Below are positions 1 to 64,000 of a stretch of 64,000 bases of DNA, one piece after another. The DNA is from a virus: positions 25,431 through 89,430 of the IMG/VR virus record IMGVR_UViG_3300005263_000012, one strand, 5' to 3'. Both the position numbers and the translations under genes were made by a program. How positions within the stretch are numbered: position 1 is the stretch's first letter; each line of letters begins with the position of its first letter. The notes under the pieces were generated by a model. The model searched no databases. It saw only the letters and a program-made list of their open reading frames with translations, and was not told the DNA's origin.

Positions 1-142
1 ATCCATGCTTGACTAGTACAGCTTCAATAACTTCATTTGCTTCAAAACCAAGACGGAATAATAGTTCCTCTCGGGTGTTGTCGGAATGGCCTCTTTCTTT
101 TGCAATTATGACGGCATGTTTTTGAAGATCGTGGAGTTCCAA

Positions 143-595
143 TTAATAGCCCCCAGGTAAAACAGTTCGTGACCAGACAACAGCACCTTTTGGGGGTTTA
201 TAAGGAATCGGTTCAGAGAATTTAACCGGTCTCCGTAGATGCCAGAAATATAAATCTCCATACTCCACGTATAATTTATTTTTTAGAACAGTACTAATTG
301 GAGCTAAATGTTCATTTTTATACAGATCATATTCAATCCCATCATTACAACTAGAAGATGCTACAATTTCAACGGTTCCTAATATCACACCTTTAGAATA
401 TTCACCGTCCCTTGTTTTTTGTATTTTTAATTCTTTATCAAAATAAAAGTCAGTGATTTTCGTAGTGCTTGAATAAATTGCAACTCGTTCTTTTATAGTG
501 GTCGGCCTGCTCCTCGCTTCAATAGTTTTCAACCCTTCGACAATCAAAGAAGCCCACGGTTGTCTAACTGCAAGAACTCTAATTTCTTCAGACAT
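143..595 (-). CDS. ASCH-domain protein
   Basis: N-terminus VLAVRQPWASLIVEGLKTIEARSR matches the ASCH signature (LSxxQPWAxLIxxGxKxxExR); G-x-IxGxV core follows. Confidence 0.85.
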   Translation of the reverse strand: MSEEIRVLAVRQPWASLIVEGLKTIEARSRPTTIKERVAIYSSTTKITDFYFDKELKIQKTRDGEYSKGVILGTVEIVASSSCNDGIEYDLYKNEHLAPISTVLKNKLYVEYGDLYFWHLRRPVKFSEPIPYKPPKGAVVWSRTVLPGGY

Positions 596-598
596 TAT

Positions 599-847
599 TT
601 AAGCCCCGAGCATACACTTAATCATTTCTTGTTCTTTCTTCCATGCCTGATATTCAGCATCTTCCTTCTGCACACATTCCCCGCAGATGATCTTTCCATG
701 ATTCTGTATAGCCTTCCTTGCAGAGTCTTCGCCTAGTGGTCTGCCACATTTGCAAAACCATGAATAGACTGGTTTTGATTCGGTGAGAGTTCGAGAAAAG
801 CGAACTTCTTCGGTTGTGGTTATGGGGGGCGGGAGTTCAGCAGACAT
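599..847 (-). CDS. Small Zn-finger hypothetical protein
   Basis: CKCG...CGEC; abuts neighbouring ORFs. Confidence 0.55.
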   Translation of the reverse strand: MSAELPPPITTTEEVRFSRTLTESKPVYSWFCKCGRPLGEDSARKAIQNHGKIICGECVQKEDAEYQAWKKEQEMIKCMLGA

Positions 848-1042
848 TTAAACCCCCTTATCAATTTCTTCAACTATCAATCCAGCAGGTACAGTATACA
901 CAATTGCGTCACGTCCATCGATCAACGCATAACCTGTACTGGTTTCACGGATGTAACGAGCTTCTTTTACTTCGATAAGTAGCTTATCTCCGAATAGTGA
1001 GCCAGGTTCAGTTGATATGATACTGATTTTAAATTTTGCCAT
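848..1042 (-). CDS. Hypothetical protein
   Basis: ORF track; tightly packed in minus-strand operon. Confidence 0.55.
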   Translation of the reverse strand: MAKFKISIISTEPGSLFGDKLLIEVKEARYIRETSTGYALIDGRDAIVYTVPAGLIVEEIDKGV

Positions 1043-1045
1043 GAT

Positions 1046-1240
1046 TTATCCCTTCTTTTCAGCCATTCGTTCCTCTAAAGTTTTCTCCGGCAACACTTCC
1101 TTTGTGATCGATAACACATTTTCAGGAATGTAGATCTCATTAACTAAGTCAAAAAATTTAGTCATGATGTGAGTTACACGCTGTTCGACTATTACGGCAG
1201 CGTTGTCTGTGTCAATTTCTATAGTGTATTTGCATCTCAC
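1046..1240 (-). CDS. Hypothetical protein
   Basis: ORF track; tight operon spacing. Confidence 0.5.
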   Translation of the reverse strand: MRCKYTIEIDTDNAAVIVEQRVTHIMTKFFDLVNEIYIPENVLSITKEVLPEKTLEERMAEKKG

Positions 1241-1243
1241 GTT

Positions 1244-1534
1244 TTAGTTCTCCTGTTCTTCATTTCTTGCTTTAATTCCGGCTTCCGTAATTACCCAATA
1301 ATATGCCTTTTCCTTCCTCTTTTCAATTCGCTGAACAAGTCCTTCTTTCTGAAGATCCTGTAAGGTTTCATTAAACCATTTCAGGGTTGCTTTTTCATAT
1401 TCTGGAAATTTTACTACAAGATCTTCTTTGATTAATGAGGTTTTTAGCTCATCATTAGATAAAACTGTCAATATTTTCAATGGATCGTATTTTTTAGGGA
1501 ATCTGTGAGGTTTCCCTGATTTGTTCGATTTCAC
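1244..1534 (-). CDS. Winged-helix DNA-binding protein
   Basis: TLQDLQKEGLVQR...YYWVITEAG is a typical wHTH recognition helix plus wing. Confidence 0.65.
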   Translation of the reverse strand: MKSNKSGKPHRFPKKYDPLKILTVLSNDELKTSLIKEDLVVKFPEYEKATLKWFNETLQDLQKEGLVQRIEKRKEKAYYWVITEAGIKARNEEQEN

Positions 1535-1538
1535 AGTT

Positions 1539-1838
1539 TCACTCCTTTACCTTTTCAAGGAAATCTTGATTTAACGAGTGCTCAAATTGTGGGAAGTCGT
1601 CAATGTGTACAACAATAATTGTTTTATATACTTTCCCAGATGGATCTGAATAACTCAATCCAGTTGCGTAATCTGTACGCTGTTCTCTTAACTCTTCAAC
1701 ATGGCAGTCTGTGACTTTACCTCTTCTATATAATGGAAAATCATTATGTCCAAATAATTTGTTATGATCTTCAGCCATCAGCCTATATTTCTCGTTTGTC
1801 TCTACTTCATCGCCAATCCGAAATTTCGATACTACCAT
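1539..1838 (-). CDS. Hypothetical protein (SH3/KOW-like start)
   Basis: FRIGDEVET start; first gene after the divergent promoter at about 1850-1930. Confidence 0.55.
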   Translation of the reverse strand: MVVSKFRIGDEVETNEKYRLMAEDHNKLFGHNDFPLYRRGKVTDCHVEELREQRTDYATGLSYSDPSGKVYKTIIVVHIDDFPQFEHSLNQDFLEKVKE

Positions 1839-2115
1839 TCTATAATCACATCCTTTTCGTGTATTCTCCTATATGAAATACAAACTATATAAATCTTGTG
1901 TTGGTTGCAACTTACACATACATTTAAATACTACTTCTGCGTATATATGAGTATGTCAAGGGCATAAGCTGCCATGAAGAAAAGGAGATAATAAAATGTA
2001 TATTGTGAAATCAATAGAAAAGTTTGAGACTTTCGAAGATGCTGTTTATTTTTTGATGAGCCACATTGCTGAAGCTGGTGTCGATGAAGATTTTGAGGTC
2101 GTGGAGGTATAATAA

Positions 2116-2385
2116 ATGAAAGATTTCGACGCATTCAAAGAACTCACTGGTGGGAAAGTGGTAAAAATAACAGGAGCTTACGTTTTTCCCGCTATCGATG
2201 GAATGATTATTGAAAACAATGGAAGGTTTTACAAACTAACTTCTGAAAAACTGATTGATATCGAGGAAATTGGGCTTACCGATAAAGATGCAGCAAGAGT
2301 AAAGCTCGAACGTGAGAAAGAGGAACTTGAACAGAGGCTTAAAGAAATCAATGCCGGGTTTAAACTTATTGATAAGTTGGAGTAG
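2116..2385 (+). CDS. Hypothetical protein with C-terminal coiled coil
   Basis: GGAGG RBS upstream; ORF track. Confidence 0.6.
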   Translation: MKDFDAFKELTGGKVVKITGAYVFPAIDGMIIENNGRFYKLTSEKLIDIEEIGLTDKDAARVKLEREKEELEQRLKEINAGFKLIDKLE

Positions 2386-2390
2386 ATATT

Positions 2391-2756
2391 ATGAGAATGT
2401 GGCATCTCGACCCTAGATTCTTCTGTAGGCCCCATCTCTTGGGCGCACATAAAGAAATCCACACCGGTGAATGGTACATCCAACATGAAAAATATAACAC
2501 ACTTCACGGCCATGAAGCAAAAAAGCAGTTTGATGTGACACTTCTTATACATGATCATGATGAGATTGCCGCAGAGTTACTGCGAAGGGGATACAAACAT
2601 CATAGTCCTATTAAGCAGGATACTCATGAGAAGATCGAGAGGTACACTGAGCAGTTCGGTGTATTTCCTGTTGATGTTAAGATGAATTTGGAGGATTTAT
2701 TGGGGAGATGTCCTGAGTGCAGGGCTAATTATGAGAAATTGTATGGAGTGATATAA
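2391..2756 (+). CDS. Pyrimidine-dimer DNA glycosylase (T4 endonuclease V-like) family protein
   Basis: MRMWHLDPRFFCRPHLLGAHKEIH matches the MRMWxxxPxxLxxxHLLGEHxE family start; H...E...RGY.H.SP later. Confidence 0.75.
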   Translation: MRMWHLDPRFFCRPHLLGAHKEIHTGEWYIQHEKYNTLHGHEAKKQFDVTLLIHDHDEIAAELLRRGYKHHSPIKQDTHEKIERYTEQFGVFPVDVKMNLEDLLGRCPECRANYEKLYGVI

Positions 2757-2903
2757 AATGTTTGTAGTTAGAGGATGTCATAACAACGAGTCACAAATAT
2801 CAAATTTTTGTAGATTTTGTAAGCTTGAGAATGAACCACATGACTGTGACGAATATCGAATTCATAATGAAATGAATGTTACTCTTTCGTGGGAGGAATA
2901 AAA

Positions 2904-3089
2904 ATGAAAAATCAAGAAATAGTAGCCCTAAACGAAGAACGAAAAGAACTTCATTTAGAATATAACAAACTAGTAAGAGAGTATTTAGAATTCAAAGATC
3001 AGTACATAGGAAAAATGTCTGGACTTGGTGAGAAGATCCATATTGTTGATGCGAAGTTGAAGAGCTTAAGAACACCTGTTGAGGACTAA
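2904..3089 (+). CDS. Hypothetical coiled-coil protein
   Basis: GGAGG RBS before the ATG at 2904. Confidence 0.55.
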   Translation: MKNQEIVALNEERKELHLEYNKLVREYLEFKDQYIGKMSGLGEKIHIVDAKLKSLRTPVED

Positions 3090-3091
3090 AA

Positions 3092-3304
3092 ATGAATGAA
3101 TCATACAAACAAACCGGAATTATAAAAGAAGCTGTATTCAATTACATAAAAGAACATAACGGCGAATGCGACTTAGTTGACGTTGCTTGCCAATTTAAAG
3201 AATATACGATAGATATTCCTGGGCTGGCAGTTCAAGAGCTTATTGATGAGGGAAGAGTTAGACGTAGAGATGATGTGGGGAATAGATTATATGTTACAGA
3301 ATAG
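3092..3304 (+). CDS. Small winged-helix-like protein
   Basis: AVFNYIKEH...AVQELIDEGRVRR pattern. Confidence 0.5.
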   Translation: MNESYKQTGIIKEAVFNYIKEHNGECDLVDVACQFKEYTIDIPGLAVQELIDEGRVRRRDDVGNRLYVTE

Positions 3305-3510
3305 AAAGATATGAATTCATTAAATTCTTTTTTATATTTTCTGTTTAATTCTCAGCCATTTTAAGCTCTTTTTTTGACCCCTTTAATACGAATACACTAG
3401 GACATGATTGGACGTTGTGTGAAGAGGCTGAGAATTTGTTTGTGATTGTGTATGAAGGTTGGATTATATTTTATACTCTATTATATTCACTATAAACTTA
3501 TAAAAGAAAG

Positions 3511-3548
3511 TTTTAAATACTTTCAAGTACTTTAGTACTTAAGTACTA
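3511..3548 (+). promoter_or_regulatory. TATA box followed by three tandem (A/T)AGTACT(T/A) boxes; probable RHH operator
   Basis: TTTTAAATA at 3511; AAGTACTT-TAGTACTT-AAGTACTA at 3525-3548, directly before the RHH ORF. Confidence 0.6.
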
Positions 3549-3559
3549 AGAGGGATGTT

Positions 3560-3742
3560 ATGAAAAAAGAAGATACCAAAGAAGAAAAAGAAGAATTCAC
3601 GAAAGCAACCGTCAGCAGGCGGGTGAACAAAATTCTAAACAGGATAGCTCTTGATGAAGAAGTATATGTCTATCAATTGATAGAAAAGATGGCAAGAGAA
3701 AAGTATCCGGAATACTTTCGAGGAAAAAAAGTGAATATATAA
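3560..3742 (+). CDS. Ribbon-helix-helix-like regulator
   Basis: TKATVSRRVNKILNRIA...VYQLIEKM beta-helix-helix pattern; 60 aa. Confidence 0.55.
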   Translation: MKKEDTKEEKEEFTKATVSRRVNKILNRIALDEEVYVYQLIEKMAREKYPEYFRGKKVNI

Positions 3743-3910
3743 AAATGAGAACAATAAGCAACGGGAATGTTGGAGCATCCCCGGAGCCTTGGATAATAAG
3801 GACAAATTACCCCTTATCCTACATCGGCAATAAAGGATATGGCGTTTTTTGCATTTATAACTTATTGTTAAGATCTCTTTTTGCTTGTGTGTTCTCCTGT
3901 AGGTGTAACT

Positions 3911-4420
3911 ATGGGACGACGTGGAAGACCAACTATCTTAGAGAAAAGAACAAACACTAGCATCAGTCTACCTCAAGATGATTTAGACTTCATAAAATCG
4001 TTAGGAAAGGAAAATTCCGTTTTTATAAGAGAGCTGATTGCTGAAAAAAGAAAAAGTGTGGAATCTCCTATAGGTAAAATTCGACAGGAAATAGCCGAAC
4101 GAAAAAAGCACGTGGAAGACGAGTTACTGTTAATTCAGCTGTTGGAAACTCGACTCATAGAGGAAGAAGAAAAGGCAAAACGTGAACAGGAAGAAAAGGC
4201 AGTAGAGGACGAAAATAGAGCAAAATTGAAGGAGTTTATTGTTAGTCGTTTTAGTTTCATTACTAATCACCATCAGCCTAAAGACTTTTTAGACTATTTG
4301 TGTGATACATACAGCTTGAAAGACAATCAAGAAGCGAGAAAGTGTATTTTTGATACTCTTATAGAAGCTGGGCACTCTGAAGATCGATTGAAGAAAATAA
4401 AGATGTTAAAAGGAATTTGA
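3911..4420 (+). CDS. RHH (CopG-like) protein with coiled coil and C-terminal helical domain
   Basis: ATG at 3911 after AGGTG; GRPT...NTSISLPQDDLDFIKSLG...SVFIRELI. Confidence 0.65.
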   Translation: MGRRGRPTILEKRTNTSISLPQDDLDFIKSLGKENSVFIRELIAEKRKSVESPIGKIRQEIAERKKHVEDELLLIQLLETRLIEEEEKAKREQEEKAVEDENRAKLKEFIVSRFSFITNHHQPKDFLDYLCDTYSLKDNQEARKCIFDTLIEAGHSEDRLKKIKMLKGI

Positions 4421-4624
4421 TATTAATAAACTTGGATTTAATAATATGTAATTCGGAGATGAGAATAATACTATACTACTATTGAAGGGAATTAAATATT
4501 TAATATATTTAATATTTAATTCTGTTAAGAATAGATATAGATAGATAGGTAGATTTGAATTATGTAATAATAAAATGCAATTAATTAATATGAAATTACA
4601 CCGATACTGTTTTGGGGAAATGTT

Positions 4625-5545
4625 ATGAAACAATCATTATGTTCAAATGGGATTCTAGATCCAACTTCTGATTATGGGCGAGCTACCATCACAGAATATG
4701 TAGTACTAAACGTATTAGGAGATTGCACTAAGGAAAAATTGAACGCTCCTTACGATTTGACTTCAAAAAAATATGGTTCAATCAATGTAAAAAGTTCAAA
4801 GAAACACAACTCAAGAGATATTCCTTTCTGGGAATTTAGTAAACGTTCTGGATCATATATCCCTAATTTCTATGCGTGTCTCGCTATGAGCGACTACCAC
4901 CATGTAATAAGGCATGTATGGATAATCCCAGTGAATTTTTGTGATATCGAAAGCAAAGGTATTAGAATAAATTGCCGTGGGCAAGGGTATGAACAATTTG
5001 AAAAGTATGAAGTGGATGCAGAGCCATATGATAAAGCATATAGGGAATTTGATAATACTAAATATCTTGAATTTTGTAACATTAAAAAATCTGAATTCTT
5101 TAAGAAGCAATTGTGTGAGATCCCACATAATCCTGATAAAACGCGTTATGAAGAGTATTTAAGATGGGTTGATGAAAACGAATTCAATAAAAATTTCGAT
5201 CCCGAAACAGGAGATGTAAGCGTATTCCCTAACATACATGTTATTCCATATACTGAAAATTTATTTCCCGTATATAGTCACAATGGAACATACATAGGAT
5301 TCGTGGAAAATGGGATTTTTACTAATATCACTGAAAAAAACAAAACCAGGATCTCAATGGTTATGCGATTACGAAGTATGATTAAATCTTTAACTAAGTA
5401 TGAAGGGAAAGCAAATTTTAAATACATATTTGAAAAATTCGGAGATATGGATATTAATAGATATTTGAAAATATTAATAGATGATGGATACATTCGTTCG
5501 ATCAGCGATTGTGATTATGAATATATAAAAAAGGATATAATATGA
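4625..5545 (+). CDS. Putative PD-(D/E)XK-fold endonuclease with C-terminal winged helix
   Basis: E...PYDL...GSINVKSS...W.F...VWIIP resembles a PD-(D/E)xK core; C-terminus YLKILIDDGYI. Confidence 0.5.
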   Translation: MKQSLCSNGILDPTSDYGRATITEYVVLNVLGDCTKEKLNAPYDLTSKKYGSINVKSSKKHNSRDIPFWEFSKRSGSYIPNFYACLAMSDYHHVIRHVWIIPVNFCDIESKGIRINCRGQGYEQFEKYEVDAEPYDKAYREFDNTKYLEFCNIKKSEFFKKQLCEIPHNPDKTRYEEYLRWVDENEFNKNFDPETGDVSVFPNIHVIPYTENLFPVYSHNGTYIGFVENGIFTNITEKNKTRISMVMRLRSMIKSLTKYEGKANFKYIFEKFGDMDINRYLKILIDDGYIRSISDCDYEYIKKDII

Positions 5546-5645
5546 GGATTACGAAGCTTGATTTAGAGCCGTATACTGTTGATGATTGGATTAAGGCCAT
5601 TTTACAAGATTCTGAGTTTGAAAGAGTAAAAGAAGGTGAAAATCA

Positions 5646-5981
5646 ATGACCAAAAAGAAAATGCCAATAAATTCATGTTTCTGCGACTGCTCAAATTTCA
5701 AAGAAGCTCAGAACCTCGGCGATCCAGATATATGCACAGTAAATAACAGAATTGTATACTGTGACGAGGACTATAAAGACGGAACAAATATTCCGGTATG
5801 GTGTCCGAACCCTAATTCCGTGAAAGTGATTGAGAAGTGTTCTGAATGTAACAGGCAATGCGGATTTAAGGGGTATTGTTGGGAATTACATAGGATAGTT
5901 AACCTAGAATATATTGATAAGGATTGTCCTTTCGAAGATGCCGTTAAGGATTCTCGGGAATTTGGGTTCTGTTTTAAATAA
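5646..5981 (+). CDS. Cys-rich hypothetical protein (two CxxC...CP repeats)
   Basis: CDC...C...WCP and CSEC...C..C...CPF. Confidence 0.55.
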   Translation: MTKKKMPINSCFCDCSNFKEAQNLGDPDICTVNNRIVYCDEDYKDGTNIPVWCPNPNSVKVIEKCSECNRQCGFKGYCWELHRIVNLEYIDKDCPFEDAVKDSREFGFCFK

Positions 5982-6286
5982 TATTTAATTCATTTTTGTA
6001 ATACATAATTCCCTCAATTCGAACCCCCTACATTAACTTCTTTTTTGTATCCTCGTCTAATTCCTTCAATTCATGAGAAATAATTGATTGTGGGGGCTCT
6101 AAGTGGGTTGTAAGTGTATTGTATGACTGTTTGATATAAATTATATCCACAAGGTACATAATAATTAAAAAACTAGGTTTTCGATGAAAACTATGAAAAC
6201 GTAGTAAACTATAAATATAAGGTTTGTGTATTATAGTATAGATCAAAGTAAAACGGACTTAACAAGAACCAAAGGAGAAATTAAAC

Positions 6287-6520
6287 ATGGAAATTCTTAA
6301 CGAATGGAGACAGGCTTTTGAAGACAACTTTGACTACAAGATAACAGGAAACTGTGGATATCTTAAATTTATAGACGGTAAAAAATTTACATTCAAAACT
6401 GAAAATGGAATGAGAAAAGCTTTCAAGAACGCATGGAGTTATGCATTACACCATTTTGTTCATTTTAATCTTTACATGACTTACAGAGAAATCACGGGGA
6501 AATCACTCCTCGATAATTAA
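6287..6520 (+). CDS. Hypothetical protein
   Basis: AGGAG RBS; ORF track. Confidence 0.55.
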   Translation: MEILNEWRQAFEDNFDYKITGNCGYLKFIDGKKFTFKTENGMRKAFKNAWSYALHHFVHFNLYMTYREITGKSLLDN

Positions 6521-6535
6521 TTTTTAGGTGATCTA

Positions 6536-6898
6536 ATGCAAAAAGATAAAGTCTGTATCACTGATGGCCCAATACAAACTCGTGATAACCTTCACGAGTT
6601 CAAAACGGCATATAATAAAGCTCATCCACGTGATAGGATAAAGACGCTGGCTGATGCAATTGAGAAACTTATTGAAATTGCAACTGCTGAGGTTCCGAAA
6701 TTGGAAGAATTGCTTTCACAGAAGAATGCAAAGATTTCAAATTTGGAGGGAAAAATCGAATGGATGAAACCTTTTATGAATGGATGTGCTCAGAAAGACG
6801 AGAAGATTATTGAGCTTGAAAATCAAATTCGAGAACAGAAAAAGAGAATAGAGGAACTTGAGAAGGTTAGAAAAATGATTGAAGGTGAAAATAAATGA
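6536..6898 (+). CDS. Hypothetical coiled-coil protein
   Basis: AGGTGA RBS; heptad-rich C-terminus. Confidence 0.55.
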   Translation: MQKDKVCITDGPIQTRDNLHEFKTAYNKAHPRDRIKTLADAIEKLIEIATAEVPKLEELLSQKNAKISNLEGKIEWMKPFMNGCAQKDEKIIELENQIREQKKRIEELEKVRKMIEGENK

Positions 6899-7191
6899 CT
6901 GAACAATTAAAACCCGGCCCAATAAAAGGCCCACACATCAGACAATCTCCCCTACTCGAAACATGGGAAATAAGAACCGGTGAGTATCTCGATAAGGACG
7001 GCTGGATATCTTGCAAAAATAAATATCCAATACCAGAAGATACTTTAAAACAGATAGCTATTGATTGGCTTATTAAAAATTGTAATGGTTGTGAAAATGG
7101 GTATACCATGGAGTTGAGAGGCAAAGCTAAAGACGGCAAACGAGAAAGATTTAAGTTATCTGTTATGAAGGATGGATTTGTAGAGGAGTAA
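6895..7191 (+). CDS. Hypothetical protein
   Basis: ATGA overlap with the upstream ORF. Confidence 0.55.
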   Translation: MTEQLKPGPIKGPHIRQSPLLETWEIRTGEYLDKDGWISCKNKYPIPEDTLKQIAIDWLIKNCNGCENGYTMELRGKAKDGKRERFKLSVMKDGFVEE

Positions 7192-7300
7192 CCATGCTTA
7201 AAAAACTCAAACCCTACGCTATTATTGTCCTAATACTTTTAGCACTAATCTTTTTTAGATGGTGCTTGATGCAAGCTGCTAGTATCTTAGGAGGACTGAA

Positions 7301-7489
7301 ATGAAAAAATATGAAGTATATGCAACCATAACAGCAAAAATCTATCTCGGTGAATACACCGCGAAAAACCGAATAGAAGCCGCAAAACTCGTCATAGAAG
7401 GTGCCGAACAGCTAAAGGCTGATTTATGCGTTGAAGGTCTTGAGGATGTTTCTGTGGTGCCTTATGACTCGGTGGAAGTGGAAGAGTAA
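7301..7489 (+). CDS. Hypothetical protein
   Basis: GGAGG RBS; ORF track. Confidence 0.55.
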   Translation: MKKYEVYATITAKIYLGEYTAKNRIEAAKLVIEGAEQLKADLCVEGLEDVSVVPYDSVEVEE

Positions 7490-7683
7490 TCATGTCATCC
7501 GCTCCTGAATACGACGAAATCGAATTTTGTAAGGTGTTGAGATATTCGGTGAGGATTGATGGGATGGAGAAGAGGAAGGAAAAACAGAAAGATCGGTATA
7601 TAAAAAGCTGAATGAGAAGTAATTATTTTTTAAAAAAGTTACTTTTAATTTGCCAAAAAAAACGGAGCTTACTTATTAATAAA

Positions 7684-8106
7684 TTAGACCAGTGCATCAT
7701 ATAACTCATCCATCTTAGAAGTATGTGCCTCTCCCTTTTCCTGCAAATCATTAACAACGCTCTGACATTCATTTAAATATTCACTAAACAATTCTTTATT
7801 TTCTCCATCCTGGCTACTTAACCAACGCCATTCAATAACGGCTAACTGATTATTAGTAGATCTAAGCCTATACTCCGTAGGATCAGCTAAAGTATTACTC
7901 ATTAGTGTGTGTACCTCAATTGCCTTGTTCGAAAATTCATCAAAGTTCTTTGCCTCTTCGATATACTGTTCAGTAACACTCTCACTTATCGGAGCGTGCA
8001 CTATATCTGCCGCGCTGTATCCTCCGGAAAACGCAGACAGCACTAAAAAGATCGCAGTATACATCTGGATATAAGCATAATCATTCAGTTTAAACATCAG
8101 TGTCAC
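7684..8106 (-). CDS. Secreted or membrane-anchored hypothetical protein
   Basis: Hydrophobic N-terminal segment (YTAIFLVLSAFSGGYSAA) followed by an acidic helical domain. Confidence 0.55.
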   Translation of the reverse strand: MTLMFKLNDYAYIQMYTAIFLVLSAFSGGYSAADIVHAPISESVTEQYIEEAKNFDEFSNKAIEVHTLMSNTLADPTEYRLRSTNNQLAVIEWRWLSSQDGENKELFSEYLNECQSVVNDLQEKGEAHTSKMDELYDALV

Positions 8107-8456
8107 CTTTTTTTTACATATATGATAACTCTTTTATCTTTACAAATTTTTGGAAATCTGATAAAATTACTCTCTGTGATAAAATAAGGTTTTCCCTTTT
8201 CATTGCCTTTAGTTTTCCTAACTTCTATCCATGTTTTTTTATTATGTAATAAATATTTTCCACATTCTATAATACCTTTATTTCGTGTGTTTTTTGGTTC
8301 AGTTATGTAAATCCGCAGTTCGTGACCTTGTAGTGTTGCAGGTAATCTATTAACTCGGCTTTTTTCAAGATTTAAAGATATTTCAAGTTTAAACCATTTA
8401 TCATGTTCAAGCAGGTAATACTCACCTTCAACGGCTGAAACATTAATGTCATTCAT
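8103..8456 (-). CDS. Tandem DUF2080/AbrB-like small DNA-binding protein
   Basis: AGGAG RBS before the ATG at 8456; two repeats ending LPATLQGHELRIYI and FPKICKDKRVIIYV. Confidence 0.45.
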   Translation of the reverse strand: MNDINVSAVEGEYYLLEHDKWFKLEISLNLEKSRVNRLPATLQGHELRIYITEPKNTRNKGIIECGKYLLHNKKTWIEVRKTKGNEKGKPYFITESNFIRFPKICKDKRVIIYVKKR

Positions 8457-8539
8457 GCAATCTCCTTTGATATATTTAGTGTAAACAATATATTTAGTGT
8501 TTGGTATTATTTTTAACATAGCTCGTTACTTAACGATTT

Positions 8540-8812
8540 TTAGACAGGCATTTTCATTTTTTTGTCGCTTGCCCGCCTCGCCCACTTGGGGGATTTAGGA
8601 GGCGTGTACTGAGTGAAACGAATAATATTTCGGGGAAATATAGCGACGTATTCTGAAAGATATCGGAGCGCATTTTGCCCTAAATATATGAGTGTAACGA
8701 AGTAACGAGTTTGATTCGAGGAAGCATACGCCCCGTTTCGTCCAGTGAGCTGGTAAATATCAGCCGGTTTTGGTGTTTTCTGCTTTTTGTGCTCAAAATG
8801 AGATGGAGACAT
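8540..8812 (-). CDS. Hypothetical basic protein, last gene of the VirB4 operon
   Basis: ATG begins 1 nt after the VirB4 stop codon (TAA-T-ATG). Confidence 0.4.
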   Translation of the reverse strand: MSPSHFEHKKQKTPKPADIYQLTGRNGAYASSNQTRYFVTLIYLGQNALRYLSEYVAIFPRNIIRFTQYTPPKSPKWARRASDKKMKMPV

Positions 8813-8813
8813 A

Positions 8814-11441
8814 TTAAGCCTCCGTTTGTTCTGAAAGTTCCTGAAAAGCTGGTTGATTTATTATATCCTGGTGATAATTTATTTGCCTATATTCTTCTAC
8901 AATTTCTTCGAGCTTTTTTAAAAGTTTGCTACCATATGGATACACATATTCACCTACAAGAGAGTCTTTAGCATACATCATTTCCTTACATATTGCACCG
9001 GTTCCAGTAAATATAATATGTTTAAAACCTGCTTCTCTTGCTGCTTTTAACTTTGAATTCCACTTTTCCACAGTATGATTAGCCGAGTTTTCAACCTCTA
9101 TACAAAGGAAATTCCCGCTTTCAAGATCCCACTTATCATAATGGTTTATTGTTGCTTGTGGGAGTTTGTGCAGGTTAATCCAGCCTGCAAGAATACAAAC
9201 CGGAGAATAATGTTTGTAGCCTTCCACGCCTATTCTATCTTGTTTCTCTTCACCATCTACCGTTTGTTCATTAGCAAATTTGATTTTGTCGGTTCTGATT
9301 AGTGCGTATATTCTCCCGGTGGAAAGCGGATCTTGAACCCTGTAGTCTGTATATCCAGGATACGATTTATGCCCATCTGATCCGATTACCCAACTGTCTA
9401 TAAAGAACCCTTCGTTTTCATATATATCTCTTACAGCTTCTTCTATCTCAAAACCTGTGCTCGTTGTTGCTTTTTCGGGTGGTATGACTTGGCCTCTTGT
9501 ACTTTCGAATGTTGCATTTGCCGGCATCTCATCAACTTCAACGATAAACTTTGTACCTACTCTGTTTCGGAAGTAATGTCCGTGTCCTGAGCCTTTCCGC
9601 ATAAGTCCAGTACGGTATTTTTCATCAATTTTGAAGGTACTCATATAGATATCAATATTCATTTCGTCAAGGTTGTCTAAAATAAACAGGTTTTTACAGT
9701 TTGCTTTGAGAGTGTCCATTAACCCTTTATCTTTAAGAGGGTGTTGCATACCGAACAAAGCTGTAATACCTGGTGCTCTTCCTTCTGTAAGACTTCTTTC
9801 CATGTATGGGACAATTTCAGGAGTTCTGGATAAGTTCTTAACCTCATCAAAGATTAACAGTGTACGCGGCCTTTCCTCACCATTTGCAGGTTTTGGGAAG
9901 TATAAACTGTTACAAGCTCCCATAATCTGAATGCTTATAGCACTTCTCAATCTGTCTGGAAGCTGGCTAATGTCGAAAAGCTGTAAGTGACTTTCGCCTA
10001 ATGTCATATACTCGTGACTGTTAGCCCACCACCAGAGAGTACCACCAGGTTCAGCATTCATGGTGTTCATGATTAGGGCATCTACCGAAGCATCTTTGTA
10101 AAACTCAGAGTTTGGATTATTATAAACTTCTTTCCAGTACATTCTAAATTCATGTTCTGATGGCCAGGCTATAGCTCCTGGGACATCCCATTTTTCAGTA
10201 TTTATAGGGTTTCCGTCGTTGTCGATTACACCCACTCGTTTATAGATATCAATTAAGAGGCTTGTTAATATTCCGGACTGCCTCTCATTTAGTCCTCCTA
10301 TCCACGCGCTATGGATGTTCTGGACAACCTCAAACCAGTCATCCTTTGCTTTACGGTAAGATGCTGGATCAGTCCCCATATATGTTTTATCGTAGAATAT
10401 AATAAGAGGATCTGGATTTACACCGTTTGCGCCCCACCTTGAAACACCGCCACCGTACTCATTGCAGAAATTAATATAATCTGTTCCGTCGTAATCTTCG
10501 TTTTTAGGTTCGATTAATTTGACGTGATAACCAAGAGCAAGAGCATGTGAGATCACAGTCAAAAACATCGTTGTTTTTCCTGCTCCCGGTGGTCCCACGA
10601 CAATAGTATTTTCAGGGTTTTGTCTTGTAGGCAGGATCTTAATAGGCATCAAAGTCTCTGCGTCTGTACATATTATAGGGCCAGTTTTGGGGAAATCTGC
10701 ATCTGGGTTTCTCATAGGCATCATTGACATTATAGTCCAGTTGTTGAGCGGCTGTAAAAACTCGGCCTTTATTTGGTTTGTTGGAAGTACAGCCTGTACA
10801 ATCTCCCTCTGTGCAAACTGAGGAATTTCACATCTAACGCCACCGCGTAATAACTGAGCTCTTATTCTGGACACTACCCTATCCACTGTCTGCTTATCCG
10901 GCCCTGTAATTACAACCGGTACAGCGCACCAAGAATAATGGTCATCACCATTGTACACTACCTCTGTATGGGCCTGCATTTCCCTTTCTGCAACTTGGTT
11001 ATATGTAATGTTCGCGGCTGTAGCATCTCCGTTTCGCACCTGTGTTTTCACAGTTGAAATCTTCTGATGAGTTTCTCTTAATTTTGTAGCTTCGACCTCT
11101 CTAGGAATTGTAATGAATTTATGACCAATTAGTACAGGTGTCTTTTCCTGCTTTGCAACCGTGAGGATCTTAGCCATTGTATCAATTTTATAATGTTTGT
11201 CGTATCCTTTCTGTAGAGGGTTTAACTTGTCCTGCCTACCAATAAGGATACCTTGAGCCAGTGTATACCTGTTAATCCAGACATAATAACCGTTCTCCGG
11301 ACCTTCGGCCACCGGCTTCAAATCGTTGATACACGACAGGAATGCAATCTCCTGCTGAAGAAGTGCATAAGACTGATCAGTTATAATTCGATCATTCTGG
11401 GCTTTATTCTTCCGTTTTGAGAGATAAGATCTAATACTCAT
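8814..11441 (-). CDS. virB4: VirB4/TraE-like type IV secretion ATPase with an extra C-terminal domain
   Basis: Walker A GPPGAGKTT, Walker B TLLIFDE, GRAPGI...GMQ motif; 875 aa; downstream of membrane-protein genes. Confidence 0.75.
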   Translation of the reverse strand: MSIRSYLSKRKNKAQNDRIITDQSYALLQQEIAFLSCINDLKPVAEGPENGYYVWINRYTLAQGILIGRQDKLNPLQKGYDKHYKIDTMAKILTVAKQEKTPVLIGHKFITIPREVEATKLRETHQKISTVKTQVRNGDATAANITYNQVAEREMQAHTEVVYNGDDHYSWCAVPVVITGPDKQTVDRVVSRIRAQLLRGGVRCEIPQFAQREIVQAVLPTNQIKAEFLQPLNNWTIMSMMPMRNPDADFPKTGPIICTDAETLMPIKILPTRQNPENTIVVGPPGAGKTTMFLTVISHALALGYHVKLIEPKNEDYDGTDYINFCNEYGGGVSRWGANGVNPDPLIIFYDKTYMGTDPASYRKAKDDWFEVVQNIHSAWIGGLNERQSGILTSLLIDIYKRVGVIDNDGNPINTEKWDVPGAIAWPSEHEFRMYWKEVYNNPNSEFYKDASVDALIMNTMNAEPGGTLWWWANSHEYMTLGESHLQLFDISQLPDRLRSAISIQIMGACNSLYFPKPANGEERPRTLLIFDEVKNLSRTPEIVPYMERSLTEGRAPGITALFGMQHPLKDKGLMDTLKANCKNLFILDNLDEMNIDIYMSTFKIDEKYRTGLMRKGSGHGHYFRNRVGTKFIVEVDEMPANATFESTRGQVIPPEKATTSTGFEIEEAVRDIYENEGFFIDSWVIGSDGHKSYPGYTDYRVQDPLSTGRIYALIRTDKIKFANEQTVDGEEKQDRIGVEGYKHYSPVCILAGWINLHKLPQATINHYDKWDLESGNFLCIEVENSANHTVEKWNSKLKAAREAGFKHIIFTGTGAICKEMMYAKDSLVGEYVYPYGSKLLKKLEEIVEEYRQINYHQDIINQPAFQELSEQTEA

Positions 11442-12465
11442 TTATATCCTTCCCGATAACCAGATTTCCTGTGAACATTCCATTTATGATATATGCCAAG
11501 TCTTCAGGGTCCTTCATCAATACCGTTTCAATGCCGATTTCATTAAGGGTAAGTTCAAATTCATCCCTAACTTTTCGCATGTTCTCGATGTGTTCATACT
11601 CATGAACAGCCGGAGGAAGACCAATATGAATAATAAATAAAGGTTCTTCAGTTCCTACCCGATTTTTGAATTTATTATATATGCTCCACAGTGCTTTTTC
11701 TCGAACTGGACTTAAATTCGACATCTTTAATTGTTCTTCTATGTCATCCATGATGTAGCTTGTATTATGTCCGGAAATCATAGTAGTGCTTACAAGATGA
11801 TTAGGGCCTAGCGTACTAATTGCCTCTAAAAAGTTAGCAATTATTACCTCGTCAGTATCAGCAATTTTAGGCACTGCGAGCAAATTAAAACCGTGGTCTC
11901 CTTGATATGGATGAGTCAGTACCCATGAGTTCTCGTTACGTTTCTCAGTTGTGAGTCCGGTTTCCCTGTCAAAGTTTGTAATTCCGGTGAATGAAATAAT
12001 TACATCCCGAGGATTAGCATAAAAGTGAAATCTACGAAAGACTATCCTTAAAATGGCTGCAATTACACGCTTGAATATGTTTCCGCTTAGTTCATTATTC
12101 GTGCCATATTTTGAGAAACTTTCAAGCCCTTTTGCAATTCGTATCTTAAATCTCGTATGTTCAATTGTATAATTTAGATTTTGTTGGTCTTTGGCGACAT
12201 TATACCAAATCCCAAAAACTACTAACATTCCAATTAAATATAAGACGCATTTGAGCACACTAAACCAACTAATAAAATATTCACCTGCTTCCACAGAATA
12301 TACGAATAAATTTCTGTATGCGGTCCATACGAACGATAAGAAGAGTATGCCATCCACTAGTAACATTGTATATAAACAAGCTTTCCAAGTGGACGATAGC
12401 CCATCCTTTACCGGGTCAACGACGTCCATCATTACATGAGGTTGATATTTTGTAGATCCGTTCAT
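11431..12465 (-). CDS. PrgI/VirB3-like membrane protein (2 TM plus soluble domain)
   Basis: Two N-terminal hydrophobic helices; overlaps the VirB4 start, the usual position of VirB3/PrgI-like genes. Confidence 0.5.
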   Translation of the reverse strand: MNGSTKYQPHVMMDVVDPVKDGLSSTWKACLYTMLLVDGILFLSFVWTAYRNLFVYSVEAGEYFISWFSVLKCVLYLIGMLVVFGIWYNVAKDQQNLNYTIEHTRFKIRIAKGLESFSKYGTNNELSGNIFKRVIAAILRIVFRRFHFYANPRDVIISFTGITNFDRETGLTTEKRNENSWVLTHPYQGDHGFNLLAVPKIADTDEVIIANFLEAISTLGPNHLVSTTMISGHNTSYIMDDIEEQLKMSNLSPVREKALWSIYNKFKNRVGTEEPLFIIHIGLPPAVHEYEHIENMRKVRDEFELTLNEIGIETVLMKDPEDLAYIINGMFTGNLVIGKDINEY

Positions 12466-12467
12466 GG

Positions 12468-13544
12468 TTACACCCCTGATGCTTTTTTAATTTTTAGAAC
12501 CGCATAAATAATCAATGCTGCAAATATAATGAAATTGAGAAAACCACCGGCTATAATCCCATCCGTGATAAACGTTGGATTGTTTCGCCACTGACTTGTA
12601 ATAACTCCAAACGATGTAAATGTCATATTGATTACATCGCAGAAACAAAACAGTATGAAGGAACCCCACGAAACGTTTTCAATCTGCTTTGCAAATTCAC
12701 GTTGCCCAGCCATGACAAGAAGATCTGTTATTATACAGATGATAAAAAGTAGTGTGCCAAAAGCATATACTCCATATTCACCAAATGAATTCTGAAATGA
12801 ACCTACAAACATTGCAAGCCCTGTAATGCCAAGTATAACGATGTTATCAGTTTCTGGGGTTAAAACGCCTGAAGCTGGCTGTATTGCTGAAGCGTAAAGA
12901 TAGTTACGTAGTAATATAATGAAGATGTAACAAACGAAATAGATAACCGGTCTGGTGGATACCCATACACATGTTGCGTGAACTCTATTCTCATTATACG
13001 GCACATACTCGCCGCTGATACTTCTTTTCCAGTCCCCATATTTTTCAGGATGCTTCTTTTGAGTTAAGGATATTAGATTAGATCCAAGTATAGCAAATAT
13101 TGAGATTAAAAATAAGAACCCACCAGTTGCTAGTTGAATTGGAGCTACTAACGGATGGGAAAAAGGATCTAACTCCCTAACTTGTATGTCGTATGTTACA
13201 GATCCGTTTTCTTCGGTATTGAGATCAGTTTCAAAAATATTTACTGCCCCTGAGAAAAGAGAATCTATTATCAAGTTTGTAAAACCTTTAAGCGCGTTCT
13301 CTCCGGCTGTTTGCAGCATTGTTATTACGCTGTCATCATCTTCTTTCTTCGTTTCCGTTGTGTGATTTACACTATTGTTATTTACACTACTGGTATTTTT
13401 TTTAGAAACTTCGAGATTTTCAGCAGTTATGTCCTTTCCGGTTGAATCGATAACTTTGAGGGTGCCCTTGTCCGATGCTATAGCCGGGGATATAATCACT
13501 GAAAATAAAATAAAAATTGAGAGAATGGCAATTATTTTTGTCAT
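12468..13544 (-). CDS. VirB6/CedA-like polytopic membrane protein
   Basis: Signal peptide, low-complexity linker, then about 6-7 TM helices. Confidence 0.55.
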   Translation of the reverse strand: MTKIIAILSIFILFSVIISPAIASDKGTLKVIDSTGKDITAENLEVSKKNTSSVNNNSVNHTTETKKEDDDSVITMLQTAGENALKGFTNLIIDSLFSGAVNIFETDLNTEENGSVTYDIQVRELDPFSHPLVAPIQLATGGFLFLISIFAILGSNLISLTQKKHPEKYGDWKRSISGEYVPYNENRVHATCVWVSTRPVIYFVCYIFIILLRNYLYASAIQPASGVLTPETDNIVILGITGLAMFVGSFQNSFGEYGVYAFGTLLFIICIITDLLVMAGQREFAKQIENVSWGSFILFCFCDVINMTFTSFGVITSQWRNNPTFITDGIIAGGFLNFIIFAALIIYAVLKIKKASGV

Positions 13545-13555
13545 GTACCACACCC

Positions 13556-14095
13556 TCATGCAAAAAGCATCACTGCAAAAACTATTGCACAAATAAACAA
13601 AGCGCCTTCGACAAACTCTTCAGTATATGCTCTGTTAATCTGTTTAGAGTTTCGAATACCCTCTGCCGCTTTGTTAGGATTTTCATTTGTTGCAGCCTTA
13701 CCGCCTTTGAAGACGTTCCATTGGATAACCACGATATATGTAACTAATACCAATATGACCAGCAACATAAGTACAGCGGCCACTATCCTCCAAGGTGGTA
13801 AAGATGTTGCCAAATCGATAGCAGTTCTCACACTAAAATCTTGAGAAATATCATAATCTTTGTTTCTGTCGTAACCTAAAAATTTATCATCAGATATGAT
13901 TTTATCCATTAAATCATCTGAACCGGAACTAGAGTCTTTATTATCTTCTTTTTTATCATCGGCTTGTTTTACGTCATCGCCTTTCAATACTGTAATTGTA
14001 TCCTTCGTTTCTTCTGCTGCTAATACTGGTGATATTGTAACCATGAAAACCAACAGAATAGCGCATATCAGTTTCAGCTTTTGGTTTGTATTCAT
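13556..14095 (-). CDS. Pilin-like (VirB2/CedA1-like) membrane protein
   Basis: Signal peptide, acidic linker, then two hydrophobic helices separated by a short basic loop. Confidence 0.45.
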   Translation of the reverse strand: MNTNQKLKLICAILLVFMVTISPVLAAEETKDTITVLKGDDVKQADDKKEDNKDSSSGSDDLMDKIISDDKFLGYDRNKDYDISQDFSVRTAIDLATSLPPWRIVAAVLMLLVILVLVTYIVVIQWNVFKGGKAATNENPNKAAEGIRNSKQINRAYTEEFVEGALFICAIVFAVMLFA

Positions 14096-14194
14096 GTATT
14101 TTCCCTCTTTAAAGAGTTGATTACTCCATATATTGTTTACACTGTATATAAACATATCCTGAATATGTAAACATTGGAATTAAAAAAAAGAAGA

Positions 14195-15751
14195 TCACAT
14201 CATATGTTTGATGGATCGTTTAATAAATAAAATAAATAATAATAGTGCAATAAAAAGTAAAATCATTGCAGGATGTATTTTCAGCGGGATAAAAGCAACT
14301 TCTTCAGTTTTCATAGTTGGAGTAAAAGAACCTCTCGGTGTCACACATTTTATTTTAATATCTTCTGCTGGCACGGTTCCGTTAAGTTTTAAAGCTCCAT
14401 TTTCGTGTGTAAAATCGCCAGCCCAAACGTCAGTTGAAGTGAATATGACTTTTAGGCCGGATCTTTCGCCTATCATTAAAGTTCTATAAGCTGTTTTTCC
14501 ATTGATAGTATATTCAACTTTTGAAACTCCTGAGAGCTCTTCAGATGGAATTTTAATCAATGTAAAGGTTTCTGTACCAATTGAGTGATATTCTATCATT
14601 CCTGTGGCTTCTGATGAAGAGTTTTTCATTCCTTCAGGGAGAATTACCGTATCATTCTGTCCAACTTGAGTATAGGTTTTCATGTTTAAAATGTCAAATA
14701 TCGAGGAGAAAACATTCTCACTCAATTCTACTGAAGGCATATTGTCATATGAAACATTATCTGAAGATTCAGTAATATTTACACCATTTACAGAAGTACC
14801 CTCTCTTTCAACAACAGGAACCCCAATATATTTATTATCATGGATGTACAGGTTTGTAGATGGCGTTTTCCCTGCTGCGTCTATCCAGATTGAAGTTCTT
14901 CCACAATTGGCGAAGGTATTTTCATATACCTCTATATTAGTTGTATGATATGGCTTATCAGATCCCCCACCATGAGAATGCCCCTGGTCTCCCACTTGTA
15001 ACCCGTTTTGACCTCCTTGATAAGCTCCATTTGAATTGTCACCCGTATAACTATAAAATAGATTTTTATATATTTTACAGTTTTGGCAATTGTCTAGCCT
15101 AGCGCAGTCACTTGTTATTCCGAAAATTTCATTTGAATACATTGCGCTGTAAAAACAACAAACATAAAAGATACTCGAATGCTGACAATTGGAAATAAAA
15201 TTATTATAACAGAATACATTCTCTGAATAATATATATGAATTGCATCCGAAAATGCATCCTGGAATCTCATATCATGTATTTTTATATTGCGCCCAAAGT
15301 CGCTTGTAGTTCCTCTAAATTCCATTAAACGCTCTGCATTGTGGTCACCAGCGCCAGAGTTCGCGAAGTTTCTTGAGAGTTCGTCACAGTTTCCATCGAC
15401 TGTGAAACCATATATTTCTACGTTTTTTAAAGAATTAGGCAGTTGACCGAAAACCCCGACGCCGTCAACAAAAAACTGAGTCGTTGATTTCGAGACTTTT
15501 ACGACTGCATTAGAGTCACCTGTTAATTTTGTATTTGATCCAATCTTTATTTGACCATCTATAATAAATGGTCCGTTGTCCGATTTTAAGTAGACTGTTG
15601 ATCCTGGATTGTTTGCAGCTTCTTGAAGAGCATTATTTATTATTTTTTGATCAGAACTACTGCCAGTTGAACTTATTGAGATATAGCCTGCACTAGCTGG
15701 GTGAATCATTATTAAAATAAGTAGTAATGTAATATAAAAAAAATATTTCAT
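14195..15751 (-). CDS. Secreted right-handed beta-helix protein (pectin-lyase fold), disaggregatase-related-like, C-terminal TM anchor
   Basis: Signal peptide; DQKIINNAL...TVYLK...IKIGSNTKLTGD...NVEIYGFTVDGN; PbH1-type N-rich repeats; hydrophobic C-terminus. Confidence 0.7.
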   Translation of the reverse strand: MKYFFYITLLLILIMIHPASAGYISISSTGSSSDQKIINNALQEAANNPGSTVYLKSDNGPFIIDGQIKIGSNTKLTGDSNAVVKVSKSTTQFFVDGVGVFGQLPNSLKNVEIYGFTVDGNCDELSRNFANSGAGDHNAERLMEFRGTTSDFGRNIKIHDMRFQDAFSDAIHIYYSENVFCYNNFISNCQHSSIFYVCCFYSAMYSNEIFGITSDCARLDNCQNCKIYKNLFYSYTGDNSNGAYQGGQNGLQVGDQGHSHGGGSDKPYHTTNIEVYENTFANCGRTSIWIDAAGKTPSTNLYIHDNKYIGVPVVEREGTSVNGVNITESSDNVSYDNMPSVELSENVFSSIFDILNMKTYTQVGQNDTVILPEGMKNSSSEATGMIEYHSIGTETFTLIKIPSEELSGVSKVEYTINGKTAYRTLMIGERSGLKVIFTSTDVWAGDFTHENGALKLNGTVPAEDIKIKCVTPRGSFTPTMKTEEVAFIPLKIHPAMILLFIALLLFILFIKRSIKHMM

Positions 15752-16314
15752 TGCTTTTTCTCGTGTTTAGTAACATAAGTCCATAGTTTACCAAATTTAA
15801 TCATTGGGACTTCTTGTTTAACCATACCAAATCGATCTGCGATTTGTTGATAAGTTAATTTTCCTTCCCAAGCTAAGTTATAGATTTCTAAAATTTGCTC
15901 ATTTGTATACTTAGCCATTGGGTTATTTTCTCCCCTATTGGCATCTGGATTTAAAACATTTATATATTCAGCATTGTATTTTCTATCACACCATTCTAAG
16001 TTTTCGACTCTGTTATCAGTTTTTACCCCGTTCTTATGATTGATTTCTTCGTAATTATTAGGGTTTGGAATGAACGTCTTTGCAACTAATCGATGGACTC
16101 GAACCCCTTTCCTTTTACCATCCCCTAACCATATCCTAGCTACTGAATATCCAGTACGTTCTTTAAATGGAGCTACAACTTTCCACCGTTTGTTTTTGTA
16201 AAAATGCATTAGTCTTCCCGCAGTTGAAATTTTATAAATACCTTCGAATCCCTCTAGTTCGTCCCACGTTTCACATTGAATACTATTAGTAGATGATGGG
16301 GTTAACATACTCAT
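15748..16314 (-). CDS. NUMOD4/HNH homing-type endonuclease with C-terminal HTH
   Basis: YKISTAGR (NUMOD4); VHRLVA..FIPNP...INHKNGVKTDNRVENLEWC (HNH). Confidence 0.9.
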   Translation of the reverse strand: MSMLTPSSTNSIQCETWDELEGFEGIYKISTAGRLMHFYKNKRWKVVAPFKERTGYSVARIWLGDGKRKGVRVHRLVAKTFIPNPNNYEEINHKNGVKTDNRVENLEWCDRKYNAEYINVLNPDANRGENNPMAKYTNEQILEIYNLAWEGKLTYQQIADRFGMVKQEVPMIKFGKLWTYVTKHEKKQ

Positions 16315-16326
16315 AATAAGTAATAT

Positions 16327-16350
16327 GGGTTTAGAAACATTTAAATGTTT
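16327..16350. promoter_or_regulatory. Palindromic BRE/TATA between divergent operons
   Basis: Perfect palindrome AAACATTTAAATGTTT (16335-16350); GGGTTTAGAAACAT recurs at 23558-23571. Confidence 0.55.
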
Positions 16351-16399
16351 TCACAGTATTTATAGAAATACTAATTTTGTAAACAATTGAGGTAATAAA

Positions 16400-17029
16400 A
16401 TGAAGAAAATAATAAAAATATCCATAATACTACTCCTTTGCGCAATCATCGGAGTAACATTAACAACCGCAACGAGTAACGATAAACTACCTACAAAAAC
16501 AGAATTAACCGACTTTGTAACAGAGATGAAAGGCTCTTCAGCATCTGACATGTTTGAAAAGGTAAAAGATACTCATCCTGATTGGAACGCGGATTTAATA
16601 TGCTCAGGAAGCAATGAAGCAGTTGCATTGTATTATACTGATTCAAACTCGAAAGGATTTAGTAGCATTTACGTGAAAGATGGGAAAATTGTCAGTCCAG
16701 GGGATTTGAAAGGTTATGCTATGAAAGACAAATATATTGGAAAAATTGAAGACTCAAAGAATACAACCGAAGATAACACAAGCACCCAACCAACAGATAA
16801 TAGTACTGTAATCAAAGATGATGAAACCGAAAAGAACTCAGATCACACATATAAAGACTTCACAACGGCACTTAATAACTATGATGGAAAGACGGACTGT
16901 ACAAGTAAAAGCTGTGCACAGTCTCTAAGCGACTATTTTAAAGATAAAGGATATAGCACAGAAGTAAAATATTGTGTAGCTGTGACAACATCAGACGAAG
17001 GCACAGTATATGTAGTCTTGGGGGTTTAA
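16400..17029 (+). CDS. Secreted hypothetical protein
   Basis: Basic-hydrophobic signal peptide; T/D/N-rich linker between two small domains. Confidence 0.7.
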   Translation: MKKIIKISIILLLCAIIGVTLTTATSNDKLPTKTELTDFVTEMKGSSASDMFEKVKDTHPDWNADLICSGSNEAVALYYTDSNSKGFSSIYVKDGKIVSPGDLKGYAMKDKYIGKIEDSKNTTEDNTSTQPTDNSTVIKDDETEKNSDHTYKDFTTALNNYDGKTDCTSKSCAQSLSDYFKDKGYSTEVKYCVAVTTSDEGTVYVVLGV

Positions 17030-17031
17030 AC

Positions 17032-17769
17032 TTGAAACTTATCCCCTTCATCTCCCTATTTTTTGTCCTTCTCCTTGCAAATACAAGTATGGCTGCAAGT
17101 GTGACCCCCGAAAAGTACCAGGTGACTGAAGTAATGAATAACTATGGCCTGGACAACCAGAATAATTCTTACCAGCTCGCATGTGAAATCGGTCAATATG
17201 TCTCTGAAGAATACGGCTGGAATTGCGATATCAGACAGCTTAATTTTACGAAACATGCTCCGATATACCTAAATGTCTTCTATCCAGCAGCCCCCAACCA
17301 GAAAGGATATAAAGCTTATTACGGATGGTTTGGCCCTCAGAAGAAAGAGGTAACAGGCTTCTGGGGCAAAGATAAGAGAATGTATTATACAGATTGGTAT
17401 GAGCCAGGGAAGGGTAATTGTGCTATAGATGGTGTATGCTCATTTGGCATTGTAAAAAGTTATTTTGGGAATGTTACAGAAGAGTATATTATTGAGCCTG
17501 TTGTGATTGATGAAGAGAATAATACTACACCGGAAGACGTTCCCGTGGTCTCTGTGAATGTTTCCGATATTGAAGAGATAGCTGTTATCAATTCGAGTAA
17601 TAGTACTGTTCAAACTGTCGATTTAAAGGATGATAATATCACAAATGTGATAGATAATTCTACTAATGCGGTTAATAATCAGGGAATTATAGGTACGATT
17701 GAGCAGTATTGGTTTGATTTTAAGAACGCAAATTTGAATAATGTTACGTTAAATTTTTGGGGAAATTGA
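17032..17769 (+). CDS. Secreted hypothetical protein
   Basis: TTG start at 17032 gives signal peptide MKLIPFISLFFVLLLANTSMAA; low-complexity N/V/D-rich C-terminal region. Confidence 0.65.
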   Translation: MKLIPFISLFFVLLLANTSMAASVTPEKYQVTEVMNNYGLDNQNNSYQLACEIGQYVSEEYGWNCDIRQLNFTKHAPIYLNVFYPAAPNQKGYKAYYGWFGPQKKEVTGFWGKDKRMYYTDWYEPGKGNCAIDGVCSFGIVKSYFGNVTEEYIIEPVVIDEENNTTPEDVPVVSVNVSDIEEIAVINSSNSTVQTVDLKDDNITNVIDNSTNAVNNQGIIGTIEQYWFDFKNANLNNVTLNFWGN

Positions 17770-17782
17770 TCCCCTACTTTTT

Positions 17783-18433
17783 TTACAGCCATCCCCATCC
17801 AATATTTACTTTATTCCCACTATATTTATTCCCTGTAAATGTACTCAGTCGTCCTGGACTCTCATCATATCCGTTCAAATACACCCCATAATTACAATTT
17901 TTAAATGTGCATCCCGTAACCGTTGGTATTGGTGCAAGTTCGTGAATGTAAAGCCCATATTTTGAGTTTGAGACTGTCGTCCCCCTAATTGTAGAAAACG
18001 ACATATCTCCTAACCAGATTGTACCACCCTTAATCTGATTGTTAATTATGTCTGCGCTTCCGGTTCCACCATTAAGAGAGATCCCGCAATTATAAAAATA
18101 GTTATTACGGATGAGTCCACCGCCTGCGAAATTCGAGTTAACTCCGTTTTTATATATGGCGAAGCCGTTAATTGTTCCCCACCCGCCATAATATTCGAAG
18201 CCATCAACTTTTGGGTATTTTGTGCCTAGAATCTTAATGTTGCCTTTTGTGATTTTTACATATTCGTGATATGTTCCTGGTGATACTGTGATTGTATCAT
18301 CATCATGAGCTGCATTCATGGCTTTTTGGATGGTTTTATACTGCCCTGGAACTTTCAGGGTTGCTGCACTGGCTACGCTTGCTAAGAGAAGCGAGATTAT
18401 CAGGATTAGAGTTAATTTTGATAGTTTGTTCAT
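17783..18433 (-). CDS. Secreted NosD-like beta-helix surface protein
   Basis: Signal peptide; VPGQYKTIQKAMNAA..DDTITVSPGTYHE motif; parallel beta-helix repeats. Confidence 0.75.
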   Translation of the reverse strand: MNKLSKLTLILIISLLLASVASAATLKVPGQYKTIQKAMNAAHDDDTITVSPGTYHEYVKITKGNIKILGTKYPKVDGFEYYGGWGTINGFAIYKNGVNSNFAGGGLIRNNYFYNCGISLNGGTGSADIINNQIKGGTIWLGDMSFSTIRGTTVSNSKYGLYIHELAPIPTVTGCTFKNCNYGVYLNGYDESPGRLSTFTGNKYSGNKVNIGWGWL

Positions 18434-18548
18434 GGTTTGTACTCCTTTACTGGTTAAATGTGGGAAGATAATTTAAAAGTATCTTAATGGCAAAATGTAT
18501 TAAAAAAAGATTCGGTGGAACCAACCCACCCAGATTATTAATATATAT

Positions 18549-18779
18549 TTATGAATTATACTCCATTTGAATAATAGTATGAATCGTTTGTTTAACATAT
18601 GATGCTTTTTTATCAAACAATTCAACAAATGCATTAAGCTCTATGAGGGCTTCTTCATCTCCTATTTTTTGAGAAATGTTATCATTAATGATATCTTCCA
18701 ATGATTCAATATGCCCTTTTACCTGTGACAACTGCGTACTAAGTAGTTTATACATACCTTCTTTTATTATTTGATCCAT
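18549..18779 (-). CDS. Hypothetical protein
   Basis: ORF track; GGTGG RBS. Confidence 0.5.
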   Translation of the reverse strand: MDQIIKEGMYKLLSTQLSQVKGHIESLEDIINDNISQKIGDEEALIELNAFVELFDKKASYVKQTIHTIIQMEYNS

Positions 18780-18782
18780 AAT

Positions 18783-19016
18783 TTAACCACCCCTATTTAC
18801 TATTTTAGCAAACTTCGAACTTATTTCAAAATTCAATTTTGCCGCTGGAATCACTAATTTTAAATAGTTCTCACCTTCATCAAGAATGACTACTCCGCTT
18901 CCTGATGGTACTACAGCGTTTGTTTCTGACCAGTGGGTGAGGTCTAAAGATTGACCTTGATAATCTTGGGGGTAGATTATAGGGAGTATTATAGTATCAC
19001 AACCTAAACTTTTCTT
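18783..19016 (-). pseudogene. Open frame lacking a start codon (KKSLGCDTIILPIIYPQDYQG...NRGG*)
   Basis: 78 stop-free codons immediately after the stop of 19017..19295; its 5' end overlaps a 21-bp direct repeat. Confidence 0.35.
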
Positions 19017-19295
19017 TCATCTCCACGGTGTACCCTCTTCTTCATAGTCCCCCCTAAATGGACAAGAGATCGGAGGATCCTGGATTCCAGATTTTAATTC
19101 ACATGACCAGTCTGGATGACAACTATCACAAAACAAAATTCCCTCTCTATTTCTCCGTTCTTGGAGAAGTTCATCCAAAAACATAGCGTCTACGGTTGGA
19201 AGAGTTTCATTTAATTCAAGTTCTTTTAGTTCCCCGATTAAAGAATATAGCTCTTTTATCGAAAGATCAGATGGTATTATTTCAACATCACTCAT
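19017..19295 (-). CDS. Hypothetical protein with C-terminal Cys motif
   Basis: ATG at 19295 follows the upstream stop; FCDSCHP...CP. Confidence 0.5.
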   Translation of the reverse strand: MSDVEIIPSDLSIKELYSLIGELKELELNETLPTVDAMFLDELLQERRNREGILFCDSCHPDWSCELKSGIQDPPISCPFRGDYEEEGTPWR

Positions 19296-19296
19296 C

Positions 19297-19470
19297 TTAA
19301 ATTCCTTCTTTAACCCATTTTTCAGTATCAATATCCATACAATACCCTTCTTTTACGGCAGCATCAACGAGATCATCAAGTTCTTTAGTAGCTTCATATA
19401 GCCTCAATTTTAGGTCTGCTCGCTTCTTTTCTAGTTGAATATATTTTTCATTTAGGTCTTTGAGTTCCAT
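19297..19470 (-). CDS. Small coiled-coil protein (57 aa, MELKDLNEKY...)
   Basis: Translated by hand; GGAGG RBS; below the ORF-track cutoff. Confidence 0.5.
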   Translation of the reverse strand: MELKDLNEKYIQLEKKRADLKLRLYEATKELDDLVDAAVKEGYCMDIDTEKWVKEGI

Positions 19471-19485
19471 TTAATTTCCTCCTAT

Positions 19486-19797
19486 TCAAAGCCTAAACTT
19501 TTCTTTCATCTCTGCCTTATACTCTTCAACCAGCTCCACCAAGCTTCTGAAATCTGACCTTCCAGCAGCAGCCCTTAAAGTCAACTTCCCGAGAAAGAGC
19601 CTATCTGAAACTTCTCTCATTGCGCTTTCGAATGTATTCATATAACTTACTCTGTTTTTGATTTCCCCTCCTGATACGAGATAAGACATTGAGTCTTTTG
19701 TGACTGTTACGCCTTCAATTTCTAAGATGGTTATCGATGTTTTCTTTGGCTTTGGCTGTTCTGCTGATGTAAAATCTTTGATACATTCTGTTTCCAT
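19486..19797 (-). CDS. Hypothetical protein
   Basis: Probable start METEC, about 24 nt downstream of a TATA box. Confidence 0.55.
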   Translation of the reverse strand: METECIKDFTSAEQPKPKKTSITILEIEGVTVTKDSMSYLVSGGEIKNRVSYMNTFESAMREVSDRLFLGKLTLRAAAGRSDFRSLVELVEEYKAEMKEKFRL

Positions 19798-19818
19798 AGT
19801 AGTTAATAAGAGGGCAAA

Positions 19819-19849
19819 GTATTTATAACTTACCATGTAATATTACATG
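19819..19849. promoter_or_regulatory. Bidirectional TATA plus 16-bp palindromic operator
   Basis: ATTTATAA serves both strands; CATGTAATATTACATG palindrome at 19834-19849. Confidence 0.55.
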
Positions 19850-19851
19850 TG

Positions 19852-20031
19852 ATGCTAAAGAAAAAATCATATACAAGAAAAATAACAGTCCGTAAAAGAG
19901 GCTCAACACTTTTAGAGATACCGGCTGATATTAGGGACGAGCTTAACTTAAAACATTTGGATGAGGTGGAGCTTAGGACAGTTGGGGATGACAGGATATT
20001 GATTACGAAGAAAAAGAAGGAGGAAAACTAA
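19852..20031 (+). CDS. AbrB/MazE/SpoVT-family DNA-binding protein
   Basis: RKITVRKRGSTLLEIPADIRDELNL...EVELRTVGDDRILITK. Confidence 0.75.
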   Translation: MLKKKSYTRKITVRKRGSTLLEIPADIRDELNLKHLDEVELRTVGDDRILITKKKKEEN

Positions 20032-20213
20032 TGCCACAAATAATAATCGAACTCGACGACGCTCATTATTGGAGATATAAATACATCGCAGGCACGCTTG
20101 AAAAGACAGTTGAAGAATATGCAAAACAGCAAATTGAGAACATTGCTGATACATTTTATGAGCCAGTAAAGGAAATGAACTCTTCTAAAGACTGTAATTT
20201 AGTTATGGAGTGA
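20031..20213 (+). CDS. RHH-like small protein
   Basis: MPQIIIELDD...TVEEYAKQQI; TAATG overlap. Confidence 0.45.
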   Translation: MPQIIIELDDAHYWRYKYIAGTLEKTVEEYAKQQIENIADTFYEPVKEMNSSKDCNLVME

Positions 20214-20219
20214 TTTAAA

Positions 20220-20414
20220 ATGAAGAAATCTGAAATTGAACAATTGTTTATTGGTGCAACGATTACTGATATTACATTTACTAAAACGGTGTTTGGAATT
20301 AATATTGATGAGGTATATGTTACCCTTACAGATGGAACTGAAACTAGTTTGTATGGAACGGCTGTAGAATCAATAGGTGCTATGGAAATAAATGATATTG
20401 AGGAAGATAAATGA
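20220..20414 (+). CDS. Hypothetical protein
   Basis: ORF track; operon spacing. Confidence 0.5.
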   Translation: MKKSEIEQLFIGATITDITFTKTVFGINIDEVYVTLTDGTETSLYGTAVESIGAMEINDIEEDK

Positions 20415-20479
20415 GTTGATTTCATTCGAGATTTTGATCCTGAAACTGAGGTTATAGAGGTTATTAGGAGGAAAAAATA

Positions 20480-20848
20480 ATGTCAGAAGAAACATTTTCA
20501 GACCTAATCAAAAAAAGCGGCCAGCAAATCCACGATGAATTTATGAAAAATAATTTAAAAAACGATCCTCAGTGGAGGAAAGTTCGATTTAATGATATTA
20601 AAAAGAAACATCACGTAGAGACAGCATGTTTAACAAAAGAGCCTCCAAAAGTATCATTTACAATCTGGCAGAGTTGTTTTCTTTCAAATTATTTTGAGTA
20701 TGTTGGAAATCCAGCTCAAAAATGTTGGGATTTTGAAAAGTGTTCTATGAGATCTGAGAATTTCATGTATGATTTGCTCGATGCTGGAATTATTACTGAA
20801 GAGGGGGAAGTAAATTATGAAGTTCTGTGTGGAGTGGATAACAAATGA
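20480..20848 (+). CDS. Hypothetical protein
   Basis: GGAGG RBS. Confidence 0.55.
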   Translation: MSEETFSDLIKKSGQQIHDEFMKNNLKNDPQWRKVRFNDIKKKHHVETACLTKEPPKVSFTIWQSCFLSNYFEYVGNPAQKCWDFEKCSMRSENFMYDLLDAGIITEEGEVNYEVLCGVDNK

Positions 20849-21108
20849 CCAGATTTAAAATATTTGCACCATCTGGAATTGAAGTATGTACGATTGTAGC
20901 TGAATCTAGAATAATAACAGCTACTGAAACATCGTTTTATGATTATAATGCTTCAATTGTGTTCCATGAAAAGGCGATATGTGAAATACCTAAAGGATGG
21001 GTATCGATTCCAGAAAATGTAATTGTAAATAATAAACCGGTTAAGGTCCTAAGTTTTGAGGAAGCTGTAGAAAATAGTCAAAGATTCTTTGAGGGAAAGG
21101 AAATATGA
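20845..21108 (+). CDS. Hypothetical protein
   Basis: ATGA overlap. Confidence 0.55.
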   Translation: MTRFKIFAPSGIEVCTIVAESRIITATETSFYDYNASIVFHEKAICEIPKGWVSIPENVIVNNKPVKVLSFEEAVENSQRFFEGKEI

Positions 21109-21356
21109 GCCAAATCGAAATACACCACATAGAAACATGTCAGGGGCAATTATATTTTAGCAAATTGCCATTTTTAGATCCTCATGAGATTGAAGAATTT
21201 AACAAAATCGGATACACCGGAAAGAATTCAAAGGGCGAAAGTGAAACATATACGCACTATTTAAACAGTTTGGATAAAGGAGAATTTGTCGTCGAGTGTA
21301 CTAAGTTTGATTCGGGGGATTTCTGTGAGAAGTTCACAATAGTGAGAGTGGTTTAA
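21105..21356 (+). CDS. Hypothetical protein
   Basis: ATGA overlap. Confidence 0.55.
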   Translation: MSQIEIHHIETCQGQLYFSKLPFLDPHEIEEFNKIGYTGKNSKGESETYTHYLNSLDKGEFVVECTKFDSGDFCEKFTIVRVV

Positions 21357-21563
21357 ATGACGGAAAGACGAAAACTCAACAATGTATACATGATACCATA
21401 CACTCTCGGAGTAGTCACAATCCGGGGAGAAATTGGAAGTGGAAAAACGAGAGAAGATGTGCTGCTGCAAAAGCACGCTGATATCAAAGGCGATGATTTC
21501 ATGACTTGGTGGCACAGGAGAGGTGGACAGTGGAGTAAATTGAAAGAGTTTGTGGAGGAATAA
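21357..21563 (+). CDS. Hypothetical protein
   Basis: Starts immediately after the upstream stop. Confidence 0.5.
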   Translation: MTERRKLNNVYMIPYTLGVVTIRGEIGSGKTREDVLLQKHADIKGDDFMTWWHRRGGQWSKLKEFVEE

Positions 21564-21566
21564 ACA

Positions 21567-21978
21567 ATGGTTACACTAAAAACACTATTGGCCTATGAAA
21601 AATTACACAATATAGTTGAAGAGTTTCTACGAAAGAAAGTCACTGAATATAAAAACGCGGAGTATGGAGAACCAATCTATAGTACATATGGAAGCCCTGC
21701 CCCAGTATTTAGAGAGTTTGAAATTGAGGAACGTAGTCAGTATATAAATGGATCATGGGTAAAAATAGGAAAGAATATCACAATTTCATTTGGTTATAAT
21801 TGTGACCTTGAAATTGATAGTTATACCTTGCCATTGGAAATATTATTTAATGACGATTTTTATATGAAAATTAAATCCGTATTTGATGAGAAGAAAAAGA
21901 AGGCAGAAGAAGAAGAGCAGGAAACTGAAAAAAAAATTGTATGAGCGATTGAAGGCAAAATACGAGGGTGAAAAATGA
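21567..21978 (+). CDS. Hypothetical protein, probably frameshifted at an A9 tract (21928-21936)
   Basis: Annotated frame stops at 21944; removing one A gives ...EKKLYERLKAKYEGEK*, whose stop overlaps the next ATG (21975). Confidence 0.5.
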
Positions 21979-22084
21979 CAGATCAAGAGTATATAAAAAT
22001 GATTTATTCCAGAGCTAGGGAATATTACAAAGGTATGATCTATGCATTTGAGGTGGTGAAGAGAATATTAGAAGGTGACGAAAA

Positions 22085-22489
22085 ATGAACGGAAAACACC
22101 ATTTCAGCTTCAATCTTTACATCCTCATAATTCTCTTCGCTGTCCTCTGGCACTACTTACATTATTCCATAATTTATCTTGAAAGGTGTGGATTTTGGTA
22201 CCTGATAGTGACCATATACACTAATCCAGATGCTGACATGCATTCGGAACCGTCTAATAACCTTGGAATCTTCAAGTATATATTCCTACCATTAGAACAT
22301 AGAGGGATATCACATAATCCGTTTGCCTGGTGTGTTCTTGGGATCCTATTTGGATATTTAGGGTATGTTCCAGAGGGTGTTGGGTTATTCGTGGCTGCGA
22401 TTGCTCATATTATTACTGATTGGTTTAGTACAGGAGTTAAGAGGGTGTTGCCGAAATGGATTTGGAAAAGAATTGAGAAGGTGTTTTAA
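22085..22489 (+). CDS. Membrane metal-binding protein (DUF2227/YdjM-like putative hydrolase)
   Basis: N-terminal H, PDAD, HRGISH and HIITD motifs within TM helices. Confidence 0.75.
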   Translation: MNGKHHFSFNLYILIILFAVLWHYLHYSIIYLERCGFWYLIVTIYTNPDADMHSEPSNNLGIFKYIFLPLEHRGISHNPFAWCVLGILFGYLGYVPEGVGLFVAAIAHIITDWFSTGVKRVLPKWIWKRIEKVF

Positions 22490-22490
22490 A

Positions 22491-22673
22491 ATGCTAGATG
22501 TTGAATCACTTACAGGCACAGAGTTATTCATATTAAGAGAAGGGCTTAAACAAGTCTCGACTTATTATAATGATGAGTTTATAAATACAACTGCTGAATT
22601 AAGAGATGCTGTGGATAATGAGTATCAAAGAAGGAAAATGATGAGTATTACATATAGAAATGGAAAGGTATAG
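22491..22673 (+). CDS. Hypothetical protein
   Basis: ATG 1 nt after the upstream stop; N-terminus resembles the ORF at 29211. Confidence 0.45.
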   Translation: MLDVESLTGTELFILREGLKQVSTYYNDEFINTTAELRDAVDNEYQRRKMMSITYRNGKV

Positions 22674-22861
22674 AATATTTAATAATAAGTTACCAGGGAA
22701 ATTAAGAGCAGGATGGAAACTATGACTGAAGAAAAACCAATCGCCTGGGAATTAGACCCTCCTCATGTTTCAATCTTTGGTAATGTACTGGATGATAAAA
22801 TAAAAGGACATCGTAAATTAAGGAGTAAAATTGAAGAATTGTATGAGACGGAGGACTCAAA

Positions 22862-23047
22862 ATGACTGAAGAATCTTACTACCCAAAACCCGTAAAAGAC
22901 CCAAAAAAAGTTCTTGAAGGCGGAACATATCTTGAACGATTTAATGAACGTCCTCCTATGTTTTACAAGTCGATTTTGGATATTAAAAGAGAGTCTGATA
23001 CTTATGTAGATGGAAAATGGATAGGGAGAAGAATATGGGGACCATGA
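22862..23047 (+). CDS. Hypothetical protein
   Basis: GGAGG RBS. Confidence 0.5.
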   Translation: MTEESYYPKPVKDPKKVLEGGTYLERFNERPPMFYKSILDIKRESDTYVDGKWIGRRIWGP

Positions 23048-23135
23048 GTCTTAGAGAAGCACGTGAACGGCCTGTGTATTTATAGTGGGTTGCTTGTATT
23101 GAAAGGAAAATGGAGTTTTTAAGGAGGGATACAAA

Positions 23136-23357
23136 ATGACTAAAAAAGGAAGGGAGTATGACTTATTAGTAAGCATCATGTCAAGATATGGGGCATCTGC
23201 TGAAGATGGAATCGATACTGATTGGGTAAATGCTGATCCTGCGAATAATCTTATAGATACTGAACCTGTTGCATGTGGAAGCGCAAGAAGTATTATAAAA
23301 TATTTATTAACCAACGATCCTTTGTTAAAAGGGTACAAACTCGTCAAATCAAAATAA
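23136..23357 (+). CDS. Hypothetical protein
   Basis: GGAGG RBS. Confidence 0.5.
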   Translation: MTKKGREYDLLVSIMSRYGASAEDGIDTDWVNADPANNLIDTEPVACGSARSIIKYLLTNDPLLKGYKLVKSK

Positions 23358-23845
23358 GTAATTAAATCATCAATATATTATTAATTTACTATTTTAAGAT
23401 TGTTTATATAATTAAATTCTATATCCTCACATACCCCTATAAAACAAGCATCAATTGACATTATTGTTTGTAGCTATGTGTTTCTTACTATTTTTTTACA
23501 TTTCTAGGTGGACTTATCGATGTAAACATGACTATTCTTATATGTTATAGAATGGTTGGGTTTAGAAACATATAGCTAAAAACAGATTGATTTTTTGCGA
23601 GTAACACGAATTTTTCAATGTATTTTAGATAACATACTAATTTTAATAATGTTTTGTTTTCTGTGTTACTAACTTTAGAATAATTACTAACTATGTCCTT
23701 GAAGCTAATTACTGTAAGTTATATTGATCGTGGGTATGTTTCGAGTGGATACTTATAGACTATGTGAATACACGATAAAGCATAAACTATTTATAGTTAG
23801 TGCCCTATTACTATATATTAAATTGCTACATAAAAAGGTGATATC

Positions 23846-24040
23846 TTGTTTAAATTTACACCAGATGAAATTGAAAGAATGGAACAAATGATAGACGAGT
23901 TCTCGAATGATGATAGGCGGCCATTCCTTAGTGGCACTGAAATAGATGTGCGAAACATTGAGTTAAGTAATTCTCGTAATTACAATCTAAAGTATGAAAT
24001 TAAATTCAGTATCGAAGCTGTGGATGAGGAAGACGAATAA
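23846..24040 (+). CDS. Hypothetical acidic protein
   Basis: AGGTGA RBS with TTG start; TATA at about 23785. Confidence 0.5.
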   Translation: MFKFTPDEIERMEQMIDEFSNDDRRPFLSGTEIDVRNIELSNSRNYNLKYEIKFSIEAVDEEDE

Positions 24041-24268
24041 ATGCCCCGCCCAAAGTCCCTAAAAGAAATTCCCCTAATACCAGGGGAGAACATCATAAAA
24101 TCAGATGAATTTGAAATCGGATTTACTGGAAAGGTAGATCTTGAGGGGAGAATCCCGAAGGTAGGGAAAGAGTATTCTGAGAGAGAGGTATGGATTTTTG
24201 TTAAGAAGGATAGGGAGGAGCTTGCTGAGTGTATTTTAGGGGAAATTCAAGAAAATGAAGGGAAGTGA
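24041..24268 (+). CDS. DUF2080-like small protein
   Basis: GKVDLEGRIPKVGKEYSEREVWIFVK. Confidence 0.45.
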   Translation: MPRPKSLKEIPLIPGENIIKSDEFEIGFTGKVDLEGRIPKVGKEYSEREVWIFVKKDREELAECILGEIQENEGK

Positions 24269-24272
24269 ATAA

Positions 24273-24566
24273 ATGAATCAAGTATATGAAACCCCAACAA
24301 TTCACCATCTAGACCTCATGAAACATGCTTTGGGTCTAGACCAAACGAAATCAAAACCGAAACGTGGTAAGTATACCGCCTATAGAAATTATTATTGTTC
24401 GTTTGGCAAGAATGCCGATTGGGAAACACTTGTTGAAAATGGCCTGGCTACATCACGTGAAGGTAATCCTGAAATATACCCTTCGTCGGTGTTTTATTAT
24501 GTATCTGAGGATGGGATGAAGTTTATAGGGGACGTTTTGGGGTTTAAAATTGTGGAAGGAGATTGA
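24273..24566 (+). CDS. Conserved viral hypothetical protein
   Basis: HALGL...YRNYY...WETLVENGLA pattern. Confidence 0.6.
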   Translation: MNQVYETPTIHHLDLMKHALGLDQTKSKPKRGKYTAYRNYYCSFGKNADWETLVENGLATSREGNPEIYPSSVFYYVSEDGMKFIGDVLGFKIVEGD

Positions 24567-24710
24567 AATAAATGAACTGCGATTCAGACTGTGAAAACTA
24601 CCCAATTGAAAAGTACATACCGTGTATGAAAGATTTTGAAGAGTTTGAACGTCAACAAATTATTGAACAATCTAAAGAAATTGCAATGTGTTATGAGGGT
24701 GTGATAAAAT

Positions 24711-24992
24711 ATGAAAACCGAAGACCATGACATAACCTGCCCCGTGTGTGGCTCAAACAACTGGAAACTGTTTAGATGGAATGTTGATCCAAATGGAGAC
24801 CCTAAAGATTATATAGGCGGGTTTCGTGTTGCCTGTGCTAATGGATGTTATGTGGATAATGTAAATATCGTTCATAAAACGGACACTTCTTTTGATGTGA
24901 TACAGACGGCTTTTAAGTTGATAGATCATGATCGAAAAGGAACCCATTGCTTGCGCAATAGTGGCTGTTTGGAGAAAAGCACCGGAAAGTGA
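24711..24992 (+). CDS. Zn-ribbon hypothetical protein
   Basis: CPVCG...CANGC. Confidence 0.55.
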   Translation: MKTEDHDITCPVCGSNNWKLFRWNVDPNGDPKDYIGGFRVACANGCYVDNVNIVHKTDTSFDVIQTAFKLIDHDRKGTHCLRNSGCLEKSTGK

Positions 24993-25201
24993 TAATAAAT
25001 GATACCGTCAACGATTAACCCCGATCTATACGCCCGCCTGCCGCCTGACAAAAAAGAAGAATACAAAGCTCTGTTTCCTGATCCTGCAAAAATAAGATAT
25101 CCAGTGTATACACCTGTTGGGTGGGCTTGGTGTGATAATGAATTTTTTATTATTCCAGGATATGCTATCGAGATCTTCTTTTTTACCTGTTGCATCTATC
25201 A

Positions 25202-25477
25202 TCAATATCTTTCCTCGGTTAATTTTCTATCCAGGGCCTCAGCGCATATCTGAGACTTCTTATCCCATTTAATATAATTACATTCAACGCATACCCAGGC
25301 AAACGACTTATACGGCTGCGTTCCTTTTACTTTGTTATATTTTCTTATGGATGCCCTGTTTAGATCTTGTTTGCAATGTGGGCAGATAGGACGCTGTGTT
25401 TTGCCCTGACCTTTTCTCCGGATGGGTTTAATAATTAAAGAACATTCTTCTGCTTTTTTAATGTCGTTTGTGATAAA
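25202..25477 (-). pseudogene. Zn-ribbon open frame lacking an in-frame ATG (…PICPHCK…WVCVEC…)
   Basis: Translated by hand; stop-free for 92 codons; a nearby out-of-frame ATG could be restored by a 1-nt deletion. Confidence 0.4.
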
Positions 25478-25780
25478 TTAATCATCTCCTAAAAAATCAC
25501 ATAGTTGTGTCAAATTCTCTCGTTCATCAAACCATTGCATGCCATCCCAATCTAAACCATATTTTTCTTTCATGAGCATTTTGATTACTATATGTTTATC
25601 CGTAGGATAACGAGGTATTTCGTTATCTTGCGTGTAACAATCGTATAAATATATAAAAGCCCGAGCACCCAATCCAAATAAATTTAATAAATCGTCTATG
25701 TCTGGAACTAATCTATAATAATTTAATCCGGCAGCTACACACATTTTATAGTATTCAGACATTGAGTCACATTTTTTCAT
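25478..25780 (-). CDS. Conserved viral hypothetical protein
   Basis: KMLMKEKYGLDWDGMQW resembles the common phage ...MKEKY..VW.G..W motif. Confidence 0.55.
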   Translation of the reverse strand: MKKCDSMSEYYKMCVAAGLNYYRLVPDIDDLLNLFGLGARAFIYLYDCYTQDNEIPRYPTDKHIVIKMLMKEKYGLDWDGMQWFDERENLTQLCDFLGDD

Positions 25781-25800
25781 ATATACCTCACAAAAAAGGA

Positions 25801-26139
25801 TTAACCACAGTAGTGGTAATATCCCTTAGAGTAAATTCCCCATGATTTCCCCTTAGCATCTGTAGTGATTTCTACACCACCGTGATAAAAGATAAATGCA
25901 GCAGCAGTAATTATTGCATCTGGTTTTGTAGTTACAAGAGTCGATGAGGGATTTTTCCAGTTTTCTTTATTCTGGATTTTGTCCATTGTCTCTTTGAGAA
26001 TCTCGCGGACATCAGAAGCTTTCATGGCTTCGTTTGTCATTGCAATTGCTCTTTTTCGGACAAGGGGGACAGATTTGTGTCTGTAGATTCCATCGACATC
26101 CAGTACAAAGTTTTTTTGTGGTGCTTCGGTAGCAATCAT
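25801..26139 (-). CDS. Hypothetical protein
   Basis: ORF track; first gene after an AT-rich promoter region. Confidence 0.55.
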   Translation of the reverse strand: MIATEAPQKNFVLDVDGIYRHKSVPLVRKRAIAMTNEAMKASDVREILKETMDKIQNKENWKNPSSTLVTTKPDAIITAAAFIFYHGGVEITTDAKGKSWGIYSKGYYHYCG

Positions 26140-26886
26140 GGTTAGGTACTCCGTTGGTCACTCGACCTTTTACAATACATAATAAGCTTTCAAAGTATAT
26201 ATAACTAACTGTTTAGTATGCTAAAAAGTAATTAATTAAAATTTGCTCAAATATATTAATTTATTATTTTGAGATTGTTTTTATAATTATATTCATTCGC
26301 TTAGCCATTAGATATCAAAACGTTATCAATCGGCTTACTTAATACAGCCTATATGTTTCTCATATTAATTTTGCTTTGAAGTGTGGGATAATCGAAGTAG
26401 AAAAGATATAAAAAATATAAGTGTACAACTTTATACAGTAATGTATCAATTTAAGGATGTACAGGTTTTGTACATTAACCTCATTAAACTAATAATATAC
26501 TATTGTATGAAATAAAATTAAAGTTTAATGTACTATTATGTTCATTGGCGTTAGGCTATCGGTTTTGATATATGTTAACCAAAATAAAAATAAATTCTAA
26601 ATTTTGTGTTTTCAATATCGATTTTTACCCTAAGAATCTGCTATGTTTTTGTGAACAAAATCGTTCTACATCATATAGGAATATTAAGAATGCTGCCGAT
26701 TGCATACATATTAAGTGCAAAATCATATTGAGAAAAGCCTATTTACTGGAAATTGCGCCCGCCGTTTGTGTTTTTACTGATATTGATTTCATTTTTGCTA
26801 GTTAACCTCGGTTTTGGGTTTAGTTGTTGTTACCTGATTGTACATTGATGTACTTTGTTGTGCACTTAATATTTTTTGGTATCGTG

Positions 26887-27024
26887 TCATATCTTCTTAG
26901 GTTTGTCCCAATACGGGCTCTTGCATTCCGGACATACTGTAGGCTCGGTTTTCTTTCGTTTTATCCACGTATGCCCGCACCTTTCACATTTATAGCCGTC
27001 AACCGTAAGCTTTAGTTTCGCCAT
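26887..27024 (-). CDS. Small Zn-ribbon protein (45 aa, MAKLKLTVDGYKCERCGHTW...CPECKSPYWDKPKKI)
   Basis: Translated by hand; CxxC...CPxCxSPYW motif typical of archaeal mobile elements. Confidence 0.7.
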   Translation of the reverse strand: MAKLKLTVDGYKCERCGHTWIKRKKTEPTVCPECKSPYWDKPKKI

Positions 27025-27068
27025 GTTATACGAAACGTATAAATACATATAATGCCATATACCTTACT

Positions 27069-27206
27069 ATGTCAGATGAAGATTTGACCACTATATCACT
27101 CAAGAAAGGAACCCGAGATCGCCTTAAAAAATACGGTGCCAAAGGTGAATCATGGGATGAGCTTGTAAATCGAATATTGGATGAGAAAGAAGGAAAGGAG
27201 TTGTAA
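27069..27206 (+). CDS. RHH/antitoxin-like protein (45 aa, MSDEDLTTISLKKGTRDRLKKYG..GESWDELVNRILD)
   Basis: Translated by hand; TTI...T..RL...GE.WD....R.L pattern. Confidence 0.7.
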   Translation: MSDEDLTTISLKKGTRDRLKKYGAKGESWDELVNRILDEKEGKEL

Positions 27207-27523
27207 CAATGCTAAAGAAACTAGACTTTTACTATGACAAAGAAGACCATGAACAGATCGACATCTCGGATGAGAAAATTTACTGGGATACTCAGAAGAA
27301 TCAATTCCGACACAAATTTGAATGCTGTGAAAGTGGAAAATAAAGGAGATTAAATCGTGAATCTCTACGATAAAGTACGAACAAACAAACATTGGAATGC
27401 AAATAATGAGCCAATACACGGAAAGATTACGAAGATAATCCCGTCTCGTGGAATGGATCTTCCAATTGTGGAACTTAATTATGGAAGATATCGACTTAAT
27501 GAATTCTGGTTGGAGTTGGAATA

Positions 27524-27988
27524 ATGGTATGGCCCCCAACAAACCGAAGATATGAATTTGGCAATCACTGTACAGCCATAGATGAAGGCAGAACCTGTAA
27601 CAAAGAGTTTGACTGCGGAAACTGTAAGCTTGCTTGGGAAACATATAAAAAATACCTGGAAGGGGACAATTGGAGAAGCTTTGTAATACCATTCATAGAC
27701 AGCCCTAAACATGGAATAGCAGCTTGCAGAAACGAGATGTTCACGATTGCTAAAGTAAATAGTATTGAAGATCTTTTTAAGAGGTTTACGCTTAAAGGAG
27801 TTCCATTTGAGCCGATTGAAAATATGGATTCTGATGATATGAGACTCACCTATCCTTATTGGTATGCTTTGAAAACTCTTGATGATTTAGGGGAGCCGTT
27901 GTCATACAAAGGAGGAAAGGATATTCCGTTGATTGTAGAGTATGTTGATTGTGTTTATGTGGTGGCTCCTGTGACGGAGTGTGATTAA
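27524..27988 (+). CDS. Hypothetical protein with Cys cluster; C-terminal PLIVEY...VVAPV motif
   Basis: ORF track; C-terminal motif shared with 43678..44124. Confidence 0.55.
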   Translation: MVWPPTNRRYEFGNHCTAIDEGRTCNKEFDCGNCKLAWETYKKYLEGDNWRSFVIPFIDSPKHGIAACRNEMFTIAKVNSIEDLFKRFTLKGVPFEPIENMDSDDMRLTYPYWYALKTLDDLGEPLSYKGGKDIPLIVEYVDCVYVVAPVTECD

Positions 27989-27992
27989 ATAA

Positions 27993-28271
27993 ATGGACTT
28001 ATTCGATGAAGTATTCCAATATTTAAAAACCATATCACCTGAAATGTTAGTGACTCATGACGGAGATCTCAAACGATTCATACTTACTAAACCGAAGTCA
28101 CTCGGTGTTGAAAATGATCTTAATACCATATTAAAGAAGCACCATTTCAATGGGAAGCTGACTATTAAAGAGCGTGATGGATATCTAAATGTCATCTATT
28201 GTTTTGAGTCCGGATTGGATGATCCTGAGTTAATGAAATATTTTAAGGAGCTTGAAGAACATGAAAAGTAA
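27993..28271 (+). CDS. Hypothetical protein
   Basis: ORF track. Confidence 0.5.
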   Translation: MDLFDEVFQYLKTISPEMLVTHDGDLKRFILTKPKSLGVENDLNTILKKHHFNGKLTIKERDGYLNVIYCFESGLDDPELMKYFKELEEHEK

Positions 28272-28434
28272 TATACTATTAGGATATGCACTCTTCGGAA
28301 TCTGTTCTATTTTTTTTATAGCTCAGGCATACCTTGCATTACACGGGCATGTAATAAGTTATTTTGGGGCATTCGTTGCGGTGGTGTGTGGATGGACTAT
28401 ATTAAAATCTATTAAAAAATTAGAGAGTGTGTAA
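28252..28434 (+). CDS. Small two-TM membrane protein
   Basis: Two hydrophobic helices. Confidence 0.5.
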   Translation: MKNMKSNILLGYALFGICSIFFIAQAYLALHGHVISYFGAFVAVVCGWTILKSIKKLESV

Positions 28435-28455
28435 ATTAGAGGAGTTGAAATAAAA

Positions 28456-28710
28456 ATGTCAAAAAAAATATACTCAGTTAGTAAACTCGAATTGTTAAAA
28501 TATAAACTTAAAAAAATAGTATTTATCAAAAATGAAAATCGTTGGGGTGCGCACCGGTATAAGTTCTGGGGCTGTAATTATAGTAAATCAATAACTATAG
28601 ATAACGTTGTTGAGATCAAAAATCCAACCGAGTTTGAGTGGAAAATAACATATAAACAACCACCTGCTGGACTTAGGAGAGTTCATTTGTATGATTGTGT
28701 TATGATGTGA
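28456..28710 (+). CDS. Hypothetical protein
   Basis: GAGGAG RBS. Confidence 0.5.
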   Translation: MSKKIYSVSKLELLKYKLKKIVFIKNENRWGAHRYKFWGCNYSKSITIDNVVEIKNPTEFEWKITYKQPPAGLRRVHLYDCVMM

Positions 28711-29210
28711 TTGAAAATAGGAGTTGAAATAAAATGTTACGAACTTCGCCAGCCTGCAATCACGCTGAAACCCCTTCAAAATGTGATAAAAACAGAAAGA
28801 GATGCACTGGAGTAACTTGTAAAGATTTTGAATTGAGAATGGGAGATGAAAGGGAGGTGAAATAAAATGAAACAACTTTATTTTGATGCAGAAACCGGAA
28901 TTCAATCTTATGCAAATTCTAAAGATGAACTACCAAGTGGAAAATGGTACTCCGTAGAAGACTATCATTTTCCTGTATATGATATTGATAGCAATTATTT
29001 AGGGTTTGTTCATTGGGACCAGTTTGTATATAAAAATCAAGTTTAAGAGAAGTGATAAATAATGTCACAAGTTGGCTGCAAAAGCACTAAAAAAGATGAT
29101 ACATTCCCAATTCAATATTGTGAAAATTGCGGATGTAACAGGGATTTTATAAGTTGTAGAAGTCATTTACGTGAATGAGAAAGGGAAATATTTTACAAGG
29201 AGTTATAAAA

Positions 29211-29498
29211 ATGTTAGACATTCAAAAATTAACCAATGAAGAACTCGGATTACTCCATCTCGGACTATCACGATTAATCGAAGAATCGTTAGACGAAAAT
29301 GATAAAATGCTACGTCTTCAGATGGTAGGCGAGCTTGACAAAGAAAAGAAGATCCGAGACGAAAATGGATTACAAAAAACGTTGGAAAATGTACATAAGA
29401 TATGTGAGATGACCGGAATGGATGAATCGAAATTGAGGGAGGAAGTTATAAGGGTATATAAAGAAACGCATCCAAATAAGCAGGTGAATCTAAAATGA
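29211..29498 (+). CDS. Hypothetical protein
   Basis: AGGAG RBS before the ATG at 29211. Confidence 0.5.
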   Translation: MLDIQKLTNEELGLLHLGLSRLIEESLDENDKMLRLQMVGELDKEKKIRDENGLQKTLENVHKICEMTGMDESKLREEVIRVYKETHPNKQVNLK

Positions 29499-29755
29499 AC
29501 ATTGAAATAATTCAAAATCCAGATAAAAGTATAACACTTTCAGGGAGCTTCGCTGAATATGAAATCTGTAATATATATTGCAATGCCTCCAAAAGTGACA
29601 GAAATAACTTAAATATGATGAAAGACCTTGCAGAAAGTTCTAAGCGAATGTCTGATTACTTGATGTGGATTTCTGAGTTAGTTAGGGTAAATGAATGTAT
29701 TGCATATCTAAAAAAGGTTGAGAAAAATCAAAGATTTACTTTAATCCTTTTTTAA
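29495..29755 (+). CDS. Hypothetical protein
   Basis: ATGA overlap. Confidence 0.5.
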   Translation: MNIEIIQNPDKSITLSGSFAEYEICNIYCNASKSDRNNLNMMKDLAESSKRMSDYLMWISELVRVNECIAYLKKVEKNQRFTLILF

Positions 29756-29768
29756 AAATGGTGGTAAA

Positions 29769-31997
29769 TTATACCACCTGCGCAGACCAACTAACCACTG
29801 TATCTGTTTCTGGCGCGGTTGAAGAGTGGATAGTCATTTCGGTAGCTGTTATTGATGCAGGATCTACCCAACAACTACCAACGTTTCCAAATGGGGTTAC
29901 GTTTATTCTCGTTGGGGTGGATGCTAGACTGTGTGATATTGTTACTGATGTTTGGGAGGCTGTTATTGTTGCTGTTCCGGTGTTTTCGGTTGTATAGCCA
30001 GGATTGTCTTTTATGATATTAGATGTTCCACCTAAATTAATTTTTAAACCGGTCATTCCGGTTATAACATTATTTATAACTGTATTCGAATGACTATTTG
30101 AGTCTGTGTATATCCCTCCTCCCCTGTTATGAGATGTGTCGTCGATTATATTATTTGATATTAATGCATTTTGAATATTTGTGATATAAATACCATACCC
30201 CTCGGTGTTTAAGACATTGCAGTTTATAATAGAGTTTTTTCTAATTTTTAATTGATTGTTGCTCGATAAAGCTTCATATGATATGTTAATACCAGTGCGA
30301 TTTGCGGAATCTATATAGTTAGAACTTATGTCAATAATAGATGAATTTGCAGATGAAACCAATATATATACACCCATATTTGGGCCTAAAATATAGTTAT
30401 TAGAAAAAATTAGTTTATCTATTTTTGTATATCCTAAATATATTCCATATCTTTGAGCACCAGATACCGAAACATATGGTAATATTATATTATTATGAAT
30501 ATAAAACGTTTTAATGTTTTGATCAAGTTGTCCAGAAGTGCTATTCATATAACTAAAAGAACCATTGAATATTATATTATTATATACATATTTTTCAGAA
30601 TTTTGGATAGATCCGCGTTTTGTAATAGCGGTTCCATTATAAATTGTATTATTATAAAAATTTGATATTAATGTGCCATCATTAAATGCCGCGTTTGTGC
30701 CAGATTGATGAATCTCATTATCGTGAACTATATAATTAAGTGTCGATGGGTGTGCATCTATTGTAGCTGATAATTCAGATCCGTACAGTACATTGTCTCT
30801 AATTATAATATCTCTATTAACTCCGTAATTTGCCGTATTGCCAGACATGACTGTATGTCTACATTCTCGAATATCACAATTATTAACAAGTATATTTGCG
30901 CAAGCATCATAAATAGATACACCGTATCCGTATCCATCCCGGTTGGAATTGCGGATATTACAGTTATCAATTTTTATATTAACACATCGTTGGAGTTGGA
31001 CAGCAGCAGTACCATTTTTCTGAAAAAACGAATCTTTTATAATAGAATTTTTACAGAATTGAAACTTTACACCAATATGTGCATCACTTGATGATAGGTT
31101 TAGAAACGTTCCACCGTTTAAATATACCGTGGGGGCATGATATATTTTAGCGGTTGCTATATCTGATAAAGTGTATGCGCGAACTAATCCTCTATCTAGT
31201 GTAACTGTATTGCTAGATATAGCCGTGATTAGATATGATTCTCCAGTCAATAAATCTGGATAATCGAGTGGACACCATTGAATATTATTATATAACGAAA
31301 TTATATCTCCAACTAGAACTCCCGTGATATCTGTGAGTGTTATTGTTTTTGTATTTATGGCAGAATCAGCAGATAGTGTTGTAGTTAAAACTAATTCTCC
31401 TGAAAATATAAACATTGGTTCTGATGAGGATATATTTTGAAACGTTGCGCCGGTTGCATCGATGTATATAGATTTCCCAGTAATTGAAATCGGATTAATG
31501 TTGTATGTACCTGGAGATATATTTATAGTTTCGTTTCCGTTTAATGAGTTTAGTGCCGCTTGTATACACTCATCATCTGAATCATACTTTGAACATATAA
31601 AATCAGCATCCCCCTTAACACCATCTTTACACACAGTAACAACATTTTTAAACTGCTTTCTTAAATCAGGAAGGTCACCCCATAAAGACTCACCATCACC
31701 AATCTTAGTAGCACCAGTATCAGTATCAAGTACGATCTGCCCACTCAAAAAAGGATCAGTCAACGCTGTCAAATTTGCCGTAGTATCTCTTGCGACCTGC
31801 ACAGGAACATTCTCAAGATCAAAAGTGCCTGCAATATACCCTAGAGAACTCCAAGCAGTTACACCATCGCCAATTTTCATTCTGTGAGTATCAGTTTCAA
31901 CTCCAAGTTCCCCCAATTTTAGAACAGGAGAAGGAGTCTTTGCAGCCCATTCAGCAGCAGTGCCCCTTCGCGGTTGAACAATGTCTTTTGGAGGCAT
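29769..31997 (-). CDS. Tailspike/receptor-binding protein: two Mtd-N-like repeats plus right-handed beta-helix
   Basis: RRGTAAEW...GELGVETDT..MKIGDGVTAW and a second ...GQIVLDTDTGATKIGDG repeat; DDECIQAALNSL...PGTYNI; long N/I-rich PbH1 repeats; no signal peptide. Confidence 0.75.
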   Translation of the reverse strand: MPPKDIVQPRRGTAAEWAAKTPSPVLKLGELGVETDTHRMKIGDGVTAWSSLGYIAGTFDLENVPVQVARDTTANLTALTDPFLSGQIVLDTDTGATKIGDGESLWGDLPDLRKQFKNVVTVCKDGVKGDADFICSKYDSDDECIQAALNSLNGNETINISPGTYNINPISITGKSIYIDATGATFQNISSSEPMFIFSGELVLTTTLSADSAINTKTITLTDITGVLVGDIISLYNNIQWCPLDYPDLLTGESYLITAISSNTVTLDRGLVRAYTLSDIATAKIYHAPTVYLNGGTFLNLSSSDAHIGVKFQFCKNSIIKDSFFQKNGTAAVQLQRCVNIKIDNCNIRNSNRDGYGYGVSIYDACANILVNNCDIRECRHTVMSGNTANYGVNRDIIIRDNVLYGSELSATIDAHPSTLNYIVHDNEIHQSGTNAAFNDGTLISNFYNNTIYNGTAITKRGSIQNSEKYVYNNIIFNGSFSYMNSTSGQLDQNIKTFYIHNNIILPYVSVSGAQRYGIYLGYTKIDKLIFSNNYILGPNMGVYILVSSANSSIIDISSNYIDSANRTGINISYEALSSNNQLKIRKNSIINCNVLNTEGYGIYITNIQNALISNNIIDDTSHNRGGGIYTDSNSHSNTVINNVITGMTGLKINLGGTSNIIKDNPGYTTENTGTATITASQTSVTISHSLASTPTRINVTPFGNVGSCWVDPASITATEMTIHSSTAPETDTVVSWSAQVV

Positions 31998-32290
31998 TAA
32001 GGCGTGCCTCCGTCAATCATGTTCCATCCTATGATTATTTGTAGCTTATCAGTATTTGTCATTCCAGCAGTTTCAATGTAGGTGATTACTCCACTTGAGA
32101 TTGAAATATCAATACCGTTCTCATTAAGGAGAGCACGACGTTTTCTAGGCTCCCTATAATCATATATTCCCGCGCCAATAGTCAAATTAAAAATAGAAAG
32201 AATTTCCTCGATTTTCAGGTCAGAATAAGCAGCACCGAGAGTGATAGTTTTTGCAGAGGCATTAAGGGTGTAGTCCGTGATGATGGTCAT
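31997..32290 (-). CDS. Putative tail-fibre adaptor or partner protein
   Basis: YTLNASAKTITL...MTNTDKLQI pattern seen at phage fibre N-termini; TAATG-coupled to the spike. Confidence 0.45.
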   Translation of the reverse strand: MTIITDYTLNASAKTITLGAAYSDLKIEEILSIFNLTIGAGIYDYREPRKRRALLNENGIDISISSGVITYIETAGMTNTDKLQIIIGWNMIDGGTP

Positions 32291-32514
32291 GAGGTCACCA
32301 GAAAAGGAGTTTTAAATTATATATCATAAGAAGTATATATTATTCAAATGAATAAAAACTTTTGTATTGATGTCCTAATATAGAATTATTTCAATTTTAA
32401 AAAGATGACCTTCTGAGAGGCCATATAATCAAGTAAAAAAGAGTAAGTAATGTAAGTGCCTTAATCAAATGAAAAAAGTTCAAAGAAGCTCGTCTGAGTG
32501 CTTTGCAAATATAC

Positions 32515-32832
32515 CTACTCCTTTGCTCTGGTGGTTCCGTCGTTATTAAAATCAAACATTGTTTTACTAATCTTCTGCTCAGAAACTTGCAGTATCTTTG
32601 CAAGTTCTAAAAGTTGTTGCTGTTCTTTTATATGTTCTTCAAGGGATATCGTAGATTCTGCCTCGAAAAACCCAATATGTAATTCAAGAATATCGTTTTG
32701 AAATTTAAACCCGTATGCTATGTTAGTGTCTTTATCGATGGAGAAATAGTCTCCTCCGTTGATGATAGTTGTTTCATAACCATATTGCCTAGCTTTTTGT
32801 TCAACTTTGAGTATTTGTTCAATTGGTATCAT
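32515..32832 (-). CDS. Hypothetical protein
   Basis: ORF track. Confidence 0.5.
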   Translation of the reverse strand: MIPIEQILKVEQKARQYGYETTIINGGDYFSIDKDTNIAYGFKFQNDILELHIGFFEAESTISLEEHIKEQQQLLELAKILQVSEQKISKTMFDFNNDGTTRAKE

Positions 32833-32834
32833 CT

Positions 32835-33101
32835 TTATTCACCTTCTATTTTAAAATCTAATAATTCAATTCCTATTATCTGTTCATCAGAATTCAAATC
32901 TAAAATATAATCACCGTGGTCTTCAGAAACTTGATAACCATCTTCCCAAGTTAAGGATATAATATGGATATCAGCTTCATAATCATAAGATACTGTTCTC
33001 CCATCTAACTTAGGAAAGTCTGTAATTGTTTTTTCAAGATGTTTGATTAGGTCGTTTAGTTGTTTTGGGGTTAGAGATTCATTCGTAGGTTTGAAATCCA
33101 T
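32835..33101 (-). CDS. DUF2283-domain protein
   Basis: YDYEAD...I...ILDLNSDEQIIGIELLD. Confidence 0.7.
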   Translation of the reverse strand: MDFKPTNESLTPKQLNDLIKHLEKTITDFPKLDGRTVSYDYEADIHIISLTWEDGYQVSEDHGDYILDLNSDEQIIGIELLDFKIEGE

Positions 33102-33291
33102 TTTAAGACATCTCCTTAAATAACTTCTGAATTTATAACTTTATAACCAAATGATTCCTCTTTTTGAGTAGAACTACATAAACAGTTGCAATGTTTAACG
33201 GATCTAGTAAGTTCTTCTTTTGCAGCGTTGATATTGCCCGTATATTCAATTGTTACTTTAAGAGTTACGATTTCCTGCATTTAATCACCTA

Positions 33292-33492
33292 TTATCTAAA
33301 TTTCAAAACTCTCTTCCCAACATCCCTAAGATGATCGCGGTTCCATATATCACATTCTTCGATTATACCTTCCTCTACTATTGGGTCCCAATCAATAGGT
33401 AATAAACCGACATCTGCTTCTTGCCAGACTTCTAGATCCGGATCATGTGTTTGCAGAAGTGTGATTAAGTCTTTTACTGTTATTCTTGACAT
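33292..33492 (-). CDS. Hypothetical protein
   Basis: TVKDLITLLQTHDPDLEV, a common phage small-protein start. Confidence 0.55.
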   Translation of the reverse strand: MSRITVKDLITLLQTHDPDLEVWQEADVGLLPIDWDPIVEEGIIEECDIWNRDHLRDVGKRVLKFR

Positions 33493-33787
33493 TGATATTC
33501 AACCTCATTTCTTAACCCATAATTCACATTTAAAGTCAGGAAAGGTTACAACATCGTAATACTTACAAGTTGCCTTGTCTCCCAAATCAGACTGTACCCA
33601 CAAAAGACACGTTTTTCATCTTTTATTAGACGGGAACACCTTTTTGATAAGAGATCTAAACAAATTAAATTTTTGTGTGCCTGTTTGATTCTGAATTAGC
33701 ACTTGTTTTTGTTCCGCTTCAAATTTTGCATATGAATTTAATAATTTGAGTTTTGATTTTTTATCTATCATTGATCCGTTCATATTA

Positions 33788-34012
33788 TCACCTCTTATTC
33801 TTTAACCAGTTAGAATACCTATATTGTTCAATTTTGTCATAAATACAAATCCCCAAAATGAATAAAAGGATAGATGAAAATATTTTAGTAGATATATCAA
33901 TAGAGATTAAGTTTAATCTGCATAGCAAGAGTAAAATGAGGATTCCAAATAAGCAGGAATCTATCAAAAAATGAGTTATTCTATTATAAAGAGGATCTGG
34001 AATTACAGCCAT
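33788..34012 (-). CDS. Two-TM membrane protein
   Basis: Two hydrophobic helices. Confidence 0.45.
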   Translation of the reverse strand: MAVIPDPLYNRITHFLIDSCLFGILILLLLCRLNLISIDISTKIFSSILLFILGICIYDKIEQYRYSNWLKNKR

Positions 34013-34189
34013 ATAGTTACACCCCTATTTTTTGATAAATATAACATCGTTCTCCCACTACAATGTCTGTTTTACAGTCGCCTTCTCCTGGTGTCTGATC
34101 GCACTCAGAACAATATTTTTCAGTGGATGGAGGAATTGGATTTCCCCATGCGTGTTTACAGCCGATTATTTTAGATTTAGGTTTTTGTT

Positions 34190-34483
34190 TCATATTTTCC
34201 CCTTTTTAAAGGCATTAAAATTATTTACTCGGTCCATATGTATTCTCTGTTGCATTGCCTCCAGCTTACGTCTAGATGCTTCGTAGCCGCTTAATTCATC
34301 CAATTGCTCTATGTAGTTGGGTTTGTTACAACATTTAGCATTTAAATTAATGAACTGTGTAATCTCTAAATCATGTAGTCCCATTAACTTCGCTCGGTAC
34401 ATAACTTGTAGTTTCAACTTAGTGTAGTCGTTTTCTGAAAGACTATATAGATTTCCACATGAACTACATTTGAATTTATACAT
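34190..34483 (-). CDS. Zn-ribbon hypothetical protein
   Basis: CSSCG...CC. Confidence 0.55.
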   Translation of the reverse strand: MYKFKCSSCGNLYSLSENDYTKLKLQVMYRAKLMGLHDLEITQFINLNAKCCNKPNYIEQLDELSGYEASRRKLEAMQQRIHMDRVNNFNAFKKGKI

Positions 34484-34847
34484 TTGAACATCTCCTAATA
34501 GCTCTCTCTACAAACTCCACACCATATGTCATTTGATACCCTCTAAACTTCTCACAGAACATCTTTGCACCGTCCTCCGCTGAAAGTTCAGGATGGTTTC
34601 TGACAAAGAGCTCAATGTCATTATGAAACGTTGGTAAATCGTGCTCCTTATAATAATCGAAGAATCTTTCTTTTACTGTGTACATGTCGGAGATTTTGGG
34701 GTTTAATTTTCTCCATTCAATTCGGGCTTTCCGATATTCGAGATTGTTATTGAGATGTGTTTTTAGATCTTTGTAATATGTGGGATCTATGGGAGTTGAG
34801 ATTGGTTCAGATGATGGTTTATGGTAAAGGATATCTGAGATTTGCAT
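34476..34847 (-). CDS. Hypothetical protein
   Basis: ORF track; operon overlap. Confidence 0.55.
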   Translation of the reverse strand: MQISDILYHKPSSEPISTPIDPTYYKDLKTHLNNNLEYRKARIEWRKLNPKISDMYTVKERFFDYYKEHDLPTFHNDIELFVRNHPELSAEDGAKMFCEKFRGYQMTYGVEFVERAIRRCSNV

Positions 34848-35054
34848 TTAATCCTCGTGTTTTGATGGTATTATCAAGGGAATAAGTTTGGCATCTGGGT
34901 TAAAATCAGTAATATACTCCTTCCCGGTTGGTGTAAGTGTGTAATAAACTTTAACAAGTGTGGAAAACTTGTCAGATCGGATATTCGAGACATCACCTAC
35001 ACAGTCCATATAAAATATGTCAAAACCATCAATGTGTGTGCAGCTGTCTTCCAT
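34848..35054 (-). CDS. Hypothetical protein
   Basis: GGAGG RBS. Confidence 0.5.
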   Translation of the reverse strand: MEDSCTHIDGFDIFYMDCVGDVSNIRSDKFSTLVKVYYTLTPTGKEYITDFNPDAKLIPLIIPSKHED

Positions 35055-35504
35055 TTGTTATTCCTCCGTCCTCATCACTTGTCTAATCGGTATACTTCTC
35101 CAATATGAACTCATACATGGAGATTCATGTTTAATGCCTGCTGGAAAATGATAAGCTTCTGTGCCAGGATATTCCATTTGGAAGGTGAACGCAGACGTGT
35201 TTGTTTTATCTCTCATTGTGACCACCTCTTCCACTCAGGATCATTAAGAGGATCTTGTCTGCATGGTTTCGCTTCAAACATGATTCGGTTGATGTCGTCG
35301 GCTAGAGGATCTAGATTAAAGAGTGTTTGGAAAACGCTTTTGTGTGGGGATGTCATAAAGATCACCTTTGAAATGTGTAGATTTGTGCCCAAAATTTACA
35401 GCGGGATTCGTTTGGATAACCATTCACAGCGCATTTATCAGACCACGAAGAGCATGTTTCGTTTTTAGAGACAGCTCCGTTACAAATACACTTAAAAGAG
35501 GAGA

Positions 35505-35783
35505 TCATACTCTCACGTCCCTGGCATTGATTTCCCTTAATTTTTTAGAAAAGGAAACAGGAGTTACGAACATTCGACCATAATCAGCGACTACGTACCC
35601 TTTGCATGGGGAGCCTTCTAGAACGAATATTTTAACTCGGAAAGCGTCACTTTCGTATGAATCGAGGGGATTACTTTCCAACCAGGCTCTTTGGCCTGGT
35701 TTAGTGTGATAAGCTTCTTCGACTTTACGTTTTGCTTTATCGATAGCGGCATTCATTTTTAGATCTTTCCAACCATCCGACAT
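35505..35783 (-). CDS. Hypothetical protein
   Basis: GGAGG RBS. Confidence 0.55.
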   Translation of the reverse strand: MSDGWKDLKMNAAIDKAKRKVEEAYHTKPGQRAWLESNPLDSYESDAFRVKIFVLEGSPCKGYVVADYGRMFVTPVSFSKKLREINARDVRV

Positions 35784-35919
35784 TATTATTCCTCCTTGAT
35801 TATCCCATCAGCGTTAACAAAAACAATAAAAGTAGGAATTTGTTTCCTAGACTTTTCAAAAAATATAGATTCGTGTATATCATTCTGTACCGGGAGAGTT
35901 GTTTGCATGTGTACGCCCC

Positions 35920-38013
35920 TCATACCAACTTCACATGATCAACACTAGGTTTTAACAAATCGCCTCTCTGTGCAAATTTCTTGAGGTTAGACTCAACCTT
36001 TTCCTTATCAATCCCTTGCTCTCCCGCTTTAATTACAACTTCAGAAACTGGGATTTTACCACCTGGAAACTTACCGCTAAGTGACTTCAGAATATCTTTA
36101 ATAATCTTTGCATTGTTCCTCTGGCTCAACGAAACGCCAGAATTGAGGATACTAGCGTCTACTTCGCCTGTTTTTGGATCAAGTCCAACGTTTTTAAGAC
36201 AGTATAACATAAGTCTAGTTGCTCTTTTTGCATCTTCGAGAGTGATCTCATTACTAAGTCGGACTCTAGCGGATGCTTCAGCAAGCCGTACCATTGCTTC
36301 CTCCTGCCGTTTTGTAATTGGTACTGACTCTGTTTTGCTGTTGGCTCCCGCTCTTCTCAGCGACATATAAAAAGAGTGAATGTGTTCTATTGCTTCTTCA
36401 GATAACGAAGGAAACACATGCATTTTGGCATATGCTACATACTTTTTAAACATATCAATTGATATATCGGGAGTAATATGTCTTTCAGCTTCTTCAGCAA
36501 GAACCGAATCTACTGTAACAATTCCAGACTGTTTCTGCTGTTGTAATTCACCCGCGAGATGTGTGTTTAACATGTACATTGAGACATCTGAATCTATACG
36601 CTCATCTGGTGTATCAAGCATGACAAAAATTAGATCGAATCTGGATAGTAAACTCGGTTTTAAGTCTATTTGTTCAGCCAGATGTTCATATTTATCGAAC
36701 TTGCCATTTTTAGGATTAGCAGCCATGAACACCGACGTTCTTGTTTTGAGAGTTGCCATTATGCCGGCTTTTGAGAGGTTGATTTCCTGCTGTTCCATTG
36801 CGTCGTGAAGTGCGTCTCTGTCGGATGGCCTCATTTTATCGGCTTCGTCAATGAAAGCTATACCTTTGTCAGCCAATACGAGAGCCCCGCCCTCCACAGT
36901 CCAGCGCCCTTCCCCAAATTCGTTGTCTTTCACGACTATAGCTGTAAGGCCACCTGCTGAAGATGCGGGCCCGGAAGCAAAAACTGCCCTCGGGCTTCTA
37001 GCCTGCAAAGACTTCATTAGTTTGGATTTACCTACAGACGGATCACCGCAGAAAAGTATATGACTGTCTCCTCTAATGTAACTTCCATCAGGGAGGAACT
37101 TCGGGACTCCTCCGAACTGTTGTAATACCATTGCTTCTTTAACTTCGTCCATTCCCTTAATTACAGGAGCAGCGGAGTTTACCATTTTAAAGTAGATTGA
37201 GGGATCTTGAGACAGTTCGATTATTTCTTCTTCATCCGATGAAGAGATTTCAACTTCGTCATAAGTCGTATCAATTTTCTCAATCGAATTTGCTTCTAAG
37301 TAAAGGTCATAATATACAGACTTTCCATCTTTAAGAGATCTCTGTCTTGATCGAAGGATACCATTAACGACAACGCGCTCACCTGGTAATATGATTCCGG
37401 TGAGATCATCGTCCGCGTCAACGTCTATACTCTGTGCCTGCGTGCCTCTAAGATCTTCTGGGGGTTCTTGGATCTGGAGCTTTTGAGAATCAATAAATGT
37501 TGATTCGTCGATTAATACTTTGAAAGGGCCTTTCTTACCGCATGTTTCCTCTTCACACCCTAAGAAAGGTTCCTCGAACTTGTATCCGTTGACCTGATCA
37601 ACGTAGGTTATATGTTCGCACCTCATACACTGGAAAGCAGCCTTTGTAATACGTGGTCTTACTTCGGTAGCTTTCCTTATCATCCCGTCTAGAGAAATGA
37701 GTTTGCTAATATGTTTACTTCTGAGATCTCCGATTCTTACCTTAGAAGGAATGTCTATAATCCTGACATAAACGTCATCAAAAGACTTATCTATAGGCAG
37801 ATCTATTTCTTTTAATGCCGTTGTGAGTTCTTCAATTGTTTGGGATGGTCTAGTAAGAACGTCTTCGGCAAGGTCGCTATTAAAAAGATCTATCATTGGG
37901 TAACGGATATACAGACTTCGGCTGTCTGGGTATTCGTTAGCCAGTTGTAAAATTTCATTCCAGCAGTATTCTTTCAGGAATTTTTTATAAATTGGGTTTT
38001 CTGTTTTAGTCAT
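35920..38013 (-). CDS. mcm: MCM replicative helicase
   Basis: Zn finger CMRC...CEEETC; Walker A GDPSVGKS; SSAGGLT; Walker B IDEADKM; arginine finger SRFD; C-terminal wHTH; no intein. Confidence 0.97.
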   Translation of the reverse strand: MTKTENPIYKKFLKEYCWNEILQLANEYPDSRSLYIRYPMIDLFNSDLAEDVLTRPSQTIEELTTALKEIDLPIDKSFDDVYVRIIDIPSKVRIGDLRSKHISKLISLDGMIRKATEVRPRITKAAFQCMRCEHITYVDQVNGYKFEEPFLGCEEETCGKKGPFKVLIDESTFIDSQKLQIQEPPEDLRGTQAQSIDVDADDDLTGIILPGERVVVNGILRSRQRSLKDGKSVYYDLYLEANSIEKIDTTYDEVEISSSDEEEIIELSQDPSIYFKMVNSAAPVIKGMDEVKEAMVLQQFGGVPKFLPDGSYIRGDSHILFCGDPSVGKSKLMKSLQARSPRAVFASGPASSAGGLTAIVVKDNEFGEGRWTVEGGALVLADKGIAFIDEADKMRPSDRDALHDAMEQQEINLSKAGIMATLKTRTSVFMAANPKNGKFDKYEHLAEQIDLKPSLLSRFDLIFVMLDTPDERIDSDVSMYMLNTHLAGELQQQKQSGIVTVDSVLAEEAERHITPDISIDMFKKYVAYAKMHVFPSLSEEAIEHIHSFYMSLRRAGANSKTESVPITKRQEEAMVRLAEASARVRLSNEITLEDAKRATRLMLYCLKNVGLDPKTGEVDASILNSGVSLSQRNNAKIIKDILKSLSGKFPGGKIPVSEVVIKAGEQGIDKEKVESNLKKFAQRGDLLKPSVDHVKLV

Positions 38014-38016
38014 CGA

Positions 38017-38457
38017 TTAAGCCTCGTTCAATAATGGAATCATCCAATTTCTTACTTCATTTGCAGATTTAAACCAAAACACACCAGCGTTTTTGTTCCA
38101 ATCCAACGATCCATTGTTATATTGGGTTAACAGGACATCTTTTTTGAGTTGGAATTTATCAATACGTTTTTGTTCAATGTTTGGATCAGTCTGTTTTTTA
38201 TATTTTGGCTCGGTTGGTTGGAGTTGTTTTATAAGTCGGTAATTAGCAAGAGCTTTCCTTTCTTCGTCTAACTCTTGTTCGAGCATTTGAATACGTAATT
38301 CAGAAGCTTTCTCTGGGTTATATTGTGAAATGATATTGAGTGCGCCTAGCTCTATAGCATCTCTGTAGTTTTTATGATGGTCATGACTTACGAGATCATA
38401 CTCCGTTTTTATAGCCAGATCAATTAACGTTGTAATTTTTATCAGAGTCATACGCAC
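38017..38457 (-). CDS. Hypothetical protein upstream of MCM (candidate initiator or helicase loader)
   Basis: Operonic position between the RHH gene and MCM; coiled coil. Confidence 0.6.
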   Translation of the reverse strand: MRMTLIKITTLIDLAIKTEYDLVSHDHHKNYRDAIELGALNIISQYNPEKASELRIQMLEQELDEERKALANYRLIKQLQPTEPKYKKQTDPNIEQKRIDKFQLKKDVLLTQYNNGSLDWNKNAGVFWFKSANEVRNWMIPLLNEA

Positions 38458-38467
38458 CCACCTATCT

Positions 38468-38710
38468 TTATTTAGCCAACTTTTGTTCCCGCAGCTTCTC
38501 TATCTGGTTTAAGCTTTTTTCAAGATCCAATAACTTGATTTTCGTTTCATTAATCAGGAATTTAAAGTAGTCTTCGTTTGATGTATTGTTAAGAATTGTA
38601 TCGAGTCCAAGATCTAAAGCATCGGAAAAGGTCATTTCATGAAAATGTTTCAGTTTTTCAAACAGTTCTTTTTTTTCGATGTCTATTGTAAGCGTTATAT
38701 TAGTTTTCAT
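38468..38710 (-). CDS. RHH-like protein
   Basis: MKTNITLTID...TFSDALDLGL. Confidence 0.55.
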   Translation of the reverse strand: MKTNITLTIDIEKKELFEKLKHFHEMTFSDALDLGLDTILNNTSNEDYFKFLINETKIKLLDLEKSLNQIEKLREQKLAK

Positions 38711-38722
38711 TTATTTTTCACC

Positions 38723-38934
38723 TTTTTGAAAAAATACTCTATATGGTAATTTTTAAATTTACTCCGTACTACTACGTACTAACTAGTACGTAGTAAAAAA
38801 TAGCCTAGGCTATTTTTCTATACTGGTCAGCCAGCCGATGCGTACTTTATTTTGGGGTCTGGGGTTTTAGTACTCCGTATTAGTACGTAGTAGTTATGTT
38901 TTATTTTCACCCCCATAGAGTATTTTTTCAAAAA
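38723..38934. repeat. Nested inverted-repeat/palindrome element; candidate replication origin
   Basis: 20-bp IR 38723-38742/38915-38934; 15-bp IR 38768-38782/38880-38894; 12-bp-stem palindrome 38770-38795; 22-bp palindrome 38796-38817; TACTCCGTA direct repeat at 38760 and 38871. Confidence 0.75.
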
Positions 38935-39102
38935 CAGGAATTATAATCTGTACAAAATTTTTAGGTATAGTTGTCAGAAGTCTAGGCATTTTATCTCCTC
39001 TATTACATATTATGTATCATGTTACATATATACTTTACGTATTTAGAATCATGATACATAAATCTTATATACCATATGTGGGATATCATATATGGATAAC
39101 AT

Positions 39103-39327
39103 ATGGCTAAACCAAAAACCGTTACAAAAGAAAAGATATTATGGGCATATGAAGAATGCCGTAAAGATCCTGGGATTCTAGCAGGATGTATGGCAGACAA
39201 ACTTGGGATAAATTCTAGATACTTGACATCTGAACTCATGAAACTTGTAGATGCTGAAGTATTTGATGTTGAGAAACAGGGGAATGTATATTTATTCAGG
39301 TTGAAACCAGATGGACAAGCACCATAA
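39103..39327 (+). CDS. Winged-helix DNA-binding protein, divergent from the MCM operon
   Basis: MADKLGINSRYLTSELMKLVDAEVFDVEKQGNVYLFRL. Confidence 0.7.
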   Translation: MAKPKTVTKEKILWAYEECRKDPGILAGCMADKLGINSRYLTSELMKLVDAEVFDVEKQGNVYLFRLKPDGQAP

Positions 39328-39429
39328 TTAAACATCATACTCCCCCAAAACAATTTATCTCTTCTATTAAATATACATTACATTGTTTAATTTGAAATAT
39401 ATACTTTTCTTTTAATATATTCTGTCTAA

Positions 39430-39612
39430 TCATACCCTTGCCTCCCACTTCAAAACACAAACTCCACCGTTCAACTCTTCCTCGCAATAGTCGCAGTCTG
39501 TAGATATCGACTTTTCAGGCACAGTCCATTCGTCAGGAGCATCATTCAAAGCATCTTGGATGATAGCTATCTGGTTACCTGCTGGGCAACGATAGAAAAG
39601 AGGGATGTTCAA
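39430..39612 (-). CDS. Small Cys-containing hypothetical protein
   Basis: ATGA overlap. Confidence 0.45.
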   Translation of the reverse strand: MNIPLFYRCPAGNQIAIIQDALNDAPDEWTVPEKSISTDCDYCEEELNGGVCVLKWEARV

Positions 39613-39833
39613 GGAGTTACCTCCGTCAATCCCTTTGGTATAAATTTTTCACATATTTTATCATCGGAACTCCCAGAGCATTTATCTTCGAGATAAGTCT
39701 GTGTAAGTGTATCAACGGGAACTAGGTTTCCAAAATATCTACAGTCTGAGCAGGTCTTACCTTCAATCCAGGCATTATGCACTTTTTCAGAAGCAAACTC
39801 GATAGTATTCTTATAGTCTTTAGCATTCATCAT
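39609..39833 (-). CDS. Small Cys-containing hypothetical protein
   Basis: CSDCRYF...C...ICEKF. Confidence 0.5.
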   Translation of the reverse strand: MMNAKDYKNTIEFASEKVHNAWIEGKTCSDCRYFGNLVPVDTLTQTYLEDKCSGSSDDKICEKFIPKGLTEVTP

Positions 39834-40282
39834 CTTGATTCCTCCACAACTTTACTTTTTATCTTCTCCAAAAACTCACCATCACAAAACAGGGATTCTG
39901 GATCTGTCCACGGCTTGTCTTCATCAGAGGGAGTATATTCTTCCAAGATAGAATCGATCGTGTAAATCGGTAGCTTTCTCGCCATCGTGGGTCTGATTGG
40001 TTTATTATTCTGATGGTTAGCAGATAATCCACGTTTCTTTCTATGCAACCATACACATTGATAACCACATCCTATCAATTCTGCAATTTTGGTGTCAGTG
40101 TATCCTAAATTATAATATTCCATAAATTTCGAATGATTTATTACCCTATCATTTTTAGGAAGCCCTAACCTCCGTCTCAAAACACAAGCTCCAATCCGTG
40201 AGCACCCTATCACTTCTGATATCTTCACGTCGCTGTACCCCATGTTATAATATTTGAGAAACTCCTCTTTATTAATTGTCAT
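39830..40282 (-). CDS. Tandem HTH protein
   Basis: Two YNxGYxDxKIxExIGC repeats. Confidence 0.65.
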   Translation of the reverse strand: MTINKEEFLKYYNMGYSDVKISEVIGCSRIGACVLRRRLGLPKNDRVINHSKFMEYYNLGYTDTKIAELIGCGYQCVWLHRKKRGLSANHQNNKPIRPTMARKLPIYTIDSILEEYTPSDEDKPWTDPESLFCDGEFLEKIKSKVVEESR

Positions 40283-40551
40283 AATCGTCCCTCAACCTTC
40301 ATTTTCTTCCGTCTAATCTCCCTATTTCTCAACTCCCACACATAATCAGCAGTACACCCAACATTCTCAGCTATAACCACATTAGATAATCCAAGCTTGA
40401 ATCCTCTCAGAATCTCAGATCTATCGTATTTACGCTGATGTCCAGACGGTTTCTGTTTACAGCGTGTCACTTGAACGCCCCCAATTTCCACAAAAACGCT
40501 ACAAGGAGCAAAATTGTAAGAACTACCAACACGTAAATCATACAAGTCCAC
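40279..40551 (-). CDS. HTH protein
   Basis: GLSNVVIAENVGCTADYVWELR. Confidence 0.55.
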   Translation of the reverse strand: MDLYDLRVGSSYNFAPCSVFVEIGGVQVTRCKQKPSGHQRKYDRSEILRGFKLGLSNVVIAENVGCTADYVWELRNREIRRKKMKVEGRL

Positions 40552-40670
40552 ATTTTATGCATATATTTATATTGTTCTGCATATATTTCATGGAGTCGTT
40601 CCCCGCACTCTAACTGTTTTTCGATTGGTTGACATTTCATACGGTCTATAATTTCATCAACTGAAGTCAT
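40467..40670 (-). CDS. Small membrane protein
   Basis: C-terminal TM helix; overlaps the next ORF, so one of the two calls may be mis-started. Confidence 0.4.
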   Translation of the reverse strand: MTSVDEIIDRMKCQPIEKQLECGERLHEIYAEQYKYMHKMWTCMIYVLVVLTILLLVAFLWKLGAFK

Positions 40671-40957
40671 GTTATCAAACCACCGTGTTACGTTTTGCCC
40701 TAAGATATTCCGTCATTTAGACCACCAGATGCCCCATTGCTTAACAGCGATACAGAGTACAACACCGCTGATGAGTCCTACAATAAAGGAAAGTGTTAGA
40801 ATGTCTGACGTTTATTTCACCCCATGACGTTTTATACAATCTTTTAATGTTTTATCTCTAAAAGGTATACCGTACATGAAGTTTTTACATTGATTGTTCC
40901 AATCTACATGAGCCTCTTCAATTCGTTCTTTTTCTTCGGTTGTGTATTTTCTTTTAG

Positions 40958-41143
40958 TCATACTTCAGCCCCCCATCGATCCTGGACTAATCCCCACTTC
41001 CATTTTAATTTCCCAATGTAGTTTCGTTTGCTTCCGACTGCCTCTGCAATCTCCTTATTCTGCATTCCAGAAGCTACCATTTCTTTTATTTGGTCATAAT
41101 CGAGAACTCTCGTCGCTCCTTTCCTGTCGTGGGGGTGTTTCAT
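40958..41143 (-). CDS. HTH protein
   Basis: GMQNKEIAEAVGSKRNYI. Confidence 0.55.
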   Translation of the reverse strand: MKHPHDRKGATRVLDYDQIKEMVASGMQNKEIAEAVGSKRNYIGKLKWKWGLVQDRWGAEV

Positions 41144-41279
41144 ATTACGGCCTCGCGATCTTCTTTCAAACAGTCTGGTTCCGGCTTATCACACATATGA
41201 ATACCAACAATACAGCCGTGGCAGTCTACCCCATTATCTGTACAGGCTTCACAACATGAACGAGTAGAGGTGTAGAGAT

Positions 41280-42062
41280 TCATATCCCTAGCACCCCAGC
41301 ATAATTTACAATGAAGTATTGCTTTACAGATGAGTTGATATACTGAGCAGCATTCGTCCGGTTATCACACCAAGCAATTGGAAATCGCATCGCCTCAATT
41401 AGACCAATTCTCTTTCTTTTGAACGCGATTAACTGGAGAATCTGCTTATGGGATCTCTTTTTCAAAATGAGTTTACCACAGGAGGAATTATAATTTACAG
41501 AGTTCCCATTATTTTTACAGTAGTAGCTTCTCGTTTTCTCCTTAATCCTGTATCCAACATTCATACAATATTTACATTTTTTAGGATATGGGTAGAAAAA
41601 GGTCAAGGTCTGAAGCATCCCACCTTCGACCACAATTCTAAAGTCTTCACCTTTGGCTTTGGCTAGTTCCCGTTTGAATCTAAGCCAATTATTCATAACA
41701 GTATTATTAAAGTCGGAAACTTCTTTCCGTTCAAATCGGATATTTAACGGCTGGAACTCTCCCCCATTTACGGAAATCTTAAAGGCATAATCCGCATATT
41801 GATATTCACCACTATCTTTTTTCGGAGGCATAGCTGTAATTTTGAATCCAAGTTCCTTTTCGGTATAAGCTTTCCTAAGCTCGTTCCCGGGGATTTCACA
41901 TTTAACAGTACAGTATGTATCGTAGAACTCGCTTAAAATTGATTCTAGAGCTTCTCTGTCGTCATCTTCATTGGTGGAAAATCCAAATTCTAGGGTTTTA
42001 TGTCTGCGGGAAATATCGCTTAACACCGATTCGAAAGGTTCTTTCATGAGGGCAAGGGGCAT
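41280..42062 (-). CDS. ERCC4/XPF-Mus81-type nuclease (probable junction resolvase) with Cys-rich insertion
   Basis: ADY...FERKEVSDF...VVEG signature; CKYC...C...C insert. Confidence 0.8.
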   Translation of the reverse strand: MPLALMKEPFESVLSDISRRHKTLEFGFSTNEDDDREALESILSEFYDTYCTVKCEIPGNELRKAYTEKELGFKITAMPPKKDSGEYQYADYAFKISVNGGEFQPLNIRFERKEVSDFNNTVMNNWLRFKRELAKAKGEDFRIVVEGGMLQTLTFFYPYPKKCKYCMNVGYRIKEKTRSYYCKNNGNSVNYNSSCGKLILKKRSHKQILQLIAFKRKRIGLIEAMRFPIAWCDNRTNAAQYINSSVKQYFIVNYAGVLGI

Positions 42063-42595
42063 TACACAACACCCCTTAACTCACTCAAAACCTTCTCAAG
42101 CATAACTTCAGGACTATTATAATTACATATCCAGATTACACGGCCACCTAAATTCTTTCCCTCTTCTTTGTAAAGCTGCTTTACGCTCTTTTGATATTCA
42201 TCCGATGAAAATATATCACAGTCTTTGCCGTATGGTCTACCTACTATCAAAATAGTAATATCTGGATTAGGCAGACAATCAGCATAGTCCTCGACGACAG
42301 AACAAGGAAGTCCGTTTACCTTTCCATATACGATTTCCGATAGCTTGTATCTATCAAAAATATAATTCTCATCTGGCAAACTCTCAAGAGTTTCAAGTTT
42401 GTTTTTATTTTGTAGTTCTTGATATCTCAGTTTATCAAAATGAACTTCTCCGTTAATCATTGCTCTTGCTTCTTTCCCAGACTCTATTTTTTCATTTGGG
42501 AATTTCACGTAAGTATAACCAAGTTCCTGGGCTAATAAATGAGATAACAACGTTTTTCCAAATTTATCTGGGCCTTCAATAGCAATTCGCATCAT
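42062..42595 (-). CDS. tmk: Thymidylate kinase
   Basis: IAIEGPDKFGKT P-loop; FDRY..SEIVYG; PDITI. Confidence 0.85.
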   Translation of the reverse strand: MMRIAIEGPDKFGKTLLSHLLAQELGYTYVKFPNEKIESGKEARAMINGEVHFDKLRYQELQNKNKLETLESLPDENYIFDRYKLSEIVYGKVNGLPCSVVEDYADCLPNPDITILIVGRPYGKDCDIFSSDEYQKSVKQLYKEEGKNLGGRVIWICNYNSPEVMLEKVLSELRGVV

Positions 42596-42774
42596 GTGCT
42601 CACCTTCGTCATGAATTCATGAAGATGAGTTCCGGGGTTATCGTGAGCTAATGCGATAGGGCAGCAGGAACAGAAACCATCTCGATGACATATGGAAAAA
42701 CCTTGAATTTTACAGGAGCACATACCACGAATGACATAGGCTCCATCATCGGCTGTTATAAGATTAGAGCTCAT
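42592..42774 (-). CDS. Small Cys-rich hypothetical protein
   Basis: ATGA overlaps at both ends. Confidence 0.45.
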   Translation of the reverse strand: MSSNLITADDGAYVIRGMCSCKIQGFSICHRDGFCSCCPIALAHDNPGTHLHEFMTKVST

Positions 42775-43514
42775 TTCATCAGTCTCCTAAGATGGTCGGG
42801 AACTTTCCCGATGAGAGCTTCCACTGTGTCAAGATCATTGAGGTATATATGCTCAGACACCGCAATCCATATTATTTCTTCAAGTTCTCCACCGGATGGT
42901 GTAATCACTTCATCGACAAGAACTTTGCTTACTGCCCCAATATTTGCAAAAACAGCGTTTACAGCATCATTGCTTCTAAATAATACGCGGAGGGAAATCT
43001 TGTTTTTCTCAGATAATCTTACCTGCCCCCATTGAAAACACGGGGGATTGTCTAGGCTTATATCAGAAGGAATCCATATCACAAAACAAATCCTATTGCT
43101 TTGTATCCCTTCAGATATGGTAAACGCTAATTCATCGCGTATACTTTCTATCTGATTCATGTATCCACAGTAACAGATACCATCGTCCTCGAATCCGCTC
43201 CATTCTGGAATTGCGTGAAGGCGTTGACCATATGTATAAGGCTGATCTCCCCTGTCAGGATTCTTCAGCATTTCAATATAGATTTTCTGAGCAGTTTCCC
43301 CGAACTTCCAACCTTTAGGAAGTTTGCCATCGTAGAGATCATTTAGCGCCTTTCCATAGAGCTGAATAACTGCAAATATCTCCTTAGCTTCTTTGACCTC
43401 GTCAGCGCCCCCAAAATGAAGCTGATTTCCCTTATTATATATTGTCATCCAGAGTGCTTCATTGAGTTTGTTGATGTCGTCACCGCTAAATACTTTGATA
43501 GGAGTAAGTACCAT
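42771..43514 (-). CDS. thyA: Thymidylate synthase (archaeal ThyA-type)
   Basis: YTYGQRL; PPCF; RSND..N....N (Asn at the dUMP-specificity position); HIY. Confidence 0.85.
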   Translation of the reverse strand: MVLTPIKVFSGDDINKLNEALWMTIYNKGNQLHFGGADEVKEAKEIFAVIQLYGKALNDLYDGKLPKGWKFGETAQKIYIEMLKNPDRGDQPYTYGQRLHAIPEWSGFEDDGICYCGYMNQIESIRDELAFTISEGIQSNRICFVIWIPSDISLDNPPCFQWGQVRLSEKNKISLRVLFRSNDAVNAVFANIGAVSKVLVDEVITPSGGELEEIIWIAVSEHIYLNDLDTVEALIGKVPDHLRRLMK

Positions 43515-43516
43515 TT

Positions 43517-43675
43517 TTAAGCCTCCAATCCTTTAGCCTGCTTACTCATCCTAGCCTTGCACAAATTACAATATTTTGCATCTGGATTTGTAGTCGGAAA
43601 CACGTTTTCACATCCAGGAGTCTGACATTGCAGATACTGAACTGGAAGCTTTTTGAATTTACGAACGCGAGACAT
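43517..43675 (-). CDS. Small Zn-finger protein
   Basis: CQTPGC...YCNLC; GGAGG RBS. Confidence 0.55.
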   Translation of the reverse strand: MSRVRKFKKLPVQYLQCQTPGCENVFPTTNPDAKYCNLCKARMSKQAKGLEA

Positions 43676-43677
43676 TT

Positions 43678-44124
43678 TCAGACCTCCACTGGAGCCACTA
43701 CACAAACTCCATACTTATATTTCGCAATAAGAGGATACAATCTATTGTTTTCACCAGGAAGAGGTATATTTGAAAGATAGTACTCCCTGACACCTAACCC
43801 CCTCAAATACTCATAAAACTCCATCTTGAATACAGATGTCCTTGTCTCCGTGCGAATTGTTATATTTTCAATCCCAATGTACATCTGATTCGATTCAATT
43901 TTCTCAGCGTTACAAATGTATTCCTGTATAATTTCAGGAAACAATTCAGGAGCCCTTGCTTTCATTAATTCTTTTTTAGGGGTGGCGAGCAAACCGTCTT
44001 TTATCTCGACCAGCTCATAAGTTTCCAGTGCTTCTAACCCAAAGGTTGAAGAAGGAGGAGATTGTATTACTCTCTGAGTGAGATTCTTACACTGGCTGAA
44101 AACTGTAGTCAGAATTTCACTCAT
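43678..44124 (-). CDS. Hypothetical protein; C-terminal YPLIAKY...VVAPV motif
   Basis: ORF track; motif shared with 27524..27988. Confidence 0.55.
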   Translation of the reverse strand: MSEILTTVFSQCKNLTQRVIQSPPSSTFGLEALETYELVEIKDGLLATPKKELMKARAPELFPEIIQEYICNAEKIESNQMYIGIENITIRTETRTSVFKMEFYEYLRGLGVREYYLSNIPLPGENNRLYPLIAKYKYGVCVVAPVEV

Positions 44125-44415
44125 GTGTTCTCCCTCTTTGTAAATGCGTCATAAGTCCCACAATATCCTTTATCAAGCGCGTTCATACACGTTTCTGAAT
44201 CCTCTTTGAAATGTTCGCACCGCGAGGCATATTCACATTTGAAATATACATTGCATAATTTTTCAGCTATTTCTCTCAGGCGTGTTTTTATCATTACTCC
44301 TCATCTCCGTTGCCGGTGTTTTCATCGATATGAGTAGAATAGTATCTTGACAGCATTGGACTGTCAAATTCGAGATCTGGTATTATGTCAAAAACAGTTT
44401 TCATGGAAGCCGTAT

Positions 44416-45339
44416 TCATGCTTCCATCTCCTCTGCCGAAACTTCCCCTGCTGCTATCATATCAGAAATAGCTCTATTCTTAGCTCTTGTGTGACATGTA
44501 GTATACACATCGTGTTCAGGATGAGTGAACTTCTTTTCAGTAGAGGTACATATGGCTACACCTTCTGTTTTTCTCCCATTTGGTGCAGTGCACAAGACTT
44601 TCATTTTCCATTGAAAAGCTCCGTTTTCTAGCACATCTCTCGTTTCTTCAACGATCTGATCCGTTAGGTTGTAAAAAGTAGCAAACTTTCTCCATCCAGA
44701 TTTCTTAACGTGGTTCTTTCCATTTATTTTCTGGATGTCAGAAGCCTCAATGATGTAATTTTTAAGTTGCTGGAATTCTTGCCAGGCAGCCAACGCTTCA
44801 GCGGCAGTTACAGCGGGCCTTACTATACCACCTACACCAATTGGAGCGGGGAGCTGTGCAGGTTCAAAGGTTGGATTCACATTTTCCACTCGATCAGTGC
44901 GTTCTCTCCGTGTGACAGGTTGTTTAGTTTTTGGTTCTGGCCCTCGGATCTCTCCATTTTCCAGAGCTTCAAGTATTCTCTTTTTCTCTTCCAGATCATC
45001 AACAACTTCAGCATTAACAGATTCAACAGTTTCAGTATCCATATTTTTCAACCTCTTTAACACATTTCCACATTCCTCTTCATACTTTCCAAAAAGTTTT
45101 CTTGCATCCCCCGCATATGTAAAAGGAACCTTTGACGATTCAATATCATAAGTCTCAGTTGAGGTTCCATCATTAAACTGAAAATACCATGAGCGGCTTA
45201 TCGACGCAAAAAGAGTGTATCCTTTCCCGCAACTCATAGTATATGTAGCGGGATCGTCGGGAACTTCTTTTAAGTTGTATTCTTTTGAGAAGCTACGGAG
45301 AATGTCAAGTTTTTGAGCTTCTGTGAGTTCCGTATTCAC
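44416..45339 (-). CDS. Putative single-strand annealing protein/recombinase
   Basis: C-terminal KKSGWRK...C..PNGR..EG...C...E...H...T.TRA.NRAISD..GEVSAEE domain seen in viral SSAP-like proteins; replication-arm context. Confidence 0.55.
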   Translation of the reverse strand: MNTELTEAQKLDILRSFSKEYNLKEVPDDPATYTMSCGKGYTLFASISRSWYFQFNDGTSTETYDIESSKVPFTYAGDARKLFGKYEEECGNVLKRLKNMDTETVESVNAEVVDDLEEKKRILEALENGEIRGPEPKTKQPVTRRERTDRVENVNPTFEPAQLPAPIGVGGIVRPAVTAAEALAAWQEFQQLKNYIIEASDIQKINGKNHVKKSGWRKFATFYNLTDQIVEETRDVLENGAFQWKMKVLCTAPNGRKTEGVAICTSTEKKFTHPEHDVYTTCHTRAKNRAISDMIAAGEVSAEEMEA

Positions 45340-45752
45340 TCAACATCACCCTGAAATGAAGCAGTAATAGACACCGTGGGAGCAACCACAGTAACTTTCT
45401 TAAACTTTTCAATTTCAGAGTGTGCAGCCGCGTAACCCGCAAGTGCTTTTGAGTCCCAAGAAGCACGTTCATAACCTTTCTTATAGGTGGCAACTCCCCA
45501 CATACACTTAAACGGCTTTCCCTGCTTGAGAATTTCAGTCCGGATCTTCTCTTCAATCTCCTGCATCCTCGGGTTATACTCAGCTTCCTTTATTGCTCTC
45601 TTTACTTGCATTACATTGATTACTTCATCAATTTGCTGACATTCATCAGCAAGCGACCATGTAAGAGTTTCAAGTTCATGAAATAACTCTTCAAGATTAA
45701 CCGGTTGTTCACCTGTAACCAGTTCAGCGGACTCTTTTATAATAGGTAACAT
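45336..45752 (-). CDS. Conserved viral protein (Gam/Gp157-like), coupled to the SSAP
   Basis: Coiled coil plus SWDSKALAGYAAAHSEIEKF motif; ATGA overlap. Confidence 0.5.
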   Translation of the reverse strand: MLPIIKESAELVTGEQPVNLEELFHELETLTWSLADECQQIDEVINVMQVKRAIKEAEYNPRMQEIEEKIRTEILKQGKPFKCMWGVATYKKGYERASWDSKALAGYAAAHSEIEKFKKVTVVAPTVSITASFQGDVE

Positions 45753-45988
45753 GTTTACATCCCCTCTAATCTATGTTCATCACAATACGGCTCTGGATCA
45801 TCCCATCTTTTTGAAAACGGCTTACCACACATAGGACAGTTAACTGTTATGACAGGGACTTCATTGCCTGTTTTGGAAATCATCAATCGTCCCTCAAAAA
45901 ACTCATTCTTTCTAAAAAATCACTATCAGATTCATTTGGTAATTGATATTTAGTATCAGGTATTTTCGAACACATTTCAATCCCTCTT

Positions 45989-46318
45989 CTACACAAATTC
46001 AACTTTTTTTCTAGGCAGTAACCTTACAGGGTTATCCCCTGGCTTAATGTAAGTAAGACCACTCACAACAGACCACCATTGGATATCTAGCGCGAGTGCA
46101 GCAAGCAAAGTCTCATTGAGCTTTCCATAAATGGTCAAATCAAATTGAACATCTTCTTCGGGCGCATATAGAGATTTTAAATACTCAACTATACAGTCTT
46201 CAATCGCGTATGCATCCGAAACGCTATAGTAACGTTTTTCAAATTTGCCCGGGATTGTGTCACCAATTCCCTGAGAAACATCCTCTTTTAGTCTGAAGGT
46301 TACTTTTTTCACTACCAT
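45989..46318 (-). CDS. Hypothetical protein
   Basis: GAGGAG RBS; downstream of the tRNA cluster. Confidence 0.6.
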   Translation of the reverse strand: MVVKKVTFRLKEDVSQGIGDTIPGKFEKRYYSVSDAYAIEDCIVEYLKSLYAPEEDVQFDLTIYGKLNETLLAALALDIQWWSVVSGLTYIKPGDNPVRLLPRKKVEFV

Positions 46319-46379
46319 ACTTCACTCCTCTGAAAAATCCGTTTTAACAAGCTCACATTTTTATATTATTAATGAGCAA

Positions 46380-46451
46380 ACTCCTATGAGGATTCGAACC
46401 TCAGCCTCCAGAGCCAAAATCTGGAATCATTGACCGCTAGACGATAGGAGT
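46380..46451 (-). tRNA. trnQ: tRNA-Gln(UUG), no encoded CCA
   Basis: ACTCCTA TC GTC-TAGCGGTCAAT-GAT T CCAGA-TT[TTG]GC-TCTGG AGGC TGAGG-TTCGAAT-CCTCA TAGGAGT; full cloverleaf; A1:U72 pair as in archaeal tRNA-Gln. Confidence 0.92.
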
Positions 46452-46466
46452 AATAGGCTTATAGTA

Positions 46467-46495
46467 GGGCTCTAATTGTTCGTGGATTAGAGCCC
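46467..46495. other. 10-bp hairpin upstream of the tRNA
   Basis: GGGCTCTAAT-9 nt-ATTAGAGCCC. Confidence 0.8.
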
Positions 46496-46497
46496 AT

Positions 46498-46561
46498 CCG
46501 TTTTTACGTAGTCTAAAATCCCGTTTTTCCACGTAATTTTTTAAAACCCGTTTTTTACGTA
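46498..46561. repeat. Three imperfect direct repeats CCGTTTTT(N0-2)ACGTA
   Basis: Copies at 46498-46510, 46521-46535 and 46548-46561, separated by 10-12 nt. Confidence 0.8.
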
Positions 46562-46580
46562 ACTTTCCCTTTGTGGGAAT

Positions 46581-46640
46581 TAGCCGGAGTCTGATTCGAA
46601 CAGACATTCTCTTTCGAGCGATTACTTATCTTATCCCGCT
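46581..46640 (-). ncRNA. 60-nt anticodon-less mini-cloverleaf tRNA-like element
   Basis: AGCGGGA TAA GAT-AAGTA-ATC G CTC-GAAA-GAG AAT GTCTG-TTCGAAT-CAGAC TCCGGCT A. Confidence 0.6.
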
Positions 46641-46744
46641 GTGTTGACCCCGGAAGATCGGGGAGTTCAACAACGATCTAGTGTTCTTTCGCACGGTCTG
46701 AAATATAGGTCTGAAATTAACGTTTTTAAGGGCGTTATCCCAAA

Positions 46745-46873
46745 AGCCACGTGAGGGACTTGAACCCTCATCAACCGGGAAGAGATTGGTTTCACAGGTT
46801 CGGACTATATGGGAATTCTTAGGGGATGTTACAGTGGGCGATATTATGGCTGATTCATCCTTCTTGTCGTGGC
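46745..46873 (-). ncRNA. tRNA-like acceptor/T-arm stack enclosing a 97-nt insert
   Basis: GCCACG ...97 nt... TGAGGG-TTCAAGT-CCCTCA CGTGGC T (6+6 bp). Confidence 0.45.
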
Positions 46874-46951
46874 GCTTGTGGGCATTATTTCAAATGCCCT
46901 TTTCGGAGGTTTGATATTTGACAGAGTTTTTCTACGAGAGGTGGTTCATGT

Positions 46952-46987
46952 TGGAGCCGTCCATAAGAATTGAACCCACTAGACGGC
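46952..46987 (-). ncRNA. 36-nt tRNA minihelix with encoded CCA
   Basis: GCCGTCT A GTGGG-TTCAATT-CTTAT GGACGGC T CCA; starts 1 nt after the stop codon of 46989..47330. Confidence 0.6.
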
Positions 46988-46988
46988 A

Positions 46989-47330
46989 TTACGCTATGAT
47001 ATACTCAGTTTTCCTCGCAATTTCAATATGAGGGATATACCCGCACGATTCGCAGAACACCCTACTCAATATGAAAAGGTAGTTCTCATCGAGCTTTTGA
47101 TATTCAGAGAAATCGTCAATATGACTCTGACAATTCTCACTAAGTTCAGCGATAAAAACCGGCCAAATCTCCCCTAAATCTTCTCTGCGGTGAACATCTT
47201 CCAATACGTCATCGTGCCAACGGCGAACTTCATTTACCTGTTCAATAGGGCCTATGTAATTCACCCCAGCTTCTTCACACAGGAAGACTCTGACTTGATT
47301 AGGGGACTTTGCTACAAACTGAACTCTCAT
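46989..47330 (-). CDS. Hypothetical protein with C-terminal CxxC
   Basis: ATG directly after the upstream stop; FCESCG. Confidence 0.6.
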   Translation of the reverse strand: MRVQFVAKSPNQVRVFLCEEAGVNYIGPIEQVNEVRRWHDDVLEDVHRREDLGEIWPVFIAELSENCQSHIDDFSEYQKLDENYLFILSRVFCESCGYIPHIEIARKTEYIIA

Positions 47331-47486
47331 TTAACCGCGTCCTAACTTTTTATCTACCGTTTCTCTAGCTTCCCTCATACACATCCGTACAAGTTCACTA
47401 AGGGACATTACCTGTTTTTTGTCTTTGACATCATCGGCCCAATCTTGCAGGGCATCATCCAAAACTATGTTATTTCGTCCCATCAT
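47331..47486 (-). CDS. RHH regulator heading the leftward (early) arm (51 aa, MMGRNNIVLDDALQDW...SLSELVRMCMRE)
   Basis: Translated by hand; RHH pattern. Confidence 0.65.
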   Translation of the reverse strand: MMGRNNIVLDDALQDWADDVKDKKQVMSLSELVRMCMREARETVDKKLGRG

Positions 47487-47673
47487 ATCACTATGAAATT
47501 TATAGGTTATAAACGTATTCGTTCACCGAATGAACTTATGCGTTCATTCTATATATACATTTCTTATTTAATGCCCGTATACGTGCATAATCATGTATTA
47601 TTATGCGATTGGCGTGAGAATAAGTGTGCCAATGTATATATTTGAAAAAAGTGTAGTAGCTCTAGGTGATGTT
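47487..47673. promoter_or_regulatory. Divergent promoter/operator region (genetic switch)
   Basis: GTTCA/TGAAC half-sites at 47521, 47531 and 47542; TATA-like tracts; divergent RHH genes. Confidence 0.55.
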
Positions 47674-47964
47674 ATGGCAACGATGAACAAGGAACGACTC
47701 AATTTGGCTCTAAGTTCCGAAGCAAAACAGCGAGCCGTAGAACTCGGTGCTACGCGGGAGTTCGGCAGCGCATCAAACTTTGTGGAGTCGGCTATCTGGT
47801 ATTACTTAGGGGCGCGTGAGAAAAACAATGAATTGGCATATGAGAGATGTCGAAAGGAACTTGAAAAAGTAAAAGAAGCACATGAGCGTGACCGTAACAC
47901 TCTACTTATAATATTATCTCATCATCAGGAATTACTCGATGAAGTTAACAATACAGAAGGATAA
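47674..47964 (+). CDS. RHH regulator with coiled coil heading the rightward arm
   Basis: GGTGA RBS; KERLNLALSSEAK...SASNFVESAIWYYL. Confidence 0.65.
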   Translation: MATMNKERLNLALSSEAKQRAVELGATREFGSASNFVESAIWYYLGAREKNNELAYERCRKELEKVKEAHERDRNTLLIILSHHQELLDEVNNTEG

Positions 47965-48068
47965 ACCGTTTTATACACATTCAGACTCTCTTATAATAAT
48001 TATATTATTATACTGAAATTAATCAAAACAGTTATATACTTTTTTGATAGATATATGCAATGGTCGCG

Positions 48069-48206
48069 ATGGGTGTAAAACAATATGCAACCTGTACATG
48101 CCCCCACTGCAATAAAACATTTGTAGCCGAGGTATCCTTTGGGAGTATTGAATTGAAAACACAAGCACAGGATCAGACGAAAGAACCTGTGAAACTTACT
48201 GTATAA
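48069..48206 (+). CDS. Small Zn-ribbon peptide (45 aa, MGVKQYATCTCPHCNKTF...)
   Basis: Translated by hand. Confidence 0.4.
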   Translation: MGVKQYATCTCPHCNKTFVAEVSFGSIELKTQAQDQTKEPVKLTV

Positions 48207-48466
48207 TACAGAGTTGCCCGCCGAGAAGGGCTTCGATGTTGGGAGACAATCTAGGCTTCTCGAACGAGCAAGAAAAATAGACTTCAAATATATATAAGTT
48301 TATTTATTTATTTTTGATTTTTCAGCCGGAATCCTTTTTATTTATTTTCTGTGACTTCTTATTCTCCCATATGTATTTTGTTTTTAATATCGTTTGTTTA
48401 GTACACAACTTTATATATATGATAACAACAGAACATATATATAGTCTGGTGTTTGTATTATGATAT

Positions 48467-48616
48467 ATGCCAGGGGAATATACTCAACTGGATAAAGATG
48501 AATGGACAGAAATCCCTAAACGTCATGTACATAAGTCTGGGAATGTGTATGCTGGGATAGTATATACGGAAGGTTATGACGTTAGGGTTTTTGTAAGGAA
48601 AATTAAAAAGGAGTAA
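48467..48616 (+). CDS. DUF2080-like small protein (49 aa, MPGEYTQLDK...KSGNVYAG...DVRVFVRK)
   Basis: Translated by hand; follows a TATA box. Confidence 0.45.
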   Translation: MPGEYTQLDKDEWTEIPKRHVHKSGNVYAGIVYTEGYDVRVFVRKIKKE

Positions 48617-48622
48617 TCAAAC

Positions 48623-49045
48623 ATGAAAAAATCATATCTAATAATAGGAATCATTCTCCTGATCTTCCTAGCTATAGGTTGCTCAGGAAACAACAGCGGA
48701 TCAGATAACACACAAACAGCAACACAAGAACAAACAACAACGGCAAAAGCTCCTGAAGTAAAAGCAGAACCAGTGGTTATCGCCACATTCAACGGCTCAT
48801 CAACAAAAGATACTGAAACATTCCATGTTCCTTCAGACGAATGGAAAATCTCATGGGATACAAAAGCTGGACAATTCGAAGGAAACTTCATATTCACAAT
48901 TCAGAACGCGGATGGCTCCTTCAAAGCGGCTGGTGCAAATGTGATAGGTTCCAACAGTGAAAGTACAATTGTGAGGGGTGACGGAGATTATTATCTGAGT
49001 ATTACTGCGACGCAGCCTTATAGTATTACAGTTGAGACTATTTAA
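48623..49045 (+). CDS. Lipoprotein with Thr-rich linker and beta-sandwich domain
   Basis: Signal peptide with lipobox LAIG-C; TQTATQEQTTT linker. Confidence 0.75.
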   Translation: MKKSYLIIGIILLIFLAIGCSGNNSGSDNTQTATQEQTTTAKAPEVKAEPVVIATFNGSSTKDTETFHVPSDEWKISWDTKAGQFEGNFIFTIQNADGSFKAAGANVIGSNSESTIVRGDGDYYLSITATQPYSITVETI

Positions 49046-49079
49046 TTATCTTTTTTTTCTTTTTTTTAGAGGTGTAAAC

Positions 49080-49226
49080 ATGATGGATCTAATAGATTTG
49101 TGGCTCATTGGTGCGGATTACTATCAAATTGGGTTTGATGAGGAGTCAAGAATATACAACGATTTTGCGGATGGAATCATTGATCTGAGTAAGGAGCATA
49201 TCAAGTGGAGACCTGCGTTCTGGTAA
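49080..49226 (+). CDS. Acidic microprotein, copy 1 (48 aa)
   Basis: AGAGGTGTAAAC-ATG; QIGFDEESRIYNDF..GIIDL. Confidence 0.65.
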   Translation: MMDLIDLWLIGADYYQIGFDEESRIYNDFADGIIDLSKEHIKWRPAFW

Positions 49227-49263
49227 CTAACTTTCAAAAATGTGAAGTTTCAGAGGTGTAAAC

Positions 49264-49407
49264 ATGGATCTACTTGTTTTATGGACAACAGCATCTATAT
49301 ATTCTCAAATAGGATTTGATGAAGAATCTAGAATCTATAATGATTTTTATGAGGGTATTATCGATTTAATTAAGGATGGGATTGAACCCGTTCTGTGGAA
49401 ATTATAA
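49264..49407 (+). CDS. Acidic microprotein, copy 2 (47 aa)
   Basis: Translated by hand; same RBS context; QIGFDEESRIYNDFYEGIIDL. Confidence 0.65.
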   Translation: MDLLVLWTTASIYSQIGFDEESRIYNDFYEGIIDLIKDGIEPVLWKL

Positions 49408-49462
49408 ACATTACTATTTTTTCATTACTTGTATATTATACAAAAGTATATATTTTAAAAAG

Positions 49463-49513
49463 CGAATATTTCACTATAAATATTCGAATTGTGTTCGAAT
49501 GAGTGAATATTCA
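49463..49513. promoter_or_regulatory. Palindrome cluster upstream of terS (late operator or pac candidate)
   Basis: CGAATATTT-6-AAATATTCG (49463-49486); ATTCGAAT; TGAATATTCA (49504-49513). Confidence 0.45.
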
Positions 49514-49980
49514 TGGCTATTAACAAAATAGTGAAATATGACCTAGAAGTAAGAGCGGTACAACTCAGGGAGCAAGGCAACACCTTTGAGAAGATTGCCG
49601 AGCTACTTACTACCGAATCGAATAATAATATATCATATTCGAATGTTTATCGTTTTTTCGAATCTTATGAGCGTTCAAAGGCTATCATTATCGAAAAGCA
49701 AGAACCTCTAAAAGTAAAGGCCATCGAGTTGGAAATATCCACTCTTGAAGATAGGAAGCGAATTATTACAGGGCTGTTAGATCTTGCTGAGAACGCGTTA
49801 GAAGAACGCAATCGCGTGTTAGCTTATAAAACAGCAGTGGAAGCAATAGATAGTCTTGATAGAAGGCAGGGAAAGCTTACAAACAATCCAAATGTTACGA
49901 TCAACAATGTAAATGCAATGAAACTATCTGAAGTTTCAACTGAATACCTAATGAGGATGGTTAATGTTACAAGTCGATAA
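49513..49980 (+). CDS. terS: Terminase small subunit
   Basis: N-terminal HTH (GNTFEKIAELL...SYSNVYRF), helical oligomerisation region; overlaps terL. Confidence 0.7.
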   Translation: MAINKIVKYDLEVRAVQLREQGNTFEKIAELLTTESNNNISYSNVYRFFESYERSKAIIIEKQEPLKVKAIELEISTLEDRKRIITGLLDLAENALEERNRVLAYKTAVEAIDSLDRRQGKLTNNPNVTINNVNAMKLSEVSTEYLMRMVNVTSR

Positions 49981-51487
49981 TCAATTCTCACGATATGAGA
50001 TTCTTCAGGAGTTACTTAGGCGAAAGAAGGCCACGGAATCATTAATAGAGTTTACCAAGTTTACTAAACCAGATTATCAGGTTAACTGGCATCATGAATT
50101 AATATGTAATGAAATTGATAACCTTCTAAACCGTGAATACGAATTATTAATCGTTTCTACCCCTCCTCGATTTGGTAAAAGTGAAATAGTATCAAGGAGA
50201 CTACCAGCTTATAAACTTGGTAAAGACTCAGATTCAAGTATAATTGCTTGTTCATACAGTGCAGACCTCTCTAGTCGAATGAATAGGGATGTTCAACGTG
50301 TGGTTGATGACTATACATATTCGCTTATTTTCCCTGAAACGAGGTTAAATTCCTCAAACGTTAGGACTACGGCCCAGGGAACTTATTTACGAAACTCTGA
50401 TATTTTTGAGATCGTTAATCATAAAGGCGTTTATCGCTCTTGTGGCGTGGGGGGTGGAATCACCGGGATGGGATTTTCAGGGATAGGAATTATAGATGAC
50501 CCGACTAAAAATCGTGAAGATGCGGAAAGTATAACAATGCGTGACAAAACATATGAATGGTACACCGATGTATTTTTAACTAGGAGAGAAGATAATGCCC
50601 CTATCCTGCTTACAGCTACACGATGGCACGAAGATGATCTAATTGGACGTATTATAGACAAGTCTGAGCATGAATTAGGGACGGATAAATGTAAAATAAT
50701 AACCCTTCCTGCGATATCCGAGGAAGATATCCCTGAATATGACCGGAGAACTGCTCCAGGTGAATCATTGTGGGTTAAAAAATTTCCTGAATCCATACTC
50801 AACAAGATCAAAGCTACGGTTCCAGTCTATACATGGTTATCTCTTTACCAACAGCGTCCATCAGCAGCATCAGGAAACCTAGTCAAAAAGGAACAGTTCA
50901 AATATTGTCACCTAATTGGTGACCTCCTCGATATGGGTGATAAACAAGCAACATTTTCACAATGCAAAATCTTTCAAACATGTGATCCAGCAGCCTCCAC
51001 AAAAACAAGTGCAGACTATTTTGCCTTAGCTACGTGGGCCCAAACTCCCCAGAATGACCTTGCCCTTATTGACCTGATACATACTAGATTGGAAACACCT
51101 GATCAAGTTGACTTATTTAAACAGCAGTATATCAGATGGAAACCTGTAACTCAATATGTAGCTACAAAAGGACTTGGTATAAGTCTCTATCAAACACTCA
51201 AACAGGAAGGCTTGCCAGTCGATAAAATAGAAGAAGATGTGGATAAGGTTACCCGCTTTATTCCAGCAGCCACCCGTATCGCTGCCGGAACTGTTTATTT
51301 CCTCGCAGATAGCGTTGACAAAACAAATTCTTGGCTCCATGACTACGAAACCGAGTTATTAGGTTTCCCTAACGCAGCACATGATGATATGGTTGATGTT
51401 ACTTCGCTAGCTGTTTCCGTGGTAATTAACAAACCATTCAAGAAAAAAGGATTCGATGTGTCCAAAATGTTCCCACTAAAAAAATAA
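49964..51487 (+). CDS. terL: Terminase large subunit
   Basis: PPRFGKS Walker A; IIDDP Walker B; TRWHEDDL; RNase H domain CDPA...HDDMVD. Confidence 0.95.
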   Translation: MLQVDNQFSRYEILQELLRRKKATESLIEFTKFTKPDYQVNWHHELICNEIDNLLNREYELLIVSTPPRFGKSEIVSRRLPAYKLGKDSDSSIIACSYSADLSSRMNRDVQRVVDDYTYSLIFPETRLNSSNVRTTAQGTYLRNSDIFEIVNHKGVYRSCGVGGGITGMGFSGIGIIDDPTKNREDAESITMRDKTYEWYTDVFLTRREDNAPILLTATRWHEDDLIGRIIDKSEHELGTDKCKIITLPAISEEDIPEYDRRTAPGESLWVKKFPESILNKIKATVPVYTWLSLYQQRPSAASGNLVKKEQFKYCHLIGDLLDMGDKQATFSQCKIFQTCDPAASTKTSADYFALATWAQTPQNDLALIDLIHTRLETPDQVDLFKQQYIRWKPVTQYVATKGLGISLYQTLKQEGLPVDKIEEDVDKVTRFIPAATRIAAGTVYFLADSVDKTNSWLHDYETELLGFPNAAHDDMVDVTSLAVSVVINKPFKKKGFDVSKMFPLKK

Positions 51488-51550
51488 ACGTACAATTATT
51501 AAGTTACACATATACAAAAGTTTTTATTTTACTTTGATATATAATATAGT

Positions 51551-52828
51551 ATGATCGCACTTAATGCCGCCTCCGATAAAAAAACCACGTTTCAGCTCGC
51601 GGCAGCTATTGAATCCCTGGAATCTACAGATACATCCCCGAGAGTCGGGCAATTTCTTAATTTTGACACTACAAATCCTGCAACATATAGAGAACAGCTA
51701 GCAACGTGTAACACTTACGTTTCCACTTCCATTAACAAGTATGCCCGAACACTCACAAAAGGAATGAGATATGAGGGTTCTACAAAAGCAAAGAAAGCTG
51801 TGGAACTCGCCGCTAAGAAAAACAATTTGAAAGGGCAGATACAGACGGCAGCCCGTTGTTTTGTCACACATGGCGATTATATAGCAACTGCAATAGGTAA
51901 GGGGGATACTTTTCAGGCGGTTCCATTGTTAAGAGCAGCTACAACCATATTACCGGATGGTATTGAGCCAGGTAGCACACCATCGATAATTTTAGAGCCG
52001 CCAATCGGGACATTCTGCGTGAACGAGGGGAGTAAACAGTCGGAGGTCAAACAGGTCACGCTTAAGCCTTCTGAGGTTATTTATTGTGCATTAAATCCTT
52101 ATGATTCAGTGCAGGAAGACATTTTGAAACGTAAGACGAGGGGTCTATATGGACAATCTCCTTTAGATCCGTTAAAGCCCACTATCCGAGCTTTGCTTGA
52201 TGTGAATGAGGGACAACGCATTTTTTATAAGAAGTATGGAAATGGTAGATATCTATATGATCTCATGGCTTTAGGCGAAGCCGTAAAAGCAGGAACCATT
52301 ACAGCGGATGATGCGCAAACACAATTGACTTTGTTTATGGAGAAGTTTAAGAATCTGTCAGCAAATGAAGATCTAGTTTTTTACGGGTTGGATGTAAAAC
52401 CAATAGACGCTAACGGCACGTTAGATGTGATGGCGTTCAAGACTGCACTTGAAACTGAAATCATGGTTGGCTTGTATCAGTCACCTCTAACAATGGGCGC
52501 ATCTTTCCAGACTACTTATGCTTCAAGTTACATGGTAGAAGAAGATAGAATGATGGTTCTTGAGGGTGATCAGTCCATATTAGAAGCTACTGCAAATCAA
52601 ATTCTTAATAAGATGCTTTTGACAATGGGCTATAAAGAAGACTCCGTGACAATCAAGTTTGATGAATTGAGCAAGCAGAAATTCACCTCTCAAGAGATCC
52701 TAGAATGGAGAAATTCGGGACTTCTCGATGACAACACGGCTTTGTTATGGGGCGGTTTTCCACAAAAAGAAGTAAACAATGACGTACCTTTAATTCCAAC
52801 TGGTGTAGAAAAACCGGTATCTCAATAA
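51551..52828 (+). CDS. Portal protein
   Basis: Directly after terL; 425 aa; GLYGQSPL motif. Confidence 0.8.
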   Translation: MIALNAASDKKTTFQLAAAIESLESTDTSPRVGQFLNFDTTNPATYREQLATCNTYVSTSINKYARTLTKGMRYEGSTKAKKAVELAAKKNNLKGQIQTAARCFVTHGDYIATAIGKGDTFQAVPLLRAATTILPDGIEPGSTPSIILEPPIGTFCVNEGSKQSEVKQVTLKPSEVIYCALNPYDSVQEDILKRKTRGLYGQSPLDPLKPTIRALLDVNEGQRIFYKKYGNGRYLYDLMALGEAVKAGTITADDAQTQLTLFMEKFKNLSANEDLVFYGLDVKPIDANGTLDVMAFKTALETEIMVGLYQSPLTMGASFQTTYASSYMVEEDRMMVLEGDQSILEATANQILNKMLLTMGYKEDSVTIKFDELSKQKFTSQEILEWRNSGLLDDNTALLWGGFPQKEVNNDVPLIPTGVEKPVSQ

Positions 52829-52838
52829 TCCTTAACTG

Positions 52839-54596
52839 GTGGTTATACTGAGATCTTCAACCCTTCTTGATTCTCCTGGAATCTACAAAATTGAATTTAA
52901 TTTAATCTCACTCATAGATCGAACTTTCAAAAAAGGAGTTTCCAGGAAATCAGGCCCACAACTCAAAACGTCAATAAAACAGCAGTTTTCTTCAAACACA
53001 TTCAAAATCCAGCTTGATAAAATAATAGATGATTTATATTTATACACTATCGATTTTACCGACAAACTTATTAAAACTGTTTTAAAAGCTGACTTCACCG
53101 AAAGCCATATAAGCTATTTTTTACATGCAGCTAGTACAAACACTAAGGGAACATATTTAGAGCTCACTGAGGAGGCTGTTAAAGAGAGTACGTCGCTTGC
53201 TTCAGAAATTACAGACTCAATTATTCGCGTTTTGAAAGATGAAGCAATTTATCAAGAAAGTAATGAGAAACTTGCAGCAAGAGTACTTGACTTATGGGGT
53301 GGTGAAAAATATAGGGCTGAACGTTGGGCACGTACATTTTCAGCCGATGTTGCAACGAACACTACTCTATATAGATATCAAACATCAGGCATTGAAGAGT
53401 ATCAATTTTATGCTACGCTAGATAAGAAAACGTCTCAACAATGTAGGGTTCTCCACGGAACCGTATTTAAAACAAATTCACCAGAAGCTCAACAGTATAG
53501 GTGTCCTCTACATTTCAGGTGTAGGAGCACCCTTCTTCCTGTAAGTATCACTACAAAAATACCCAATTCCCTTCGATATGAAAATAGAGATTTCAATCAG
53601 CCGGTTTCTCAGAATTTCAAACCTCTGGAAGATAAGTTAGATAAGGATCTCGTGAAAAAAACCTTAAAAAGCATTGATGTCTTTAGGGAGAAATACGCAA
53701 TTCCCAAATATATTCTGAATGCCGACACAGAGAAACGACTTTTAAAATTAAGCGTTGGAGGAAATGTCCAGCCTCCTTCCACGAAAAAAACAATTACACG
53801 AGCAACGAAGAAAAAATCAACACTTCCAGAATCTAAACAACAAAAAGTTAAAATAGTTCAGCAGACACAGAATGTGGAGTTTAAACCATTAAAAACAACC
53901 AAACGAGTAGAAGAATGGTTGAAACAGAATACTAAACTTAATTATGTTGATTTCACCGGTGTCAGTCCTGAAGTTGCAAACCGTATGACTGAAAGTCTCG
54001 CATATCATCTAAACTTAGTACCCAAAATGAAAGATAAAATTCAATATTTTGGTACTATAGAAAGACAGTTAGAGATGGATTACGAGCATAGATTAAAAGT
54101 GGCTATTAATAGTCTGGTTGATAGTGGTGTCGATAGGAATTTAGCTGAGAAATTCGCTAAAACGAAAGTTCAAAAAGCAGTATCTAGGGTATATGCACAT
54201 TCAATGAATGCAACTGCGACAAAAGGGAATTTCACAGGTGTTGGGGTCGGAACTAAATATGGTGGCGATCCTAAAAAGTTTAAAGCTGCACTATCAAAAG
54301 ATGTAGCTGCAAAATGGCATCCTATGAAATGCGACACTACAAAAGCATGTTTTGATCATGAATTTGGACATGTTATCGATGATATTTACGGAATATCATA
54401 CAATCCAAACATTAAAAAATTATATAATTCATTATCAGAAGAGAAAATGAAAAGTTCATTGAGTGGATACGCAAATACAAATATAAATGAATTTATAGCT
54501 GAAGCATGGTCCGAATATTTGAATAATCCAAAACCTAGGGCAGTTTCTAAGGAAGTTGGTGATTTGATCATGTCAAAAATTAAAGGGGATAAATAA
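52839..54596 (+). CDS. Head morphogenesis (SPP1 gp7/MuF) protein fused to a C-terminal zincin metalloprotease toxin-like domain
   Basis: RT...N...Y...G...YQF.ATLD.KTS..C..LHG...CPLHFRCRS (MuF); HEFGH...SGYA..N..EFIAE (zincin). Confidence 0.85.
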   Translation: MVILRSSTLLDSPGIYKIEFNLISLIDRTFKKGVSRKSGPQLKTSIKQQFSSNTFKIQLDKIIDDLYLYTIDFTDKLIKTVLKADFTESHISYFLHAASTNTKGTYLELTEEAVKESTSLASEITDSIIRVLKDEAIYQESNEKLAARVLDLWGGEKYRAERWARTFSADVATNTTLYRYQTSGIEEYQFYATLDKKTSQQCRVLHGTVFKTNSPEAQQYRCPLHFRCRSTLLPVSITTKIPNSLRYENRDFNQPVSQNFKPLEDKLDKDLVKKTLKSIDVFREKYAIPKYILNADTEKRLLKLSVGGNVQPPSTKKTITRATKKKSTLPESKQQKVKIVQQTQNVEFKPLKTTKRVEEWLKQNTKLNYVDFTGVSPEVANRMTESLAYHLNLVPKMKDKIQYFGTIERQLEMDYEHRLKVAINSLVDSGVDRNLAEKFAKTKVQKAVSRVYAHSMNATATKGNFTGVGVGTKYGGDPKKFKAALSKDVAAKWHPMKCDTTKACFDHEFGHVIDDIYGISYNPNIKKLYNSLSEEKMKSSLSGYANTNINEFIAEAWSEYLNNPKPRAVSKEVGDLIMSKIKGDK

Positions 54597-54760
54597 TGAT
54601 TGGAGAAAGACCCGTTTGTATAGACTGTAAAAACTTATTATCTATTCGAGGGGCTAAATGCAAAGCATTTCTAGATGGAATACCAGAAGATATTTGGATT
54701 GGGGGAAATAATCACAAGAAACCTTATCCAGGGGATAATGGAATACAATTTGAATCATAA
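54596..54760 (+). CDS. Small Cys-rich partner of the MuF metalloprotease (54 aa)
   Basis: Translated by hand: CIDC...CKAFLDGIPEDI..G...H..PYPGDNGIQFE; TAATG-coupled. Confidence 0.65.
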   Translation: MIGERPVCIDCKNLLSIRGAKCKAFLDGIPEDIWIGGNNHKKPYPGDNGIQFES

Positions 54761-54772
54761 AGGAGTAATACA

Positions 54773-55000
54773 ATGCAATTTGAAGACGCACTTAAAGCAA
54801 TTAAGGACGGAAAACGAGTAACAAATTTAAACTGGAATGAAAAAAGCATGTATTTAATCATGTCGTATTTATGGAAACACGAAACCGAAAACATAAAAAC
54901 TCCGTTTATAAAAATGGAACTACCAGACGGAAGTATATTTCCCTGGAATCCATCACAGTTAGATCTATCCTCTGATAAATGGGAAGTTTTAGAGGGGTAA
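54773..55000 (+). CDS. DUF2829 (Tad2-like) protein
   Basis: MQFEDALKAIKDGKRV...WN...PW.PSQ.DL.S..WE. Confidence 0.75.
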   Translation: MQFEDALKAIKDGKRVTNLNWNEKSMYLIMSYLWKHETENIKTPFIKMELPDGSIFPWNPSQLDLSSDKWEVLEG

Positions 55001-55002
55001 AC

Positions 55003-55260
55003 ATGGCAGAACAAGAACCTCTCAATCTTAACCTTAAAGAAGGTACACTTTCAGAATCATTAGGCATCAAACCAGAAGACGATATTCCAATATCCCTTCT
55101 AAACGCAATAATCACGGCAAAAATACCAGAAGGAAAAGAAAGTGTAGCAATAATGAATCCTGCACTGATTGGGAATAACGTGATAGATGTTACCGCATTG
55201 ATGAAGAAACGAGCAAATTTCGCACGGACGGCTAAGCAAAAATGGGGGATGGGAAACTAA
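55003..55260 (+). CDS. Hypothetical virion-associated protein
   Basis: GAGGGG RBS; LGIK..DDIP...KRANFA.T pattern. Confidence 0.55.
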   Translation: MAEQEPLNLNLKEGTLSESLGIKPEDDIPISLLNAIITAKIPEGKESVAIMNPALIGNNVIDVTALMKKRANFARTAKQKWGMGN

Positions 55261-55463
55261 TGAGTAAATATCAAATTGGTCAAAAGTTTGTATCTCAAGG
55301 GAAAACATTCAAAATTGAAGAATATAAACAGTGTAAGAAAACTGAAACGTTTATTTATGTTGCCACCACTACGGATACAAATTATATATGGAGAGGCAGC
55401 GAAGAAGAATTAGATAATATATCTAAAAATTGGATTGTTTCTATTGGGGGGAATAAAAAATAA
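55260..55463 (+). CDS. Hypothetical protein
   Basis: TAATG overlap. Confidence 0.45.
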   Translation: MSKYQIGQKFVSQGKTFKIEEYKQCKKTETFIYVATTTDTNYIWRGSEEELDNISKNWIVSIGGNKK

Positions 55464-55491
55464 TTAAGTCAATTTATAACATCATCTTTTA

Positions 55492-55716
55492 TTATTTTAC
55501 TTTCCTCTTTTGCAATTCATTAATTTGTTCCATAAATTTTTTCATTCTCATCATTGATTCGGCATCTTGTATTACTACCGTCTCAAGTGCTTCAATGGTT
55601 AAAGATACTTCATCGTAGGCTCCTGTAAAGTACTCTCCGTTTTCTCCTTCATCTATTTTTGCTTTTATATCGTCTCTATGTTTTTGGAGTATTGCAATTA
55701 TATCACGGTAGTTCAT
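55492..55716 (-). CDS. Hypothetical protein
   Basis: ORF track; antisense island. Confidence 0.5.
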   Translation of the reverse strand: MNYRDIIAILQKHRDDIKAKIDEGENGEYFTGAYDEVSLTIEALETVVIQDAESMMRMKKFMEQINELQKRKVK

Positions 55717-55757
55717 ATTTATTCATCTCCCATAAATTTTTTAAAAATTTTAATACG

Positions 55758-56045
55758 TTATTCCGGGTTGTGTCTGTATTTACATATTGTTTTCCATTCT
55801 CGGTCACATGACTCAGACCGGAGCATCTGTCGATTTTCAAGCATGTTTTTAACAGCCTCTGGATATAACACGCCAAAATCGGAAAACAGCTTAGGGTCAA
55901 AACCATACATTTCTTCAAATTCTTTATCTTGTTTTTCAAATTCCGCGATTACAGATTCCAATTTCTGTAATGCATCATTATAACGTGCGTTTTCTGGTTT
56001 TTGCTCAGTCATGTTTTCCCAATTCCTTAATTTTTTTAAATTCAT
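55758..56045 (-). CDS. Hypothetical protein
   Basis: ORF track. Confidence 0.45.
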   Translation of the reverse strand: MNLKKLRNWENMTEQKPENARYNDALQKLESVIAEFEKQDKEFEEMYGFDPKLFSDFGVLYPEAVKNMLENRQMLRSESCDREWKTICKYRHNPE

Positions 56046-56208
56046 CTTTAAGATCAGTTAATGCAGTCTCCATACACTCAATATATACATTTATATGCTT
56101 TAGATCATCATCTGTAAAATCCGGATTTATAGTGTTAATTTTATTCAGGCCGCTTGATATATTAAATAGATGATTGCAAGCCGATGTAAAGCGTTTATAT
56201 TCATTCAT
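56005..56208 (-). CDS. Hypothetical protein
   Basis: ATGA overlap with 56205..56708. Confidence 0.5.
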   Translation of the reverse strand: MNEYKRFTSACNHLFNISSGLNKINTINPDFTDDDLKHINVYIECMETALTDLKDEFKKIKELGKHD

Positions 56209-56708
56209 CTAATAATACTCCTTTCAAGCGCGTTATCTACGAGATACCTTACTACATCTTGCATTTTTGTACGTCTTTCTGTGTTGTTAATAATCATTAT
56301 TTCTATATTACTCCATAAATACGGATTTATAAAAATTGAGTCCCTTGGTATATACTTATTTATATATATTTTTAAATTTTCAAATTTAGCGGGGCATGGA
56401 TTAGATTCCATCATCCATTCAACACCACTTTTTATATATGCATCTTTTACTATAAACTCTGCTTCCAGCGCCATATTTTGAAGAATCTCATTGAAGTATT
56501 CAGTCCCGTTATATCTTGAATCAATTTTAAAATCTTTTGATATATATTGAGTTAATACTCTATACACTCCATCATTATATCTTATACTGTTAACATGTGG
56601 TGATAATCCAAGATCAACTTTTGTATATTTCTTCTCTTCAAGAGTTCGGATTCTTTCTTTTAACATTTCGTTTTCTTTTTTTAGGTTATTCAGTTCATCG
56701 TTATTCAT
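56205..56708 (-). CDS. Hypothetical protein
   Basis: GGTGA RBS. Confidence 0.55.
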   Translation of the reverse strand: MNNDELNNLKKENEMLKERIRTLEEKKYTKVDLGLSPHVNSIRYNDGVYRVLTQYISKDFKIDSRYNGTEYFNEILQNMALEAEFIVKDAYIKSGVEWMMESNPCPAKFENLKIYINKYIPRDSIFINPYLWSNIEIMIINNTERRTKMQDVVRYLVDNALERSIIR

Positions 56709-56741
56709 TTTTTATCACCCTTTACTATTTACACCCCCAAT

Positions 56742-57218
56742 TCAATTTACTAATTCCCTGTTTATAATACGCGTATACCCCATTATAGTCCAATCGCCAT
56801 CCACATAAAGAGGTGAAAAACTAATTTCATGCCCTCTCATTTTACATTCTAATATCTTGTCATAGATACTCCATTGATTCATTATACGTAGGCATGGTTT
56901 ATTTGTGAGGCTGTTATAATAAATAAAAAGATTTGCTGATGCTCTGTTTATTTTACTATGTATATCTACACCTAACATTCTCATTTTATTCTTTTGGCTG
57001 GATTTCATGAAATCACAATAATCAATGAATTTGAAATCTGAACCGAATATATCTGCAAGTTCAAATAATTCCTCAAATAAAATGCTATTTTGGTAAGATC
57101 GGAGTTCTTGAGGGGTGGTTGGTTCGTGAGTGAATACTGCAATCGGAACTAGATCTCTAGAATATTCTATCCTAGGCGGGTGATATTCATAGTATCCTGT
57201 ACAATTATAAGCTTCCAT
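56742..57218 (-). CDS. Hypothetical protein
   Basis: GGAGG RBS. Confidence 0.55.
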   Translation of the reverse strand: MEAYNCTGYYEYHPPRIEYSRDLVPIAVFTHEPTTPQELRSYQNSILFEELFELADIFGSDFKFIDYCDFMKSSQKNKMRMLGVDIHSKINRASANLFIYYNSLTNKPCLRIMNQWSIYDKILECKMRGHEISFSPLYVDGDWTIMGYTRIINRELVN

Positions 57219-57222
57219 TTAA

Positions 57223-57417
57223 CTATCCTCCGTTAGCTGCCTTATTGTATACTCTCTTTTTCAGATCCTCAATATAATCATCATCCGCGTGGACTTCTTT
57301 CCATACATGCAGATCTTTTCCATCTTTACAAGATAACACTACGCATATTCTCATAACCCCGTTTACATGCTGAATCAGTCCTTTGCCTTCGAATTCTGTT
57401 AATTTATTTTCAGCCAT
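57223..57417 (-). CDS. Hypothetical protein
   Basis: GGAGG RBS. Confidence 0.5.
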   Translation of the reverse strand: MAENKLTEFEGKGLIQHVNGVMRICVVLSCKDGKDLHVWKEVHADDDYIEDLKKRVYNKAANGG

Positions 57418-57658
57418 ATTTAACCCTCCGTTTCCATTCACCGCACCATTCATATAAATGCTTACTTTGAACCGCTGGATATCTTCTGCATATATGCATT
57501 TCGGAATTCCAGACGAAATCTAAAAATTTACAATTTGCGCAGTATTCAAAATCCTTATATTTTTCAGATAAACGATTAAGATATGCTTCGATTACTTCTT
57601 CTTTTGAAACGTTTTTATATAATTCACAGAAGTTCCAAAAATCTTCTATTCTATCCAT
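57410..57658 (-). CDS. Cys-containing hypothetical protein
   Basis: CANCKF...CRRYP...WCGEW. Confidence 0.6.
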   Translation of the reverse strand: MDRIEDFWNFCELYKNVSKEEVIEAYLNRLSEKYKDFEYCANCKFLDFVWNSEMHICRRYPAVQSKHLYEWCGEWKRRVKYG

Positions 57659-57686
57659 TGATTACTCCGATTTTTCACGTGTGTTT

Positions 57687-57872
57687 TTAGTTCCTGCATT
57701 GTATTCTCTTCCTCTCATTCAACTCTTTCCTAAGTGCCTTCCTGCTAACCTCCGACATATTAATCTTATTCTTCTTATTCCTGTGGTTGTAATCATCCAA
57801 TTCCTGCTTTAGTCGTGGATCTTCTTGTGAGTTCACTACTACCTTTATAGATTCATAGTCGATTTCAGTCAT
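57687..57872 (-). CDS. RHH regulator heading the antisense island
   Basis: IKVVV...INMSEVSRKALRKEL. Confidence 0.6.
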   Translation of the reverse strand: MTEIDYESIKVVVNSQEDPRLKQELDDYNHRNKKNKINMSEVSRKALRKELNERKRIQCRN

Positions 57873-58042
57873 GTGTCTAACTCTTTTTTATTTTTTATCA
57901 TTTATTGATTTTAAACTATATAATGGTTTCTATATTATATATTTCATAATATAGATGACATGATATATATTGCCCGAATAAATATATATCCTATTTTTTC
58001 TAATGTAACTATATAAAAATATAATTATTTTTAGAGCAAAAT

Positions 58043-59158
58043 ATGACTCTTTTTATACAAGGTTTAGCAATCCCACTCGGAATAAAAAACCTAAATGATT
58101 GGGGAGTCCCTGAATCCGAAGCAGACAACGTCCTAAACTCTTTAAAAGCCTCTTCTTTGAAAGTCTGCCCAGGTGAAGCTCACCTATGTGATTTTTCTCA
58201 AGATCCATACGGGAGAATCGGGCACGTAATCGATGCATGGAGAGAAGCTGACGGTATCCACGCAAAAGCGGAAGTAACGGACTCTGTTGCAGCGAGAAAA
58301 ATAAAGGAAGGAACCTGGAAAGATTTCAAATGGAGTACTTTCGCAGATTCAAAAACAGATCCTACTAAGAACGAGGGTTGGGCTGGCGGTGTCACCGTCA
58401 AATCAATGACTCTAGTAAGAAACCCAGCTTGGGAGCAAGCACAATACCAGATCACAGCTTCGGCTGATGATACATTTACAGAACTCAGACTTTTTTCAGA
58501 TTTTTCATTAATCGCATCAGGAGATGATCACATACCAACAGATGACGAGCTGAAAGCAGCTCAAACGAAAATTGCAGACATGCAGAAGGAGATAGACACT
58601 CTTACGCAGTCGGCAACTGTTTCAGCATCCACAATTGAGAAACAGAAAACCAAGATTACAAAACTGGAAGCCTCAATCGTGGAAAAAGACAAGTCGCTCA
58701 ATGTAGCAGTGAACGACGTTACAGAGGCAAAAACATCACTTGAAAAAGCCACTGAAGAAAATGGTAAACTCACTGCTTCTGTTAACGATCTCAATACAAA
58801 ACTTGACGAAAAAACAACCCTTGTCGCCTCTCTAGAGATGGAGAAGGCAAGAAGCGTACCTATGAAAGAAATCAACACTATGATTGCAGCAGCTATTGAA
58901 CAGCACGATCTTGATCTGAAAGCTGCTAACGAACGCGACGAAGCGTTTAAAATGTTCGCTTCTGCTCGTGAATCGCTCGGACTTGAAACTAAACCTGAGA
59001 ATTATACTACACTCTCAGCAGCAGACCTTACCACGCTTGCTCAGGAGTTTGGAGCGGTGAAAGTTTCCGCAGCTCAGATTAGATATCCTGCAGATAATTC
59101 GGGTTCATCTGGATTTACAGTTGGAAGGCCGGACGGTAAAGGTGGATGGGTGGTGTAA
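58043..59158 (+). CDS. Capsid maturation protease fused to a coiled-coil scaffold
   Basis: N-terminal N.N.W...H...IGHVIDAW...KIKEG...S protease pattern; long heptad-rich C-terminal half; precedes the capsid genes. Confidence 0.75.
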   Translation: MTLFIQGLAIPLGIKNLNDWGVPESEADNVLNSLKASSLKVCPGEAHLCDFSQDPYGRIGHVIDAWREADGIHAKAEVTDSVAARKIKEGTWKDFKWSTFADSKTDPTKNEGWAGGVTVKSMTLVRNPAWEQAQYQITASADDTFTELRLFSDFSLIASGDDHIPTDDELKAAQTKIADMQKEIDTLTQSATVSASTIEKQKTKITKLEASIVEKDKSLNVAVNDVTEAKTSLEKATEENGKLTASVNDLNTKLDEKTTLVASLEMEKARSVPMKEINTMIAAAIEQHDLDLKAANERDEAFKMFASARESLGLETKPENYTTLSAADLTTLAQEFGAVKVSAAQIRYPADNSGSSGFTVGRPDGKGGWVV

Positions 59159-59160
59159 AC

Positions 59161-60039
59161 ATGACATATTTAGGAGTTAGACCTCCATCAAACGCAGTTG
59201 TATTTGGTGGAACTGCACACAAGATAATTCAGAAAATCGAAACTGCAACTAACTGTTATCCAGGCCGCCTCGTCATAAAAGGAACAAATGACGACGATGT
59301 AATAGTAGGCGATGGAATAAGCACACCCGCGGGTTTTCTTGGATATGAACAGGCAGATCCAGAACAAGCACCTGACAACATCACATCATTATATCTTGTA
59401 AATTCTCAGGCTCCGGTAATTTCTGGTCCATGTTTCATTAAAATGCCTTCGGGTCTTGCTGCAAAAACCGTTGCGACTAAAAATGATTTTCTTCTCTCAT
59501 GGAGTAACGGGCAGGTTGTTCCAGGTGCATACTTCGGTGGAAGACTGGCTATAAAAGTGCCATTTTCAAAGAGCACAACTGAAGTTCAGACTATTACTCT
59601 TCCAGCCGGGGCAATAGTAAGAAGTGTTATTCCTCAGTGTACCACAAACGCAAGCGGTGGAACAATCGACATTGGGACCCTTTCATCTGACTCTGGCGAC
59701 GCTGATGGATTCGTCGATGGTGCAAGTCTAGCATCTGCTGGTTTTGTTCTTCCGAACATTGCAGATACGACAGCCGGAAACATAACCGTAGGAGCTCTCC
59801 TTAAAGAACATGCTTTGCTTGACGCTACAGCAAGCACACCCTATACAGTGGCCTTGCAGAACGGATATGTGATTCCAGCGGGCGGTAAGGTTCTCACCTA
59901 CACAACTTCAGATCACACCGTTGCTGGTTTTATCTACGTGGTTCTTGAAAGTCCAGGTGTTATCCCCGTCGGAAGAACTCTCCTTAGTGCAAGTGCAGCA
60001 AGTGCAGCAGTAGATGTTTGCCTGAAATGTTTGATTTGA
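59161..60039 (+). CDS. Head decoration/cement protein
   Basis: Between protease and MCP; G/A/T-rich beta protein with an inserted LPAGAIV...IDIG domain. Confidence 0.6.
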   Translation: MTYLGVRPPSNAVVFGGTAHKIIQKIETATNCYPGRLVIKGTNDDDVIVGDGISTPAGFLGYEQADPEQAPDNITSLYLVNSQAPVISGPCFIKMPSGLAAKTVATKNDFLLSWSNGQVVPGAYFGGRLAIKVPFSKSTTEVQTITLPAGAIVRSVIPQCTTNASGGTIDIGTLSSDSGDADGFVDGASLASAGFVLPNIADTTAGNITVGALLKEHALLDATASTPYTVALQNGYVIPAGGKVLTYTTSDHTVAGFIYVVLESPGVIPVGRTLLSASAASAAVDVCLKCLI

Positions 60040-60051
60040 GGTGATTAAAAA

Positions 60052-60921
60052 ATGACAAATGCTATAGTTGAATTTTCCAAAGAACTTGATAAAAAAATTG
60101 TACCACCTCTCAGACAAGTTCTGAAAGGCAGACAGCTAGTTCATGTGACTCCACCGGCTGGATTTGGTGTTACTTCCGTAGATTGGGGTAAAATTACCGA
60201 AATGTCGGCAGGTTATGTTTCATTTGGTTTTTCAGACGGAAACACTGACAGGATAGATATTAGCCTGACTCACAGCAAAGTTCCTGTTTACTGGAAAGAT
60301 TATGAAATTGACAGGAGAATTTACGAAGGTTGGAGGCAGGGAGGCGTTGATATTGACGCAGCAAATGCCATTGCAGCAGCTTACCAGGCAGGCAAAGTTG
60401 AGGATTCTGCCCTCATAAATGGTGTCAGCAACGATGGTACAGTTTACGACATTCCAGGTCTTTACCAGGGGGCAGGCAATGATTACAGTACCTCCGCTGC
60501 AATTGGAACATTTGGAGTAGCTACAACTGCACTAACCGGAGCACTCAACCTCATGGATGATGACGGTGTCCCTGTTGACAGAATGCCTTTCAATTGGGTC
60601 GTAAACTCCACTACCTACCATAAAATCAGGAAATCGAGAGACACAATTGGAACTCGTGAACTACCTGACGTTTTGGATCTGTTGAATGGTGGACAGTTAA
60701 TTTCAGTTGGTACAACCCTCACATCCGCACAGGGCTTTGTATGTCCTACCGCTGCAGTTGGTGAACCTTACGTCGATTACTACCTAACAGCAGATTTCCA
60801 GACCGACCCAAAACAGCCAGAATATCAAAAAACTGGTCCAGTCGGAGGACGTGTATTCAGTGCTGGTGTCCTGAGAATCAAACAGGATGTTGCAATCTGT
60901 AAGACTTCGAACCTGTCATGA
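60052..60921 (+). CDS. Major capsid protein (HK97 fold, encapsulin/linocin-like)
   Basis: Position; 289 aa; AAxxAGKVEDxALINGV...GL pattern. Confidence 0.8.
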   Translation: MTNAIVEFSKELDKKIVPPLRQVLKGRQLVHVTPPAGFGVTSVDWGKITEMSAGYVSFGFSDGNTDRIDISLTHSKVPVYWKDYEIDRRIYEGWRQGGVDIDAANAIAAAYQAGKVEDSALINGVSNDGTVYDIPGLYQGAGNDYSTSAAIGTFGVATTALTGALNLMDDDGVPVDRMPFNWVVNSTTYHKIRKSRDTIGTRELPDVLDLLNGGQLISVGTTLTSAQGFVCPTAAVGEPYVDYYLTADFQTDPKQPEYQKTGPVGGRVFSAGVLRIKQDVAICKTSNLS

Positions 60922-60930
60922 GGTGATTTG

Positions 60931-61146
60931 ATGGGAGATGTAAAAGTCCAAGTCCGAATTAGTCATCTCGCGGTAGGTGCAATTGCAAACGGAATTGAAA
61001 ATAAAACAGTATATTCTAAGGGGCAGGAATTTACCTGCTCCGAAGAAGAAGCTAAGAGGCTAGGTACTTCGGTAATTATTATTGAGAAGATTCCAGATAT
61101 TGTTTATGAAAAGGCTTCAGCCCCGGACAAGACTGGAAAACGGTGA
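60931..61146 (+). CDS. Small head-associated protein
   Basis: Directly after the MCP. Confidence 0.5.
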   Translation: MGDVKVQVRISHLAVGAIANGIENKTVYSKGQEFTCSEEEAKRLGTSVIIIEKIPDIVYEKASAPDKTGKR

Positions 61147-61150
61147 TTAA

Positions 61151-61525
61151 ATGGCCTTGTGTTCTGTTGCCGATGTCCGAGCTAAAATATATACAGAAAT
61201 GACTGATGCAGACATAGAAGATATTATAAATGAAGTATCAACCGAAGTATTAACACTTGCGGGAACTACGGTTGAAAGCAATTCCAGTATAATTCTTGCC
61301 GGGAAATATGCAGCCTATGCTGCTACACTCCGTCGGATGAGAACAACCGGAGAAGCAGCCGCTAGCGTCAAACATGGAAATGGTACGCAACAGAACACAA
61401 TAGACGCAGATATCTCATTTTACGATCAAAAATCAAACTTTTTTATAGAGAAGTTTAGAACATCCTCTTTTTCAATTGTAGCTGGTAGAATGGGTTTTGG
61501 GAGTGTAAACAGTGAACTCTCTTAA
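61151..61525 (+). CDS. Head-tail adaptor (connector)
   Basis: CSVADVRA start; synteny. Confidence 0.65.
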   Translation: MALCSVADVRAKIYTEMTDADIEDIINEVSTEVLTLAGTTVESNSSIILAGKYAAYAATLRRMRTTGEAAASVKHGNGTQQNTIDADISFYDQKSNFFIEKFRTSSFSIVAGRMGFGSVNSELS

Positions 61526-61877
61526 TCTCGCTATGAAACATAATTGCCAGGTGCTCCGTGATACGGGTACTACGCAGAATGATGCAGGAACGCCGATTCA
61601 AAATATAGTTACAACTTCATATAAATGTTTATTTTCAAAAATAACTACTGCGAATAATTCAATTTCACTTACTGAAGCTGGAAAAGTTAAAGTTTCGTCG
61701 GTGGTGTGTTTTCTCCCCAAAAATGCAGTTGTTTATAAGGGGGACTACATAGCAACAACCGAAACACACTGGACAGGGACATATGAAGTTCAAGATGTAG
61801 ATGCTCCCGCTTCTTTTCATTCTGATGATGTTGACCACATAGAAGCTTTCCTCAAGGGGGTTGCAAAACGTGGCTGA
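61512..61877 (+). CDS. Head closure/head-tail joining protein
   Basis: Beta-rich; GDYI...YEV..V...DHIE; synteny. Confidence 0.6.
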   Translation: MNSLNLAMKHNCQVLRDTGTTQNDAGTPIQNIVTTSYKCLFSKITTANNSISLTEAGKVKVSSVVCFLPKNAVVYKGDYIATTETHWTGTYEVQDVDAPASFHSDDVDHIEAFLKGVAKRG

Positions 61878-62232
61878 TGGCATCACAGTAAAAATAGATG
61901 GTATAAAAGAGCTTCAATCAAAGTTCAAACTTATTGAAAATGATATTCAAGATATTCTTTCTAAGAGTGTAAGCCAGGGAGCCGCCGTCATAGAAAGAGA
62001 AGCTAAACAAATTGTCCATGTTGACACAGGCCGGCTTCGAAACAGCATCAGAGAAATCAAGACTGAATCATCAGCTACGCGGGCAGAATCTCAAGTTGGT
62101 ACAGATGTAGAATACGGCCCAGATGTAGAATTTAGATATCCATATCTTCGTCCTGCAATCGATAATAACGAGGACGAAATAAAAGATGCTGTTGAAATGT
62201 CTATCAAATCGAGACTAGCGGGGTATCGTTGA
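61870..62232 (+). CDS. HK97 gp10-like tail completion protein
   Basis: VDTGRLRNSI...VGTDVEYGP.VE...PYLRPA. Confidence 0.8.
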   Translation: MADGITVKIDGIKELQSKFKLIENDIQDILSKSVSQGAAVIEREAKQIVHVDTGRLRNSIREIKTESSATRAESQVGTDVEYGPDVEFRYPYLRPAIDNNEDEIKDAVEMSIKSRLAGYR

Positions 62233-62609
62233 TGCTAGGGGAAGCTATACGTGACATTCTGTTATCAAATTCAACCGTTTATGGGTTGGTTGGATCTCGT
62301 ATATACCCAAACGAACTTCCTCTAAAGACCTCGTTTCCAGCTTTAACTTATTCTTTCCCATCTGATCCATTTAAAATCGTTATGCGGTCGGCGAGATGCC
62401 AAATAAACTGTTGGGCCGCAGATTACACCACTAGAGAAAATTTAAAATTAGCAGTCGAAAATGCTTTGAAATTTTTTACAGGTGTCAAAAAAGACGTAAC
62501 AATTGAAATTATTTTCCCGATTGGATATTACGATCATTACAAAGACAAAACTTCAGGATTTTCTTACGTTCCAATTGACTTCAAAGTAAATTACTATCCA
62601 CAGAGGTAA
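62229..62609 (+). CDS. Tail terminator (DUF3168-like)
   Basis: V..LVG.RIYP...P.LTY...QINCWA. Confidence 0.75.
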   Translation: MMLGEAIRDILLSNSTVYGLVGSRIYPNELPLKTSFPALTYSFPSDPFKIVMRSARCQINCWAADYTTRENLKLAVENALKFFTGVKKDVTIEIIFPIGYYDHYKDKTSGFSYVPIDFKVNYYPQR

Positions 62610-62612
62610 AAC

Positions 62613-63437
62613 ATGGCAAGAGCACAGACAACACCACAGCTACTTAATTCTGTAACGATGGGTAGCGCGAAAATAGAAATGCGAGCTTACGGATCTTCAG
62701 GAGCTTATACTGATCTAGGTTTAGCTTCTGGTATTGAATTTACAGAAACGATAACACCGGCTGAAATTAAGGCAGACAATGCTTCTCCTATTACAGTCGA
62801 CCTTCAGGAACATTCAGCTACCGTGAAATTTGACCTTCTTGAACAGGATCTCGCAAAGATCTATGCTTTGAGGGGTGGTTCAGGCGGGCTTGATACGTAT
62901 GACTCGCAGGCTGCCGAAGCTGTAACTGTTACGAATGAGCCACATACTCTGACAGGTACTCAGATGGTAGCACTTGATTATGCTAACGGTGATGGTTCCG
63001 AAGTGGGCTCAATTGTAGTTACCGATGCATCAAGTAATGCAGCAGTCCGTAACACGGATTATGTAATTACCATAGGATCAGATGGGAAAACCTACATTGG
63101 AAGGGTGGCAGCGTCAACCGTGATTTCCACAGGAGAAGGTGTTCTCGTTGACTATACTTATACCCCGCTTGCCAACAAATCACTTTCAAGTGGTGGGAAA
63201 TCCACTATAGGATATCTCGAAGTTAAGCTTACCAACCTGAAAAATATTTCTGGAACTGACAAGGCAAAGACAATTACAGTGTATAAGGTCCAGGTTCAAA
63301 CCGGCCTAGATTATAAGTTCCCAGCTGGTGACTCTACAGACCCGCTTTCGTATCCGGTTGAACTCAAGGGTTATGACGATGCCACTAGGACAGCAGGCGA
63401 TCAACTGTACAAGATTGTTGATGAACAGGGGGTCTAA
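62613..63437 (+). CDS. Major tail tube protein
   Basis: Synteny after the terminator; DLG...GIEFT; inserted beta domain. Confidence 0.75.
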   Translation: MARAQTTPQLLNSVTMGSAKIEMRAYGSSGAYTDLGLASGIEFTETITPAEIKADNASPITVDLQEHSATVKFDLLEQDLAKIYALRGGSGGLDTYDSQAAEAVTVTNEPHTLTGTQMVALDYANGDGSEVGSIVVTDASSNAAVRNTDYVITIGSDGKTYIGRVAASTVISTGEGVLVDYTYTPLANKSLSSGGKSTIGYLEVKLTNLKNISGTDKAKTITVYKVQVQTGLDYKFPAGDSTDPLSYPVELKGYDDATRTAGDQLYKIVDEQGV

Positions 63438-63439
63438 GC

Positions 63440-63778
63440 ATGGTTGATGAAGGTATGAAAGTAATAAACCCAACTGCTAAAAAAATAAATTTAGGTGGGG
63501 AAATTGTTGAGGTGGCCTTTGTTCCAGCAAAGGTAACCCTCGATGCTGCAAAAATAAGCGATGGAATGAAAAAGGGGACTATGTCTGAGTATGAAGGCTC
63601 TGAACAGATGCTTATTATGGTTGAAAACATCTGCAAAAAGTCAAACCCGGCTATTACCCGTGATTGGCTTCTCGAAAACACATCTATGGAAATGATGTTA
63701 GAGTTTATGAATTACGTTGTGGGTGGAACCAGCGATCCTGTAAAAACTACACAGGATGGGAATTCAGAAAAAAACTGA
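63440..63778 (+). CDS. Tail assembly chaperone (G-like)
   Basis: Follows the tail tube gene; ends at a slippery site. Confidence 0.7.
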   Translation: MVDEGMKVINPTAKKINLGGEIVEVAFVPAKVTLDAAKISDGMKKGTMSEYEGSEQMLIMVENICKKSNPAITRDWLLENTSMEMMLEFMNYVVGGTSDPVKTTQDGNSEKN

Positions 63779-64000
63779 CCATCGGCGAACTGTTTGTTCA
63801 AGTGGGTATGATGTTTGCCTGGGCTACACCAGAATACTTACTTGACAAAATGTCACTTGATCAAATAATTTATTATTATAATATTGGCTGGGAGACAAAA
63901 CAGACAGAAGCGAAGGTACATTGGGGCACTTATGGATCGTTAATGTCTGAAAGCAATCCAGAAAATCCACAAAGGAAGCAATCAAGACCGGACATCGAAG
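63769..64000 (+). CDS. -1 frameshift extension of the tail assembly chaperone (GT-like), runs off the window
   Basis: Slippery heptamer A AAA AAC (63769-63775) just before TGA; -1 frame KKLTIGELFVQVGMMFAWATPEYLLDKMSLDQ... open to 64000. Confidence 0.8.

Follow-up and report, generated by a model that had tools for sequence, protein, structure and literature searches.

The 64,000-nt window of viral DNA analysed here (positions 25,431 to 89,430 of IMG/VR record IMGVR_UViG_3300005263_000012) contains a row of tRNA-derived RNA genes from which the features of decoding are absent, and whose helices are conserved and covary in related viruses. The explanation that we favor, with a probability of about 0.5 for the whole including its processing steps, is that tRNA-derived RNA genes without a decoding role, together with one optional real tRNA, form an operon in this stretch of ~620 nt. 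The tRNA-like modules would both punctuate and scaffold a transcript that is cut by RNase P and tRNase Z.

A row of T arms on one strand of an archaeal virus genome

The full genome is 101,744 bp (101.7 kb) in length. It encodes an MCM helicase (284 bits), for which all 19 of the 19 matches in the phage collection are archaeal viruses, and the best match of its TerL is a Methanomicrobiales virus. On the basis of these two proteins the genome is that of a tailed virus of archaea, and the host group is probably the methanogens.

The array lies on the minus strand at 46379-46987. The initial annotation had described four consecutive T-loops, with an acceptor-pairing strand after each of them, and these were all found on this strand. 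The lengths that it gave for the core between acceptor and T arm were likewise recovered, i.e. 1 nt in E1, 97 nt in E2 and 28 nt in E3, the fourth being a canonical tRNA-Gln(UUG). The modules stack a 7-bp acceptor on a T stem of 5 bp; G53-C61 is present, and the loop reads U54-U55-C56-R57-A58. The genes and modules of the locus are as follows.

46989..47330, minus strand: ORF113, 113 aa, with conserved C-x2-H ... C-x2-C
46952..46987, minus strand: E1, a tRNA minihelix directly after ORF113
46874..46951, minus strand: spacer 1, G-poor, with CCUCC (anti-Shine-Dalgarno-like) motifs, hairpin H1 and then ACAAGY directly before E2
46745..46873, minus strand: E2, a 129-nt tRNA-derived RNA
46581..46640, minus strand: E3, a 60-nt miniature cloverleaf
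46379..46451, minus strand: tRNA-Gln(UUG), found by ARAGORN, Rfam 56 bits, with A1-U72 and CCA not encoded
45989..46318, minus strand: ORF109, the gene that follows downstream in the same orientation

We scanned both strands of the whole genome for 5-bp stems closing TTCRANN loops, and compared the result with dinucleotide shuffles. Thirteen were observed, against 6.0 +/- 2.4 in the shuffles. Four of the 13 fall on one strand within 620 nt, where the density predicts ~0.02. This stretch is without a long ORF, the longest stop-to-stop frame being 87 aa, and no conserved ORF was found within the array. On the opposite strand JGI annotated a gene of 111 aa, which has three in-frame stops under table 11. 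The G.U pairs and the strand-specific T-loop sequences point to selection at the level of RNA.

Relatives of the array and its flanking genes

Related viruses were collected through homologs of ORF113 on contigs. Seven homologs have 61-88% identity, and six more distant ones were found by profile search, diverged to E = 1e-27 to 7e-11. In each lineage ORF113 immediately precedes the RNA array, and the array is found downstream of its homologs in ~11 lineages (L002-L011 and L020-L024). The related viruses come from anaerobic digesters and wastewater. No match to the locus was obtained by blastn in a collection of 50,697 phage records. Searches of IMG/VR with both flanking proteins, by protein alignment and by DNA pattern, gave no relatives, and a DNA-pattern scan of metagenomes gave no match. 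A scan of genome contigs returned the contig of L003 alone, which was already known.

ORF113 itself has no match in Pfam or PHROG, its Atlas matches are below significance, and its AF2 model has a pLDDT of 57 and is not usable. ORF113 and ORF109 look like early genes, and the array is placed between them in the same direction.

E1 is a minihelix next to a stop codon

E1 has the sequence GCCGTCT, A, GTGGG/TTCAATT/CTTAT, GGACGGC, T, CCA. In this virus the acceptor has 7 bp, a single nucleotide links it to the T stem, and three of the T-stem pairs are G.U. Across the relatives it has an outer acceptor-like stem of 6-7 bp, a T-like stem of 5 bp and a UUCAAnU loop. It begins 1 nt past the TAA of ORF113 (46989-47330). 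The gap between stop codon and E1 is 1-3 nt in this virus, L002, L007 and L009, ~10 nt in L008 and ~18 nt in L020 and L024.

The folding z score of the E1 region is -3.8. RNAalifold applied to seven lineages gives 11 pairs, of which seven have changes on both sides. L020 and L024 have AUGAGAU as the outer stem where this virus has GCCGUCU, a total turnover of sequence with the architecture kept. E1 is missing from L006, L004/L005/L010/L011, L003 and L021-L023. The encoded CCA (UCCA 3′ end) and the 1:72 pair are found in this virus only and not in the relatives.

E2 carries a large G-poor insert on a tRNA-derived body

The sequence of E2 is GCCACGA, 97 nt, GAGGG/TTCAAGT/CCCTC, ACGTGGC, T. Its parts are as follows.

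46867-46873 / 46746-46752, minus strand: acceptor helix
46855-46866, minus strand: J1, the conserved motif YAAGAUGGAUGA
46848-46854 / 46770-46776, minus strand: P3 helix, anticodon-stem-like
46777-46847, minus strand: G-poor insert, 7-14% G
46753-46769, minus strand: T arm
46745, minus strand: N73, the discriminator

The acceptor forms six of seven pairs, with 7:66 mismatched. P3 closes a G-poor, C/A-rich loop of 55-97 nt that is a conserved feature, and pairing of the D arm is gone in most lineages.

E2 was found in 10 lineages. The curated alignment has 19 pairs, with 96% of the cells paired and double changes in 15 of the pairs. None of 500 shuffles reached the observed level, and controls with slid partners were 32-40% paired. 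All three helices were recovered by RNAalifold from the raw MAFFT alignment. Over 11 lineages G1-C72, C2-G71 and C3-G70 are invariant and pairs 4-7 vary freely. G53-C61 is also invariant, and the T loop is UUCRANU. The nucleotide at -1 of the 5′ junction is U in all but one of 11 lineages, and at the 3′ junction U follows N73 in all 11. The discriminator varies among lineages as U, G or C. A pseudoknot between GGAUG of J1 and CAUCC of the insert was considered. The sequence is kept in most lineages, but a 5-bp duplex forms in 38-84% of shuffles and the pseudoknot is not established.

In L021-L023 the slot of E2 (following H1 and CCAAGU) holds a 76-nt cloverleaf with the acceptor GCCGUAA/UUACGGC and an aberrant anticodon loop. 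The presence of a full cloverleaf of this kind in the E2 slot shows, from comparison of the loci, that E2 is descended from a real tRNA.

E3 and other RNAs at the third position

E3 has the sequence AGCGGGA, 28 nt, GTCTG/TTCGAAT/CAGAC, TCCGGCT, A. Six of seven acceptor pairs are formed, as 3 + 3 bp around a G.G mismatch (4:69). The core has a mini D-like hairpin GAU/AUC and then a CUC-GAAA-GAG hairpin, and the T arm (46589-46605) is perfect. E3 carries UAAGAUAAG, which is related to the J1 motif of E2. Covariation is limited to pair 7 (AU to GC) and T-stem pair 2 (UA to CG) in five lineages, and its support is weaker than that for E1 and E2. In three relatives the T loop of E3 is UGCAAAU, the loops otherwise being UUCRANU.

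Other lineages have different anticodon-less tRNA-like genes at the third position. One of these, termed X (L004/L005), is a 58-nt tRNA without an anticodon arm, keeping a complete D arm and elbow. Its T stem changes from GCGGG/CCCGC to GTAGG/CCTAC in L004/L005. X passes the Rfam tRNA threshold with 45-47 bits despite the missing anticodon arm.

An optional tRNA-Gln

We took as a canonical tRNA one that exceeds the Rfam RF00005 gathering threshold of 29 bits and has a D arm and a 7-nt anticodon loop. In the array tRNA-Gln alone passes. E1, E2 and E3 fail; they have no tRNA-clan match in Rfam at E<=10, and neither a D arm nor an anticodon loop was recoverable in any of the three. As the initial annotation had expected, ARAGORN finds tRNA-Gln as the sole tRNA in the 101,744-bp genome, whether or not introns are allowed for. 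It finds no tmRNA in the same genome.

Judged by its distribution, tRNA-Gln is an optional member of the array. It is also present in L004, L008, L020 and L009 (where it is cut by the contig end), and is precisely missing from L006 and from one contig of run X3. E2 is universal in the array and the real tRNA-Gln dispensable.

Hairpins and repeats between the modules

The spacers contain a number of hairpins and repeats.

46880-46899, minus strand: H1, a hairpin in spacer 1 whose stem covaries
46730..46741, minus strand: H2, a small GGG...CCC hairpin 3-4 nt past the E2 discriminator
46721-46727, minus strand: AAAAACG, after H2
46643..46673, minus strand: H3, UUGAAYUCCC-loop-GGGUCAAC, which has a bulge of 3 nt and lies 2-3 nt 5′ of E3
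46565..46579, minus strand: H4, UUCCC-ACAAA-GGGAA, directly 3′ of E3
46497..46562, minus strand: direct repeats, three copies of TACGTRRAAAAACGG
46467..46495, minus strand: H5, a hairpin of 10 bp, separated by 15 nt from tRNA-Gln downstream

CCTCC is present in one to three copies in spacer 1 of all eight close lineages, against 56 in the plus strand of 101.7 kb, and in several lineages it is found in hairpin loops. H2, with covarying stems, occurs in eight of eight close lineages. RNAalifold gives 12 pairs with two compensatory for H3, which can also be recognized in L003 and L021-L023, and five pairs with two compensatory for H4. The spacer of H5 has a folding z score of -3.6, and equivalent GC-rich hairpins precede the tRNA-Gln or tRNA-like gene in L004, L008 and L020.

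AAAAACG has 36 copies genome-wide, four of them within the locus, and recurs in homologous loci. The AAAAACG(G) motif is specific to the array locus, where it may act as a promoter, an operator or an antisense terminator. A role as a general viral promoter was rejected, there being 36 copies only and no tie to gene starts. Pairing of CCUCCG with a CGGAGG class of ribosome-binding sites was rejected also. C before GGAGG is not enriched at gene starts (8/26 vs 21/79). A search of the virus genome for antisense targets of the spacers and the C-rich loops of E2 gave matches at chance level only.

Proposed processing of the array

The acceptor stem and T arm are the determinant for RNase P, tRNase Z and the CCA-adding enzyme. 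A processing signal of the t-element or mascRNA type can be recognized as an acceptor/T-arm module conserved as a structure at the borders of RNA species. The modules of the array qualify because of the covariation in ~11 lineages, the location of E1 at a stop codon and the conserved hairpin spacers between the modules.

The array is likely to be co-transcribed with ORF113 and ORF109 as an early polycistronic transcript. Each module (E1, E2, E3 or their substitutes) would be an acceptor/T-arm substrate for the archaeal RNase P, tRNase Z and CCA-adding enzyme. RNase P would cut at the conserved U|G junction at the 5′ end of each module, and at E1 this would define the 3′ end of the ORF113 mRNA. 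tRNase Z would cut after N73, before the conserved U. The U(-1)|G(+1) junction and the U following N73 appear compatible with such cleavage sites. The predicted products are the CCUCC spacer RNA with H1, the hairpin-bearing spacers, and the tRNA-like RNAs as discrete small RNAs. E2 would be a natural tRNA scaffold, in which P3 displays a probably single-stranded loop of 55-97 nt on a nuclease-resistant, CCA-tailed body. We put the probability at about one half that the modules punctuate and scaffold the transcript in this manner. If the AAAAACGG motifs were internal promoters, as they might be, the modules would be separate genes.

The RNA evidence consists of assembled contigs, which come without ends or strand, and three runs labeled RNA-Seq are probably DNA. 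One metatranscriptome contig (Logan, 151 nt, depth 2.9) lies on 46709-46859, and there is none other over 19.9 kb. It extends 36 nt beyond the predicted tRNase Z site, and could be a precursor or DNA carry-over. No viral CCA-adding enzyme, NTP_transf_2, RtcB or reverse transcriptase was found in the virus genome.

Alternative explanations

The tRNA-like RNAs could be effectors, i.e. stable CCA-tailed mimics that occupy a host reader of the acceptor/T-arm/elbow half. Such a reader might be, for example, an elongation factor, a synthetase, a tRNA-modifying enzyme, or a defence nuclease or nucleotidyltransferase toxin that acts on the acceptor end. RNase P and tRNase Z would in that case serve only to mature the RNAs, and there is partial overlap with the explanation given above. 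We regard this as possible, if on the unlikely side. The invariance of G1-C72, C2-G71 and C3-G70 of E2 in 11 lineages goes beyond the needs of processing. J1 is conserved and has a relative in E3, X keeps a whole D arm and elbow, several distinct anticodon-less designs are maintained at the third position, and it is E2 that is universal and the real tRNA-Gln that is dispensable. A plain minihelix such as E1 suffices for punctuation, and the conserved J1, P3, insert and GCC/GGC end of E2 therefore argue for a function of its own. However, a discriminator that can be U, G or C is against a single aminoacylation identity. Moreover, RNAs that lack an anticodon loop could not serve as decoys for anticodon nucleases, the best-known tRNA-directed defences. 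A more specific form of the idea, in which the E2 loop and the CCUCC spacer mask Shine-Dalgarno sequences or sponge a G-binding factor, and E1, E3 and X titrate a host enzyme or defence protein, is rather doubtful.

A role at the level of DNA is very unlikely. Integrative elements carry tRNA 3′ ends, and direct repeats (AAAAACGG) and several palindromes occur in the locus. It might contain att relics with the 3′ halves of host tRNAs, or serve as an origin or packaging region that bears iterons and palindromes. But no tyrosine integrase (PF00589) was found in the genome, and the 5′ acceptor strands, not needed by att relics, are present and covary with the 3′ strands. The G.U pairs and strand-specific T-loop sequences moreover indicate selection of RNA.

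Still less probable is that the elements are non-canonical decoding tRNAs of archaeal type (intron-containing, split or permuted), or that E2 is tmRNA-like. The host belongs to the archaea, where disrupted tRNA genes are frequent, and the topology of E2 is that of the tRNA-like domain of tmRNA (acceptor, unpaired D-analogue, long-range helix, T arm). Against this, a scan of nine loci for BHB motifs gave scattered weak matches, with none conserved at E1-E3. The intron and tmRNA options of ARAGORN and the Rfam search at E<=10 were negative for these three elements, which lack a recoverable D arm or anticodon loop. E2 has the invariant C3-G70 and not G3.U70, its insert varies too much and has too many stops to hold a tag ORF, and SmpB was found neither in the virus nor in four archaeal control genomes. 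A relation to YrlA or Y RNA was also rejected, there being no TROVE domain in the genome and no Rfam match.

That the array consists of decaying pseudo-tRNA genes, as neutral relics of a former viral tRNA cluster, is scarcely credible: the elements are indeed tRNA-derived and lie beside a real tRNA, with single mismatches at 7:66 (E2) and 4:69 (E3), and the T stem of E1 in this virus has three G.U pairs, but double-sided compensatory changes occur across lineages with strongly diverged ORF113, 96% pairing contrasts with 32-40% for slid partners, and the architecture of E1 outlasts complete turnover of its stem sequence. The comparison thus supports the conclusion that selection maintains these elements as non-decoding RNAs, and that they are not tRNA genes in decay. 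The initial annotation had argued against random decay, and named a lack of compensatory changes in homologous loci as the contrary observation. Such changes are present in the acceptor, T and P3 helices over ~11 lineages. Its interpretation is supported in part, in that the elements are selected and the acceptor/T-arm half is retained, but the encoded CCA and 1:72 pair of E1 proved not to be conserved.

Comparison with known systems

In plant mitochondria, RNase P and RNase Z cleave at t-elements, which generates 3′ or 5′ termini of mRNAs and frees the t-element as a small RNA (PMC1920247). These elements resemble the array in having a GGTTCRANYCC T-arm motif and an acceptor stem and in adjoining coding regions, as E1 does at 1 nt past a stop codon. 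They differ in being organellar, scattered single elements with no large insert like that of E2, and in that their processing has been mapped, the array being known from sequence.

Haloferax volcanii has a natural tRNA-like element upstream of its 5S rRNA. The archaeal RNase P and tRNase Z of this organism cut tRNA-like elements and free the RNA that they flank, as used in the engineered release of crRNA (PMC4946936). Release of an RNA between two tRNA-like elements is the mechanism that we propose for the array. Yet these examples are a laboratory construct and a single element of an rRNA operon, and neither is a conserved viral array.

Murine gammaherpesvirus 68 has a row of non-aminoacylated tRNA-like RNAs (TMER/vtRNA) with hairpins after each, and tRNase Z cuts the tRNA-like part away from the small RNAs that lie downstream. 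Here too there is a row of tRNA-like genes in a DNA virus with hairpins alongside. The TMERs, however, are eukaryotic and transcribed by Pol III, their hairpins are pre-miRNAs, each vtRNA is a full cloverleaf that includes an anticodon arm, and there is no relation in sequence.

The tRNA-like domain of tmRNA shares with E2 a 7-bp acceptor, an unpaired D-loop analogue and a helix that re-enters just before the T arm. E2 is not a member of this class, having ~115-150 nt as opposed to ~350, and no G3.U70, tag reading frame or SmpB. To our knowledge archaea are without a trans-translation system.

Phage T4 has small stable RNAs, RNAC and RNAD (the species 1 and 2 RNAs), in its tRNA gene cluster (PMC3014915). 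They too lie beside real tRNA genes in a prokaryotic virus, though T4 is a bacteriophage and the likeness is one of description only. In the engineered tRNA scaffold, a tool for E. coli, an RNA replaces the anticodon loop, and the tRNA enzymes process and protect it (PMC3753655). The insert is placed on the anticodon stem in both the scaffold and E2, but the scaffold is artificial and E2 has mostly lost its D-arm pairing.

Biological significance

Our literature search found no description of tRNA-like RNAs in archaeal viruses, and the non-coding RNAs of these viruses are nearly unexplored. Standard tRNA finders miss the elements of the array, and similar genes are therefore probably under-annotated. 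The elements give exact predictions, namely cleavage at U|G and at N73|U and addition of CCA, and are ready-made parts for the expression of RNA in methanogens.

Selection keeps a whole tRNA-derived operon across this viral group, some members of which drop the real tRNA and retain the mimics. If the elements are handles for processing, they would be a viral, archaeal counterpart of the tRNA punctuation of mitochondria and of the herpesviral TMERs, and a natural instance of the tRNA-scaffold trick. As effectors, on the other hand, the elements would point to a hitherto unknown tRNA-directed interaction between the viruses of methanogens and their hosts. Should they act as mimics in this way, it would be an RNA-based system of counter-defence or host take-over not described for any archaeal virus.

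A tRNA-like array downstream of ORF113

On the minus strand, the 610 nt downstream of the stop codon of ORF 46989-47330 (ORF113) contain four T-arm hairpins. Directly 3' of each hairpin, a 7-nt strand pairs with a 7-mer further upstream. The elements are:

46952-46987, minus strand: E1, a 7-bp stem, one unpaired A, and a 5-bp stem (three G.U pairs) closing UUCAAUU, followed by U and CCA
46745-46873, minus strand: E2, GCCACGA/ACGUGGC paired at 6/7, 97 nt between, and a perfect T arm GAGGG/UUCAAGU/CCCUC
46581-46640, minus strand: E3, AGCGGGA/UCCGGCU paired at 6/7, a 28-nt core and a perfect T arm
46379-46451, minus strand: canonical tRNA-Gln(UUG), called by ARAGORN and Rfam

The anatomy in the initial annotation, four T-loops with acceptor pairing and cores of 1, 97 and 28 nt plus a full tRNA-Gln, stands exactly. 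Its expectation that only tRNA-Gln is canonical agrees with both programs, which find no other tRNA in the whole 101,744-bp genome and call none of E1, E2 and E3. T-arm-like hairpins are scarce genome-wide, with 13 on both strands compared with 6.0 ± 2.4 in shuffled sequences; a cluster of four on the same strand in 620 nt greatly exceeds what chance would give. The longest open frame in the region has 87 codons. A coding function is ruled out, as no longer frame is open and the gene called on the opposite strand has stops. That call, a 111-aa JGI gene on the plus strand across E1 and E2 (L016:2346-2678, equivalent to window positions 46641-46973), contains three internal stops under table 11, and is therefore a gene-calling artefact that hides RNA genes.

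The array belongs to a long minus-strand block and lies close to its start; the order is ORF51, ORF113, the RNAs, ORF109, thymidylate synthase, dTMP kinase, MCM. This block is divergent from a plus-strand terminase and portal block. The 101.7-kb IMG/VR record is rated complete by CheckV, and the virus recurs in runs from wastewater and anaerobic digesters. Among its genes is a full MCM helicase (284 bits); the 19 relatives of that protein in 50,697 phage records all belong to archaeal viruses. The nearest match of the viral TerL (41%) is a Methanomicrobiales tailed virus. The relevant host machinery is therefore expected to be archaeal, i.e. RNase P, tRNase Z and a class I CCA-adding enzyme.

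The same genome carries a fifth tRNA-like RNA outside the window (G000:C1:21509-21624, minus strand; L019:1212-1327). This 116-nt fold combines a 7-bp acceptor (GCUGGCG/UGCCAGU, of which two pairs are G.U) with two internal arms and a perfect T arm (GGUGG/UUCGAUU/CCACC). The element is found some 150 nt downstream of a TnpB-like ORF (PF07282, 81 bits). ARAGORN does not call it, and there is no DNA similarity to it at the second TnpB copy of the genome.

Conservation and covariation of E2

No similar locus was found in the phage collection or IMG/VR. ORF113 has seven homologs at 61-88% identity in a large protein collection, and six more distant ones were found by profile search. Their contigs (L002-L011, L016 and L020-L024) all have a gene-free stretch of 280-780 nt directly after the ORF113 homolog. 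L016, from a second metagenome, represents the same virus and does not differ over the locus; the others represent about ten further lineages. The sample is thus small, about 11 lineages, several closely related. The contig of the most divergent relative, L003, was placed in a 'Bacteroides sp.' MAG and starts with a gene with Hint/intein domains (L003:1-1203); it is probably misbinned viral DNA.

E2 was found in every lineage in which the region is sequenced. In an alignment hand-anchored on the T loop, the acceptor takes the forms GCCACG/CGUGGC, GCCAUAU/AUAUGGC, GCCGUAU/AUACGGC, GCCACA/UGUGGC and GCCAGAA/UUCUGGC, and seven sequences are seen for the T stem. In a third helix, P3, the 6-7 nt that lie ~12 nt past the acceptor pair with the 6-7 nt immediately 5' of the T stem. 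Examples are AUCAGCC/GGYUGAU, UCUGCA/UGCAGA, CAGUCAC/GUGACUG, UCAAUCA/UGAUUGA and GAAUCA/UGAUUC. When 19 pairs are scored over eight lineages, pairing holds in 96% of cells, and both partners have changed at 15 pairs. None of 500 partner shuffles matched this, and sliding the partner by 1-3 columns reduced pairing to 32-40%. Because the register of P3 was set by hand, this helix is less independent than the other two. RNAalifold on the untouched MAFFT alignment recovered the acceptor, P3 and most of the T stem, with 8/15 pairs compensatory. The insert varies in sequence between lineages and is always G-poor (7-14% G, about 30% C and 25-40% A), so it should be largely unpaired.

E1 is retained in seven lineages, with 7/11 pairs compensatory. 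Its outer stem differs completely between lineages, being GCCGUCU in this virus, CCAUCU in L008 and L009 and AUGAGAU in L020 and L024, while the 1-nt linker and UUCAAnU loop remain constant. E3, retained in five lineages, is less variable. RNAalifold folds it as a miniature cloverleaf between two conserved hairpins, H3 on its 5' side and H4 on its 3' side, and 7/34 pairs of the H3-E3-H4 block as a whole are compensatory. Other lineages have different anticodon-less designs at the E3 position:

L004 and L005: 'X', a 58-nt tRNA with the D arm intact and no anticodon arm
L003: acceptor, 12-nt linker and T arm
L020: a 35-nt core

The Rfam tRNA model still gives 'X' 45-47 bits. Between L004 and L005, two pairs of its T stem have changed in a compensatory way. 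Neutral decay of tRNA genes is excluded by the covariation; compensatory helix changes across lineages thus bear out the earlier view that these are not randomly decaying tRNAs.

Origin of E2 from a tRNA

Three contigs of relatives have a full-length viral tRNA, a 76-nt cloverleaf, in the E2 slot, after an H1 hairpin with loop UUCUCC and a CCAAGU leader:

L021:1677-1752, L022:1219-1294 and L023:632-707: cloverleaf in the E2 slot

Its acceptor, GCCGUAA/UUACGGC, is close to that of the L003 E2 (GCCGUAU/AUACGGC), and its D arm is normal. The anticodon loop is aberrant and consists either of 9 nt or of 7 nt that include neither U33 nor R37. The ARAGORN call is 'tRNA-Stop(UUA)', and the Rfam score is 46.9 bits. 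This RNA could be a suppressor, a quadruplet reader or another non-decoding mimic. E2 is thus descended from a tRNA. P3 is the former anticodon stem, the 55-97-nt insert takes the place of the anticodon loop, and J1, the ~12-nt segment between acceptor and P3, is a remnant of the D arm.

E2 or its tRNA homologue is always present. The tRNA-Gln is precisely missing in L006 and in a contig of sequencing run X3, and the real tRNA is therefore optional. In these close relatives the gene (46379-46451) has been removed with single-base precision, and a few A/T bases stand at the site (L006:2370-2390; X3 contig).

Spacers and repeated motifs

Every lineage has 1-3 copies of the anti-Shine-Dalgarno-like CCUCC between E1 and E2; the background is one per 1.8 kb of the genome plus strand. 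The AAAAACG(G) motif is locus-specific, with four copies here. The positions of the two motifs are:

46874-46951 and the homologous spacers in L002-L009, L020 and L024: CCUCC spacer, often as NCCUCCGA
46721-46727: AAAAACG(G) after E2
46497-46562: AAAAACG(G) in three direct repeats of TACGTRRAAAAACGG
46339-46345: AAAACGG before ORF109

Some CCUCC copies are single-stranded and some, in some lineages, lie in hairpin loops. The ribosome-binding sites of the virus are strong GGAGG, with at least 26 ORFs having such sites. The spacer may be an SD-masking small RNA; no specific target for it was found. The CCUCC motifs are followed by the covarying hairpin H1 and then ACAAGU. A small GGG...CCC hairpin lies 3' of E2, and hairpin H5 precedes tRNA-Gln. 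AAAAACG(G) recurs in all related loci, where a GC-rich palindrome often comes next, with a tRNA or tRNA-like gene behind it. The motif may be a promoter element, an operator or, read as T-runs on the opposite strand, a barrier to antisense transcription.

H3 (46643-46673; homologs include L003 and L021) has the form UUGAAYUCCC-loop-GGGUCAAC with a conserved 3-nt ACU/AUU bulge. Its sequence is among the best conserved at the locus, and is retained even in lineages without E3. On inspection it fits neither a k-turn nor a strict BHB.

Processing context and expression

RNase P and tRNase Z favour U at −1, G at +1 and U past the cleavage site. The G1-C72, C2-G71, C3-G70 and G53-C61 pairs of E2 are unchanged in 11 lineages. 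The base 5' of G1 is U in 10/11 and that 3' of the discriminator is U in 11/11, the discriminator itself being U, G or C.

The gap between the stop codon and E1 is 1-3 nt in four lineages, about 10 nt in L008 and about 18 nt in L020 and L024. This leaves little or no promoter space, so E1 is probably part of the ORF113 transcript. [quoted passage not shown] RNA between two tRNA-like elements can be freed by archaeal RNase P and tRNase Z (PMC4946936).

Expression was assessed from assembled contigs of public runs. An anaerobic-digester metatranscriptome contains a single 151-nt contig at 46709-46859 (E2 and its 3' flank) and no other on the surrounding 19.9 kb, a weak hint that E2 RNA is abundant. 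Since this contig extends across the predicted 3' cleavage site, it is evidence neither for nor against processing.

Proposed function

We give a probability of about one half to the array being a tRNA-punctuated and tRNA-scaffolded small-RNA operon. On an early leftward transcript, host RNase P would cleave every U|G junction, and tRNase Z would cleave just 3' of every discriminator base (N73). The cuts would end the ORF113 mRNA at E1, free the CCUCC spacer RNA and other hairpin RNAs, and give CCA-tailed E1, E2 and E3.

The main alternative, partly overlapping with this, is that the mimics might act as effectors in their own right and tie up a tRNA-binding protein of the host. Such a role would fit the GCC/GGC end of E2, which does not vary, the conservation of J1 and the elbow that 'X' keeps intact, yet the variable E2 discriminator and the failure to find a partner argue against a single aminoacylation-type identity, and we regard this alternative as rather unlikely. 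All other explanations are improbable even taken together. Intron-containing or split tRNAs are rejected because no conserved BHB motif was found; a tmRNA is rejected by C3-G70 with no tag frame and no SmpB; att relics by the covarying 5' strands and absence of an integrase; and Y-RNA-like molecules by the absence of a TROVE protein or Rfam match. No link to a reverse transcriptase, RtcB or viral CCA enzyme was found.

We found no literature report of such tRNA-like RNAs in archaeal viruses, and a survey of 10,006 viral structured-RNA candidates names only 'tRNA or tRNA-like' models overlapping ARAGORN calls (PMC10690425). Functionally the array resembles t-elements, herpesviral TMERs and mascRNA-type punctuation, and the E2 design resembles the tRNA-like domain of tmRNA and the artificial tRNA scaffold. 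It also recalls T4 RNAC and RNAD, phage-encoded small RNAs of unknown role beside tRNA genes (PMC3014915). It belongs to none of these families. In the proposed operon, the tRNA body of E2 would stabilise and display a long C-rich single strand, much as an engineered tRNA scaffold does (PMC3753655).

Follow-up and report, generated by a model that had tools for sequence, protein, structure and literature searches.

The question raised by this locus is what the bare top half of a tRNA, an acceptor stem joined to a T arm, is doing among the genes of a virus. The stretch of DNA analysed here (64,000 nucleotides, hereafter the window) comes from an IMG/VR virus record of 101.7 kb that is rated complete, and its minus strand carries, at 46987..46952, a tRNA top-half mimic made up of a 7-bp acceptor-like stem, a bulged A and a 5-bp T stem. 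Read 5' to 3', the element consists of a 7-nt strand, A, a 5-nt strand, TTCAATT, a 5-nt partner, a 7-nt partner, T and CCA, which gives 33 nt for the bare hairpin and 36 nt with CCA; the T loop is UUCAAUU, N73 is U and in the window copy CCA is encoded after N73. One nucleotide alone separates the 5' strand of the acceptor from the T stem, leaving no D or anticodon arm. The preliminary description had given the geometry as a 7-bp acceptor, a T stem of 5 bp that includes three G-U pairs, a discriminator and CCA, and the sequence agrees: all 12 pairs are standard, the T stem having three G-U pairs and the acceptor stem a fourth. Its placement directly behind a stop codon is also correct, since the TAA of the ORF at 46989..47330 occupies 46991..46989 and is followed by one T (46988) and then by the element at 46987. 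The element has the features of a tRNA top half (a 7-bp acceptor on a 5-bp T stem, G53-C61 and U54-U55-C56-R57-A58) and shares with t-elements a non-decoding tRNA-like fold with an acceptor stem and a T arm.

Folded alone, the minihelix has a predicted energy of -15.7 kcal/mol (z = -4.2), a value equalled by none of 200 shuffles, and it is kept in both the MFE and the centroid structures of a 141-nt context fold. The optimum for the window copy is, however, a shifted register, with 8 bp outside and 3 bp inside, and the tRNA register is worse by 2.2 kcal/mol. Of four homologues folded for comparison, three (L016, L102 and L096) have the tRNA register as their MFE. ARAGORN made no call on the minihelix, relaxed settings included, and Rfam returned no match at E <= 10.

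Copies of the element were sought with an architecture scan that demanded the T loop, the T stem, a linker of 0-2 nt and 7/7 acceptor pairs across ~1.2 Mb of genome and related contigs. Matches were returned from the window, L016 (a contig also present as L080), L083, L102 and L087/L088, together with one weak and probably chance match; Markov-simulated sequence gave a chance expectation of ~1.6 matches per 1.19 Mb, both strands counted. The true matches share one strand and one syntenic ORF-free gap and come from independent lineages. The minihelix thus exceeds chance and is neither a chance hairpin nor a one-off. The copy in L096, which has 10/12 pairs, was located via synteny rather than by the pairing scan; it demonstrates, together with the conserved flanks, positional homology of the copies. 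A covariance model (R1) built from five copies scored family members at 55-64 bits, the next best match in 684 kb searched reaching 16 bits, and recovered L102, which stood outside the training set. Four independent sequence versions can be distinguished (the window; L016/L083/L102; L096; L087/L088), among which the stem sequence is nearly all different and the geometry common. In each case the surrounding genes form a co-directional string with the copy on their coding strand, and the copy occupies a gap of 0.5-0.9 kb, free of ORFs, that precedes a conserved gene for a 307-aa protein. Beyond this set, megablast against phages found no close DNA relatives, the exact 36-mer is absent from IMG/VR, pattern searches with the second array element and the 3' half of the tRNA-Gln returned contigs already in the set and no others, and a single metagenome scan yielded two contigs, one of them identical to L008.

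Alignment of the copies (A2) shows pairing kept in 95% of cells and both sides changed in 9 of the 12 pairs, although three copies were first picked by a scan that demands pairing, an ascertainment bias that inflates the pairing figures. None of 500 shuffles reached the observed pairing and covariation values, and sliding the partner by 1-3 columns reduced pairing to 28-60%. The alignment contains 11 G-U cells, which on the opposite strand would give A-C mismatches; this strand asymmetry argues for a minus-strand RNA and against a DNA-level palindrome. The tRNA-Gln and the flanking genes are on the minus strand as well. Taken together, these comparisons indicate that selection preserves the RNA structure of the minihelix within a small clade of tailed viruses whose hosts are methanogenic archaea, probably Methanosarcinales.

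The alignment also separates what is fixed from what is free. Invariant are U(-1), the single inter-stem A, G52, G53, C61, U54-U55-C56-A57-A58, U60, C72 and C74, as is the geometry of 7+5 bp with a T loop of UUCAAnU and a G53-C61 pair, and what varies is every acceptor pair and the discriminator (U, U, A, G, G). The invariant U(-1) belongs to a UAAU leader (46988..46991, minus strand) of which columns 1, 2 and 4 of A2 are invariant. Leaders of this type lie far from any stop codon in L016, L083, L096 and L102, and the TAA stop of the window coincides with bases one to three of this leader. The stop-codon adjacency that the preliminary description had treated as a feature is peculiar to the window; in L016, L096 and L102 the element stands ~170 nt behind the last ORF. 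The encoded CCA that had been singled out fares no better: N73 is followed by CCA in two of six versions, the window and L096 only, by CAA in L016, L083 and L102, by CAG in L087 and by TCA in L008, and the other three tRNA-like genes of the window encode no CCA. Nor does the minihelix stand alone as a gene, for an array begins with it as its first module.

This array is, in the window, an ORF-free stretch of 537 nt (46452..46988) that is opened by the minihelix and has a tRNA-Gln as its last member. Spacer 1 (46874..46951, minus strand), a candidate for a released small RNA, separates the minihelix from the second member (46745..46873, minus strand), in which an acceptor-like stem and a T arm (12 stacked bp) enclose ~97 nt of C/A-rich RNA. 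The acceptor stems of this second member covary among the window, L096, L016/L102, L085 and L008; internal folds of the larger members are not convincingly conserved among the few sequences compared. A third member (46581..46640, minus strand) has 6/7 acceptor pairs and a perfect T arm and lacks an anticodon arm; it was not recovered in the relatives and is reported as context only. The tRNA-Gln(UUG) itself (46379..46451, minus strand) was called by ARAGORN and scored 56 bits with Rfam, and has an A1-U72 pair and no encoded CCA. The first element of the array is 33 nt long in the window, L016, L083, L102, L096 and L087/L088, ~63 nt in L085, where it carries one small inserted hairpin, and ~100 nt in L093 and in L008/L082, the latter having the leader and the discriminator of the window and a near-identical acceptor. 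The top half is constant throughout these lengths, the homology of L008, which MAFFT could not align, resting on the common leader, the acceptor sequence and the position.

At the other end of the array, the D arm of the terminal tRNA-Gln of L016 and L096 is truncated and its anticodon stem is unconvincing; neither ARAGORN nor Rfam calls this tRNA, which retains the 7-bp acceptor stem and the T arm. This reduction to a top half indicates selection on top halves rather than on decoding. The degenerate genes lie at L016:4930-4995 (minus strand) and L096:3100-3165, and the loop of the latter has CAU in place of UUG. Two kinds of element recur around the terminal tRNA. Hairpins are found just before the terminal tRNA, a 10-bp one in the window (46495..46467, minus strand, 15 nt upstream of the tRNA-Gln) and others of different sequence at the same place in L008, L016, L084, L093, L096 and L102. 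Short motifs are found as well: in the window, ACGU(A/G)(A/G)AAAACGG(G/A) occurs three times upstream of the tRNA-Gln (46560..46497, minus strand) and one AAAACGGAUUUUU right after it, and GAAAAACG(G/U)-like motifs flank the terminal tRNA in L008, L016, L085, L087, L093, L096 and L102. The ACGU-type and GAAAAACG(G/U) motifs may serve as binding places for a regulator or belong to a promoter or a terminator.

The spacers have a content of their own. Spacer 1 of the window contains ACCUCU (46942..46937), ACCUCC (46910..46905) and a 7-bp hairpin (46899..46880), all on the minus strand, and this layout of motif plus hairpin recurs in L016, L102, L096 and L087. On the sense strand of nine arrays CCTCC is enriched ~5-fold (23 observed in 5.3 kb against ~4 expected), a count that includes several close relatives and so overstates independence. 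A segment containing CCUCC, usually with a small hairpin, adjoins a tRNA-like element in 9/9 arrays examined. ACCUCC and ACCUCU, whose sequence is identical to that of the anti-Shine-Dalgarno end of 16S rRNA and behind which UA..AGAAAA and a small hairpin often come, were seen beside the tRNA-like elements in the arrays of the window, L016, L102, L096, L087, L093, L084, L085 and L008.

Several other descriptions of the region were tried and rejected. Among known large RNAs, GOLLD, ROOL, tmRNA, Y-RNA-like RNAs and group I introns were considered for the whole stretch of ~540 nt; no Rfam family matches any part of the arrays (E <= 10 or E <= 1, in the window or in five relatives). An intron-containing, split or permuted tRNA was discarded, as the intron mode of ARAGORN gave nothing sensible and the acceptor strands are contiguous with the T arm. 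A small antisense ORF, read from an ATG at 46948 of the plus strand behind a GAGGTG, was dropped because L016 does not conserve it. In L083 the array has taken up an insertion of 1.57 kb with its ends kept, which argues against a single rigid RNA. Relative to L016 this insertion spans L083:427-1996 and is a mobile element inside a viral non-coding RNA locus; its ORF (675..2000) encodes a 441-aa protein with RRXRR and HNH, an IscB-like OMEGA nuclease, and the ~250 nt of non-coding sequence upstream of that ORF are a possible guide RNA. On the other side of the minihelix, L016 (5500-5665, minus strand), L096 (2450-2610) and L102 (1490-1650) share ~170 nt of conserved non-coding sequence with a hairpin of 11-12 bp that ends 10 nt before N1, at the place where the window has a protein-coding gene.

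The 113-aa ORF at 46989..47330 (minus strand) lies upstream of the array, is co-directional with it and has no Pfam or PHROG match and no relative in IMG/VR. The 307-aa gene that served as the synteny anchor (44416..45339, minus strand) is conserved downstream of the array and has more than 400 metagenome homologues, in some of which a RecT domain is fused to the N-terminal half (P0009, Pfam RecT 1e-36); the 307-aa protein of the window itself gave no RecT match. Genes for a terminase of T4 type, a portal and a Mu-F-like protein are found just downstream. Among isolates, the terminase is matched best by a virus assigned to Methanomicrobiales (41% identity), homologues of the 307-aa gene bear the names Methanosarcinales and Methanolobus, and the A1-U72 pair of the tRNA-Gln is the archaeal (GatDE) signature. 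On these grounds the source is likely a tailed virus of Methanosarcinales-type methanogens.

The geometry, the T loop and U(-1) are fixed and the acceptor and N73 are free, as one would expect if the substrate is recognised by enzymes through its tRNA shape. The reading that we favor, and one with natural precedents, is therefore that of a minimal t-element. The minihelix would punctuate a non-coding transcript and, in the manner of a t-element, offer RNase P, tRNase Z and the CCA-adding enzyme a handle, a proposal to which we assign a probability of roughly one half. From the observed structure, strand, conservation, covariation and array context, we infer transcription, cleavages and purpose as follows. 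A minus-strand transcript would carry the minihelix as the first module of a non-coding array of ~540 nt ending in the tRNA-Gln, host RNase P would cut between U(-1) and N1, and the 3' end would be finished by tRNase Z or by trimming and then by the CCA-adding enzyme. The minihelix would in this way part the message or leader before it from the neighboring spacer RNA with CCUCC, which is a plausible beneficiary of the processing, and a hairpin RNA of 33-36 nt would be released as a product or by-product. Cleavage by RNase P at G1 is plausible in view of the fixed U(-1), the 12-bp stack and the canonical T loop. For RNase P, tRNase Z (RNase Z) and the CCA-adding enzyme alike, the T loop or elbow is the point from which the distance to the acceptor end is measured (PMC4810234). 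The minihelix always lies in a co-directional gene string and adjoins either an mRNA end or a conserved CCUCC-bearing spacer, with which it may be co-transcribed.

Precedents for the proposed handle come from several systems. Signals of this tRNA-like kind in plant mitochondria were reportedly described by Hanic-Joyce in 1990. The t-elements of these mitochondria define mRNA ends via RNase P and RNase Z (PMC1920247, Forner 2007; PMC11658184, Ceriotti 2024) and are CCA-tailed, base-modified and not aminoacylated (PMC1920247, PMC11658184). For Haloferax volcanii, the citing passage in PMC4326828 places a t-element upstream of the 5S rRNA (Holzle 2008), and a crRNA with a t-element on either side is released in vivo through RNase P and tRNase Z (PMC4326828). 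Like the minihelix, t-elements are tRNA-derived and non-decoding and keep the acceptor stem and the T arm; they sit inside longer transcripts beside other RNAs, as is predicted for the minihelix. They differ in being degenerate cloverleafs of ~60-75 nt, whereas the minihelix is a bare top half of 33 nt with a single bulged A; the minihelix, moreover, is viral, belongs to an array of three or four mimics and covaries across divergent viruses. The processing of t-elements is demonstrated, that of the minihelix predicted.

Other tRNA-like RNAs are more distant. Laboratory tRNA minihelices consisting of an acceptor stem and a T arm, reportedly described by Francklyn and Schimmel in 1989, have the architecture and size found here (~35 nt with CCA), and RNase P, CCA-adding enzymes and certain synthetases take them as substrates. 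They were built from a specific tRNA with its identity set (e.g., G3:U70) and join positions 7 and 49 directly, whereas the viral minihelix has no conserved identity set and a conserved extra A at that junction. Anticodon-less phage look-alikes of the T4 species 1 RNA type are likewise viral, non-decoding and found beside real tRNA genes; they retain most of the tRNA body (70-140 nt) and belong to bacteriophages, in contrast to the far smaller minihelix of archaeal viruses. The tRNA-like domain of tmRNA and mascRNA (MALAT1) also use an acceptor stem and a T arm as a tRNA-enzyme handle on a transcript that is not a tRNA. The former depends on G3:U70, on alanylation and on SmpB, and mascRNA forms a complete cloverleaf; the minihelix has neither that feature set nor the cloverleaf. 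A tmRNA tRNA-like domain was rejected because ARAGORN found no tmRNA, G3:U70 is missing and the host is archaeal by relatives; tmRNA is not known from archaea. Mimicry of the mascRNA type is mentioned in a review of the tRNA elbow (PMC4810234).

Several points stand against the processing reading. The lineages that carry the minihelix number only four, three of them first picked up by the pairing scan. A T loop without a D loop cannot form the full elbow, and the weak T stem of the window copy, with its three G-U pairs, counts against a processing handle, as does the greater predicted stability of its shifted register. Acceptance of a bare minihelix by archaeal tRNase Z is uncertain from the work on Haloferax, and an encoded CCA, as in the window, is expected to inhibit this enzyme. 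With three other tRNA-like elements within 540 nt, finally, a fourth cutting mark is not obviously needed.

The alternative that retains most weight after the processing reading, though we think it unlikely on balance, places the function in the hairpin itself. The released, CCA-tailed RNA would be a stable decoy or sponge for a host factor that recognises the acceptor ends or the T arms of tRNAs: a defence nuclease or 3'-end-modifying toxin directed at tRNA, for example, or the CCA-adding enzyme, or an enzyme that modifies T loops. That a minimal form with an invariant bulged A and T loop has been kept in four lineages despite nearby cutting marks speaks for such a role, as does the persistence of arrays without any working decoder. 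No partner gene or defence context was identified in support of a decoy, and with the acceptor sequence and N73 free a sequence-specific binder is unlikely. A decoy role of the predicted hairpin RNA is compatible with the processing reading and partly nested in it.

A wider proposal, doubtful and put forward as speculation, sees the locus as a viral small-RNA factory in which the top-half cassette would hijack RNase P, tRNase Z and the CCA-adding enzyme and release trans-acting CCUCC-rich RNAs together with the 36-nt minihelix. The CCUCC-rich, anti-Shine-Dalgarno-like RNAs and the CCA-tailed minihelix would then target host translation or a tRNA-directed defence.

The position of the window copy, 1 nt past a stop codon, and its stable stem-loop would suit a hairpin at the mRNA 3' end of the 113-aa gene, acting as a terminator or as a block to exonucleases and resembling a tRNA only incidentally. 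We consider this improbable. In no lineage does a T-run follow the stem, the downstream bases being CCAACATG, CAAACCTC, CAGATCC or CCAATGT in different lineages; in L016, L096 and L102 the nearest ORF is ~170 nt away and the element stands behind another conserved hairpin; and a conserved T-loop sequence and 7+5 geometry are unneeded for a simple block.

Quite improbable, too, is a neutral remnant, that is, a decaying and functionless tRNA gene whose D and anticodon arms were lost through deletion. The neighborhood of tRNA genes, the weak T stem in the window and the loss of the lower half from the tRNA-Gln copies of relatives are what this explanation would lead one to expect. A remnant would lose pairing, whereas here the lengths and the T-loop residues are invariant, and compensatory double changes in 9/12 pairs with 95% pairing are found among lineages whose flanks can barely be aligned.

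The preliminary description had also raised aminoacylation, and a CCA-ended minihelix charged by host synthetases might be imagined as a non-ribosomal carrier of amino acids or as a decoy for translation factors. Laboratory minihelices can be charged, N73-CCA is encoded in the window and in L096, and three versions have U73, the main acceptor-end determinant for CysRS on minihelices. The pattern of variation makes charging very improbable all the same: the acceptor pairs vary freely, with neither pairs 1-72 to 3-70 nor N73 (U, U, A, G, G) conserved; pair 3-70 is C-G, G-C or A-U across versions, so that the G3:U70 of AlaRS is missing, as is G(-1) for HisRS; and four of the six versions lack CCA, which could be added post-transcriptionally in all lineages. 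The best-studied natural analogues, the plant t-elements, are CCA-tailed yet uncharged (PMC11658184). The minihelix does not decode, and it probably does not accept amino acids.

An attP-type integration site, in which a captured piece of a host tRNA gene would be used by an integrase, has parallels in the tRNA-like attP sequences of archaeal viruses such as halovirus HF2 (PMC8707807) and is scarcely credible here, as the complete 101.7-kb record has no PF00589 integrase, the 21-mer from T loop to acceptor has no exact match in 185,579 species genomes, the model gives two weak, non-minihelix matches, none convincing, in 151 host-related genomes (the family of the Methanolobus genome that carries a related provirus gene), and the 5' acceptor strand, not required of an att core, is present and covarying.

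We therefore return to the processing handle and to what the element may mean. Our literature search found no natural element consisting only of an acceptor stem and a T arm in archaeal or bacterial viruses and no description of structured non-coding RNAs in methanogen viruses. We read the minihelix as the most reduced form of a tRNA mimicry that resembles that of t-elements, here carried by viruses of archaea. Minihelices are central to ideas on tRNA evolution, which hold the top half to be the older module, and to enzyme studies of RNase P, synthetases and the enzymes that add CCA; nearly all of this work uses synthetic molecules, and here selection keeps a bare top half in nature, with a pattern of fixed and free positions that resembles the footprint of enzymes touching it. 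If the small-RNA factory were true, this would be the first natural, conserved and free-standing viral tRNA minihelix RNA with a function of its own. If the processing idea is true, the element would be a natural counterpart of the Haloferax t-element trick for making defined small RNAs and may offer compact processing handles for Methanosarcina genetics. For the viruses of methanogens, a thinly documented area, the locus represents a conserved multi-module RNA region.
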